A stretch of DNA of 64,000 nt, taken from the NCBI GenBank assembly GCA_951406725.2, contig OX597820.1, positions 60,574,001-60,638,000 on the forward strand. The letters run 5' to 3'. Positions 1-64,000 of the stretch are shown one piece after another; the stretch's first letter is position 1; each line of letters starts with the position of its first letter. The notes under the pieces were generated by a model, which saw only the letters and a list, made by a program, of their open reading frames with translations, made no database searches and was not told the DNA's origin. Source of the stretch: Octopus vulgaris (Eukaryota). The position numbers were made by a program, and so were the translations under genes.

Positions 1-134
1 GGGTAACCGGCCTTATAAGTACTTGAATTCAAGAAAATATAAATCAAAACACATCATTCACTGTGCACTTTTTAAAAGAAGATAGGATTTGATTTGAGGG
101 AGATCTGGTTGTTGTTTCTAGTAGTTAGAGCTCC

Positions 135-540
135 TCTCTTTTACTCTTTTACTTGTTTCAGTCATTTGACTGCGGCCATGCTGGAGCACCGCCTTTACTC
201 GAGCTAATCGACGCCAGGACTTATTCTTTCTAAGCCTAGTACTTATTCTATCGGTTTCTTTTGCCAACCACTAGTTACGTGGCCGTAAACACACCAGCAT
301 CGGTTGTCAAGCGATGTTGGGAGGACAAACACAGACGCACAAACATATGCACACACATAATACATACATATATACATATATACGACGGGCTTCTTTCAGT
401 TTCCGCCTACCAAATCCACCCACAAGGCTTTGGTCAGTCCGAGGCTATAGTAGAAGACACTTGCCCAAGGTACCACGCAGGTGGGACTGAACCCGGAACC
501 ATGTGTTTGATAAACACGCTACTTACCACACAGCCACTCC
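135..540 (-). mobile_element. tRNA-derived SINE family A, full length (tRNA head, CORE-like block, internal microsatellite, GTAAAAGA tail)
   Basis: Minus strand starts GGAGTGGCTGTGTGGTAAG (A box), then GGTTCAGTCCC (B box) and ACCTTGGGCAAGTGTCTTCTAC (CORE-like). About 20 copies or fragments in this window. Confidence 0.9.
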
Positions 541-745
541 TTGAAAAATACATGTAATAGACTAATTAATTATTGTTTCAATTTCTTTACAAAATCAACA
601 ATTTCTTGTAGGGAACATTGTAGAGTAGCAATAAGCGCCTACATAACTAACGTCATTGATTAATGTATGAATGTCCTACAGTCTCATTCTCACTCCTCTA
701 CAAGCATTAAAACCACCTTTTTTTATAAAGAAATTCAGTATGATA

Positions 746-1121
746 TCTTTATATAAAAAAGTGAAGTTGTGTGTCTGTCTCCTACGATTTAGATTCCTAA
801 CTACTCCCACATTTTGCGGTGCAGTTTAACCAAAACCGGGTATCTTATAGTCGTGATTCATATCGAGCCCTTCTGGGTATTAGCGGGCGTCTACGATGAG
901 TCTACGATCTAAAAAAAAAATTTACCATCATCTTTTTCCATTTTAATGCATTTTTTCGCTAAGGGAAGTAACTCTCTAAAAATGTCTACGATGAGTCAAC
1001 CTTCATTTTTTTTCCCATTTTTAATGCATTTTTTTGCTATTTTTTGGCTATAACTCTCTGAAAATGCTTATGTAGTTATTTCCCTTACAAACCCGAGCAA
1101 CGCCGGGCGATACTACTATAG
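746..1121 (+). mobile_element. Non-autonomous Helitron-type element
   Basis: Starts A|TCTTTATATAAAA followed by GTGTGTCTGTC. 3' hairpin CCCGAGCAACGCCGGG ~14 nt before a CTATAG|T end. Same architecture as 39096-39458. Confidence 0.65.
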
Positions 1122-2011
1122 TTCTAACTAAATTGGCAACAAAAAACATAACGTTTCTTCATTGTTCTATAACAGAGTATATGACACTACTCTTAAAAAA
1201 AATTTAACATTTATATTCATGACAGTCATATCTAAACTTATTTAAACAGCTTCATCGAAGAACTCACCTACCCAGCATGTTGGTAAAGATACATAAGCGT
1301 ACCACGCACACCACACGTACACATACACACATGCACGCATATACAATCATTCACATAAAACATACTGGCACAAACACATACTGGCACAAACACATAAATA
1401 CACTAAGAAATAAGTGCTTAGAAACTCTCCTACGCATCGTTCTTCAAGGCTTTGAATGCATCAACTGAAACAAAAGCCTCTTTCTTTTTCTTTTACACCA
1501 GTTCAGTTTACTGACAAGCCACCAACCTCCGGCTTGTCCAAATCATTTAATTTTGACAGGCAGTTAGGTGATAGGCGGGTATTTGTCAGAGACCCGTATT
1601 TGCTGTCATTTTTTTTCCTTACTGTTCGCCATCTATAGCAGTACCAAGGTCAGCAGTATTAGAAGAAAAAACAAGAGTGATCAGAAACAACACAGGCGGT
1701 GAAAGGTCATTCAGATTTGACATGCAGATTGGTGGGATTTATCTTTATTATATTTCGAATATTCTATTTTAATTTAAATGAAATCGCTTTTGATAATTAT
1801 TTTTCTCTTCCGTCGCTTAGTGGTTTGCCTTGCTACAATTGCGCTTCTTCATCAACTTTTGGTTCCTATTTCATTTAGTTTCGATTTTTCAGTATTTGGT
1901 TTGAAATCGTGTTGAGACGGATTTTGTTGTTCCACTGGAGAGTGATTATGCCAATGAGAAACACACGTACTGATTCAATTTCACTTCTTTTATTATTATT
2001 TTATTTATTTA

Positions 2012-2203
2012 TTTTATTCTTTGATTCCTTTGCTTGTTTCAGTCATTTGACTGCAGCCGTGCTGTAGTACTGTCTTTAGTCGAAAATATCGACTCCGGGA
2101 CTTATTCTTTGTAAGCCTACTACTTATTCTATCGGTGTCTTTTGCTGAACTGCTACCGTACGGGGACGTAAACATACTAGCATCGGTTGTTAAGCAGACA
2201 CAC

Positions 2204-2270
<67 letters not shown>

Positions 2271-2403
2271 CGACGTCTTCTTTCAGTTTCCGTCTACCAA
2301 ATCCACTCACAAGGCTTTGGTAGGCCCGAAGATATAGCAGAAGACACTTACCCGACGTGCCACGCAGTGGCACTGAACCCGGAACCATGTGGCTGGTAAG
2401 CAA
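2012..2403 (-). mobile_element. SINE family A
   Basis: Colinear with 135-540; internal (TA)n expanded. Confidence 0.9.
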
Positions 2404-2664
2404 ATTGATCTGGCTTAGATTTTTCCGACCATAAATGTTCAGTTACTTGAACACCTAAACGACTAGGGGCACTGAATTAACTAATTTATCATTAATGTAA
2501 TTCTCAGAGAGAATCAGAGTGACGCAGTGTGACAAAGTTAGGCCTCAAAATTACAGATAGAAACTATCCGAAGGGCTTGTGTACGTTTCCGTCAACCCAA
2601 TTTCACGAAATTACAAAAACAGTGAATTTATTCAGTTTCTTCATTGAATTCATAAGGGAATTTT

Positions 2665-3387
2665 GTTTTATTTTACTTATTTCAGTCATTTGACGGCGGC
2701 CATGCTGGAACACCAACTTTTAGTCGAAGAAATCGTTCAGGATTTATTCTTTGTGAGCCTAGTACTTATTCTATCGATTTCTTTGGCCGAATCTCTAAGT
2801 TACGGAGACGTAAACACAGCAACATCGGTTGTCAAGCGATGGTGGTGGGGACAAGCACAGACATACAAACACACACACACATATACTCTTCTACTGCTGT
2901 ACTTGTTTCAGTCATTTGACTGTGGCCATGCTGGAGCACCGCCTTTAGTCGAGCAAATCGACCCAAGGATGTATTCTTTGTCTCTTTTGCTGAACCGCTA
3001 AGTTACGGATACATAAACACACCAGCATCGGTTGTCAAGCGATGTTGGGGGGACAAACACAGACACACAAACATATACACACACATACATATACATATAT
3101 ACGACGGGCTTCTTTCAGTTTCCATCTACCAAATCTACTCACAAGGCTTTTGTTGGCCCGGGGCTATAGTAGAAGACACTTGCCCACGGTGTAACGCAGT
3201 GGGAGTGAACCCGGAACGATGTGGTTGGTAAGCAAGCTACTTAGCACACAGCCACTATCCGACGGGCTTCTTTCAGTTTCTGTCTATGAAATCCACTCAC
3301 AAGGCTTTGGTCGGCCCTAGGCTATAACAAAAGACACTTGCCCAAGGTGCCACGCAGTGGGACTGACACACAGCCATTCCTGCGCCT
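2665..3387 (-). mobile_element. Tandem cluster of SINE family A pieces (tail half, full copy, extra head)
   Basis: Repeated TTCAGTCATTTGAC tail motif (~2680, ~2905) and repeated CGACGGGCTTCTTTCAG head segment (~3102, ~3260). Confidence 0.85.
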
Positions 3388-4019
3388 GGAAAAGAAAACA
3401 CTTGTGTTTTATTTTTGGTCAAAGTTTACTTATCTCCACTTGCAAAGAAGAAAGAAAAAAAAAAAAAAACTGCTGTGGAGTAGTTTCCTCTCAAATACGA
3501 AAATAAACTGAATGATGAAAGAAAACAGATAAAGACGGAATGGTTGGAAGAAGAAAGAGAGAGATTGTAAAAATAACGAGTTTTAGTAAAACATTCAGTC
3601 AGTAAAAGTATTAATTGTATTGTCACCTATTTCGATCTATTGAAGCCGATTCCTTCTCCCACATGAACCTACTTATTTTTGAGACGGCGAAACTATTTTG
3701 CAAAAACTTTCAATCAATTCTGTTGTTTGAAAGGTAAATATATTAATTTCTACTTAGATATTTGATGGTATAGCAATAATTGTGAAATTGTAAATAAGAA
3801 AAAAGTTACGAAAATATACTTGATCGTAAATAAAAGTAATTCACTGAAAATTATCATTACCATTTTTTTTTATGTGTTAGGGGAAAATTTGGCTAAGATA
3901 TATTCTGTTTGGCTAAAATATTCTCTCTGTCAGTTATTAACACACACACACATTAACAAATGTAAGTGCTTTTACTCGACCTGCTAGAAATAGCAGCTAA
4001 GTCTCCTTCAAATCCCTTT

Positions 4020-4445
4020 TTACTAAAGGTCTGAAATTTGTTGGTGGGGGGGGACTAGTTGATTATATTGATCCTAGTGTTTCACTGGTACTTACTTTAT
4101 CGACCCTGAAAGGATAAAAAACAAAGTCGGCCTCGGTAGAATTTGAACCCAGAACGTAGCGACGGGCGAAATATCGATAAACATTTCGTCCAGATTTCTA
4201 ACGATTCTTATTTCTTTATTGCCCACGAGGGGCTAAACATAGAGGGGACAAACAAGGACAGACAAAGGAATTAGGTCAATTACATCGACCCCAGTGCGTA
4301 TGTAACTGGTACTTAATTTATCGACCCCGAAAGGATGAAAGGCAAAGTCGGCCTCGGTGGAATTTGAACCCAGAACGTAGCGACGGGCGAAATATCCATA
4401 AGCATTTCGCCCAGCGTTCTAACGATTCTGCCAGCTCGCTGCCTC
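4020..4445 (-). mobile_element. tRNA-derived SINE family B (Meta/MESC-like central domain), dimer
   Basis: Minus strand GGCGAGCTGGCAGAATCGTTAG...GGTTCAAATTCC...GCCTTTCATCCTTTCGGGGTCGATAAATTAAGTACCAG, with the unit present twice. Confidence 0.85.
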
Positions 4446-4869
4446 AAAAGTCTCCTTCAGATCAGCCAGAGGAAAGATAAACTTGACAAGGAACGTGATT
4501 TATGGAGAAGTCATCTAAGTAACTGTAAATATAGCTTAATGCATATTCTGGCCTAACAGAAGATGAACTGAGATAATTTTTAAATAAACGTCTTTAGTTA
4601 ACAGTATTAAAAGATTGTTAAGCTTCCGGAGAGAAAGACAACCTTGTTTAATGATTAATTTGCTTAAGTTGAAAAGCAACAAATATAGCATCTGTTTTTC
4701 TGACAATGAAAATAAAAATAAAGTTTAAATGTTTCTAAATCTTTGAAAGATCTTTTGTATTGTTAACTGAATGTGTATTATATTTAAGACTGCATATAAA
4801 ATAGACAAATAATTAGAATTTAAAACTTGGTCAGCAAAGCGATTGATAATGCAGGCTATTTAGTTTGCG

Positions 4870-5088
4870 TATTGGTTTCAAATTTTAGTTCAAAGCCAGC
4901 AATTTCGACGAAGGGGCTAAGTCGATTAAATCGACCCCAGCAATTGACTAGTACTTATTTCATCGACCACAGAGGGAAAAAAGGCTAAATCGATCACGGC
5001 GGAATTTGAACCCAGAATGTAACGACGGACGAAATGCTGCTAAACATTTAGCCCAGCGTGCTAACGATTCTGCCAGCTTGCCGCCTTA
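4870..5088 (-). mobile_element. SINE family B, diverged monomer
   Basis: Colinear similarity to the other family B copies. Confidence 0.75.
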
Positions 5089-5319
5089 GTATTTATTATC
5101 TTATATATTAAAAAATCATGAGGGTCATTTGAAACGTATGTCCGCCAATATTCCTCTTAACGACGCTGTTGTTTAAAATATGCATACAAAACCTATTCTA
5201 ATAACGTTTATTTTTCCCAAGCATTGCACAGCAAATTAGTTATGCATCACAGTAAAGATGTCAAGACCACGCGCCTGTCCATCAAAAAAGCAACAATTAC
5301 ACAATTACATATATAACGG

Positions 5320-5648
5320 TTGTGTGCGTGTGCGTGTGTGTGCGTGTGTGTGTGTGTGTGTGTATGTATATATGTATGTACACACATATAAACACACACA
5401 TACGCATGTATACACGCGCACACATAAATAGACGGATAGCGAGATGGAATTATTTACTGTTCTTAATGAAGGCTTAAATTGGTGGGAAACGTTTATTTGC
5501 TCCATTACTTCACATTAATATACGTTGTTTGTTTCCATTTCCATTATTACACACAACACACACGTACACACACACACACACACATACACACACACATACA
5601 CATACACATGTGATACTGACAGAAATGCCGTGCGTGCGCGTATACATG

Positions 5649-5707
<59 letters not shown>

Positions 5708-5842
5708 TCAGATATACAGATGTACGCGTGTGTGTACATACGTACATGTACACACACACTCAAGTGTGTGTTTATACATATGTGCATGTGTGTGTGTGTA
5801 TATATATATGTATGTATGTAAGTATGCATATATATACGTAAG

Positions 5843-5890
<48 letters not shown>

Positions 5891-6031
5891 GTATGATGTA
5901 TGCATGTATGTATGTATGTACATGTGTGCATCCATACAATCATACATACACACATATCTCTAATCTTATTCCTTGACAAGTAGTAAGTTCATAAGTACTA
6001 CTACTGTACTATTAACGTCAAAGAAGTATCT

Positions 6032-6090
<59 letters not shown>
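5320..6090. repeat. Compound microsatellite region (TG/CA/TA/TATG)
   Basis: Visible dinucleotide and tetranucleotide arrays. Confidence 0.95.
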
Positions 6091-6091
<1 letters not shown>

Positions 6092-6634
6092 TTATTTAAT
6101 TATTTATTCATTTAACAATTTGTTGTTGTTTTTGTAGGAAAATGCCCCCAGCCAATATCTGTAACACCGGAGGCGGCAGAGTGTGCTTGCGCAGAGCGGC
6201 TGCGAGTCGAACTTTCGACATTTCATACGCACACCACGTCACACGCGCGTGCTAGGTGTTACAGTTAGAAGAATAGCAGGCAAAGGATAGCGAGGTTGTA
6301 ATATCTCCAGATCTGCGGGTGACATACAAACCCAACACTGACGATACGTGTGTGATGGGCAGGTACTTATTATCGACATTGCATGCCACCGGCAGAATTC
6401 TTTCTCAGATGCAACTATAAGATAAATTACGGAGTTGTATTTAAAAATATATATGTATCAAAATAAAGTTTCTTTGGATATCTTCCTCCTACTGTATTCT
6501 CGATTTCTCTGGTTTCGTAATCTGTGTAACTGTGGTGTGGGTGTGTGTTTGTGTGTGTGTGTGTTTGTGTATGTGTGTGTCTGTGCGTGTGAGTGTGTGC
6601 GTGTGAGTGTGTGTGCATGTAATACACACACTTA

Positions 6635-6668
<34 letters not shown>

Positions 6669-6720
6669 AATATTAATATATGTATATGTATCTGAGTATA
6701 TGTATGTTTGTGTTTGTGCG

Positions 6721-6759
<39 letters not shown>

Positions 6760-7000
6760 TAAATTAGAGATAAAACCACTATTAGGCAAATCAAACAGTG
6801 AAAAACATAAGCCAAAATATAAAAATAAAAATAATTAATATAATTTACAAAATATATAAAATATAAAATTTTAAATTTAAATTATTTAAATTTTAAATTA
6901 TTAATTTATATTTATATTTATATTTAAAATTAAAAAAAATTTTTTTTTAAATTATATATAACTATCAAAAAGTATTAAAAAGTTTATTATAAGATAAGTA

Positions 7001-7101
7001 AAACCACTACGTACGTTTCATGGCCATAACCTAATTCGAATTACAATAATTTAAATTCAATTATAAATTCAAATTATGGTTATAGTCAATCTTCAGGTTA
7101 A
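7001..7101 (-). ncRNA. Type I hammerhead ribozyme-like motif with long stem II
   Basis: Minus strand: CUGAAGA (7096-7090), 70-nt hairpin (TGACTATAACC/GGTTATGGCCA; TAATTTGAATT/AATTCGAATTA), GAAA, palindromic CGUACG, then UA. Stem I pairing is weak. Confidence 0.55.
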
Positions 7102-7329
7102 TGATAATAGTTAAATAAATAAGCAAATATATTTAAACAATATTATTTAAGAAATAAATAAAATAATAATTTATTATAAAATAAAATGTATTATCAAATT
7201 AGAAACTTTAATGATTATGATTATGTGATACAATCCAATTATAATGTTAAATATTAATTTTTAAGGTAAGATAGATAGAAAATGCATTTATCTATATAAT
7301 ATGGCTTTAAAAAAGAATATATATATTCT

Positions 7330-7925
7330 CTTTTACGCTTTACTCTTTTACTTGTTTCAGTCATTTGACTGTGGCCTTTAGTCGAGCAAATCGACCCCGG
7401 GACTTATTGTTCGTAAGTCTAGTACTTACTCTATCGGTCTCTTTTACTGAACCTCTAAGTTACGGGTACGTAAACACACCAGCATCGGTTGTCAAGCGAT
7501 GTTGGGGGGACAAATACAGGCACACAAACATATACACACACATAATATATATACATATATACGACGGGCTTCTTTCAGTTTCCGTCTACCAAATCAACTT
7601 ATAATGCTTTTGACGGCCAGAGGCTATAGTAGATGACACTATGTGAGTGGATTTGGTAGACAGAAACTGAAAGAAGCCCGTTATATATATATATATATAT
7701 ATATATATGGATATATACGTATGTGTATGTATATGTTTGTGTGTCTGTGTTTGATAACTGATGCTGGTGTGTTTACGTCCCCGTAACTTAGCAGTTCGGC
7801 AAGAGAGACCGATAGACTAAGTACTAGGCTTACAAGGAAGTCCTGGGGTCGACCTATTCGACTGAAGGCGATGCTCCATCATGGCTGCAGTCACATGACT
7901 GAAACAAATAAAAGAATAAAAGGAT
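7330..7925. mobile_element. Two head-truncated SINE A copies fused as an inverted pair
   Basis: 7330-7640 is minus orientation and 7642-7925 plus orientation, directly abutting. Confidence 0.85.
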
Positions 7926-7959
7926 ATATTTGACACCAACTCATAATATCCCGTTATTT

Positions 7960-8245
7960 GTATTTGTATTTGTGTATAATTTCTCCGTTTTTTTCCTGTC
8001 CTTGTTTTTGGATATACTTACTGCTTTCTTCCAAGGAACCTAATGCTCTTACCTTAGTTTTTCCTTGGGGCTGGCCAGATTGGAGCAATCTTGAGTATAA
8101 CCAGTCGAAATTGCAAAGATAATCTGGAACTCGAATGACGAAAGAAAACTCCGAATGACCCGTCCTTGTTTTTTCTTATCCCCTTTTTGTATCGTCTGCC
8201 TGGATGTTTTGCGTTCTTGTCCCACTTTTTGTATTCTTGTGTGTG
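7960..8245. repeat. (TA)n-associated interspersed repeat, family X
   Basis: Similar to 51245-51500 (opposite strand) and 54381-54520: CCTTGGGRCTGGCCAGATYGGAGCAATCT...GAAATTGC...CGTTCTTGTCCCA. Confidence 0.7.
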
Positions 8246-8263
8246 TGTGTGTATATACATACA

Positions 8264-8311
<48 letters not shown>

Positions 8312-8337
8312 TGTATGTATATATATGTGTTGCTATA

Positions 8338-8368
<31 letters not shown>

Positions 8369-8527
8369 GTATATGTATATATATGTGTTGCCATATATAT
8401 ATATATATGTATATATATATCTATATATATACATATACACACATATATATACATATACATGTATATATATATACATATGTATATATGTGTGTGTGTGTGT
8501 ATGTATATACACACACACACTTATTAA

Positions 8528-8563
8528 TGTCTGACCAACGGGAACGTGAAACTCTGAGTAACA
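8528..8563 (+). ncRNA. Minimal type I hammerhead motif with mutated core (probably inactive)
   Basis: tgt-CUGACCA-acg(ggaa)cgt-GAAA-CUC(u)GAG-UA-aca. Stems I, II and III pair; G8 is replaced by C. Confidence 0.6.
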
Positions 8564-8844
8564 GTTTTTGTCATGTCTTTGCAGCTTTATTTATAAAGTA
8601 TATTACTCTACCTCCGGTATTCGAGTATTATTTTTTCCACCTTGTTTCACATTTATGTACTTACTCTAATGTACACACACACACACAAACACAAACACAC
8701 ACACATACATACATACACACACATACACACACAAACGCACACACACATACATACACACACATACACACGCACACACATGCACACACATATATATACATAT
8801 ACATACACATATACGCATTCACACATATACAAATTATCCATACA

Positions 8845-8943
<99 letters not shown>

Positions 8944-10726
8944 GAGAAATAATTTCAATAACATTGCTTTGATGCTGAGGAATATCAAGAAATTCTAGAG
9001 CGAACTGCTCATAGACACAGAATAAAACAGAATAAGATAAAATATAATAAAATAAAATAAAGCAAATAATAAAAACAAAACAGAACAAAACAATGAATTA
9101 TCTTGATTCTGCACGTGGGTATTACCATTGCGGGCATGTCAGTGACCGCTTCATGTCAACGAACGCTCTATGTCAAAGACGGTGTAGATCACAGTAATTA
9201 TCTATTTACCCATTGTTTCCCTTTCTCTTCTCCTTCCCACCATGCTCTGCACGCGACAATTCGCCTGTATTGTATGGTGCGGGTGTTATCTTAAATTTAA
9301 GAGCAGTCAAAACCTTTTTTTTTTTTTTCCTTATAGAACCCCACACATAAATTATCATTCCAGGGTATTGTTTGTCAAAAGCACATCATAACAGAAGATT
9401 CATAAGCCTTAGCTGGATAATCTAATGACTTTATAATAATCCAAAACAATGTAGGTAAATTTAACATGCTGGTGTTAGTAAGTCCTAGTTATTCCTGTTT
9501 GAGCTGACTAATGATTAAAGCGTTCCAGCATGATCATCGGCTTTTAGTCAAATATAATGCAACCTCGTACAAGTTGTGTTATAGCTTTATTCTTTCGCTT
9601 TTTAATTTTTTATGACGGTAGGGTGCGAGTATGAGGGAGATTTTGGGTGTTATGTATAGCAGGGAAAGCTACCGCCTAAAAGTTCCCTCGCTTTTTTAAA
9701 TATTAGTAGGGAAAGAAAACAGTGCCCAAGACCCTTTTTGAGGACGTCCAAGACTGGTGGGAGGGAGGGATAAAGAGATGGAAGGGTGGGGGGAAGGACT
9801 GTATCCTCAAACCGGAGACGTGCCCTTAATGCTTGTAAAAGTAGACTCCGCTAAAAGCACCCGAGCTGTAAAATGATGGCATTTGATGAGCGACAGATTA
9901 AATCTACCTCCAAAGTAGCCCATGGCAAGATTTGAACTCGGAATGCAAACAGCCGGAAGAAATACCACGAGGCGTTTTGTCTGATGATCTAACATATTTG
10001 CTAGTTCACCGCCCTTGGATTGGCACTTTTTTTTTTTTGTTATCGACGCGGAAAGACAAAGTTGGTCTTAGCGCGGGATTTGATCTCGGTGAACGGAGTG
10101 CCGAAACAAGTGACGTGAAGCGACTTTGCTAATTTGTTAGATCGTAACACTGGTAATTTATGCTGCTGTTGATATGAAAGTATACATAAAATGACATTGA
10201 GGTTCTTTGGGATTTTGGAGATAGAAAAAGAAATTAAATAAAAAAATCATGTATTAACAAGAAGAGAACCGTACATGAAGAAGGGATGATCATGGTTGGA
10301 TTATTTATAATAATCAGACTACTCAGTCAGAGATAATTTGGAACTAATCCCATAAACATAAAAACATAGCCGTCATGCTCAAGCGAGTGTGACCATGTAA
10401 CATGTATCATATTTGGTCGTGGTACTTTCCCATCCTCCACCCTGAGGAATATTCAGGATGTAGAATTTGAAGGAGAGGGCAGGCTCCACCAGCACACAGA
10501 TGATACTGAATCGAGTGGACAGGGGCAGCAAAAAATGAAGTGTCTTGTGCAAGGTTACAACACATCACCCAGTCCAAGAATCGAATCCATGATTTTATGA
10601 TCATGAGCTCAGCACCCTAACCACTTCGCCACATGCCTGCATTTTGAAAGGCAGCAAATTACTTATCAACTCAAAGCTTACGGTAGATTGTATAAATATC
10701 TCTGTTGGATTTTCGATTCTTATTAG

Positions 10727-11135
10727 CGGGAGTGGCTGTGTGGTAAGTAGCTTGCTTACGAACCACATGGTTCCGGGTTCAGTCCCACTGCGTGGTACCT
10801 TGGGCGCAGTGTCTTCTACTATAGCCTCAGGCCGACTAAAGCCTTGTGAGTGGATTTAGTAGACGGAAACTGAAAGAAGTACGTCGTATATATGTATATA
10901 TATATGTATGTGTGTGTATATGTTTGTGTGTCTGTGTTTGTCCTCCCAATATCGCTTGACAACCGATGGTGGTGTGTTTACGCCCCCGTAACTTAGCGGT
11001 TCGGCAAAAGAGACCGATAGAATAAGCACTAGGCTTACAAAGAATAAGTCCTGGGGTCGATTTGCTTGACTAAAAGCGGTGCTCCAGCATGGTCACAGTC
11101 ACATGACTGAAACAAGTAAAAGAGTAAAAGAGTAA
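10727..11135 (+). mobile_element. SINE family A, full length
   Basis: GGAGTGGCTGTGTGGTAAG through the GTAAAAGAGTAAAAGAG tail. Confidence 0.92.
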
Positions 11136-11394
11136 TATTGTTGTACGATTACCCATGCTGAGCTAAACTCAAAGTGTGAATATCTCCCTTTTTTTATATT
11201 CTTGTGTTTTATACTAAATATTTTCGGTCATACCGAAGTTGTGGAGGATTTGATGGAGGGCGGCTATAAGAAAGGATAGCAAAGCGGCTCATCATCTTGT
11301 TCATAGAATACGAAAATGAGGCCTTTTTCAAGGTAGTGTCCCTGTCTGAATCTTCTTCCAAGACACAACTTTTCTAGCAATCTTAACGTTATGT

Positions 11395-11887
<493 letters not shown>

Positions 11888-11932
11888 TATATGTTGTTCA
11901 TATTAAGCAACTATTTTGAAGTCCTGAAATAT

Positions 11933-12155
11933 ATTTCTTTATTGCCCACAAGGGGCTAAACACAGAGGGGACAAACAAGGATAGACAAACGGATTAGGTC
12001 GATTACATCGACCCCAATGCGTAACTGGTACTTAATTTATCGACCCCTAAAGGATGAAAGGCAAAGTCGGCCTCGGCGGAATTTGAACCCAGACCGTAAC
12101 GGCAGACGAAATACCGCTAAGCTTTTCGTCCGGCATGTTAACGATTCTGCCAGCT
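11933..12155 (-). mobile_element. SINE family B
   Basis: Colinear with the other B copies. Confidence 0.85.
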
Positions 12156-12361
12156 TAGAGATAGCGCAGGAGGTGTCAAATTATTAATGCTTAGCGGCAT
12201 CGCTCGTCTTTACGTTCTGCGTTGAAATTCCGCCGAAGTCGACTTGGCCTTTATGCTTGCGAGGTCGCTGAGCAATATGTATGTTTGTATGTATGTATGT
12301 ATGTATGTATGTATGTATGTATGTATGTATGTATGTATGTATGTATGTATGTATGTATGTA

Positions 12362-12461
<100 letters not shown>

Positions 12462-12599
12462 AGAGAGAAGAGACGCGTATGCGTGTGCGTCTATTGCAAT
12501 ATCTACCCAATGACAAGAGTACCAGCGCTGGTCCTGAAATCCAGGGCGACATTTGGCGGTTGCATAGATGTTGTGTGTTCCACGATTCCAATGAGGGCC

Positions 12600-14925
12600 C
12601 AAATGAGAGCGGCCGTTAGCGATTGGTAACTGGAGCCTTACAATCTTTACAAGCAGAAACTAGACGAAGAAGCCAAATGTTATCAGCTAGATATAGTCGG
12701 GATTTTCTCTATAAACTTTCGTAAGCTCTCGATGGAATACAGAAGTCCCTCTATTAAAGTGAGGTGCTGAGTAGGACTGTACAGGCGGGAGTGTGGTGGG
12801 ATACTCACAAATCTCCGGCTGTCGGATTGTGCTATGAAATTAGATTCCTTTGTGCAGAAGAGTTTGTCTCCTGAAGATTAGGCCGCAAAAAGTGCTAGGG
12901 TTAATTCAAGTTAATGCACTCAATAGAGCGTTCAAATACTGGTTCTTCCTTGACGATGCTACTGCAGCTTTAGTTATGGTTAAGATCGAACTATTTCTTC
13001 TTTCCGGATACTTCACCACACATGATACAATGTTTGGGAGGAACGGTAACCGCAATCCGAATACCGACGGGGAGGGTTTGTTAGACTTTTGTGTTGGAAA
13101 TGGCATCTCTATGATGAACACCTTCTTCCAGCACAAAGATATATATTGGTACATCTGGCATTAGGATATCGTGGAACAGAAGTTACAGTCGATTTTTTAA
13201 AAATCGTCTTTGATATCTTTAAATCTGTGCTGAACGTTCGTGTAAAGAGAAGGATGAGCTGTCAACTGATCACTATACAGTTCTTCACAATCTGAGACTA
13301 TATACATTTAATAAGATCCACAAAACTGGTAGGTCCCGAGCGAGCTACGAGATGAAGTGTGAGACCATGACTGATGATGGTGTGAGGATCAACTATATGA
13401 ACACTATTGCAGGGAACTTCCTAAACAATCCGAGAAGGTTGAAACGGAGTGGAAACTGTTCAACTCAGTAGTTTCTTACTCAGCTTTTCAATAGTGTGAC
13501 CGAAGGCGGCTCGGTGAATGTACCGATTGGCAGGAAAACCCCCAGACTTAAACAGGAAGTTAAAGAATGCCATCTGAGCTAATGAAGCTTACAAGATTTC
13601 CTTTTCCCTCTGGTAATATAATGAAAAACAAATGGTTACATCAGAGACATTAAGATGTCAAAGGATAAGTCGGGAAAATTTTGAGGTTAGAGTAGTGTGT
13701 CTTCGAGTTGTGGAGAGATAACTTTGTCGAATTCCTAAATCTGGTCATGATTACACCTCAGATCGGCACGAGAGGTACTTGGGACGAAGACTGGCTTTAC
13801 AGAGGCTGAAGACAGAATGAAATTAAAAACGCTCAAATGTGGCAAATTCGCTTGCGAAGATGAAATTCGTCCAAAAATTCTCCTTAAATAGAAGAGATAT
13901 TCTCTAGCTGACCCGCGTAAGCTATGTGGCCTGGACCTCCGGAAAGGTACCCAAGCAATGTTTATTGTAATAATCCCAATTATTAAAAAAAGGGCGAGAA
14001 AAGAAAGTGGTCTAATTACAGAATAATTTCACTGTTAAGCCACACCTGCGAAGTCTGAGCTAAGTGTCAAGAAGAGAGATGTAACGACAATGAACTAGAT
14101 TGTGGTGAAAGTGGTATAAAAACCACTGAAAGAAAGATCAGGTATCAGTCGGCTAACATTTTTTGACTTGGTGTTATTTAGCGCTTCAGAAGGTGAATAT
14201 TTTAGCATACCCTAAATAGGTCTGCTACCAAGGGTTGTAAGGCAGGGATGAAAACCAGTAATACGAAAACTGAGAAATTAATCCTCTCGAGAAAGTCTCC
14301 CCAGTGCGCTTTGCTTTGTTGGGGATCACTTTGGAGCAGGTGAAGAAGTACCTCGGGGCCGCTTCCACGTGTGATTGAAGACAGTAGGCTGAATTAGTGG
14401 GAATAAAGTGCCAGCTTCAGCGAGATTCCTAAATCAGAAGGAAATCCGAATTAAAGATATTTGAAAATTGAAGTGAAAAGGCCAAACTCGTTTTCTCAAA
14501 TTCGAATTTCGTGCCGACACTTACTTATGATTATTCATCTTGAGTAGTATCCGAAAGAGTACGATCGCGTTTACGAGGATCACTGGAGTGACGTTACTAG
14601 ATAGGGTACATGACTCGCAGATCAGGGAATCAGGCCAAAGTTGACCCACTATTTCTTTGCATTGTAGAGTTTTAGCTTCGGTGCAATGAGCATGTAGTTA
14701 GAATGTCCGAGCAAAAAATTGCAGGACAGATTTTATGGTCAAGACCAACCGATGGGAGACATTGAGGGAAATTACGAACAAGATGGTGGGACAATATCCA
14801 TAGCTTCAGTTGGTCTCGCTTGGGGAACCTTTGCTGGTGGTTACTCTTGAAGGCGTGACTAGGAACATTGGCCCTCGTGACCTTCAAAGAAATAAGTGTG
14901 TTATGAAGATGGTTGGAAGGACGGA
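12600..14925 (+). mobile_element. Decayed RTE-clade LINE (APE endonuclease, partial RT, 3' tail)
   Basis: IGNW...YQLDIVG start; GRNGNRNPNTDGEGLLDFCVGNGISMMNTFFQHK (APE); IIPIIKKG...SNYR; Expander/Rex3-like 3' end. Many stops and frameshifts; shorter than an intact element. Confidence 0.8.
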
Positions 14926-15479
14926 AAAAGACGAGCTAAAAAAGTATTGGAAATTACCAAGAAGAACATTTTCTAAAGTAGAATAAAAATAAACTCATCA
15001 TGTAATGTCTGAAGTCAGACGAAGAAAATAGATGCGAGAAGAAATGTACGCGCGCATGCACAGACACACACACACACACACACACACAATGCTTGTACAT
15101 ATGTATGTATCTGTGTGTATATGCATGTATGTGCGTATGTATAATATAATGTATAATATAATGTATTTTATATTTCATATGTATGTATCTGTGTCTGTCT
15201 ATCTATATGCTTTTATTAAAAAATTTTAAAATTGATACAATTATACATACTTTGTTTTTGTTTTCGTTTCTCATTGTGTTCAACGTTTTTTTATGTCTTG
15301 TACCCATACATGCGTGTGTATATATACATATATATGTAGGTATGTACATATATGTATGTATATATGCATATATTTATATATTATTTATATTATTATATGA
15401 TCGAACACCACGCATCCTTTTCCAAGTAAGTTTTATCTACATACATACATACATACATACATGCATACATACATACAGA

Positions 15480-15561
<82 letters not shown>

Positions 15562-15904
15562 TCTGAACTGGCTGAATCACATCATGAAGCAGTTGTGGAG
15601 ATCAAATTAGAGAAAAATAGAATTAAAACGATTGAAAAAAAAAATGAAATTAAGAAGTTGTTTCCAAAAACAAAAGTAACAAAAAAAAAACAAGAAACAA
15701 AAGAGAATAAAATAAAATAGAACAAAATATGATCGAAAAAAAAAAGAAACGCCAAAACAAAGAAAAATGTCAAAAGTTTTGTTTTTGCGACATGAGAAGT
15801 TACTTTTTACCTGTTAAAGTCAGATATTGTAGAAAACTTAATCGGAAAATGAGGGATAACAATCAAAATTTTAAAAATTTTGGCTGAGAGTGTGCCCTCT
15901 TCAG

Positions 15905-15990
15905 TAGCCGCCCCTCCCCTCTAATTAGAAGCACGTGTCCCCAGCAAGGTGCTATAAACTGCTTGGAGGACGGCACCATTCATTCAAGTT
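15905..15990 (+). promoter_or_regulatory. Candidate RNA Pol II core promoter
   Basis: CCGCCC box (15908), CACGTG E-box (15932), TATAAA (15953) and Inr-like TCATTC with A at 15982, 29 nt after the TATA T. Sequence motifs only. Confidence 0.4.
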
Positions 15991-17759
15991 GGCAGCGATA
16001 AGGCAATAACGTCGTTGTCGTTTACCTGCCACTAAGGCATTGCACCGACCAATGTTGGTCTATTGCTACTACTACTGCTACTGCTACTGCTGCTGCTGCT
16101 GCTGCTGCTGTCATTTAGATATTTTACTGCGAAATAAAGCGGGAAAATATACCGGGGTGTTAGCAACAACAACGTGTGCTAAATGTTGCAGCGATTACTG
16201 TGGTAGAAATCATAATAATAGACGTTACGACGGCTATTATACTTGTGCCAAGGAAGCTGGTGACACCGGTAACGTTGGCGATGCTGGCGGTGCTGGTGTT
16301 GTTTGTTATTGGGTAAGGATGAGTAATGGGGGATGGATGCTGGTGTGTGTGTTTCTGATGGTATTAATGGCAGGGCTGGTGTTGGAGAGAGGACGCTAGC
16401 TGATGATGAAGCTGCTAGTAACGGCGAACGAGTGATAATAATAATGATGTTGGCGATGGTGGCAGCAGTGAGTGCTGGTAGTGGTGGTGTCGGTGATCAA
16501 GGGACTGGTTGATGATAGAGGCGGTACGGATGCTAGGAGTTGACTTGTATGATAATGCTGGCAGGCTTGATGATGAGAATGGCGCTACTACTAAAGAAGG
16601 AGTGTGTCTGCCGTTAGGTGGAGGTTGGGGCCACTGATCGCACCCTATCTTAATTAAGTAGCTGAAAATACATCACAAAGGAATAAGCTATTGTTTTAAA
16701 GGTCATCAGTAGCAATAGTTTGGTGCTGCCATCTACCACGTTCCCCTTCCAGGCATTTAATACATCTAAATCACTCTAGCAGCGAATTGAACAAGTATTC
16801 CACGAGCCAGCGCTGGAGCCGGTAAGTGGTTGCTCGACCTACGAGAAATAACAGCCAAATCGCCCTCAAATTACACCATACCCTCTTTAAAAATGGATGA
16901 TATATTACTTAATGTCGTCCTAAGTATACTCTTTCAGTCTAAAAGAGGTGGTGATCATGTCTGGAATGTTTGTTTTCTACCATAGGTCAAAGCACGATCT
17001 CATTTAATCTGAAACTAATCAACAAGTACTTCAGGTTATCGTACAACACGGTTCGAATCTACTGCGCGGCACCTTGTTAAAGTATGTTCACACATAACTT
17101 CACTCAAACCAAACCATTGTGAGTAAAGTTTGGAAGACGGAATCTGTGTGGAAGTCAATTCTGTTTTGAGCCGGTTGCGAAAATTCGTCATCCAGTTTGA
17201 CATCCCACCTAGTTTTTAGCTACCTTTAACCCTCTGCTTATAACTAAAACAATTGTATAGTAATTAAAACACGATTTTATCACAGCCAGAAGAGGAAGGG
17301 CGACTCCCATGAGTATCTCCGAAACTTATGAAAAGTATGGAGGGTGGTACCTTCATACTGGTAACTTGTCTCGAATGATTCCAATAGAGTGAACTCCACT
17401 AAAAGACACCCACGGACCAGGTGGTGGAGTTATACTAAGTGACCAATGCAACCATCTCTGTGCATGTTTATATAAACAGATCGATGTTAAATAAGACGTA
17501 ATATGTAGATGTCCGTGTTTGCGAGCCTCTTCCGAATCCTACTGAAAAACAACAATGAACTTAAAAAGATGAATGTTAAAAATGCCATTTCCGATTCGTA
17601 GAGTTTGAAGACATGTTCATAGGCGAAAGAAATCAATGTATAATTCATAATTTCATGTCTATTGCAGGTTGGTTATTTAAAATACATTTTTGGTGACAGT
17701 TACTGTAGGAAAACATTAAAATATTATTAAGAATGAATTGATTACTATACAGACAAGTC

Positions 17760-18080
17760 AGTATAGTTAAGAAGTTCCCTTCGAGTCCAGTTCCACTGCG
17801 CGACATCTTGGGCAAGTGTCTTCAACTGTTGCTTCGAATTGACCAATGAATATCTTGTGAGTGAATTTCGTAGAGGGAAACTAAGTGCAAGCCTGTCGTA
17901 AATATCTGTGTGTATGTGGGTGTGTGAGTTAACTGGCGTTGGTTTGTTTACGTTCCATAAGTTAGCGGTTCAGATTTTTAAAATAAGTACTATGGTGATT
18001 TGTTTGACTAAATCCTTCGAGACGGTGCTCCAGCATGACCACAGTCCAATGACTGAAACAAGTAAAAGAATAAAACCATA
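17760..18080 (+). mobile_element. SINE family A, diverged
   Basis: CTTGGGCAAGTGTCTTC and GACTGAAACAAGTAAAAG motifs. Confidence 0.75.
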
Positions 18081-18229
18081 AAGAAAAAGGAGTCTTCCAA
18101 ATACCATTTTTAAAAATGATATTTTCGGAATAAATAACTTTTTATTAGACATAACCATAAATTTTAGACAGAATCGAACCTTTCATCTCTTCTGTCCCAG
18201 ATTGTCAGTTTAATGGATTCTTTTCTTTA

Positions 18230-18590
18230 ATCTTTTATTCTTTTGACCGCGTCTAAGCTGGGCCACCGCCTTAAAGAGCCTTAGTTGAAGAAATCGACTA
18301 CAGGACTTATTCCTTGTAAGCCTTAGTACTTATTCTATCGGACTCTTTTGCCGAGCCGCTAGTCACGGGGACGTAAACACACCAGCATCAGTTGTCAAGC
18401 GATGGTGGGGAGACAAACACAGGCACAAGTACACACACACTCACAAACACACACACATATGTACACACACACATACACATACAACGGGCTTCTTTCAGTT
18501 TCCGGCTATCAAATCCACTCACAAGGCTTTGGTCAGCCCGAAGCTATAGTAAAAGAAACTTGCGCAATGTGCCACGCGATGGGACTGATT
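18230..18590 (-). mobile_element. SINE family A
   Basis: Colinear copy, head truncated. Confidence 0.85.
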
Positions 18591-18864
18591 TTCGAAAAGT
18601 GCGAAAAAAAAAGCATTCAAAAAACAAAACTTTACAAAAACGACTAAAAACAAACATATTTAAGATGTTAAAAAATAGTTAACATTAAGAAATGTTATTT
18701 TTTAATTTTGTTCCACTAGCAATAGCATAATCTAAAGTAACTACAGAACTCGTTTAACACGAAATTAATTAATTGATAAAAACAGAATGTATTTGTTTCG
18801 CAGCAAAAAGGAGAGTGCTAGTAGTAATAAGCAGAGCATTTGTTAAAATGAATATTAGAGTTTT

Positions 18865-19248
18865 AAGGCGGCGAGCTGGCAGAAATGTTAGCACGCCGGG
18901 CAAAATGCTTAGCAGTATTTCGTCTGCCGCTACGTTCTGAGTTTAAATTCTGCCGAGGTCGACTTTGCCTTTCATCCTTTCGGGGTCGATAAATTAAGTA
19001 CCAGTTACGCACTGGGGTAGATATAATCGACTCAATCCGTTTGTCTGTCCTTGTTTGTCCTCTCAGTGTTTAGCCCCTTGTGGGTAGTAAAGAAATAGAA
19101 ATAGGTATTTCGTCTGCCGCTACGTTCTGAGTTCAAATTCCGCCGCGGTCGACTTTGCCTTTCATCCTTTCGGGGTCGATAAATTAAGTACCAGTTACGC
19201 ACTGGGGTCGATGTAATCGACTTAATCCGTTTATCTGTCCTTGTTTGC

Positions 19249-19293
<45 letters not shown>

Positions 19294-19500
19294 AGCCCCT
19301 TGTGGGCAGTAAAGAAATAAGAAACGTTAGCACGCCGGGCGAAATGCTTACGTTCTGAGTTTAAATTCCGCCGAGGTCGACTTTGCCTTTCATCCTTTCG
19401 GGGACGATAAATTAAGTATCAGTTGCGTACTGGGGCCGATCTAATCGATTGGCCCTCTCCCCCAAAATTTCGGGTCTTGTGCCCAGAGGAGAAAAGAATA
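18865..19500 (+). mobile_element. SINE family B, three tandem units
   Basis: AAGGCGGCGAGCTGGCAG head, then the GAGTTYAAATTC...GGGGTCGATAAATTAAGTA unit three times, ending in a CCCCAAAATTTCGGG...AGAAAAGAAT tail. Confidence 0.9.
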
Positions 19501-19818
19501 TAAGAGAGTTTTAAAAAGTAACAGGTTATTACTGGAATTATCTGATATGTTTCATTAAAAAAGAGTTTTTAACTCGTTTTAGCCATTGGACTGCGGTCAT
19601 GCTGTGGTACCAGATTAAAAGGTTTAGTAGAATAAATCGACCCTAGTACTTAGTCATTTTAAAGTTTGGTTCCTATTCTATAGTTCTTTTGCTAAAGCGC
19701 TAGGTTACAGGAGCGTAAAGCTAATACCCATTGTCAAGTGATACACACATACACACAAACACGCACACACAAACATACATACACACATAAATGCATATAC
19801 ATATACATACATATATAT

Positions 19819-20115
19819 GCGTGGAGGCACCTGGCCTAGTAGTTAGAGCAGCGGACTCGCGGTCGAGGTGTCGCGGGTTCGAATCTCAGACCGGGTGATG
19901 TGTGTGTTCATAAGCAAAACACCTAAGGTACACCCGGGTCCAGCAGAAGGTAATGGCGAAACTTCTGCTGACTCTTTCGCCACAGCTTTCTCTCACTCTT
20001 TCCTCCTGTATCTAGCAGTTCACCTGACCGGCGTCCCATTCAGGTGGAGAACCTATACGCCAAGGAAACCGGCCCATTATGAGCCAGGCATGGCTTGAGA
20101 AGAAAAAAAAACAAA
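19819..20115 (+). mobile_element. tRNA-derived SINE family C (tRNA-Arg-like head)
   Basis: TGGCCTAGTAGTTAG A box, CTCGCG anticodon-loop region, GGTTCGAATCT B box, A-rich tail. Confidence 0.8.
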
Positions 20116-20124
20116 CATATATAT

Positions 20125-20635
20125 ATGCAATAGGTAAATTGTCACCATTTTATATTTTAATTTCGCACATGCGCATTGTTTATTTTTGATTTTGTCGACT
20201 ACACACTATAATAGGGTCAGTTGGGCACTGTATGAGGGAAATACAGCACCATGATGCAATTCTCTCTGCCAGAAATTTGGAAACCACATGCTGTAGAGTT
20301 TTGTATTCGCGCCGGAAGCTCCAATACGAACGTTTCAGAGTGTTTGGCTGTCAATTTGAGGACATGCACCGAGAGTGATAAAAATCAAACATCCAGACAA
20401 CATCACGGTGTTTGGAGTGATCACTAGTGATGGTGACGTTATGCCTCCATTCATCTTCCCACGCGGCTTCACACTGAACTAAGAGACCTATATCAAGTAC
20501 CTGGAGGAAGTAGTGCTGCCCTGAATCAAGAAGGTGGCTGTTGGAAGACCCTATGTGCTGCTACGGAACTCTAGCACCAAGCTACACAAGCAGTAGAACC
20601 AAATCATGGCTGTCAGATAATTTCTGACACATCAC
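20125..20635 (+). mobile_element. Tc1/mariner superfamily (maT/DD37D-like) transposase fragment, internally deleted
   Basis: Translates to KHPDNITVFGVITSDGDVMPPFIFPRGF...YIKYLEEVVLP*IKKVAVGRPYV...SWLSDNF, with stops. Cut at the right by a SINE B cluster. Confidence 0.75.
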
Positions 20636-21190
20636 GCCTGGCGAAATATTTAGCAGTATTTCGTCTGCCGCTACGTTCTGAGTTCAAATTCCGCCGAGGT
20701 CGACTTTGCCTTTCATCCTTTCGGGGTCGATAAATTAAGTACTAGTTACGCACTGGGGTCGATATAATCAACTTAATCCGTTTGTCTGTCCTTGCTTGTT
20801 CCTTCTGTGTTTAGCCCCTTGTGGGTAGTAAAGAAATAGGTATTTCGTCTGTCTTTACGTTTTGAGTTCAAATTCCGCCAGGTCGACTTTGCCTTTCATC
20901 CTTTCAGGATCAATTAAATAAGTACCAGTTGCGCACTGAGTTGATATATTTGACTTAATCCGTTTGTCTGTTCTTGTTTGTCCTCCCTGTGTTTAGCCCC
21001 TTGTAGGTAGTAAAGAAATAGGTATTTCGTCTGTCTTTATGTTCTAAGTTCAAATTCCAGCGATGTCGACTTTGGCTTTCATCCTTTCAGGGTCGATAAA
21101 TCAAATACCAGTTGCGTACCGGGGTTGATCTAATCGACTTCTCCGCCTCCCCCAAAATTTCGGGCCTTGCGCCTAGTGTAGAAAAGATTA
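20636..21190 (+). mobile_element. SINE family B, three tandem units
   Basis: GTATTTCGTCTG recurs at 20656, 20840 and 21022 (period ~183 bp). Confidence 0.9.
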
Positions 21191-21928
21191 TATTTTATAT
21201 TTACTCTTCTACCAGCTCATATTTAAACCTTTAGAGCACTTCGAAGTGTATTCTATATAAGAGAACACCTGTTTTTAACCTATATATATATATATAAATT
21301 TAGTATGTAAGAGGTGGTAAATTTCTGTAATAAATGTATTTACCATTGTAAAACAGCTTGTATTATATTTATATTAAATAAACGCTTATAGTTTATAACC
21401 ATTCGACTTATTTATTTAACAAGTTGTCCTGATCTATGCGTATTTTTACACCTTGAAACTAGAAATTTAATGTTAAGTGTAAACATTTATACGAAAAGAA
21501 AATAAGAAATTCGTTCTGTTATTTAATATTAAAAAAGAAATACTTTAGTTAAGTCCCCTGTCAAGACCCCTTTGGTTTCTGCTACCCCTATCGACGTAAC
21601 CAATATCAACTGATATTGTTCAATGCTGCCGTTCTGTTTATCTTGAAAAGTCTCGAGAACAATGGCTAGTTTTCAGTTTGACACTTCCGTCTTATATGAA
21701 GTACCAAAGAAATGATTTAAGAAATTGGTTAGGACGCCTGAGGAGCTCTTATTCAAATCTTGAGCTTTCTATTGTCCTTGAAGAGCGCTTACCAAAAAGA
21801 CGATTAAGGTCAATTTTATTCACAATAATTTCTTCCGTTCATACCAGTTCAGTAATGCCTCAGGTCGTCATATACGAAGAGGACACAGGTTTGTCCTCCC
21901 TCCCTTCCCTCTTACGCGCTCTTTTTCC

Positions 21929-21998
<70 letters not shown>

Positions 21999-22596
21999 CA
22001 CATATATATATACATACATATATACATATACACACATATACATATATATATACATACATACACACACACGTGTGCGTGCATGTGTCTGTGCCTGTGTGTC
22101 TGTGTGTATGTGTGCAAACATTGCATTCCAAAACCGTTTGTCCATAAACAATTATTGACGGACACTTGCCTACTAAAACTTGATCACTGAAAACACAAAC
22201 TCCTATGGATTACTCAAAATAATGTGGGTAATACGAAGAGATTTTACCAACATAACGGCCAGTTAAGTGCTTTCATTAAACCGGATGTATCTCATCATAA
22301 TATCTCTTAATAATTTTAACATTTCTAAAACCCAGTTCATTATTTCTACAAATTTTCCTTGGTGATTCAAACTGGACAATACAGATGTATATTTTTTACT
22401 GGTTGTCTTATTGAGATCTTGATTAACAAGATGCTCTTAATTTTCTTCAAGCCATTCATTCTAATTTTGTTGCTTTCTTCTTTAACGCCTTTGGGAGTGC
22501 TGCTGCTCTGATTTCAATTTTCATTAAAGCCAAATACACGTTTTCTTTGTGTTGTAGTTATTTGTTGTGCATTTCTGTATAACTTATGATAATTAT

Positions 22597-22928
22597 GTGA
22601 AGGCGCGTGGCTTAGTGGTTAGGGCATTCTGCTCACGACCGTATAGTTGTGATTTCAATTCCCGGCGACGCGTTGTGTCCTTGAGCAAGATACTTTATTT
22701 CACGTTACTCCAATCCACTCAGCTAGCAAAAATGAGTAATACTTCTATTTCAAAGGGCCAGCCTTGTCACACTCTGTGTCACGCTGAATCTCCCTGAGAA
22801 CTACGTCAAGGGTACACGTGTCTGTGGAGTGCTCAGCCACTTGCACGTAAATTTCACGAGCAAGATGCTCCGTTGATCGTATCAGCTGGGACCCTTGTCA
22901 TCGTAACCGACGGAGTGCTTCTTCTTCT
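22597..22928 (+). mobile_element. tRNA-derived CORE-type SINE family D
   Basis: TGGCTTAGTGGTTAG A box, ATTTCAATTCC B box, TGTGTCCTTGAGCAAGATACTT CORE-like block, (CTT)n tail. Decayed relatives at ~10400-10640 and ~52140-52305. Confidence 0.8.
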
Positions 22929-23159
22929 GCGATTATTATTGATAAACAAAATTTGTCTGCTAACAAACACCTCGAGACCAATCTAAAAAGGAGGTAAGCC
23001 ATTTACAACCTTGTGTTTGGATCTATCCAAGTGCATACACGTATGTGTGTATGTAAGCTTGCATGTATACATGCGCATATGTATGTATTTAGGTATGTAC
23101 ACACACACACACATATATATAACTGTATGTATGCATGTGCGTATATATATATATGTACA

Positions 23160-23540
23160 TATTCTTCTATTTGTTTCAGTCATTTGACTGCGGGCCTTGC
23201 TAGAGCACCGCCTTGAAGGATTTTAGTCGAACGAATCGACCCCAGGACTTATTTTTATGCCTAATATCTATTCTATCATTCTCTTTTGCCGAAGCGCTAA
23301 CCGATTGTCAAGCGATGATGTAGGGGTGGGGAAATACAGAAGCACAGACACACACACACACACACAAATATATATATGTATATATGACAGGTTTCTTTCA
23401 GTTTCCGTCTACCAAATCCACTCAGAAGGATTTTGGTCAGCTCGAGGCTAAAAAAGACACTCGCCCAAGGTGTCACGCAGTGGGACTGAACCCGGAACAA
23501 TGTGTTTGGGAAGCAAGCTTCTTACCACACAACCATGCTT
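23160..23540 (-). mobile_element. SINE family A
   Basis: Colinear copy with an internal deletion. Confidence 0.85.
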
Positions 23541-23689
23541 GTTTCTTTTTGTATTCATTTATAATAAAAACAATTTTATGTTAATCTGAAGGGTTACTCT
23601 ATACTTTTGTAGAGTACAAATTTATTATTCTTAAGCAAGAATATTATTGACCAAGGCTTCGAAGTCTCGGTCAGCTAAACCATCGTCGG

Positions 23690-23731
<42 letters not shown>

Positions 23732-23772
23732 GTGTGTGTGTAGTGTTTGAAGTGGTGTACAGATATTGTATA

Positions 23773-23948
23773 TTGAGAAAAAAGAGGCAGTCAGAATTTT
23801 GGATAATTCTTTATTAGCGCTTTTGTTTGTTCAGCGAACTTCCTACGACAAAATCAAAATTGTCCATTTTGATTTTGTCTTGAGTACGATAAACGAACGA
23901 ATGCGCTAATAAAGGATTATCCAAAATTCTGACTGCTTCTTTTTCTCA

Positions 23949-23949
<1 letters not shown>
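23773..23949. repeat. Fold-back element: ~58-bp outer inverted arms plus inner 14-bp hairpin
   Basis: TTGAGAAAAAAGAGGCAGTCAGAATTTTGGATAAT... / ...ATTATCCAAAATTCTGACTGCTTCTTTTTTCTCAA; inner GACAAAATCAAAAT-tgtcc-ATTTTGATTTTGTC. Confidence 0.85.
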
Positions 23950-24008
<59 letters not shown>

Positions 24009-24179
24009 TAATATATATATTTATATATATGTGTGTGTGTGTATAAAATCAAAATAAGCAACAGGATATTTTGATTTTATTCACCTTACTTCGAGCTGTG
24101 CGGATAATACCGGACTGACTTGGTGCTTCAACTTAAGTACCTAATTAAACTGACTCTCAATTATACATACATATGGCCG

Positions 24180-24240
24180 GATAACTGAAGAGATGGGTGC
24201 GTGGGTTTCCGCCCCGACATCTGAAACTCGGAGTTTTATC
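24180..24240 (+). ncRNA. Type I hammerhead ribozyme motif
   Basis: gataa-CUGAAGA-gatg ggtgcg...cgcccc ga catc t-GAAA-CUC(g)GAG-UU-ttatc. Perfect 5-bp stem I and near-palindromic stem III. Confidence 0.7.
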
Positions 24241-24275
24241 ATGGCTACCGAATAATTGTCACATATTATATTTAC

Positions 24276-24317
<42 letters not shown>

Positions 24318-24397
24318 ACAATCAAGGAACGGCCATAATAGGCCATTCACCCACTAGAAATAACAGCCAAAGCTTCAACCGATTAATTATATTAAGA

Positions 24398-24490
<93 letters not shown>

Positions 24491-24551
24491 CAGAGAGAGA
24501 GAGAGGGGAAGAAATAGAGAGTGAGAAAACAGCCACATACACACACACACA

Positions 24552-24590
<39 letters not shown>

Positions 24591-24804
24591 TCACACACAC
24601 ACGCACATACAAGCACATACACACTCAAATCCATGCTTCACTGCAGCCATGTTCGCAGAAGAATGTAATAAAAATTCGTTCACGTAAGAAATATTCAACA
24701 TCAAGGAACCATTCGAAACAGAAATTTGGAAGACGTGCATATTTTTAGAACCACAGATATATAGATTTTTATACGAACATTGCTTTATATTATATGTGGC
24801 TCTT

Positions 24805-25207
24805 AAGGCGGCGAGCTGGCAGAAACGTTTGTGCACCGGGCGAACCGCTTAGCGGTATTTCGTCTGTCTTTACGTTGTGAGTTCAAATTCCGCCAGGGTC
24901 GACTTTGCCTTTCATCCTTTCGGGGTCGATTAAATAAGTACCAGTTAGGCACTGGGATCGATATAATCGACTTAATCCGTTTGTCTGTCCTTGTTTGTCC
25001 CCTCTATATTTAGCCCCTTGTGGGTTATAAAGAAATAGGTATTTCGTCTGCCGCTACGTTCTGAGTCCAAATTCCGCCGAGGTCGACTTTGCCTTTCATC
25101 CTTTCGGGGTCGATTAAATAAGTACCAGTTGCGTACATGGGTTGATCTAATCGATTGGTCCCTCTCCCCAAAATTTCGGGCCTTGTGCCTAAAGTAGAAA
25201 AGATTAT
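24805..25207 (+). mobile_element. SINE family B, dimer
   Basis: Head, two units and terminal tail. Confidence 0.9.
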
Positions 25208-25469
25208 ATATGGTTCTTAACTTGAGTGGGTAGCATCTCTTTGAAGCCATTTGCGAGTTCACAGCAGGCAAAGCAACAGTCAAGGAAGCTGTAGAGAAGG
25301 TACTGAGCGTTTAGAGCAGTGGTTCTCAACTATTTTTATTTATCCCTTTGATTTCTATTTTACGCTGATGGATTCTCATAGCTAGTTGAATACTGAGGTC
25401 GATGTAGTCGCCTAATCCACTCTATCCAAAATTACTGGGTTTGTCCAAAATTTGAAATCATCATCATCA

Positions 25470-25530
<61 letters not shown>

Positions 25531-25544
25531 CATTCTCATTACTG

Positions 25545-25760
25545 AAGGCGGCGAGCTGGTAGAATCGTTAGCACGCTGGCCGAAATGCGAAGCAGTATTT
25601 TGCCCGTCGCTTAGTTCTAAGTTCAAATTCTGCCGAGGTCGACTTTGCCTTTCATCCTTTCAGAGTCGATAAAATAAGTACCAGATGAACACTGGGGTCG
25701 ATGTAATCAGTTCATCCCCACTACCCACAAGCTGTCGTTGTGGCAAAAATTTGAAATGAT
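25545..25760 (+). mobile_element. SINE family B, monomer between (TTA)n arrays
   Basis: AAGGCGGCGAGCTGG head and Meta-like block. Confidence 0.85.
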
Positions 25761-25794
25761 AATAATAACAATTTAGTTCTATATTTCAGTTCTA

Positions 25795-25834
<40 letters not shown>

Positions 25835-25979
25835 TGATGAAAACTCTCTGCTAATTTTGCTGGGTATGATGGAAAGTATCAGCTGTCCACAGCCAGCAGA
25901 CTAAGGGGACACTTGTTTACTAATCAGGCTTCAAGGACCCTGCGAAGAATTCTTACAGTTCCAAGCAATGCTGATTTTT

Positions 25980-25980
<1 letters not shown>
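25835..25980 (-). mobile_element. Extreme 3' fragment of an R4/Dong-like RLE retrotransposon
   Basis: Minus strand QKSALLGTVRILRRVLEA* followed by a short 3' UTR; (TAA)n on both sides. Confidence 0.75.
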
Positions 25981-26040
<60 letters not shown>

Positions 26041-26041
<1 letters not shown>

Positions 26042-26620
26042 GAGTGAGACAGCAGTTCATGCCATCAAAGTGACACTGGGGTAAAATATACGAAGCCCAA
26101 TATACCCATCATGACCACACGTCTGATAAGGGTACACCAAGCACATGCATCACAACCATATGTGCGCGACATGGTGATCTCATATCAAGATAAACAGCAC
26201 ATGACCTTGCAGGTGGGGCCCAGTTAGAATTTTCTTCAGGTTGAGTAGCCCATCCCGCTCAAACGGTCCCTGAATAAGGGATGTTTAAGGATGTTGAAAG
26301 AATCAGCCATGTTTCCAGAGGTGAATTATTCAAACCCCAAAGAATCCCTCTCAACACATGGCTATGATGCTCCCCCACTACTTCTGCTCGTGATCAGAGA
26401 TGCACATATCGTCAGCCACTAAGGGACATGCTCAACTGGTTAAGGTCAAACAACTGACCAAGCAAATCTGTGGTATTGAGCAGAATATTTGCTGTAGCCC
26501 ATCTTTTATACCAAGACAAAACAATGTACATGATAACACTTCCAATCAGTTAAGATCAGAAGCCATGAGAGCCACTGCCTGGTACTGCATCAGGGCATTT
26601 TACTGCATCAGGGCATTTTA
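26041..26620. mobile_element. ~580-bp non-coding insertion within a (TAA)n array
   Basis: Unique sequence bounded precisely by (TTA)n on both sides; tandem 18-nt duplication ACTGCATCAGGGCATTTT at the right end; no tRNA boxes or domain-like ORF seen. Confidence 0.6.
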
Positions 26621-26621
26621 C

Positions 26622-26667
<46 letters not shown>

Positions 26668-26724
26668 GTTATTGTTATTATTATTATTGTTATTATTATT
26701 GTTGTTGTTGTTGTTGTTGTTCTC

Positions 26725-27390
26725 GAACAAACTCTGGGTGCCAACCAAAACGAATTAGTAGTCTGTTCGGGAGGACTTTCCGGTCGGTAATTACCATGGA
26801 TAATTTCCAGATGTCCTTCGCCTGGCAGTGCTAATGGGAGGCGCTACCGGTCCGAGATAAACTCTACAGGCACGGATGTGCTGTCAGACGGGCTTGTCCG
26901 AGTTGTGCGCAGAGTGACGAACCCGTTCTGCATTCACTCGTCTAATGTCTGTCACGTGTAGGACGGATCTGTCTGTCGGCCGTGTCTGTAGTGATGATTG
27001 CCCGGCTGTCCTCCTTCAATCGGGTAGGCAAAGCAGTTTTCGTTTGCCTTGTGAAAGAGGTTGTTTGGTGGACAAGGCTGAAAGGCATGCGAACATATAT
27101 TCCTCTTTGGTAGAGCTTCCATTGACTTCTTCAAGTTTCAATTGAAAAGGAAATTGAGATTGGAGAGAGAAGTGCTGTGCTCCATTAAGTTTATTGAAAG
27201 GTGGGTGAAAGTTGCGAAAATGGCAAGAGTAGATGGCACCTCTCTAAGTGTACACCTCTGAATCGGAGAGGACACTTGCTCTTGATATTCAGGGAAATCT
27301 CGGGCAGTGGGGTTCCTCGATTATCCCTTGAAGCCTTCCTGTATCGAGAGGACTACATCTCTATCATCCTCCTTACTTTTTTTCTTTAAA
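26725..27390 (+). mobile_element. L1/Tx1-like LINE 3' fragment (zf-RVT region)
   Basis: MDNFQMSFAWQC*WEALPVRDKLYRHGCAVRRACPSCAQSDEPVLHSLV*C, later KEVVWWTR; resembles the C-terminal CCHC region of L1/Tx1 ORF2. Confidence 0.7.
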
Positions 27391-27404
27391 CCTTTGTATA
27401 GACG

Positions 27405-27900
<496 letters not shown>

Positions 27901-28030
27901 TATACTATGCATATTTCCCTTCATTTTCATTGTACACCATGTATACTCACTTTTTTGTTACTCATTTTATCATTTCATTATATGTAAACCCCCATACTTT
28001 ATGTCTGTCTCTACATTGTCCTTCTCATCC

Positions 28031-31790
<3,760 letters not shown>

Positions 31791-31809
31791 TATTATTATT
31801 GTTATTATT

Positions 31810-32134
31810 TCATTTGTTACTGATGGTGTAATACATGTGCCAGCTGTCCATAACCAGTGGACTGAGATGGCATCTTCAACACTTTTCTTAGTAGTTTAGC
31901 AGTTCCACGAAATCTCGTTTTCTGTAAGCGCTTCACCCTGCTGTTCTTTTTAATTTTTTAAAAACAGTTTGTTTGTCCCACCTTATGGTTACTATAGCCA
32001 GTGCAGGTTTAGGGCTGCTCTGTCGTATCCCCGCTTGTACTCTTTCTGTGCAAGACTTTCACAAACACTAACAATGTGAGTTATGCTTTCGACCCTTTTC
32101 CTACACATTCTGCAGAAGTTTGTTGCACTTGTGT

Positions 32135-32198
<64 letters not shown>

Positions 32199-34387
32199 GT
32201 TTCCCTGAGTTGGTATTGAATACCTGGTTCTGGTCAGCAATGATAAGACTTTCAGTTTATTTCTTAAGGTCACCTTTGCTGAACCATCTCCCTGATGCTT
32301 CCTGGTCTTTTAAGTTGTTAGCTTCACGGTGGAACTGACTATGTAATTCCATGCAAGGTAGTGTTTTTTCTCTCGTTGGCTATTCGTGATCGGAATTCAT
32401 TAGCACTCTCAACTCCACTGTTGGTAAATCCTTCTGCATTAGCAGTATACAGTTGTAGGTCTTGTTCGCTGTTTACCAAATACTCTGTGATGTTTCTTCT
32501 TTCACTGTCGATGCACTCGCGTGTACTAATCAGACCACGTTCACCTTTACAGCTCTTCGTGTACAGCCTGTGCGCATTTGCCTTAGGGTGGAGGCATCAT
32601 GCATTGTCATCGTCTTTCGGGTAGTGCGATCGAACGGGCCAATCTCTACTCGTGTTCATTTTAGAATGGGCATTTTATAGCGGACTACAGCAACAGACCA
32701 TATGTTGATAATAGTCACAACATACCTTGCGTTGAGTTTCGACTCCAAAAGAAGTTTGAGGCGCTTAAATATGCAGTGGTGACCATGTCTTTCATTTCTC
32801 TAAGCAAGATATTGTCCAGCTTCAGGATCCCAAGTTACTTGTGCCCATCATCATCCAGGCCTCCCATTCGCTCTCTATTTGACAGTTCTATGCCTCTACA
32901 ATCCGCTCTTTTCCCCTGTTTCAAAGTCAGCAACTCACACTCTGAGATCCTGAATTCCATTCCTATATCCTTGCTACTCATCTGTACAATCTCAATCAGC
33001 CTCTCCATTTCGGCCTCTGTTTTTGCGAACAATTTTTATCATCAATGAAGAGAATGCGGTGAAGACGAGGTTCATTCTTCCTCAGCTAGTGGTGCGCGCT
33101 GACTTTGCGTAGAACTACGGAGAGTGGGATGACGGCTACACCAAATAGCATAGGTAAACAAGAATCTCCCTGGAAGATACCTCTTTTGATTGTTACCTCG
33201 GCTAAGCGATGGTTATTACAGAAAAGACGTGTTTTCCAACTAGACAAATTGTTTTTGATTATTACACACACGTTGTCAGTAATTCCACACATGTCGAGTG
33301 TTTCTAGAATCCACAAACGTCGTAAGCCTTTTTTGTAATCCATGTACATGTCTTTTGGGTTCCGCTTGCTGTTCTTCATTACGACCTTGTCTGTCACAAG
33401 GTGGTTCTTGGTGCCCTTGAGTCCTTTTTGGCATCTCCTTTTATTCTACTGGAGGTAGAGTGTTTTCCGCAAGGAACGTATATATTTTCCCTGCCAGGAT
33501 GCTTATTAACACTTTCTATAAGAGGTTAAGACAAGCAATATGTCGGTAGTTACCAATTTCATTGTTCTTTGACCGGTCTTTCTACGATCCATTCCGGAAC
33601 TGCACCATTCTGTAGACAATTGTCTAATTGCCATCCAATTCGTTTGTGTGTTGACCTGAATCACTTGAGCCAGTAGCTTTGGATTCCATTTGTCTCTGCC
33701 GCTCTCCAGTTTGGCAGTTTTGATACCTTTGTTATTACATCTTCCGTTGTTATGCGTACATGATCCTGTCTTGGATCCTGTTGATGGAGGCTGGATCTCA
33801 TGGAATGAATCCACTCAGAACCGTGGTTGCGGGAAACCTCTTGTTCCCAGATTTTATTCCGAAATTGGCAGTTTTCTCTGCTTCAGGAGGTATATTATTT
33901 TCTGTTTCCACCTAAACTATTAGAAAATTGCCTCTAGTTATTTGTGAATAGTCTGTTTTGCTGGAACTGTGATATGCGATCAATGTAGCATTGTACCTTC
34001 AATATTTTTGTTCGAGCACGTTGTGTTAGGGTTTCGATACCAGTTTTGGATCTTTCCTTTTTTATATGATATTTTGTTTTAAGATATACCTTCACATCTT
34101 CCTTAGTATGTTTCCATTCCCTTTGGACCATTCTTCTATGCGATTCGGATCTTTACGCAAGGTTTTAATATTACCTTCGATTATCCGTGTCCACCCGCTT
34201 TCCTCTTTTTTTCCAACCAGTGCACCTACTAAAATTAGCAGATCTAATCAAGTCCTTTATTGGAATGGACTTCTGGAACCCATCAACCTTTTGGGTCACG
34301 CGTTTCATTCTGTCACGGTCAGAGCATCTCAAATTCCCTGGTTCGACGATCTCTTCTCTTGTAATAATCATTTCCTCGCGTCTTAAT

Positions 34388-34388
<1 letters not shown>
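31810..34388 (-). mobile_element. Second, more decayed R4/Dong-like RLE retrotransposon
   Basis: TDKVVMKNSK...MDYKK; IKRGIFQGDSCLPMLF; LFIDD; DIGMEF; CRMCRKRVESITHIVSVCESLAQKEYKR. Bounded by (ATT)n/(ATC)n, with (TA)n at 32137-32195. Confidence 0.85.
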
Positions 34389-34475
<87 letters not shown>

Positions 34476-34656
34476 GTATTAGTATTATTATTACTTCTTC
34501 CGATTCTTCAAATTATGATTTCAAATACTGCCAAAGTCATCTTTGTTGTTCATCCTTTCGGGGTCGATAAAATAAATACCAGTCAAGCACCGGTGTCAAT
34601 GAAATCGACTTGCCCCTCCTCTCAAAAACTGCTGGCCCTGTGCCAAAATTTGAAAC

Positions 34657-34705
<49 letters not shown>

Positions 34706-34762
34706 GCTGTTGTTGTTGGTGGTGGTGGTAGTGTTGGCGTTGCTGTTGTTTTTGCTGTTGTT

Positions 34763-34847
<85 letters not shown>
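34387..34847. repeat. Compound trinucleotide array (ATC, ATT, GTT, GGT, AGT) with an embedded decayed SINE B
   Basis: Visible arrays; CATCCTTTCGGGGTCGATAAAA at ~34551. Confidence 0.9.
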
Positions 34848-35408
34848 CCCGAAGTGAAACGTAACAACGTACTGTTTGCACAAACTTTGTCTTTACTTAT
34901 ACTATACAAGATGAACACCAGTAAATGACACAAGCCTAATTAGTTTCGGTTTGTAGGAGGCCAGCGAAAATATTCATTTATTTTTCGCTCTGTCTTTGTT
35001 AATCGTGGCTATCCTGAGGGTGTCGTGTGGCCAGTATCTTCTGTTGAGCAGGCCTCAATAGATTGAATTTAGGAGCTGTTAAATGACAACGCGCTGCAAG
35101 GCGATAAGAATTAACTGTATTTGGAGAGAAACATAGGATAGCCTCTCTAACAACCATCCTCACTCTTTTTTTTTCTTTCTTTTTTTTTGCAACCTCCAGC
35201 CACTACATTTTATTCGAAATATGGATCTATTCGTTTCTATTGTCTTCTGTAACACTCCATTGTAAAGTTTCTATAAAGATATATGTTATTTGTTTTCTCT
35301 TCGGAAAAATGTTTTCAGATCCTTTTGTTATATTTCTTTGCAAGTGTCCCTTTCTCCTATAGGTACATCGAATACATAGCATTGTTTATCACGTTTTCTT
35401 TGTTTCTT

Positions 35409-35455
<47 letters not shown>

Positions 35456-35989
35456 TTCACATACACACACAACTTTTCCTCCCTCCTTTCTCTCTTTCAC
35501 TCTTTACTTTTCATTTTAGGTTTCAGTCTATCACTTGCGTAGACTTTCATATCCTTCTCATTCATTTACTCATACTTTCTTATGTAGGATGTTCGCACTT
35601 TCATTCACTTTAGTGTAGAAGTCTTTTAGCTTCTGATATAACGATTAGGAATTATCTTAGAGATTCTTACTTTACACGTTACATTTCTTTAACTCTTTCC
35701 CTGAATTTAAATCATATGGAAAATTGTCCAATTGTCCTGTTTTGATCAGTGATTCTTACTCTGTATTGGAGGCTTTGTGGGTCCACAAGGGTTGCTGGCT
35801 GTTTAGAAGGGCCATGAATGAGTTTTCTTAAATAAATATTTAAGCTTCGTGTATTATTTATACTTAATATACATTTTCAAACAAATCTCTGCAGAGATTA
35901 GTGTACGAGTCAGGCATTGTGTTATCAGTGAGCAGAAAACATAACTGATGATGCGCCAAGATCCAATATAACTTTATTGTAAAGTCCTT

Positions 35990-36224
35990 GCTTTACTCTT
36001 TTACTTGTTTCAGTCATTTGACTGTGGCCATGCTGGAGCACTGCCTTTAGTCGAGCAAATCGACCCCAGGACTTATTCTTTGTAAGCCTAGTACTTATTC
36101 TATCGGTCTCTTTTGCCGAACCGCTAAGTTACGGGGACGTAAACACACCTGCATCGGTTGTCAAGCGATGTTGAGGGGACAAACACAGACACACAAATAT
36201 ACACATACACACCACACGCACACG

Positions 36225-36256
<32 letters not shown>

Positions 36257-36414
36257 CGACGGGCTTCTTTCAGTTTCCGTCTACCAAATCTACTCACAAG
36301 GCTTTAGTCGGCCCGAGGCTATAGTAGAAGACACTTGCCCAAGGTGCCACACACAGTGGGACTGAACCTGGAACCATGTAGTTTGTAAGCAAGTTACTTA
36401 CTACTCAGCCACTT
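35990..36414 (-). mobile_element. SINE family A, full length
   Basis: Near-consensus copy. Confidence 0.92.
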
Positions 36415-36949
36415 CTTTTTTAAAGAATTTTAAAAAATGTAGCCTTGGACATACATTTCTACACAAATATCTAAAAACACTTACTAGATGGGATAGTGTA
36501 AGGAAATAATGATAATAAACAATTGATCAAGATTGACTTTTGTTTGATTAAAATAATCTGTTATTTTCTTGTGAAGACATGCAAAAGAGATGTTTGTAAA
36601 ACGTCATTAAATGAAAAGAGGCTGTTACAGCTGAGAAACAATTGTTTTGACGATTATTAATCAAACTTGCTATTTTACTCTCCTAAGGGTGTTAGAGTGA
36701 AGAAAAGGATCATAATCGCTGGTCGATATCGAATGCAGGATAATTATTTTTTTTATTTGATTCAAGTTACAAAATTTCTTCGATTTAAATGATTTATAGT
36801 AAGAATCTCTGACAGCCCATACGCTCTACTTCCGACCCATAAAGGCAGCCAATGGCTGACTGAAACTAGACCCGTAAACATGTTCCTCCACGTAATACAC
36901 AACTCAAACTCACAAAACCAACCCCTCCAAGTGATTCATTCAAAGCTAA

Positions 36950-37900
36950 GCTATAGCAAAGACCATGGTCTACAACGCTTGGAGGCTATGACACCATATA
37001 AACTGGGTTCTATTCAACTCTACAACACATGCAAGGCAATCATTTGAATCACGAAAGATGACTTCCTACAATTCATCATTTGCAATCTGTCCCTCCTCCC
37101 AAACTAAGAGAAATATTTTTTTGGGTCCAAATTTAAAAGAATGTCTACTAACTTTACGGAATCCTATTTTTATCTTGTTCTTAACTATGATGGTTCCGTA
37201 AGCAATATGGGTGTATATCTTCTTTCTATAAGGAATATCCTATTACTTACACTTTCAATATTACAAAATCAATGGAAATTGTTACTAATATTCTTCATCA
37301 TCCCTTCAAATCTATTTTCCTTCTCAATGTTTCTATAGTACAATTTCCGCAGAGCCAGACATACAGTAGACTTACTTCTGTATCACTACCTTCTGATAGT
37401 TTTGACAAAAGTAAATTTGTTGGCTTTGAAATAAATCAAGTCCCGAGTTTCGACTGTATGTCACATATTGTTATATTAAATCCCTCTTCGTGCTACTTCA
37501 AACAACTCACACCATATACATAGAAGTACCATTTTTAATGCTTCTTTAATCTTTCCGTCCATATTATGCACCAGTCACTTCTCTTGCCAGACTTGAAATT
37601 CATGGAACATTAGCCTTTTTCTTTTTCCAGAACGAAAACACAACCAACAAAGCGTTTCAAACAGCCTCATCTGTATACAGCAACAAACGCACCTAAAATT
37701 ATCAAAGCCACTGCAAATCCTAAAGTCTTAAGTTTCTGAAACTATATATTGGAATTTGATTTCTTTCTATAAAACTAGAGAATAGATAAAATCTAATTGG
37801 TTGTTAATTCTCTAAGAGCCAGTAAGTGTATCTAGCTTAAAGTATAACTCATATATCTGAAAGGATGCATTGGTGCAGCAAACAAACTGAAGCAGCCTTC
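36950..37900 (-). mobile_element. Possible very decayed Penelope-like RT/GIY-YIG remnant
   Basis: Minus-strand fragments CLKRFVGCVFVL (cf. RYVDDVF), NMDGKIK, EGFNITI, KIKIGFRKV and NDCLAC occur in the order expected for Penelope-like elements. Weak. Confidence 0.3.
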
Positions 37901-38639
37901 ATGTTCTTGTTCTATCTTCTAGAAATAACAGCCAAATATCGTTCAAAACACTCCTTGCATTCTTTAGAAAAAACAATAATATAGAGCCACATTGGAAGAA
38001 CTTTGACCATGAGACTGCAAGGTAAGGGTAAACCTGGGGTTCACAACAGCAACAAACTGGACTGCATCTCTCACATTCTCCCACTCTTTGCTTAGTCTGC
38101 AACAAGCACCAACTCAAAACTAAAATGCTGGAATTTACTTTCTAACCTTGGTTTCCAACAAGGAACTACAAAGATCTTGGATGAGACCTTGACATCTTCG
38201 TTGAAGAAATAATATTAGAAAAATACATAGCGGTGATTGTCTCCTGCTAGCGGTGTAATCAAGAATGCTCAAATGCACCACAAAACCATATGAGAGAGAA
38301 ATTCTCTCATTGTTAATATCTCAGTATTGTATGTTCTTACACAATATCCATTTTATGTGTTAATAAATTTTACTTTTTGATATCAATACTACTTCTGTCG
38401 CTTTAATTAATAGAAAAGTAGTTGGAATAATGTGGTCTACGATTCACAATTCCCTCATAACAGAAACCGGGCTTAAACACAGGAGCTTCAGTAGCTAGAA
38501 TTGGGTTTCGAATCGACTAGTTTTCTTCCATTGTAGACTAGTCAGTGATTGCTTACATCGCTGTTTACTCAAGTTTAGATTCATGACAGATCTTATAAAT
38601 ACATAAGCAAAAGTATGTCATGCACGACGAACTTTACAT

Positions 38640-39037
38640 AATCTTTTCTACTCTAGGCACAAGGCCCGAATTTTTGGGGAGGGGCTAGCCGATTAGATCG
38701 ACTCCAGTACATAACTGGTACTTATTTAATCGGCCCCGAAAGGATGAAAGGCAAAGTCAACCTCGGCGGAATTTGAACTCAGAACGTAAAGACAGACGAA
38801 ATACCTATTTCTTTACTACCCACAAGGGGCTAAACACAGAGGAGACAAACAAGGACAGACAAACGGATTAAGTCGATTATATCGACTTCAGTGCATAACT
38901 GGTACTTAACTTATCGACCCCGAAAGGATGAAAGGCAAAGTCAACCTCGGCGGAATTTGAACTCAGAACGTAACAGCAGACGAAATACCGCTAAGCATTT
39001 TGCCCGGCGTGCTAACGATTCTGCTAGTTCGCCGCCA
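38640..39037 (-). mobile_element. SINE family B, dimer
   Basis: Two units plus head and tail. Confidence 0.9.
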
Positions 39038-39095
39038 TTGAAATTTACATTGTAGCGTACACTCGAGTGAAATTTATTTCTCCTTTTATTATATA

Positions 39096-39458
39096 CTAGC
39101 ACTATGACCCAGTGTTGCCGGGTCATAGTGCTAGTGCATGCATATACAGCTGCGTGCGTGCGCACATACACGCGAGTACTGTCCAAATCTCCGGCCAATC
39201 ACATACAGCTAGCTGGCATTCAATTGGCGTATCAAGTTTCGGGCATTTTGATTGGGTTTTGGATAGAAAATTCACAAAAAGTCACTTCTATTGATTTTTA
39301 ATGGCTTTGCGGGGTGACTGGGGAAATGTAAAGATGTGCACGACCACCCTTGGACGGTTTTGAATGACCATAGAAAGTGCGAGCCCTCTAACTAAAAATT
39401 GTGGATTTGTATAAAGGACACACACACAGACATTTTGCCGTTTATATATATATAGAGA
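39096..39458 (-). mobile_element. Non-autonomous Helitron-type element nested in the solo LTR
   Basis: Minus strand A|TCTCTATATATATAAA...GTCTGTGTGTG start; 3' end CCCGGCAACACTGGGTCATAGTGCTAG|T; inserted between A and T with no TSD. Confidence 0.75.
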
Positions 39459-40147
39459 TACGTGCATTCGAACGTAGCAGGTAACAGCTAGCCATTGGCT
39501 GCTATTTAGACCTCGTTGTGTCCACTATTCTGATTGGTTGGTATTGACGCAATTTGCTGCGTATAACCAATCACGTGAGGACAACCTGTTCTCAACCCAG
39601 TTTTGAACCTATAGCTCCTTATAAAATATCACTTTCTCCTTGTTTCGAGGTCTTTCGGTTCTAGACCTTTCTAGGTCTAGCCACTGACCACACAAAACAC
39701 AGCCAGTTCCAGCGACGACACCACAGCATCCACGTTGAGACCTACCAATTTCGTCTAACAGCATTACGGCAATCTCTTTCTTCGTCGCCACCATCATCTT
39801 CTCAACTTCGTCAACATCATCTCTAAGTACACAGCTCAACCAGGAACTCGCCCAGCTTCCGACACTTCTCTGTTCGTGAATTACTCCACCATGGATCAAC
39901 AGCGAAGATACAACCTACAAGAACTCCTGTACCAAGTGACCCGGGCAGCAACATCACAGCTACGACTTCACGTATGATATGTACCTGTAACCAGCTCAGC
40001 ATCATGGCCGCAACTTCTAGATGCAGTATTTCAACTACCGTGTACAAATGACAACAAACTAGCATTCTCATTCATGTGTCTATGAATTTCTCACTTTGAT
40101 GGCTATAGACTCTTTTACTATCGTCTTCTTCTTCATTGCCATTCTTA

Positions 40148-40667
40148 CTGTAAATCCTCGAGTATAGTCTGCCCTTGAATATAATACGCACGGGATTTTT
40201 AAGGGGCTGTACCTCTGAAAAATCTAAACGTTGTGTATAATACGCACCCCTTCTCTAACTTGAGTCAAGGAGGTCTATATAACGTCCTAGGTTTGTAAAA
40301 ATGTATACGGTAACGTCCATTATTATTATTGTATATATAACATAATGCAAACGTGTAGCTTTTTTGTGCATTTTGTTTGCAGAAAAAAAGAAATTACAGT
40401 AATAACAGTAATAACGTTTAATAAATGTTGCTTACTGCAAGTTATGGATGATTCTTTTATGACTTCATTGCTTTCAGGCTTAGCTTAAGGTATTTTCGTG
40501 CCTGACAACACAAAATGCGTCTGAATAAACATTGCCGGACAGCAAATAGAGACTCGGACATTGCTTAGAAAATATTTTTCATTTTTAACCTCGTATATAG
40601 TACACACTAGGGATTTTGACCATTAAATTTTGGGAAAAAACTGCGGATTATACTCGAGGATTTACGG
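40148..40667. mobile_element. MITE of the Tc1/mariner-pogo (Tc2-like) group nested in the solo LTR
   Basis: TIRs CTGTAAATCCTCGAGTATA / TATACTCGAGGATTTACGG with TA on both flanks. Confidence 0.85.
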
Positions 40668-41089
40668 TATATGTTCTTCACACGCGCATACATCTATGCT
40701 TACACACACACACACACACAGATACATTTAGTTCTCATGACGGCCTGTCTTATTCTGTATACATGACGCACACGACACACATGTTATTACATCAATAAAT
40801 CTTCTCTTAACCATTCTACTCGGTTGTGTCTCTTTTTTCTCTCTGGCACTTATATGCACCGTATTATTTTATACTTCTTGTATCGACCGTGTGAGTGTAC
40901 GCTACAACATAATGATACAAGTTTGCAGGGAATTAATAACTAAAGGCACGGACACTGTGTGGTTATGAATGAGCATATTCTTAGTTTCACGAGGTTAAAC
41001 ATTAGAAGCTGTTTATATTTCCATTTATAAACATTGGCTGACAAATGACTTCCGTACTCATAATTGTTTTTTAAAATATTATTTTCGTA

Positions 41090-41688
41090 CTTTCTTTTAC
41101 TTTTCTTTTACTTACTTCAGTCATTAGATTGCGGCTATATTAGGGCACTGCCTTGAAGAATCGACCACAGAACTTTTTTTTCCCAGGATTTTTTTTAAAA
41201 GCCTAATACTTATTCCATCTGTCTCTTGTGCCGAACTGCTAAGTAAGGAGGACCATCTTACTAACAATAACTCTGAGCACCTTTTCAAACTCCACCTGTC
41301 TAACACCCGTGGACATGTTTACAAAGTCAGAAAACAGCAGAGCTCCCATGACTTTCGGAAACATTTTTTCACGCTAAGAGTTGCTGAAGCATGGAACAAA
41401 CTGCCGGCATCAATTGTTAGTTGTCGGAGCATTGCATCCTTCAAAACTTCCATGCTTCCTGAGATTCGCCAACACTACACCTAATTTTCTCCCCTCCATA
41501 CACACACGAGCATGTATCTGACTCATACACTGTACACTTTCCAGACATTTGTACATTACTGCATTATGCTTTATACGCACTTTGACAAGTTGTGGTGCAC
41601 CTGAGCACTGTATACAATAACTTCATTATTATTATTATTTTATACACCAAAACTGGTTGTCAAGCAGTAGTGGTGGGCAAACACACAC

Positions 41689-41748
<60 letters not shown>

Positions 41749-41800
41749 TTGACAGTTGTCTTTCAGTTTCCGCCTACTAAATCCAATCACAAGGCCTTGA
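41090..41800 (-). mobile_element. Diverged SINE A split by a CR1 insertion
   Basis: Tail half 41090-41250; continues ACACC...GGTTGTCAAGC from 41643. Confidence 0.7.
41252..41640 (+). mobile_element. CR1-clade LINE 3' end (5'-truncated)
   Basis: NTRGHVYKVRKQQSSHDFRKHFFTLRVAEAWNKLPASIVSCRSIASFK...*, then 3' UTR and (ATT)n tail. Confidence 0.85.
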
Positions 41801-41802
41801 TC

Positions 41803-42019
41803 TGCGGCTATCCTGGGGCACCGCCTTGAAGGGTTTGCACGAATAAATCGACAGCAATATATACTTGTTTATGTCTGGTACATATTCTATCGGCTTTTTT
41901 TCGAACCGCTAAGTTATGGAGATGTGAACAAACCCGCGCTGGTTGTCAAGCGGTGTTGGGTGGTGTCAAAAAAAAACGTACAAACATAGACACATATACA
42001 CACACATACATACATGCAT

Positions 42020-42051
<32 letters not shown>

Positions 42052-42302
42052 CCATACATATATATGCATACACACACGCTTATATACATACACATACTCA
42101 CACAGACACAGACACACACACACACACACACACACATTACGGGATTCCATACTGTTTCCGTCAACCAAATTCACTCTCAAGGCATTCGTCAGCTTGGAGC
42201 TAGAGTTGAAGACACTTGCTCGAGATGTCGCACAAGTAGGACTGAACCCGAAACCAGGTGGCTGCGACGCGAGGTTCTTAACCATGCAGCCATGCCTGCA
42301 CC
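41803..42302 (-). mobile_element. SINE family A, diverged
   Basis: Colinear similarity with internal (CA)n. Confidence 0.75.
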
Positions 42303-43270
42303 TATATAGAGTTACGATGTTTGCTTCCGGCATCTCTGTTTGCAGATAGACGAAGCAAGAAAACACCATTCTATAATGTGCTGGTTGCCTTAACTGGCTT
42401 TTGTTAATGAAGATAATTATTCTTCCATGAACGTTTGATTGACAAAATATGTTGACAAATGAGCATGTGAAGATAGACTAGTGAGGAACTTGAGCAGGGA
42501 AACTAAATGATTAGATTCCAACCGCGTTTTCACCCAGTTTTTACTATTTTAACGCCCCTACGCTATACGTAGTTTCTTCTGCATTGCTTTTATTCTCTTC
42601 ACTTTTCTCAACTACAATATCAATGATAAAATATAACAAATAGCGTCTGATCTCTCTCTGCCAGCAGATAAATACAATTTTGGGTGTGGAGTTGCGAAGC
42701 TGTCTAATGAATTTATTATACGGGTGTGAAGTTGTATAACTTTACCTTATTGTTGACGTCAGTTGACACAATGAATTATTGTTAGTCTCCTCCGATGTTC
42801 TCTGCTACAACACGCATGGCAAAAGGTCAAATGTCTTGCGACGAAATGAGCACAAAATATGGAAACCGGTATCAACTGTAAAAGATATATTCTTTATAAA
42901 CGTCTAGCCTACTCTAATTACTAATTTTCAGTTTAAATATGTTAGAAACTTCGAATCTACACTCTGTATACCATCTCATTTACTTTTGATTTTTATTAGG
43001 AAAACACATTTAATGCCTCACAAACCATCTTCATATATACAATACAATTTAATGTAGCATAAAGTTTCAGGGTTTATTCTTTTATTCTTTTATTTGTTTC
43101 AGTCATTTGACTGCGGCCATGCTGGAGCACCGCCTTTAGTCGAGCAAATCGCCCCCAGGACTTATTCTTTGTAAGCCTAGTACTTATTCTATCGATCTTT
43201 TTTCCGTACCGCTAAGTTACGGGGATGTAAATACACCAGCATCGGTTGTCAAGCGATATTGGGGGCGGGG

Positions 43271-43320
<50 letters not shown>

Positions 43321-43323
<3 letters not shown>

Positions 43324-43585
43324 TCAGTAAATGGTGGGGTTGTGTTGACTGCACGTGGAGAAATGATAGGAAAGGGAAAAATATTAAGGCAGAATGCTAA
43401 ACTGAAAGCAAATTTTAATATACATGGGTGTAGGAAAAATTAAAAACAGAAATCAAATCGGTTTTCATTGCAAGGCAAATTTTCAAGATGAGGAGGGGGG
43501 AAAAGTTTTTTTTAAAATGAGGAAGGGGAAAAAATTATAATGCTTTTTTCAAAAAAATAATAATAAATATATGCAAAAATTAATT
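43321..43585 (-). repeat. (TA)n-flanked island homologous to 53930-54195 (downstream region of a Penelope-like fragment)
   Basis: AAGTCAGTAAATGGTGGG...GCACGTGGA...AAGGCAGAATGCTA is the reverse complement of ~54115-54193. Confidence 0.7.
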
Positions 43586-43600
43586 CCTATATATATATAT

Positions 43601-43884
43601 CACCGTGACCGACCAGACTATCAGATGTTGCTGCACATCGCTGGTCACAATGCGCTTCACATTGTTTTTAGCCTTCAAATGACGCCTGCTAAGCGAGCAG
43701 GCCAACAGGAGAAAGAGTGAGAGAAAGCTGTGGTGAAAGAGTACAGCAGGGATCACCCCCCACTGCCGGAGCATCGTGGAGCTTTTAGGTGTTTTCGCTC
43801 AATAAACGCCCGGTCTGGGAATTGAAACCGCGATCCTACGACACCGAGTCCGCTGCCCTAACCACTGGGCCATTGCGCCTCCAC
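43601..43884 (-). mobile_element. tRNA-derived SINE, family C head with a different tail
   Basis: Minus strand GTGGAGGCGCAATGGCCCAGTGGTTAGGGCAGCGGACTCG...AAAACACCTAA...CCACAGCTTTCTCTCACTCTTTC shared with 19819-20115; 3' part unrelated. Confidence 0.8.
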
Positions 43885-43993
43885 TATATATATATATTCG
43901 ACGGGCTTCTTTCAGTTTCTGTCTACCAAATCCACTCACAAGGCATTGGTGGGCCTGAGGCTATATGCGTTTGTGTCTTTGTGTGTGTGTGTA

Positions 43994-44049
<56 letters not shown>

Positions 44050-44629
44050 CGTGCGCGTGCGTGCGTGTATGTATGTGTCATAGTTTTTAGCAGCAGTGTG
44101 ACGTTCCCCTCATCCCAATCCTCTCGCCCTATTGTGCTGCTGCTGTCCTAAGACCCGAAAACAAAAATATGGTACAGTTCCTGTATTCCTCTGTGTATAT
44201 ATGTGTTCGCCCACGGTATTGCCATCGTTGGCACCGCCGCTGCTGCAGACCTTGTTAGTTGTGTTTTTGACACTGTTATGGTCGTCCATGAAATTTTATG
44301 TGCGTGTGTGTGTGTGTGTGTGGGGGTGGTGCGTGTGTGTATAGGTTCGCTTCGTATGCTGTGTGTATCCATGCGCTTTATGTAGTTTTCTTTATATATT
44401 TTATCTATCGCTATGTCCTATATTTATCACAGTCATGTGACAGATGTATTTATATATTTACTTATATATCGATTTATATATTTATTTATTTACCTTTTTA
44501 ATACATTTATCTCTATTTCTCATAAGTATCACTGGTAAGTGCATATATGTCTATTGTGTGTGTATTACCCTGTATGTTTCTGTGTATTATTTACAGTTTT
44601 GTCCCTCTCGCTTCTCATCCCTACAGTCT

Positions 44630-46830
44630 TTAGTCAGGTGGTGTGGTAGTGGGTGTTGCTGTTCCATTCGTGTTTTCTATTGAGACTAGGTCTGTCTACT
44701 GTTATGAGTGTAGCCTCTGTGATCTGTCTAAGTGTCGCGTCAGTTCTATATGTCGATAGTACTTTAACTTCTATGCTATTAATCGAGCCTCCATTGACGA
44801 GCTTTTGCCTTCTTTGAGCTCTCACCAATGTGTCACCTATACGCTCTCCTATGCTGCATACAGTCTTTCCAATGTAGGTAGTTGTCATGTTTCTGCACTG
44901 TCCCACAATACATCGTAAGCTATATTCCTAACATTCCTAACCTTACAGTTAACCTGTGGGTTCATCCTATATACAACACAATTGTACTCCGTACAGGGGG
45001 ACATATCAAAAGGATAGGTATTGCAGATCAGGAATTTTAAAGGGTCAGCAGGCCTCTCTCTACTACTTTCATTTGTAGATTAACCTTGCTCAATGTTTTT
45101 TTCTAAAAAGGTGTGCTAGTTCGCTGCCAGGGGTAGCATCACCGAAGATGACACTCTGGTATTTTTTGTTGTCATACCAAGTGTTGGCCTTCTTTATTTT
45201 ATTACTGGTCCTTTCCGTGCTGTTCTAGGATTTACTCCCGTACAGTGGGCAGATTCCCTTAGCATCACTCTCTATGATGGCTTTATACTTAGTCCTGGTT
45301 CCTTTGTACACTCTAATCCTGTCCCTTTGGTTGTAGCCAGAGAACTGCATGCCGTGGATGAAGTGTTGTGTGTGTTTTTACAATTCCATAGAGTCGCACA
45401 TGCGAGACACACTCTTCATCACTCTCACCAAGTCAGCTATAAGAATGTTGAACTTGGCGTTGTCCGCAATCGCTGCGTTCTTGTGGACAATGTACTGAGA
45501 GGCCATGGGTTTAGCAAAATGAGAGTGAAGGATCTGGACCTTACCTTTCTTCGTTTCTAGCCAGAGTTCAGTGTCTAAAACAAGGAATCTATAGTTAGGG
45601 CACTTACTAGGGTAGTCTATCGTTATTTCTATTCTCTGGTGGATGGATTTAGCTATTTGTTGGATGCTCTCCATAGCATTAGCTTCTAGAACATCAACAT
45701 TGTCTTGTAGGGGTGCTCTTGCTACTATGTTAATATCGTACACGTAGCGGGGGTACATGGTTAAGTTTATGGAGTTCTATGCTAATTTCTCTTTAAGTCT
45801 CCTACCCCACCATACCATAAATAGGTTATCCACATCGCCAGCAATACTGACTTCCTCTTGGGCGTATATCTTGTTATTAAACTTAAATATATATCCCTTG
45901 AGTGTGGTCTTAGTACTCGCACCCACCGCAAGTGGGACCATCTTTTTAACCGGATCATTATTTTCGGGGGTCCGTATAGCTCTGGCCCATCCGTTCCATC
46001 TCTCTTTAGGGATCTTCTTGGCCATAGCAGTTATAGTGGGTGGATCTACCTCTTATCGATCTAGTGAGGCAGAAACAACTAAGGTCATGTAGTCAGTCTC
46101 AGGAGGAGGCCTAGTTCTTCAGTGTCAACACCACGGAAATCCGCATCACTCTCACCGCTCACCTCCACACATTTCTCCATAGCAAAATCAACACCAATGG
46201 ATGGGTATAGGGACACTACGTCCATACTGCCTATTATGCATCGCGTCAGGTCGTGGGCATGGTTGCGCTTATTGATTCTGCTGAGACATTTTTATCAGAT
46301 GCAGTATGATCATTGAGCGGAAGTTGGAGATCTGGGACTTGTTGGCAACATTGCCTCCGCAGACCTGTCTCGTCGGTGGTCCTGTCACTAGGTCGGTGGT
46401 CATCTTATGGTCTTTGCGCAGTTCATACAGTGCCGGGATGTCGTTGTTGGCGGCCGGGAAGTTGTTGGCCGTGTGCTTCTTTACCCCTAAGATGTTTGAC
46501 CACATCATCATATGAGCATTGAAGATCTTCTCCCTCTCTTCATACTCCCATATCGTTGTTTCCCTCATATTGGTGATCTGGGGCTTCATCGCCTGGATGT
46601 AGTTCGGCAGGCTGCCTACCGACATTCTGCCGGACTTGTTTGTGGGGAAGTACGTGACTTCCCTATTTCTTGTGCGCTGTAAGAGCTTGAGCAGGCCACC
46701 TGCGGACTTCTTGTCGTGTTGCTGTGCCTCTTTACCACTCCGTCTTGTAGTGTATTGTTCTAAAATCTGTCTAAGTTTAGTACTGGTCATGGTGAATCAT
46801 GCTTCTATTTCGTCATTTCTCTGTTGAGGC
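44630..46830 (-). mobile_element. Penelope-like retroelement (RT + GIY-YIG endonuclease), decayed
   Basis: YFPTNKSG; YELRKDHK; PTRQVCGG; DVVSLYPS; FNNKIYAQ; PRYVYDI (YVDD); RFLVLDTEL; C..C..TYIGKT...IGER; LRQITEATLI...PSLNRKHEW. Multiple frameshifts. Confidence 0.88.
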
Positions 46831-47344
46831 ATGCAAACTCTTTTGTTGAGGGTTAGGGTTGTCGGATAAATACGGCTCATATCGTATTATTTATCCCATA
46901 TACATACACACACACACACATATATGAACTCACAGGAACCTTGACTTAAGACCAGACCTAGCAATAAATGCCTAACTGGCCGAAGTAATCTTCAGGTCAC
47001 GAAGAAATACACAGACACACATAAACACAATCACGCACATACATATGTGTGTATATATGTATGTATTTGTCTTTGCGTTTGTATCGTCCACCACCACTTG
47101 ACAACCGGTGTTGGTTTGTTTACGGCTCTGTTACCAAGATACTTGGCAAAAGATATCGACAGAATAAGGATCAAACTTGAGAAAAAATAAATATATATTG
47201 CGGTCGATTTCTTCGAGTAAAACCCTTTAAGGCGGTGTCGCAGCTTGGCCGCAATCTAATAACTAAATCAAATAAAATGATAATAGATTAACATAACTCT
47301 TGTTTTTACATGAGGAAGAGTTCTCTGAATTATTCTTTAAAGCA

Positions 47345-47480
47345 ATGGCTATAGGTGCAGGCTTCCCAAACATATAGTTCCAGGTTCAGTCCCACTGCAC
47401 GGCACCTGGGGCAAGTGTCTTCTACTATAGCTTCAGACTGACTAAAGTCTCGTGAGACGGAAACTGAATATATATATATC

Positions 47481-47518
<38 letters not shown>

Positions 47519-47599
47519 CATATGCATGTATATATACATATAGATGTAGGTATGTACATATATGTATGTATATATGCATATGTTTTATTTATTATTTTG

Positions 47600-47649
<50 letters not shown>

Positions 47650-47885
47650 GACGTGTATGTGTGTGTGTGTGTAGCCCCATCATCGTCTGACAACCGGTGT
47701 TTGTGTTTACGTCCCCGTAACTTAGCGGTTCGGCAAATGTCACCGATAGAATAAGTACTAGGCTTAAATAAATAAGCCCTAGGGTCGATTTGTTCGACAA
47801 AAAAAAAAAAAAAAAAAAAAATTAAGGCGGTGCTCCAGCATGGTTGCAGTCAAATGACCTGAAACAAGTAAAGGAATAAAAGACT
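47345..47885 (+). mobile_element. SINE family A with expanded internal repeat; another diverged tail half lies at 47040-47285
   Basis: GGTTCAGTCCCACTG head; CCGATAGAATAAGTACTAGG; GAAACAAGTAAA tail. Confidence 0.8.
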
Positions 47886-48420
47886 ATTATCACAATTATT
47901 TCATTTATTTATCAGATTTAAAAAAGAACAAAATCGTGGGCAATAAAAGTAGACAAACTGAATTACGAAAATAACGGAGGGGCGCATATCAAGGAAAGGA
48001 ACTAACTTTATTTTCGAGCTGTTCTATTCATTGCGCCGACATGATTGATTATGGGATCAATTGATACAGTTGCAAGATTGTTTATTGCTGACCAGGGCCC
48101 TCCTGATATTGTTGTTACTGGGGCTGTGCCAGTATGTCACTTTCATTGTATTTTGATAGTTGTCTTTTTGCTATTCACACATCTCAAAACCCGTTCTTTA
48201 TCGAGCAATCTCACGTTTTATGGGGTCCCTCCCCTCACACACTTATTTGTATATTTTATGTATTTTGATATATTTATTGTTGAATTCCTCCTCATCATTG
48301 CTCTAGTGCATTTCCTTCCATCACCATTACCATCATCCTCATCATTTTCTTCTTCTTCTTCTTCTTCTTCTTCTTCTTCTCTTTCTTCTTCTTCTCCTCC
48401 TCCTCCTCCTCCTCCTCCTC

Positions 48421-48476
<56 letters not shown>

Positions 48477-48949
48477 ACTACTACTACTACTACTACTACC
48501 TCATCTTTCCTCCTCCCCTTCTCATCAACCTCTCATTTACTCAATCTATACCACCATATATCTTTTATCTCTCATCTCCTGGCTTTTCCGTTTGCTCTCG
48601 TACTTTATATGACATCATAAAGCGATAATATATTCTTTTTTTTTTTATAATACAAATATGATGAAATAATTATAGGACAATTGCGTTGGCTCAGTCAGTT
48701 TATAACGGTACAAAGAGTTTGGCAACTCCCAAGTCCACTTGGAACGATATGACGTTTATGTTTCTGAAGTCAACAAAATATGAAGCAGTAAGATTCTCGG
48801 GTTGAGCATATTACACTGAAAAGCTTTTAGAAGTTGAGCAAAACAATTCAATATTCATAATTTGTTTAATGGGGTTGAGATAAAGGGGTTGAAAGCTGAG
48901 TGAACTCTTCAACACCTTCTTGTTCGGTACCAATATTTTCCGAGTTTAA

Positions 48950-49168
48950 AGTGGTGAGCTAGCAGAATCGTTAAAATACCTGGGCAGAATGCTTAGCGGT
49001 ATCTCGCCCCCGTCTTTAAGTTTTGAATTCAAATTCCGCCAAGGTCGACTTTGCCTTTCATCCTCTCGGAGTCGATAAAATAAGTACCAGTTGAGTAATG
49101 CGATCGATGTAATCGATTATCCCCCTCCCCCAAATTTCAGGCATTGTGCCTATAGTAGAAAGGGTTAT
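48950..49168 (+). mobile_element. SINE family B, monomer
   Basis: Colinear similarity. Confidence 0.85.
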
Positions 49169-49942
49169 TCTGATACCTCGTTAGCGAACCTTAGTCTAAT
49201 CCATATACTCTTTGACAATGAACACTAAGTACTCTGGTAACAAAAATAAAACTAGAGAAAATGTCGAAAGGCGTCTACTACATGGAAACTTACTACATGG
49301 AAAAATAGGTACTATGAAATTTTAATTAAAACAACACTCATAAAAACGAGTACAAATAATTATCTAAATCAAAAATTTCGGACGAAAGAAAAAGAAAACC
49401 CGTTACCATTAAGTTTTTATGTCGTAGGCGTGAAGTTCATGGATGTTGTTAACCTATAAGTAAACAGTATTATTTATGATCTCATGCAAATGTTTTCTCT
49501 ACTCCTGTAAAATTTTCGTAGAAATACAAGAAATGTATTTATTTCACTCTTCCAGTTATGCTCTGTATTAATCTAACTTGGAACTGGGATGATTGCATCC
49601 GTCTATAGTTAGACTTCTACAAATGAAAAGAGAACATATTAATATTCGAGGCAGTTGTTAGTGACTTCAGTTTCATTTTTTTCTTTTACTGTTTAGAAAG
49701 AATAAAAAAAACAAACAAAAAAAAAACACTGGGGCACATTAGCCACCCACCAATTTCAACAGCGCATGAGATAAGTTTTCACTGCATTAAAGGGATGAAA
49801 TATTTAAAGCAACTTCGCATGTAAGACTTGGGCAATTTTCTTCTGGGATTATTATTGTGGTGAAATTACATCCTATGCCATCAAATAAGATATTTGCTCA
49901 TTGAAATAGTTCAGTAGCGTTCAAAAGACAAGTAACATAAAA

Positions 49943-50348
49943 ATGTATGTATGTATGTATGTATGTATGTATGTATGTGTATGTGTGTATGTATGTATGT
50001 ATGTATGTATGTGTGTATGTGTATGCATGTATGTATGTATTTATGTATGTATGTATGTATGTGTGTGTACGTATGTGTGTATGTATGTATGCATGTTTGT
50101 ACGGATGTATATACGTAGTACATATGTATGCATGTGTATGAGCGTGTGTATGCATGCATGTATGTATGTATGTATGTATGTATGTGTGTGTGCATGATTG
50201 TGTACGTATGCATGTATGTGTGTATGTATGTATGTATGTATGTGTGTATGTATGTATATATGTACGTACGTACATACGTATGTATGTGTATGAGTGTGTG
50301 TATGCATGTATATATGCCTGCACGCATGCAAGTTTGTATGTATGTATG

Positions 50349-50380
<32 letters not shown>

Positions 50381-50392
50381 AGTATGTATGTA
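49943..50392. repeat. Degenerate (TATG)n array
   Basis: Visible tetranucleotide repeat. Confidence 0.95.
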
Positions 50393-51133
50393 TAATATCT
50401 AGTTCGTCAAGTGAGTAATTCTAGAAGTCGTATTTCGACGTAATAATACAAATAAAATTAGTTATGAGTGTGTACATAAGATCTCATAAATACTTGTAAT
50501 TCATGAACTCGGCACAAATGCATTGATTTCTAGATGTGTAGAACAATTTGTGTTACTGATACCCATGCCATGCTCTTTTCAGTGTACTCTCACTGAATTG
50601 TCATTGCTGTCAAGCTTTGGTCGCTTGAATGACATCAACACCATAAACTGCTAAACAGACAGAAAGTTATTGCAATGCTTGTTAATAGCTGAGCTAATGA
50701 ACAAAACAAACTTGCACTGGAAAGTACAAACGGGGAATAAACATTAAAGAACAATGCTTTATAGTTGTCCTGCAACGCCCTCAAGTAATTTGATAGTCTC
50801 AGCCAGGCTTACAGGATTCCTTTACTTTTTAGCTGAAGTGTAGAAGAAAAACGCGAGTTTACTTTAGTTTGTGTTGTAAATGTGTCAAGCGCTGTGAAGA
50901 TGGAGTTTATCTCTTAGTAAACCTGATGTACATCCCTATTTAATTTATAGCAGCAATTTCACTCTAAGACTTAGCTACCAATGGCTTACAAAAAAAAAAA
51001 AAGTTTACGTCGCAGTTCCTATTATCTCTAATTCCGAAGTAAAAGAAAAAGTTTATATCATTTGAAGAAAATTTACTTAAATCCTGTAATATTTAAATTA
51101 ACAATATGACATGCAGGAAAAAGAACCCATTGG

Positions 51134-51663
<530 letters not shown>

Positions 51664-51713
51664 ATATGAGGCATAAGTAACGGTCATTATGTAGTTCTTT
51701 ATTGTACTAAATT

Positions 51714-51837
51714 TGACTTACAGCTGTTTCCGGTTATCATTATAAGTTCATTATTGATTGATTTACTCAATCGGCTCATTGATTAGTTGAGAAAAGACGA
51801 ACGTCCTAAAGAATTAATGCGACCTTCGTCAGAGTCA
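51714..51837 (-). ncRNA. Type I hammerhead motif with 95-nt stem II region, inside a ~350-bp fold-back
   Basis: Minus strand: tgact-CUGACGA-[a ggt..catta...taatg..acc g]-GAAA-CAGCUG-UA-agtca. Perfect 5-bp stem I, palindromic stem III. Confidence 0.72.
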
Positions 51838-52305
51838 TTTTGTTATGGCGATAACCAAGTAGAACAGATGGTCGTTAAATTTTTCCCAACCGATCAATGG
51901 ACTGATTGAGTAAAATCAATCAATAACGAACTTATAATGACTATCAGAAGCAACTGCAAATCAAATTTACAACAATAAAATATATGCAATAACCATTATT
52001 TATTCCTTGTCTTGTATATCACATCCAGTAAAAGACCATTTAAATGGGAATACAACATATGACTGTCCAGCTCCTTCTTTTGTAGAACAACTTGCAGAAA
52101 TGTTTTGGTTATGACGATGAAATTTTCATGCCGTACATTAGACCACCCACTCCATCAAATCGACGTTGCTTGAAGAGGCGCACGGTGTAATTGCAGAACA
52201 ATTTGAGGCGAAGTATTTTGCTCAAGAACCCAACATACCACTCGGTTTAGGAATTGAAACCACGATCTCGCGTGTAACACCCTAACCACTAGGCCATCCG
52301 TCCTC

Positions 52306-52376
<71 letters not shown>

Positions 52377-52378
<2 letters not shown>

Positions 52379-52863
52379 ATATATAAATGTCTTCCTGGGG
52401 TTAAAAATAACAGTAACACCGTCCTCTATAGGACCACCGTATTTAGTTGGCAAATATATTTTACGATTCCGTGCTCTTACTGTTTTGCTCTCGCTTGGAG
52501 ATATAATGTAACTTATCTCTCTCTTTACGAGATCAGCGACAGCGTGTCGCTAGAAAAAAGATATAGCATTTTGTGAATGGAATGAGTTCTTCACCCTTAG
52601 CCAGTGATTAACACACACTGAAGACGGGTAAACACTCAGAAACCTGGGTCTGTGAGTATCACGTAAGGCTAGAGATGGGAGCGATGACCTCCCTCACAAA
52701 CACTAATCGAACACAGACTGAATGTCGTTGGCCAGCCGGAGGAGATGTCTTCCTGGGGCTAAAAACAACAGTAACACCGTCCTCTATAGGACCGCCTCAT
52801 TTAGTTGTCAAATATATTTTACGATTCCAAACTGTTACAGTTTATCTCTTACTCGGAAATTTA

Positions 52864-52866
<3 letters not shown>
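52377..52866 (+). mobile_element. (TA)n-flanked element with ~120-bp imperfect direct repeats (period 358 bp) and a central hammerhead
   Basis: ATGTCTTCCTGGGG...CAGTAACACCGTCCTCTATAGGACC...CAAATATATTTTACGATTCC at 52387 and 52745. Confidence 0.75.
52611..52657 (+). ncRNA. Minimal type I hammerhead motif
   Basis: acacaca-CUGAAGA-c gggt(aaac)actc a-GAAA-CC(ug)GG-UC-tgtgagt; GUC cleavage triplet. Confidence 0.72.
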
Positions 52867-52916
<50 letters not shown>

Positions 52917-52949
52917 ATTTCTATGTATGTATATATGTATGTATGTATG

Positions 52950-52981
<32 letters not shown>

Positions 52982-52999
52982 TGTATGTATGTATGTATG

Positions 53000-53037
<38 letters not shown>

Positions 53038-53059
53038 CATATACATATATATACATATA

Positions 53060-53167
<108 letters not shown>

Positions 53168-53232
53168 GGTCCCGGGTTGAGTCGGGGTTAACCACAGTAA
53201 ATAAGGTACTCAATACATAGCAGAGTAAATTA

Positions 53233-53364
53233 ATTTATTATATAGAAGGAGCTTCTACAGGACTAGAACTGTTTCATTCAGAAGAAATCATCAGGAAGCT
53301 TCCTGATGATTTCTTTTCAATGAAACAGTTCTAGTCCTGTAGAAGCTCCTTCTATATGATAAAT
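53233..53364. ncRNA. 132-bp near-perfect palindrome encoding a type I hammerhead on each strand
   Basis: Centre AAG|CTT at 53298/53299. Plus strand: agcttc-CUGAUGA-tttcttttcaat-GAAA-CAG(ttctagtc)CUGU-A-gaagct. The minus arm gives the same motif with stem II ttc(ttct)gaa. Confidence 0.78.
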
Positions 53365-53489
53365 ATATATATATATATATATATATGCCACATATATATG
53401 GCGGTGCCATATATATATGGCGGTGCCCCAGCATGGCCACAGCTCATAAGCTGAAACTAGAATCAATCAATCATATATATATATATAAA

Positions 53490-54324
53490 TATAGAGATAA
53501 AAATCCCAAATTTCACATATTCCTTTTCTACCAATGTAAAGACAGAATCTCTACACAAGAAAGAATCAACAAGGAGAATCTTTTTATTGAAAATTTGCAA
53601 ACACGTCTTAATATGCAAACTCCACGGTGACTATACTCCTTTTTCTAGCATCCGATCTGACAAAAAATTGATATAAGCATCCTGTTTGACAAAAAATCCA
53701 TTATTCCAATTAAAGAGCATAAAATCCACAGAATTGTCTCCCCTTACTCACAGGAAATGGATAACTCCTACCCCATTTCCTGTTTGGACACACAATCACC
53801 CCACCCATTCAAAATATACACTACATTTAAATACATGCATCCTAATCCTCCAAAGAAGTTTTTCCAAGGACTATTATTGAACTCTAAAAACATAAAGACT
53901 CTACTGTATACTTATTTATTAATTTTTGTATATATGTATTAATATTTTTTTGAAAAAAGCATTGTAAATTTCTTTTTTCCCCTTCCTTTAAAAAAAATTG
54001 TTTTCCCCTTCCAAATCTAGAAAATTTGCCTTGCAATGAAAGCTGGTATGATTTATTATTTTTTCTTTTTAAATTTTTCATGGACCCATTTTTATTAAAA
54101 TTTACTTTCAATATAGCATTCTGCCTTATTATAATTTTTCTCTCCTATCATTTGTCCACGTGCAGTTAACACAAGCCCACCATTTACTGACTTATATGTG
54201 TGTGTGTGGTTTTATAGTCAAGTTTGACTGCTATTTTCAGCGTGGTGGTATCTCTTAGGTACCCTAAATTATGATTTAAAAAAATTATTACCTTTGAAAG
54301 GTTTTTTCATTCCCATGCTGGCCA

Positions 54325-54330
<6 letters not shown>
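53490..54330 (+). mobile_element. Penelope-like element 3' fragment (GIY-YIG C-terminus plus downstream region) between (TA)n tracts
   Basis: KNPKFHIFLFYQCKDRISTQERINKENLFIENLQTRLN resembles the F.IFPFY...R..KE..FI....P.LN end of Penelope endonucleases. Confidence 0.65.
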
Positions 54331-54362
<32 letters not shown>

Positions 54363-54380
54363 ATATATATATATATATAT

Positions 54381-54522
54381 CAAGATTAATCAGCCGAAAT
54401 TACTACGATGATCCGGTTCTTGACTGAAGACTGAGGGTTTCGAATGTCCTGTCCGTATTTATTGTGTCGTCTTCTAAGAGTTATACGTTCTTGTCCATGT
54501 TGTATTTTTCTACATACCTTAA
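54381..54522. repeat. (TA)n-flanked fragment of family X
   Basis: CAAGATTAATCAGCCGAAATT matches the reverse complement of ~51363-51383. Confidence 0.75.
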
Positions 54523-54543
54523 TATATATATATATATATATAT

Positions 54544-54745
54544 CCTAGCCGGTGACACGTAAAAGCATCCGTTACACCTTTGGAGTGGTTGGCGATAGGA
54601 AGGGTATCCAGCCATAGAAAACCATACCAAATCAGACTGGAGTCTGGGACAACCTTCCAGCTTGCCAGCTCTGGTCAAACCACCGAACCTATGCCAGCGT
54701 GGACAACGGACTTTTATGATGATGGTGATGATGATAATGATGATA
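54544..54745 (+). mobile_element. Fragment of an RTE-related SINE
   Basis: GGTTGGCGATAGGAAGGGTATCCAGCCATAGAAA resembles the RTE 5'-derived motif of RTE-dependent SINEs; (GAT)n tail. Confidence 0.6.
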
Positions 54746-54777
54746 TGTATGTATGTATTTATGTATTATTATTATTA

Positions 54778-54833
<56 letters not shown>

Positions 54834-55439
54834 TTATTGTATTGAGACAGCAATTAAATGAGTGAGATAGATGGTAGAAACACTGTGTATGTATGTGTGT
54901 GTGTAAGTGTATATATGTGTATATATATTTAAATGTGTGTGTGTGTTTTGTGTGAGAGACAGAGAGCGTGTGTGCGTGTGTGAGTGTGTGTGTATTTGTG
55001 TCTGTGTACAGAGAGAGAAGGTGAACAGGAGAGGGGGGAAAGGGGGTACCTATAGATATTTCTGTTTGTGGTAGAGATATAAGTTTAATAATCGTCTGTT
55101 TGAAAAGGCACTCAATTTTTTATAGCCGTGTCAAACAGTGTTATTGACAGGAGAGGAAAGAGAGGTGCGATGGGTGTCAATGGCTGTGGGACTCTGCGAA
55201 AAGTAACGTCTGTTTCGTTCGGCTGCTCCAGTGCAGAATAAAAAAAAATAAACAAAAACCAAAATAAATATAAGAGTAATGATTCGCCGATGAAAAACTG
55301 AAAGAGAAAGAGAACAAAAAAAAAGAAATTTAGAAAATGTGAGAGAGAGAGAGCTGATTAAGCAGTTAACAACGGGACATTGCCAAACCCAGCAATAATA
55401 ATGGTGCAGCGATTGAAAACAGATTAACGAAGGAGAAAC

Positions 55440-55490
55440 ATCAACAACAACCACTACTACTATTACTACTACTACTACTACTATTAATAC

Positions 55491-55526
<36 letters not shown>

Positions 55527-55552
55527 CACCACCACCACCGCTGCTGCTGCTG

Positions 55553-55592
<40 letters not shown>

Positions 55593-55721
55593 CATTGCTG
55601 CTACCACTACTACTACTACTACCACCACCACCACCAACACTGCTGCTGCTGCTACCACTACTACTACTACTACCATCATCACCACCACCGCTGCTGCCAC
55701 TACTACTACTACTACTAGTAG

Positions 55722-55757
<36 letters not shown>

Positions 55758-55846
55758 GACGACGACGACGACGACGACGACCACCACCACCACCACCACC
55801 ACCACCACCACCACCACTACCACCACCACCACTACCACCACCACCA
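55440..55846. repeat. Compound trinucleotide array (ACT/ACC/GCT/ACG)
   Basis: Visible arrays. Confidence 0.95.
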
Positions 55847-55847
55847 G

Positions 55848-56905
55848 ATATTTATATGTGCAAGGCAGCTAACCTCTATGATGGTACCTACTTTTACCCC
55901 TCTGTCTCAAGCAACAATATCCGAGCTGTTACGGTTACATTTGACAGAAGTTTTGATAGGAATATTCCACGAGTATTCCTTGAGTTGGTGTTTATGAATG
56001 TATTCCATGACAGGGATTTTCTAAGTTTATTTCAGGACAGTCATTTTTGTGGATGGCATTGTAAATTGTTTAAGCAACAACATCATACGGCATAGGTGGG
56101 TACTCCCGTGACATCATTTTAGGACAGCTGCTAATCACATGCGTAATGTCTTTCACAGAAACATGACATAGCCTTCACGCGCAGTTGCACCTTGGAATTA
56201 CAAGAGCGTCACTGTCTCTCTTGTTCACCAGGTACTTTGTGGCCATCTCCTGTTCCTGGATTGCAATTGCATAGCCTTCAAAGTGTGATGTGATGTGATG
56301 TGATGTGGTGGTTTTGTGTCCAAGAAAGGCTGCGCTTCGTATCAATTCTACTGTCCATTTCAAGCTTCCGGACAGCACACACATGCATGGCCTTTTTTTA
56401 AAATCATTTTGTATGCTAAGTGCTTTCCATCCAGGTCTTCTCTGAGGTAAGAGAGCCCAGCTGTTTTGGGTCTGTATAGGAGATTCTCACGAAGACAGGG
56501 TTTCTTGAAAAGTTCACTGCCAACTTGTACAATGTTGCTCACTTCACTTTTCAGGATTGCATTAATATATTTGTTTTTGCTGCAGTTGTTTAGCAGGTGC
56601 TGTCTGAGTGATACCATACGGTATCTGAAGGCCGTCTGCACTGATCTCAGGCCTCTACCACCTTCATCTCTTAGGTAGAGTCTGTCAACAGCACTGTTTC
56701 TGTGGAAGTTCCCAGTTGTTGCCAGGATTTTGCGGGCTTTGATATCTATGGAGTGGATTTCCTTTACAGACCAGTCAAGTATCCAAAATGTTGGGACCAG
56801 CACTGGTACTGAAAATGCATTGTGGGATATTGTTTTGTTGTAAGAGGAGAGTTCTGACTGCCATATTTTCCTAAGTCTGGTGTAATATTCTCGGGTCACT
56901 CTATC
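55848..56905 (-). mobile_element. R4/Dong-like RLE retrotransposon fragment (third family)
   Basis: REYYTRLRKIWQSELSSYNK...NFHRNSAVDRLYLRDEGGRGL; EGYAIAIQEQE; DITHVISSCPKM; DIVA*D...IIEVSC. Confidence 0.85.
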
Positions 56906-57379
56906 TTTATTGTATGTATGTATGTATGCATGTATGTATGTATGTATGTATGTATGTATGTATGTATGTATGTATGTATGTATGTATGTATGTATGTATG
57001 TATGTATGTATGTATGTATGTATGTATGTATGTATGTATGTATGTATGTATGAATGAATGAATGAATGAATGTATGAATGAGTGAATGAATTAATATCTG
57101 CCAAGTATTTACGCACTACTGAGAAGAGCGCAAGTCAGGTGGGCAAGATACCTTGTTAGAATACTGTTCCTTCGAATCGCATCTTACTCTGTAGCGTAGC
57201 TGGAGTGGGGAGGGTAGTAAGCTATTTGCCTCTGGGTGACGCTTTTATAAGTTGGCAGTTTTTAGTCTGTTGTTGAAGCCCATATAGGCTGTATTGAGGG
57301 ATGGGGAGAAGGCGCGGGCTCAATACAGCACCACTGAAAGTACTGCCTTTAAAAATTGTAAGCTATTTCGGGTAAAATC

Positions 57380-57760
57380 TCAGAAATACTGAGAATGTTT
57401 TACAGCGAACTGGCGAAAGGCAAGCAAGCGCAGGGTGGACAGAAAAAAAGTTATTCAAAGACACACTCAAAGCTCTGAGATCAACCCCGACACCTGGGAA
57501 ACACAATCTCAAGATCGCCCTGCTCGGAGATGATCAGAGGTGTCACTTACGAACAGAACACGATTGCAGGGCTCGAAGTAAACTCGAACTACCCAAGTCC
57601 AGAACTAATTCCTTTTCTTCTGTTGTAAGAGACTGACAGTGCCAAACCTGCGGCAGAGTCCTCCGAGGATGCATCAGATAGATTGGCCACTACCGGACAC
57701 ACCATGCTCCGTCTTTTCTCATCTGATGTCCTTGGTCAATGTCGTCAGCGATGGATGAAT
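57380..57760 (+). mobile_element. RTE (BovB-like) LINE 3' fragment
   Basis: YSELAKGKQAQGGQKK..FKDTLKA..INPDTWETQSQDRPA, then CQTCGR zinc finger and a GATGGATGAA-like tail. Confidence 0.75.
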
Positions 57761-57768
57761 TAATAATG

Positions 57769-57925
<157 letters not shown>

Positions 57926-58557
57926 GTGGAAATAATGAGCAAATCAATGAACTTCGTCTAATTATCTGCAATTTTATAGCACACCCGCACTACAGTCCTA
58001 TGGGAAGAGTTACTTCCCTTACATTTTAATTCGCAGCTCATGTAAACAAAATTTATGCTTTAATACGAATTGACTTTCATCATATAAACTTAGTTAATCA
58101 ACGTGAATAATGATTATAATAATTAGCAATGCTCTTGGTATATTACGAAAACTACAAGATGGCTGGAAGTTTATAGAGAGCCACGAACTATATAGTTATT
58201 TTTTGAAAGAAAACTTGTTCGTAACATTTCGTTCTGTAGGTGATGATGCTAGGGGACAAAATTTTCTGAATGCTGCACTTCTTGTTACTCACTTGTCATC
58301 TCTTCCACCTCGAAAGTTGTTATTTTCTCCTTTGTGTAATCTTAACTATGGAACAAAATCAAAGACATAATACATACTCTAGCTATTATATCATTCTGTT
58401 ACTGAATAATGAACGGCAATGCTGTATTCCATCCTTTATTTTGATATCACAGAAACGTTCATATGACTAGACTTGTATCTAGAGTTCTAGTGAGCGCAGT
58501 GGCTGCTCCAATTAGCAGTGGATTCCGAAAGAAAAGAGGGAAGGAATGAAAAAAAAA

Positions 58558-58992
58558 TCTTTTCTACTGTAGGCACAAGGCCCGAAATTTTGGGGGAGTG
58601 GAGCAGTCGATTAGATCGACCCCAGTACGCAACTGGTACTTAATTTATCGACCCCGAAAAGATGAAAGGCAAAGTCGACCTCAGTGGAATTTGAATTCAG
58701 AACGTAAAGACAGACAAAATACCTCTAAGCATTTCGCCCGGCGTGCTAACGTTTCTTATTTCTTTACTTACCACAAGGAGCTACATACACACGGGACACA
58801 CAAGGACAGACAAAGGGATTAAGTCGATTACATTTGAACCCAATGCGTAACTGGTACTTAATTTATCGACCCCGAAAGGATGAATGGCTAAGTCGACCTC
58901 GGCGGAATTTGAACTCAGAACGTAACGGCAGACGAAATGACGCTAAGCATTTCGCCCGGCGTGCTAACGTTTCTGCCAGCTCGCCGCCTTAA
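58558..58992 (-). mobile_element. SINE family B, dimer; a plus-strand partial unit follows at 59040-59185
   Basis: Colinear with the other B copies. Confidence 0.9.
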
Positions 58993-59383
58993 AAGAATAA
59001 CAATATCAGCAAAGACGCAAGCATGACAGTATCATTTTAAAAGGTCAACTTTACCTTTCATCCTTTCGGGGTCGATTAAATGAGTACCAGTTACGCACTG
59101 GAGTCGATATAATCGACTTCATCTGTTTGTCTGTCCTTGTTTGTCCTCTCTGCGTTAAGCCCCTTGTGGGTAGTAAAGAAATAAGTATCATTTTAAAAGT
59201 TCGCCCCGTCAGCACGTGTTTCTGGGTTCGGTTCTGAGTAGGAACTTATGCAAGTGACTTCGAATACAAAGATTCGAGTCATGTGAATGCCTCGAGTGAA
59301 ATTTTGCTAGCGAGAAACATTTTGGAAACCCATCATGTATGTGTGTGCGTGAATGTACTGAATGTACGTGAATGAGCGTGTGT

Positions 59384-59455
<72 letters not shown>

Positions 59456-59571
59456 CGTGTGCGCGCGTGTGTGATTATGTTAAAGCCACTTAAAACTAGC
59501 AATATCGTAGCGGCACCGTAACATAGTTTTGGCGCTACGATAAAATACACATGAAACTTAAATATAACGCA

Positions 59572-59740
59572 AGTGTGGCTGTGTGGTAAGTAGCTTGCCT
59601 ACCAACCACATGGTTCCGGGTTCAGTCCCAGTGCGTGGCACCTTGGGCAAATGTCTTCTTCTATAGCCTAGGGCCGACCAAAGCCTTGTGAGTAGATTTG
59701 GTAGACGGAAACTGAAAGAAGACCGTCGATTATATATATA

Positions 59741-59775
<35 letters not shown>

Positions 59776-59846
59776 TGTGTGTGTATGTGTGAGTGCGCGT
59801 GCGCGAGCGTGTGCCTTTGTTTGTCCCCACCACCATAGCTTGACAA
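59572..59846 (+). mobile_element. SINE family A, tail truncated
   Basis: GTGGCTGTGTGGTAAG head through GCTTGACAA. Confidence 0.88.
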
Positions 59847-60326
59847 TAAATGTTATAATATTATTATGGTTTTCTGTTAAAGATATACTCAATATATTCT
59901 TAATACGTACCATTACTCTTCATTTTCTAAAAAAAAAAATGTCTAGATGGGCTATATCCATTCAAAAGCTGTTAGCGTGGTTCACCCAAAGCACTGAAGA
60001 ATCTGAAATAAAAAAAGAAAGGACGTTGCACAAAATATTGAAAACATAACAATGGTGTTGCCATAGTGTGCAAACCAGCTGGGAAAAGTTTTATCGCAAT
60101 CGATTCGCAGAAAACCGAGAAATCCTAAATTTCAATCCTAAGTTGTTAGCGTGGTTCTGGGTGTAATCGTTGGATATTAGCACAAGGGTCTGATATATAG
60201 AAAACCGTTAATAAGTATATTCAAAAGCACAATGGAAGGTCAGATTGACATAGCAATTTGGCATGCTAGAGCACGGACAAATCTTGTAACCAAGAAAAAA
60301 ACCACCGAGTTGGCAGAAAACTATTG

Positions 60327-60737
60327 AAGGCGGCGAGTTGGCAGAAACGTTAGCACGCCGGGTGAAATGCTTGGCAGTGTCTCGTCTGCTGCTACGTTCT
60401 GAGTTCAAATTCCGCCGAGGACGACTTTGCTTTTCATCATTTCGGGGTCGATAAATTAAGTATCAGTTACGCACTGGTGTCGATATAATCGACTTAATCC
60501 GTTTGTCTGTCCTTGTTTGTTCTCTCTGTGTTTAGTAGTAAAGAAATAAGTATTTCGTCTGCTGTTACGTTCTGAGTTCAAATTCCGCCGAGGTCGTCTT
60601 TGCCTTTCATCCCTTCGGGGTCGATAAATTAAGTACCAGTTACGCACTGGAGTCGATGTAATCCACTTATCTCCTTTGTCTCTCTTTGTTTATCTCCTCT
60701 ACGTTTAACCCCTTGAGGGCAATAAAAAAATAAGAAA
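60327..60737 (+). mobile_element. SINE family B, dimer
   Basis: Head plus two units. Confidence 0.9.
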
Positions 60738-60744
60738 ACTATCG

Positions 60745-62560
60745 ATCCATTGTTTGCCTAAACATTACATAGAAACTGTACACAAGCTATCTCAACCATT
60801 CCCTCCAGGATCATTATGAATTCGCCAACAGTGATTGATGAGCAGGCAGGTGGAAAGAAGTGAGTATGGGGATGTGCCGAACAACTTTTGATAGACAAAG
60901 CTGTACTGTCTGAAGTAAGAAAACACTGTAGAAGTCGTGTGCAATATGGGTTGATTATAGGAAAGCCTTCGACTCTACTCTCCACTCATGGTTGCTGAAG
61001 TGTTTACATTTGGCAAAAGAACCTGTTACTTTAGTTGTTGCTATTCAGAAGCTCACAAAGATTTGGATAACAATTCCCACACAACTGAGAGTGGAACAAT
61101 CATTTCCAATGTTTTAAATATTTCAATGGGAATATTCCAAGGAGATATTCTTCCTATAATTCTGCTCACTTTGGCATTAAATGTATCATTATTTCTGTTG
61201 CAAAAATCAAACGGCTAAATGCTAATATCTGCAACTGCTAGAGATAATAATGTGGCCCATACATTGTTTGAGTATGACCTCAATATTTATGCAAAAAATG
61301 ATAATAATGCCAAAAAGAAAGAAAAAACTCAGCTGGAGTTAATAACAGCATTTTCAGCTGACAGGAATAGAATTTGACAAAAAGAAATGCTCTTATTTGA
61401 TTACTGAACGGGAAAAACCAGTCCCCACTATACCTATGTACCAACGGACACTATCTCTCTTGTCCCGCACAAAGAATGCTACAAATACCTTGATATTGAT
61501 AAAAGCATATCATTCGAAGGTACTGTGAATAAGGACGGAATGACCCGAAAATATTATGCTAGGTTCAGAATGATATGGCAGTCGGAACTCTGCCCTTACA
61601 ACAAGACAGTATCTCACAATGCATTTACAGTAGCAGTACTGATTCCAACATTTTGGATACTTGACTGGTCTGTAGAGAAAATTCGCTACATACACATTAA
61701 AACCCGCAAAATCCTGGCATTAACTGGAAACTTCCACAGAAACAGTGATCCCGATAGGCTCTACCTAAGAAGAGATAAAGGAGGTTCCAGGCTTGAGATT
61801 AGTACAGACGGCTTCGAACAACAGCAGCAAAAATACTTGATACTTGATACTGAAAAGCAAAGAGAATAACATTCTATGTGTCGTCAGTGAACTTCCTAGG
61901 AAGCACTTGCTTCCTGACAGCTTTCCATATAACCCCTAAACAGTTTAACTGGCATAACTAAAGGAAAACCTAGATGTGAAGCACTCAGCATACCAAAAGG
62001 GGGAAAAAAGACTGTATAAGTATGTTTGCAGAAGATTTGGAGAAGACAGTAATATCGGCATGAAGTGCAGCCTCTCGGACTCGTGATTGTTACATCACAT
62101 TACACATCGAAAGCTATGCATTTGTAATTCAAGGAAAGGCGAATGCTACGAAATGCCTCGTAAACAAAAGAAACAGCGAAGTATTTGAAGCCCCAAGATG
62201 AAACCGAAATGTAGATAATGTCACGCTTCCCTGGAAGACAACGACGCACATGTAATTAGCAGTTGCCTCAAAATGCCATAAATGTCGCTAAAACAATGCC
62301 ATCCGAATAAGAAAGATTGGCTCAGAATAAATATAGAGACCTCCTACCGCCTGTTATTGAGTACATACACCAGCAACGAAAGGGATACAGGAGGAGCATT
62401 CTCAACAAAACCTCTATCAAGTGTAAGCACAACAGGTTAACAGGTCGGATATTGTTGTTTGGGACGGACAAGAAAAGTATGTACAGTCATCGAGGCTGTC
62501 CTCCTAATGGGAATATCTCTTCAAAGAGAAGAAAATAACTTCAGATTTCGAAACCTCCAG
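60745..62560 (+). mobile_element. R4/Dong-like RLE retrotransposon, decayed, same family as 55848-56905
   Basis: EQAGGKK*VWGCAEQLLIDKAVL; WVDYRKAFDS; GIFQGDILP; YKYL; RKYYARFRMIWQSELCPYNK...NFHRNSDPDRLYL; HVISSCLKM. Confidence 0.88.
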
Positions 62561-62619
62561 CTTCTACATCTGTTGTATCGCCAATTGTTATGACGATACT
62601 TTTTTTTACACTATAACCG

Positions 62620-62762
62620 TGTAGTAACAATAAAATATATAACGAAGCAGGGTAACAACAACCTAACAATCCAACGAACTCTCCACGAACTATACACGAA
62701 CCAGCAAACGATATTCCGACAAATTACCAAAACGTCACTTTACGACTTACTGCGATTAAGGC

Positions 62763-62808
<46 letters not shown>

Positions 62809-62949
62809 TCGTCTCTCACTCAAACCGTACTGTTTACAGTCGTTCGGTCAAGTCCATTCTAGTAGGGGGTGTCTCCTTTTGAGATTTCGTCTTCTGTAGG
62901 AGACGAAATTTATTTTATTGTTATTTTGTTTTTCTCTTTCTTTCTAACA
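62620..62949 (-). mobile_element. 3' LTR of a Gypsy-like retrotransposon
   Basis: Minus strand: polypurine tract AAAAAGGGAGATG immediately before TGTTAG...; probable end ...TTACTACA; internal (AG)n. Confidence 0.7.
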
Positions 62950-64000
62950 CATCTCCCTTTTTGAAATATTGCTTCCCTAGGGAGTTCAGTACCTTTTCTG
63001 CTTAGGAATTATTTCTAAATGTTCAGTCTGTTTACGTTTTCTGTTACTGCTCCTTCTAGCCTCAATCACTTTCGGTGCTGGCACATCGAACATGTCATAA
63101 AACACTTCCAGTGGAATTCCCTTCGTTTCTTCAGTATGTCGGGTTTTAATTGATTTAGGTGTCGTTTATGCTCCCATCATTGGCCTTTTATTAAATACTT
63201 CATGTTTCTACTTCTTTTAGTCACTACACCATCTCGCCAGTTCTCTTTGCCGGTCTTATATACTTTAAAATGAACTTTATCTCCGACATCAAAACGTTTA
63301 ATTTAATTTTTTTGTATTTTCTCTATTCCTTTTTTCCCTTTGCCAACAATTTTTCGAAGATCGATTTAATCTTTCGAGCGAACATCAGCTCTGCAGACGA
63401 CTTGCCAGAACTGGTATTCGGATTGGGCGTTATTCTGTACACTCTTAAGAATTTAGTTAGCGCTTCGTCATTTCCTAACTCGTTCTTTGCTTTTTTTTAG
63501 CGCTCGCTTGAAAGTATCAACGAATCATTCTGCTTGCCTATTTGATCTTGGGTGGTAGGGCAGGGTAAACATGTGCTTGATTGCATGCATTTTGCAGAAT
63601 TTAATGAACTCGCATCCTATAAATTGTGCTCCATTGCCCGATACTATGGTGTCCCGGATACCGTATCGAACAAAAAGTTCGTGCAGGAATTTTATTGTTG
63701 CCTTCGAAGAAGGTTGACAGCACCTACATACTTCTGGATTCTTGGTAAAGCTATTAACAATGATCAAATAGTAAGCACCATTCACTGGTCCAGCGTAGTC
63801 TATATGTACCCTGGACCACCGACTATTCGTCTTAGGTTACGATTGGTATTTCACCGGTGGTGACTTGGTTGCTAGTGCACAACTTCTACATGATTTTACC
63901 AAATTTTCAATTTCCCGGGCCATTGTCAGCCAGTACACGTAGCTCCTCATCAAAGCTTTCATTCGTGTCATCTCCGGGTGTCAACTCTCAAATTCATGTA
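62950..64000 (-). mobile_element. Gypsy-like integrase region, decayed (continues beyond the window)
   Basis: HPEMTRMKALMRSYVYW...VKSCRSCA zinc-binding part; YGI.DTIVSGNGAQF...FCKMHAIKHMFTLPYHPRSNRQAE; ...YRITPN...SSAELMFARKIKS. Confidence 0.9.

Follow-up and report, generated by a model that had tools for sequence, protein, structure and literature searches.

A hammerhead-bearing head-to-head palindrome in Octopus vulgaris, probably a decaying remnant of a Penelope-like retrotransposon

The window analysed here, a stretch of 64,000 nucleotides of Octopus vulgaris DNA (contig OX597820.1, positions 60,574,001 to 60,638,000 of the forward strand), is microsatellite-rich animal-type DNA with retroelement remnants. 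Its positions 53233-53364 form an inverted repeat of 132 bp, centred between 53298 and 53299, in which 63 of 66 pairs are complementary, bearing out the near-perfect palindrome described in an earlier note on this DNA. A window-wide inverted-repeat scan returned it as the only long non-simple match. The left arm (53233-53298) carries a type I hammerhead motif on the minus strand and the right arm (53299-53364) another on the plus strand, and the self-complementary AGCT at the centre (53297-53300) is common to both arms, forming part of the 5' strand of stem I on each strand, as had been claimed. The three arm mismatches are located at 53281/53316 in loop II, at 53279/53318 in the loop-closing pair of stem II (plus arm) and at 53239/53358 outside the ribozyme, so that only one of them falls in the stem II loop, where most had been placed before.

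Two features were overlooked in the first reading, namely a 68-nt 3' extension of the left arm and (TA)n sequence at both ends. The extension, referred to as the tail (53165-53232, minus strand), belongs to the same repeat family as the arms, and the right arm has none. The left flank is a (TA)n microsatellite (53088-53164) that is likely to be the target site, and a second (TA)n microsatellite (53364-53386) forms the right flank; as both flanks are (TA)n, a target-site duplication is indistinguishable there. No second copy or tandem unit of the family was found elsewhere within the window. A MITE reading was rejected, since the two ends are unlike each other and correspond to 3' ends of retroelements. 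Further to the right, 53390-53460 (plus strand) holds a 19-nt direct repeat and, after it, 42 nt from a dispersed repeat that is matched at 11 other places in the window.

Each strand holds the core of a type I hammerhead, consisting of CUGAUGA, GAAA and a GUA triplet together with a 6-bp stem I and a 4-bp stem III, and on either strand the 5' strand of stem I crosses the palindrome centre. In the left arm, the core runs from 53294 to 53288, stem II from 53287 to 53276 and the GAAA from 53275 to 53272, with a predicted cut at 53256/53255; in the right arm, the same parts occupy 53303-53309, 53310-53321 and 53322-53325, with a predicted cut at 53341/53342. The 8-nt loop of stem III has a self-complementary centre, for which a dimer pairing of -14.2 kcal/mol is predicted. 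The type I order, the core nucleotides, the NUH triplet and stems I and III are those of a canonical hammerhead, and the G10.1-C11.1 pair and the stem II of ~4 bp are lacking on both arms. Stem II is instead closed by U·U at 10.1-11.1, in place of a G-C pair described as highly conserved in hammerheads (PMC4209133; for stem II conservation, PMC2837043), and comprises three pairs on the minus arm and two on the plus arm, where the change at 53318 has cost one.

No Rfam hammerhead family matched at gathering score anywhere in the window or appeared among the 93 and 74 rows at E<=10, and the miRNA-precursor rows in Rfam were rejected as generic hairpin matches below the gathering score. When both strands of the window were scanned with a descriptor, three type I hammerhead candidates emerged, namely the two mirror motifs, counting as one observation, and one at 24185. 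With strict stem limits only the two mirror motifs passed, and one of 30 block shuffles of the window gave a match; with loose limits at least one match arose in 10 of 30 block shuffles. The stem limits were chosen after the sequence had been read, and a pattern count of 2 against a mean of 0.01 is likewise tailored to the finding and not independent of it. Of the earlier claim that either strand carries an intact ribozyme, the core and stems I and III are confirmed, and the part that fails concerns stem II, with its U·U and the pair lost on the plus arm, and the missing Rfam match. The most fitting label for the motif is that of a hammerhead variant whose activity is unproven.

The folding predictions leave hardly any room for such activity in the complete palindrome. 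The predicted rod fold of the 132 nt reaches -100.5 (plus) and -95.1 (minus) kcal/mol, with z about -20 and none of 200 shuffles as good. When the hammerhead helices were enforced on the same 132-nt RNA, the best fold had -28.0 (plus) and -26.6 (minus) kcal/mol, a predicted gap of ~70 kcal/mol on both strands, and the predicted share of the ribozyme fold in the full palindrome RNA was ~1e-51 (plus) and ~1e-48 (minus). As the transcript grows, the antisense arm always comes first, so the central hairpin is predicted to have become the most stable fold by 53306-53309, when the core is still unfinished. Even for a lone arm, the predicted share of the active fold was ~2e-3 (minus) and ~6e-7 (plus). 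Both ribozymes are thus predicted to be locked shut in the hairpin, and the switch between rod and ribozyme proposed in the earlier note is not expected, as the rod is predicted to be ~70 kcal/mol more stable.

These predictions also bear on the proposal of a viroid-like ambisense unit whose RNA would alternate between the rod form and active ribozymes in both polarities. Viroid-like elements are described as circular RNAs with one ribozyme per polarity, among which rod-like ambisense cases are known (PMC10162972), and the locus resembles them in having a full catalytic core on both strands, one motif in each polarity, and a rod-like predicted fold. It is, however, a stretch of linear genomic DNA in which each strand could be cut at one site, and it is composed of mirror copies of one sequence and devoid of any circular, multimeric or repeat unit; its mirror arms are decaying, its ribozyme fold is predicted to be inaccessible, and an exact core string of 20-24 nt had no match in viral, metagenome or prokaryote genome contigs. 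The viroid comparison accordingly breaks down, and such a unit is an extremely improbable explanation.

The arms and tail belong to a family that recurs in public sequencing runs. Some part of 53165-53366 was present in 20 of the 24 listed public runs, from 11 studies under 6 organism labels, and half or more of 18 sampled words occurred in 8 runs. All contigs of four runs (3 organism labels) were aligned to 53165-53418 at 85% likeness, giving 7,098, 913, 1,723 and 102 aligned contigs; 53351-53418 was skipped as repeat in this alignment and has no cover, the right junction included. No run that holds the family is recorded as RNA, one of them, X9, being guessed to be RNA. The folded arm depth attained 2.9 million in one run, compared with 26-100 for single junction contigs, from which it is roughly inferred that the family has on the order of a thousand copies or more, although depth as such gives no copy number. 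No description of the family was found in the literature or, by marker strings, in the supplements of three papers, and it may already be catalogued in Repbase or Dfam. The catalytic core has no listed variants, which was not taken as a sign of selection, since only 5 covered positions pass the 3% listing limit.

Past the left arm, the family continues for another 68 nt and reaches 53165, from where the TA run of the window takes over. This tail region is covered by contigs from all four runs, some of them running from tail into arm, and tail depth amounts to 0.27-0.53 of arm depth. In all four runs, TA-run loose ends occur at 53229-53234, which is the mirror position of the right-arm end, and other contigs extend to 53165-53170. 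As loose ends in TA runs mark the short end and contigs reach the long one, the family has two 3' ends, the longer supported by fewer listed rows than the shorter; the locus therefore carries one of each, with the right arm stopping at the short 3' end.

Both arms have changes of their own. At 53281, A makes up 79-96% of the family depth, and the change in the left arm is private; at 53318, G makes up 97-100%, and the change in the right arm is private as well. For the change at 53358 the same is probable, there being no listed variant at its mirror site. Such arm-specific changes relative to the family indicate that this copy is decaying. They also count against a fold-back generated during assembly or library preparation, a concern that arises from the lack of any contig of the four runs spanning the locus, from the uncovered right junction and from the difficulty that inverted structures of Penelope-like elements are reported to cause for assemblers (PMC8557442). 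An artefact would hardly give arms that differ at three sites, two of them private against the family, and that are unequal in length and end at natural family ends, with similar junctions in independent runs, and it is accordingly considered very improbable.

More can be learned from contigs in which the family meets itself. Among 32 listed of 9,866 pieces, three cross the centre, with 4, 4 and 1 gaps, only one of them having ~31 letters on either side, and seven end at 53297-53300. The AGCT is thus a frequent 5' boundary of family pieces. Eight other head-to-head joints were recorded, of which three link part of a tail to a copy whose start lies at 53297/8 and five start in stem II; each is a single contig with 20-29 letters on its short side at 85% likeness, and all are flagged as weak. 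Boundaries at 53297, 53298 or 53300 were shared by three of the eight joints and by 5 among 24 listed of 97 loose-end rows. Relative to the arm, the summed (folded) depth of the centre comes to 0.14-0.34, depth being a weak measure that drops near any boundary. In one crossing contig, a 4-nt insertion would fit a second centre at an adjacent CTAG.

These data qualify the idea that the palindrome is itself a propagating unit. In one such scheme, the AGCT-centred palindrome would depend on a Penelope-type enzyme acting in trans, which would put hairpin transcripts of this non-autonomous mini-element back into the genome as a unit. The centre-crossing contigs come from three runs, one of these contigs (94 nt, 5 differences, 1 gap) from the run guessed to be RNA, and pseudo-LTRs (pLTRs) are described as able to act in trans (PMC3846280). 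The two arms carry the same letter at the polymorphic sites 53240 and 53314, which counts weakly in favour of the scheme, as such agreement is estimated to arise by chance at ~0.3, and the arm changes at 53281 and 53358 are both A>G on the plus strand, as hairpin editing would give, with n=2 being too few. On the other side, the centres of the junctions differ, the centre depth falls short of the flat profile expected of a fixed palindrome, weak as that measure is, and one 245-nt contig leaves the family at the centre to continue upstream with 169 nt of other sequence. The earlier suggestion of a propagating unit is weakened by the several different centres and the low centre depth, and the mini-element is regarded as unlikely.

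In one run, two loose-end sets have ~22 nt of pyrimidine-rich sequence in common upstream of the family boundary, and this sequence ends beside the AG of the palindrome centre. The pyrimidine-rich stretch and the AG might together act as a 3' splice site, and for Penelope of Drosophila virilis an intron is described as ending at the 5' end of helix I (PMC4209133). The same two sets, being independent, point to a longer parent and speak against an origin outside the Penelope group, be it a non-Penelope hammerhead repeat (retrozyme or SINE-like) or a later fold-back during DNA repair of a microsatellite break. That many pieces stop at the AGCT boundary and that the arms in the window adjoin no ORF would suit such an origin, and retrozyme monomers are reported to be common in some animal genomes (bioRxiv 10.64898/2026.07.22.740005). 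Like non-LTR retrozymes, the family is a many-copy, non-coding repeat of an animal genome with a type I hammerhead; retrozymes are, however, described as tandem arrays (PMC7229834; bioRxiv 10.64898/2026.07.22.740005), whereas the arrangement here is inverted and tandem units are absent at the locus. Repair, in turn, would not select the family's own two 3' ends, at which the arms end. Taken together, these origins are decidedly improbable.

The locus probably goes back to a Penelope-like retrotransposon that inserted once into a (TA)n tract and left two pLTR pieces head to head, a remnant that is now decaying and whose two ribozyme motifs are likely a by-product. This reading builds on what was observed, namely arms that mirror each other, a 68-nt tail confined to one of them, TA on either flank, a family with many copies and, relative to that family, two changes that are each specific to one arm; on structural grounds, membership in the Penelope-like elements is likely. 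The features that define pLTRs recur here, including a hammerhead in the terminal repeat (at the level of the motif), a head-to-head 5'-truncated copy with a palindromic junction, an optional 3' tail on one arm with two preferred 3' ends, and insertion into AT-rich or (TA)n DNA. The suggestion of a reverse-transcription product resembling the inverted pLTRs of Penelope, already made in the earlier note, is therefore in agreement with both the family data and the published architecture (PMC8557442, PMC3846280).

That architecture is described as frequently including, at the 5' end, a copy that is inverted and 5'-truncated, together with a tail of 30-40 bp at one end and a (TA)n bias (PMC8557442), the preference for (TA)n being recorded for the cephalopod Naiad and for Hydra families in the supplement of the same paper. 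In Pen2 and Pen3 of Adineta vaga, the inverted pLTR overlaps the direct one, palindromes occur at the junction and the head-to-head arrangement is usual (PMC3846280). The locus shares with these inverted pLTRs the head-to-head copies, the palindromic overlap at the junction, the tail on one arm, the hammerhead and the insertion in (TA)n. It differs from them in having no ORF between or beside the arms, an insert of only ~200 bp, a tail of 68 nt instead of 30-40, and an overlap of only 4 nt that is centred in the 5' strand of stem I, so that the full stem I is kept on both strands. An annotation of Octopus vulgaris reports 6.83% Penelope-like DNA, with no mention of hammerheads in its main text (PMC13282606).

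The hammerhead is described as conserved among the components of pLTRs, where close pairs with the two motifs on opposite strands, separated by 100-700 bp, have also been noted (PMC4209133). In common with the metazoan hammerheads of Penelope-like elements treated there, the motifs have the type I order, the CUGANGA and GAAA boxes, a 6-bp helix I, AU-rich flanks and a self-complementary helix III loop with the potential for a dimer. Unlike them, helix II is short (3 bp) and AU-rich, with U·U in place of G10.1-C11.1, helix III (4 bp with an 8-nt loop) exceeds that of minimal motifs, and the spacing of 100-700 bp is replaced by an overlap of the two motifs.

For the formation of the palindrome, it is proposed that a GIY-YIG endonuclease of the element would nick both (TA)n strands and that each 3' end would prime reverse transcription on uncleaved element RNA from either of two internal start sites that lie ~65 nt from each other. 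The two cDNAs would halt at the foot of stem I and anneal via the self-complementary AGCT, and fill-in would then yield the palindrome. An element of the anole offers a precedent, in which both strands are nicked and extended, uncleaved RNA serves as template, and two internal starts of reverse transcription define the tail (PMC11167929). If the pLTR reading holds, such twin priming has slightly better than even chances and is favoured because it explains both the arms ending at natural family ends and the full stem I on both strands. Fold-back of one cDNA would account for the arm symmetry as well, agrees in a weak way with the letters that the arms share at 53240 and 53314, as expected of one template, and has a fair claim to be second, with chances clearly below even, while self-priming on antisense RNA seems quite unlikely here; it is this route, and not twin priming, that Arkhipova and colleagues proposed for such palindromes (PMC3846280). 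Read-through RNA from either strand would form the 66-bp rod and stay uncleaved, becoming a dsRNA substrate for ADAR or Dicer.

A bolder version, possible though doubtful, holds that the AGCT palindrome is a recurrent standard mini-element and that the family routinely inserts as a head-to-head pair of one tail-plus and one tail-minus copy. A dimeric Penelope enzyme would then prime from both nicked strands, and the cDNAs would be joined via self-complementary 4-mers at the foot of stem I, with the ribozyme sequence setting the junction. If this were true, the many copies would amount to a direct genomic test of how the inverted repeats of Penelope form.

As a single locus, what looks like a decaying retroelement remnant is of little weight, and the family is more useful. 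Being short and present in many copies, with two 3' ends and a junction hot spot, it would let the three priming mechanisms be separated by copy counts, and the origin of the tandem and inverted structures of Penelope-like elements has been described as undefined (PMC8557442). Hairpins of this kind might also become targets of ADAR editing or sources of siRNAs, in the way that inverted Penelope copies in Drosophila are reported to yield siRNAs (PMC3681739).

Elsewhere in the window, three further TA-flanked hammerhead-like repeats were observed. In the TA-flanked unit at 52376-52868 (plus strand), the sequence at 52387-52510 recurs at 52745-52868 as a direct repeat of 124 bp (85% identity), the two copies being 358 bp apart. 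Between them, at ~52612-52657, lies a minimal hammerhead-like motif, and the whole looks like a partial-tandem pLTR or a retrozyme-like unit. The microsatellite-flanked repeat copies at 54356-54525 (plus) and 51247-51387 (minus) match at 82% over 141 bp and include a hammerhead-like box whose second box is off consensus; a weaker third match lies at 8098-8174. At 24173-24245 (plus), a type I hammerhead candidate has a long stem II, a 5-bp stem I and a triplet ending in U, and is followed after ~30 nt by a TA run.

Coding remnants are present as well. Broken ORFs at 45378-46796 (minus), among them the decayed ORF 45378-45776, resemble a Penelope-type reverse transcriptase. For ORF 45378-45776, one homologue was obtained among six candidates, with 49% identity over half of the query, and no supporting Pfam family was found. 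A non-LTR retrotransposon remnant with a zf-RVT match and homologues bearing PF00078 occupies 28463-31276 (minus), its frame staying open through a long trinucleotide repeat that is read as poly-Glu, and fragments related to this remnant lie at 56360-57115 and 61408-61869.
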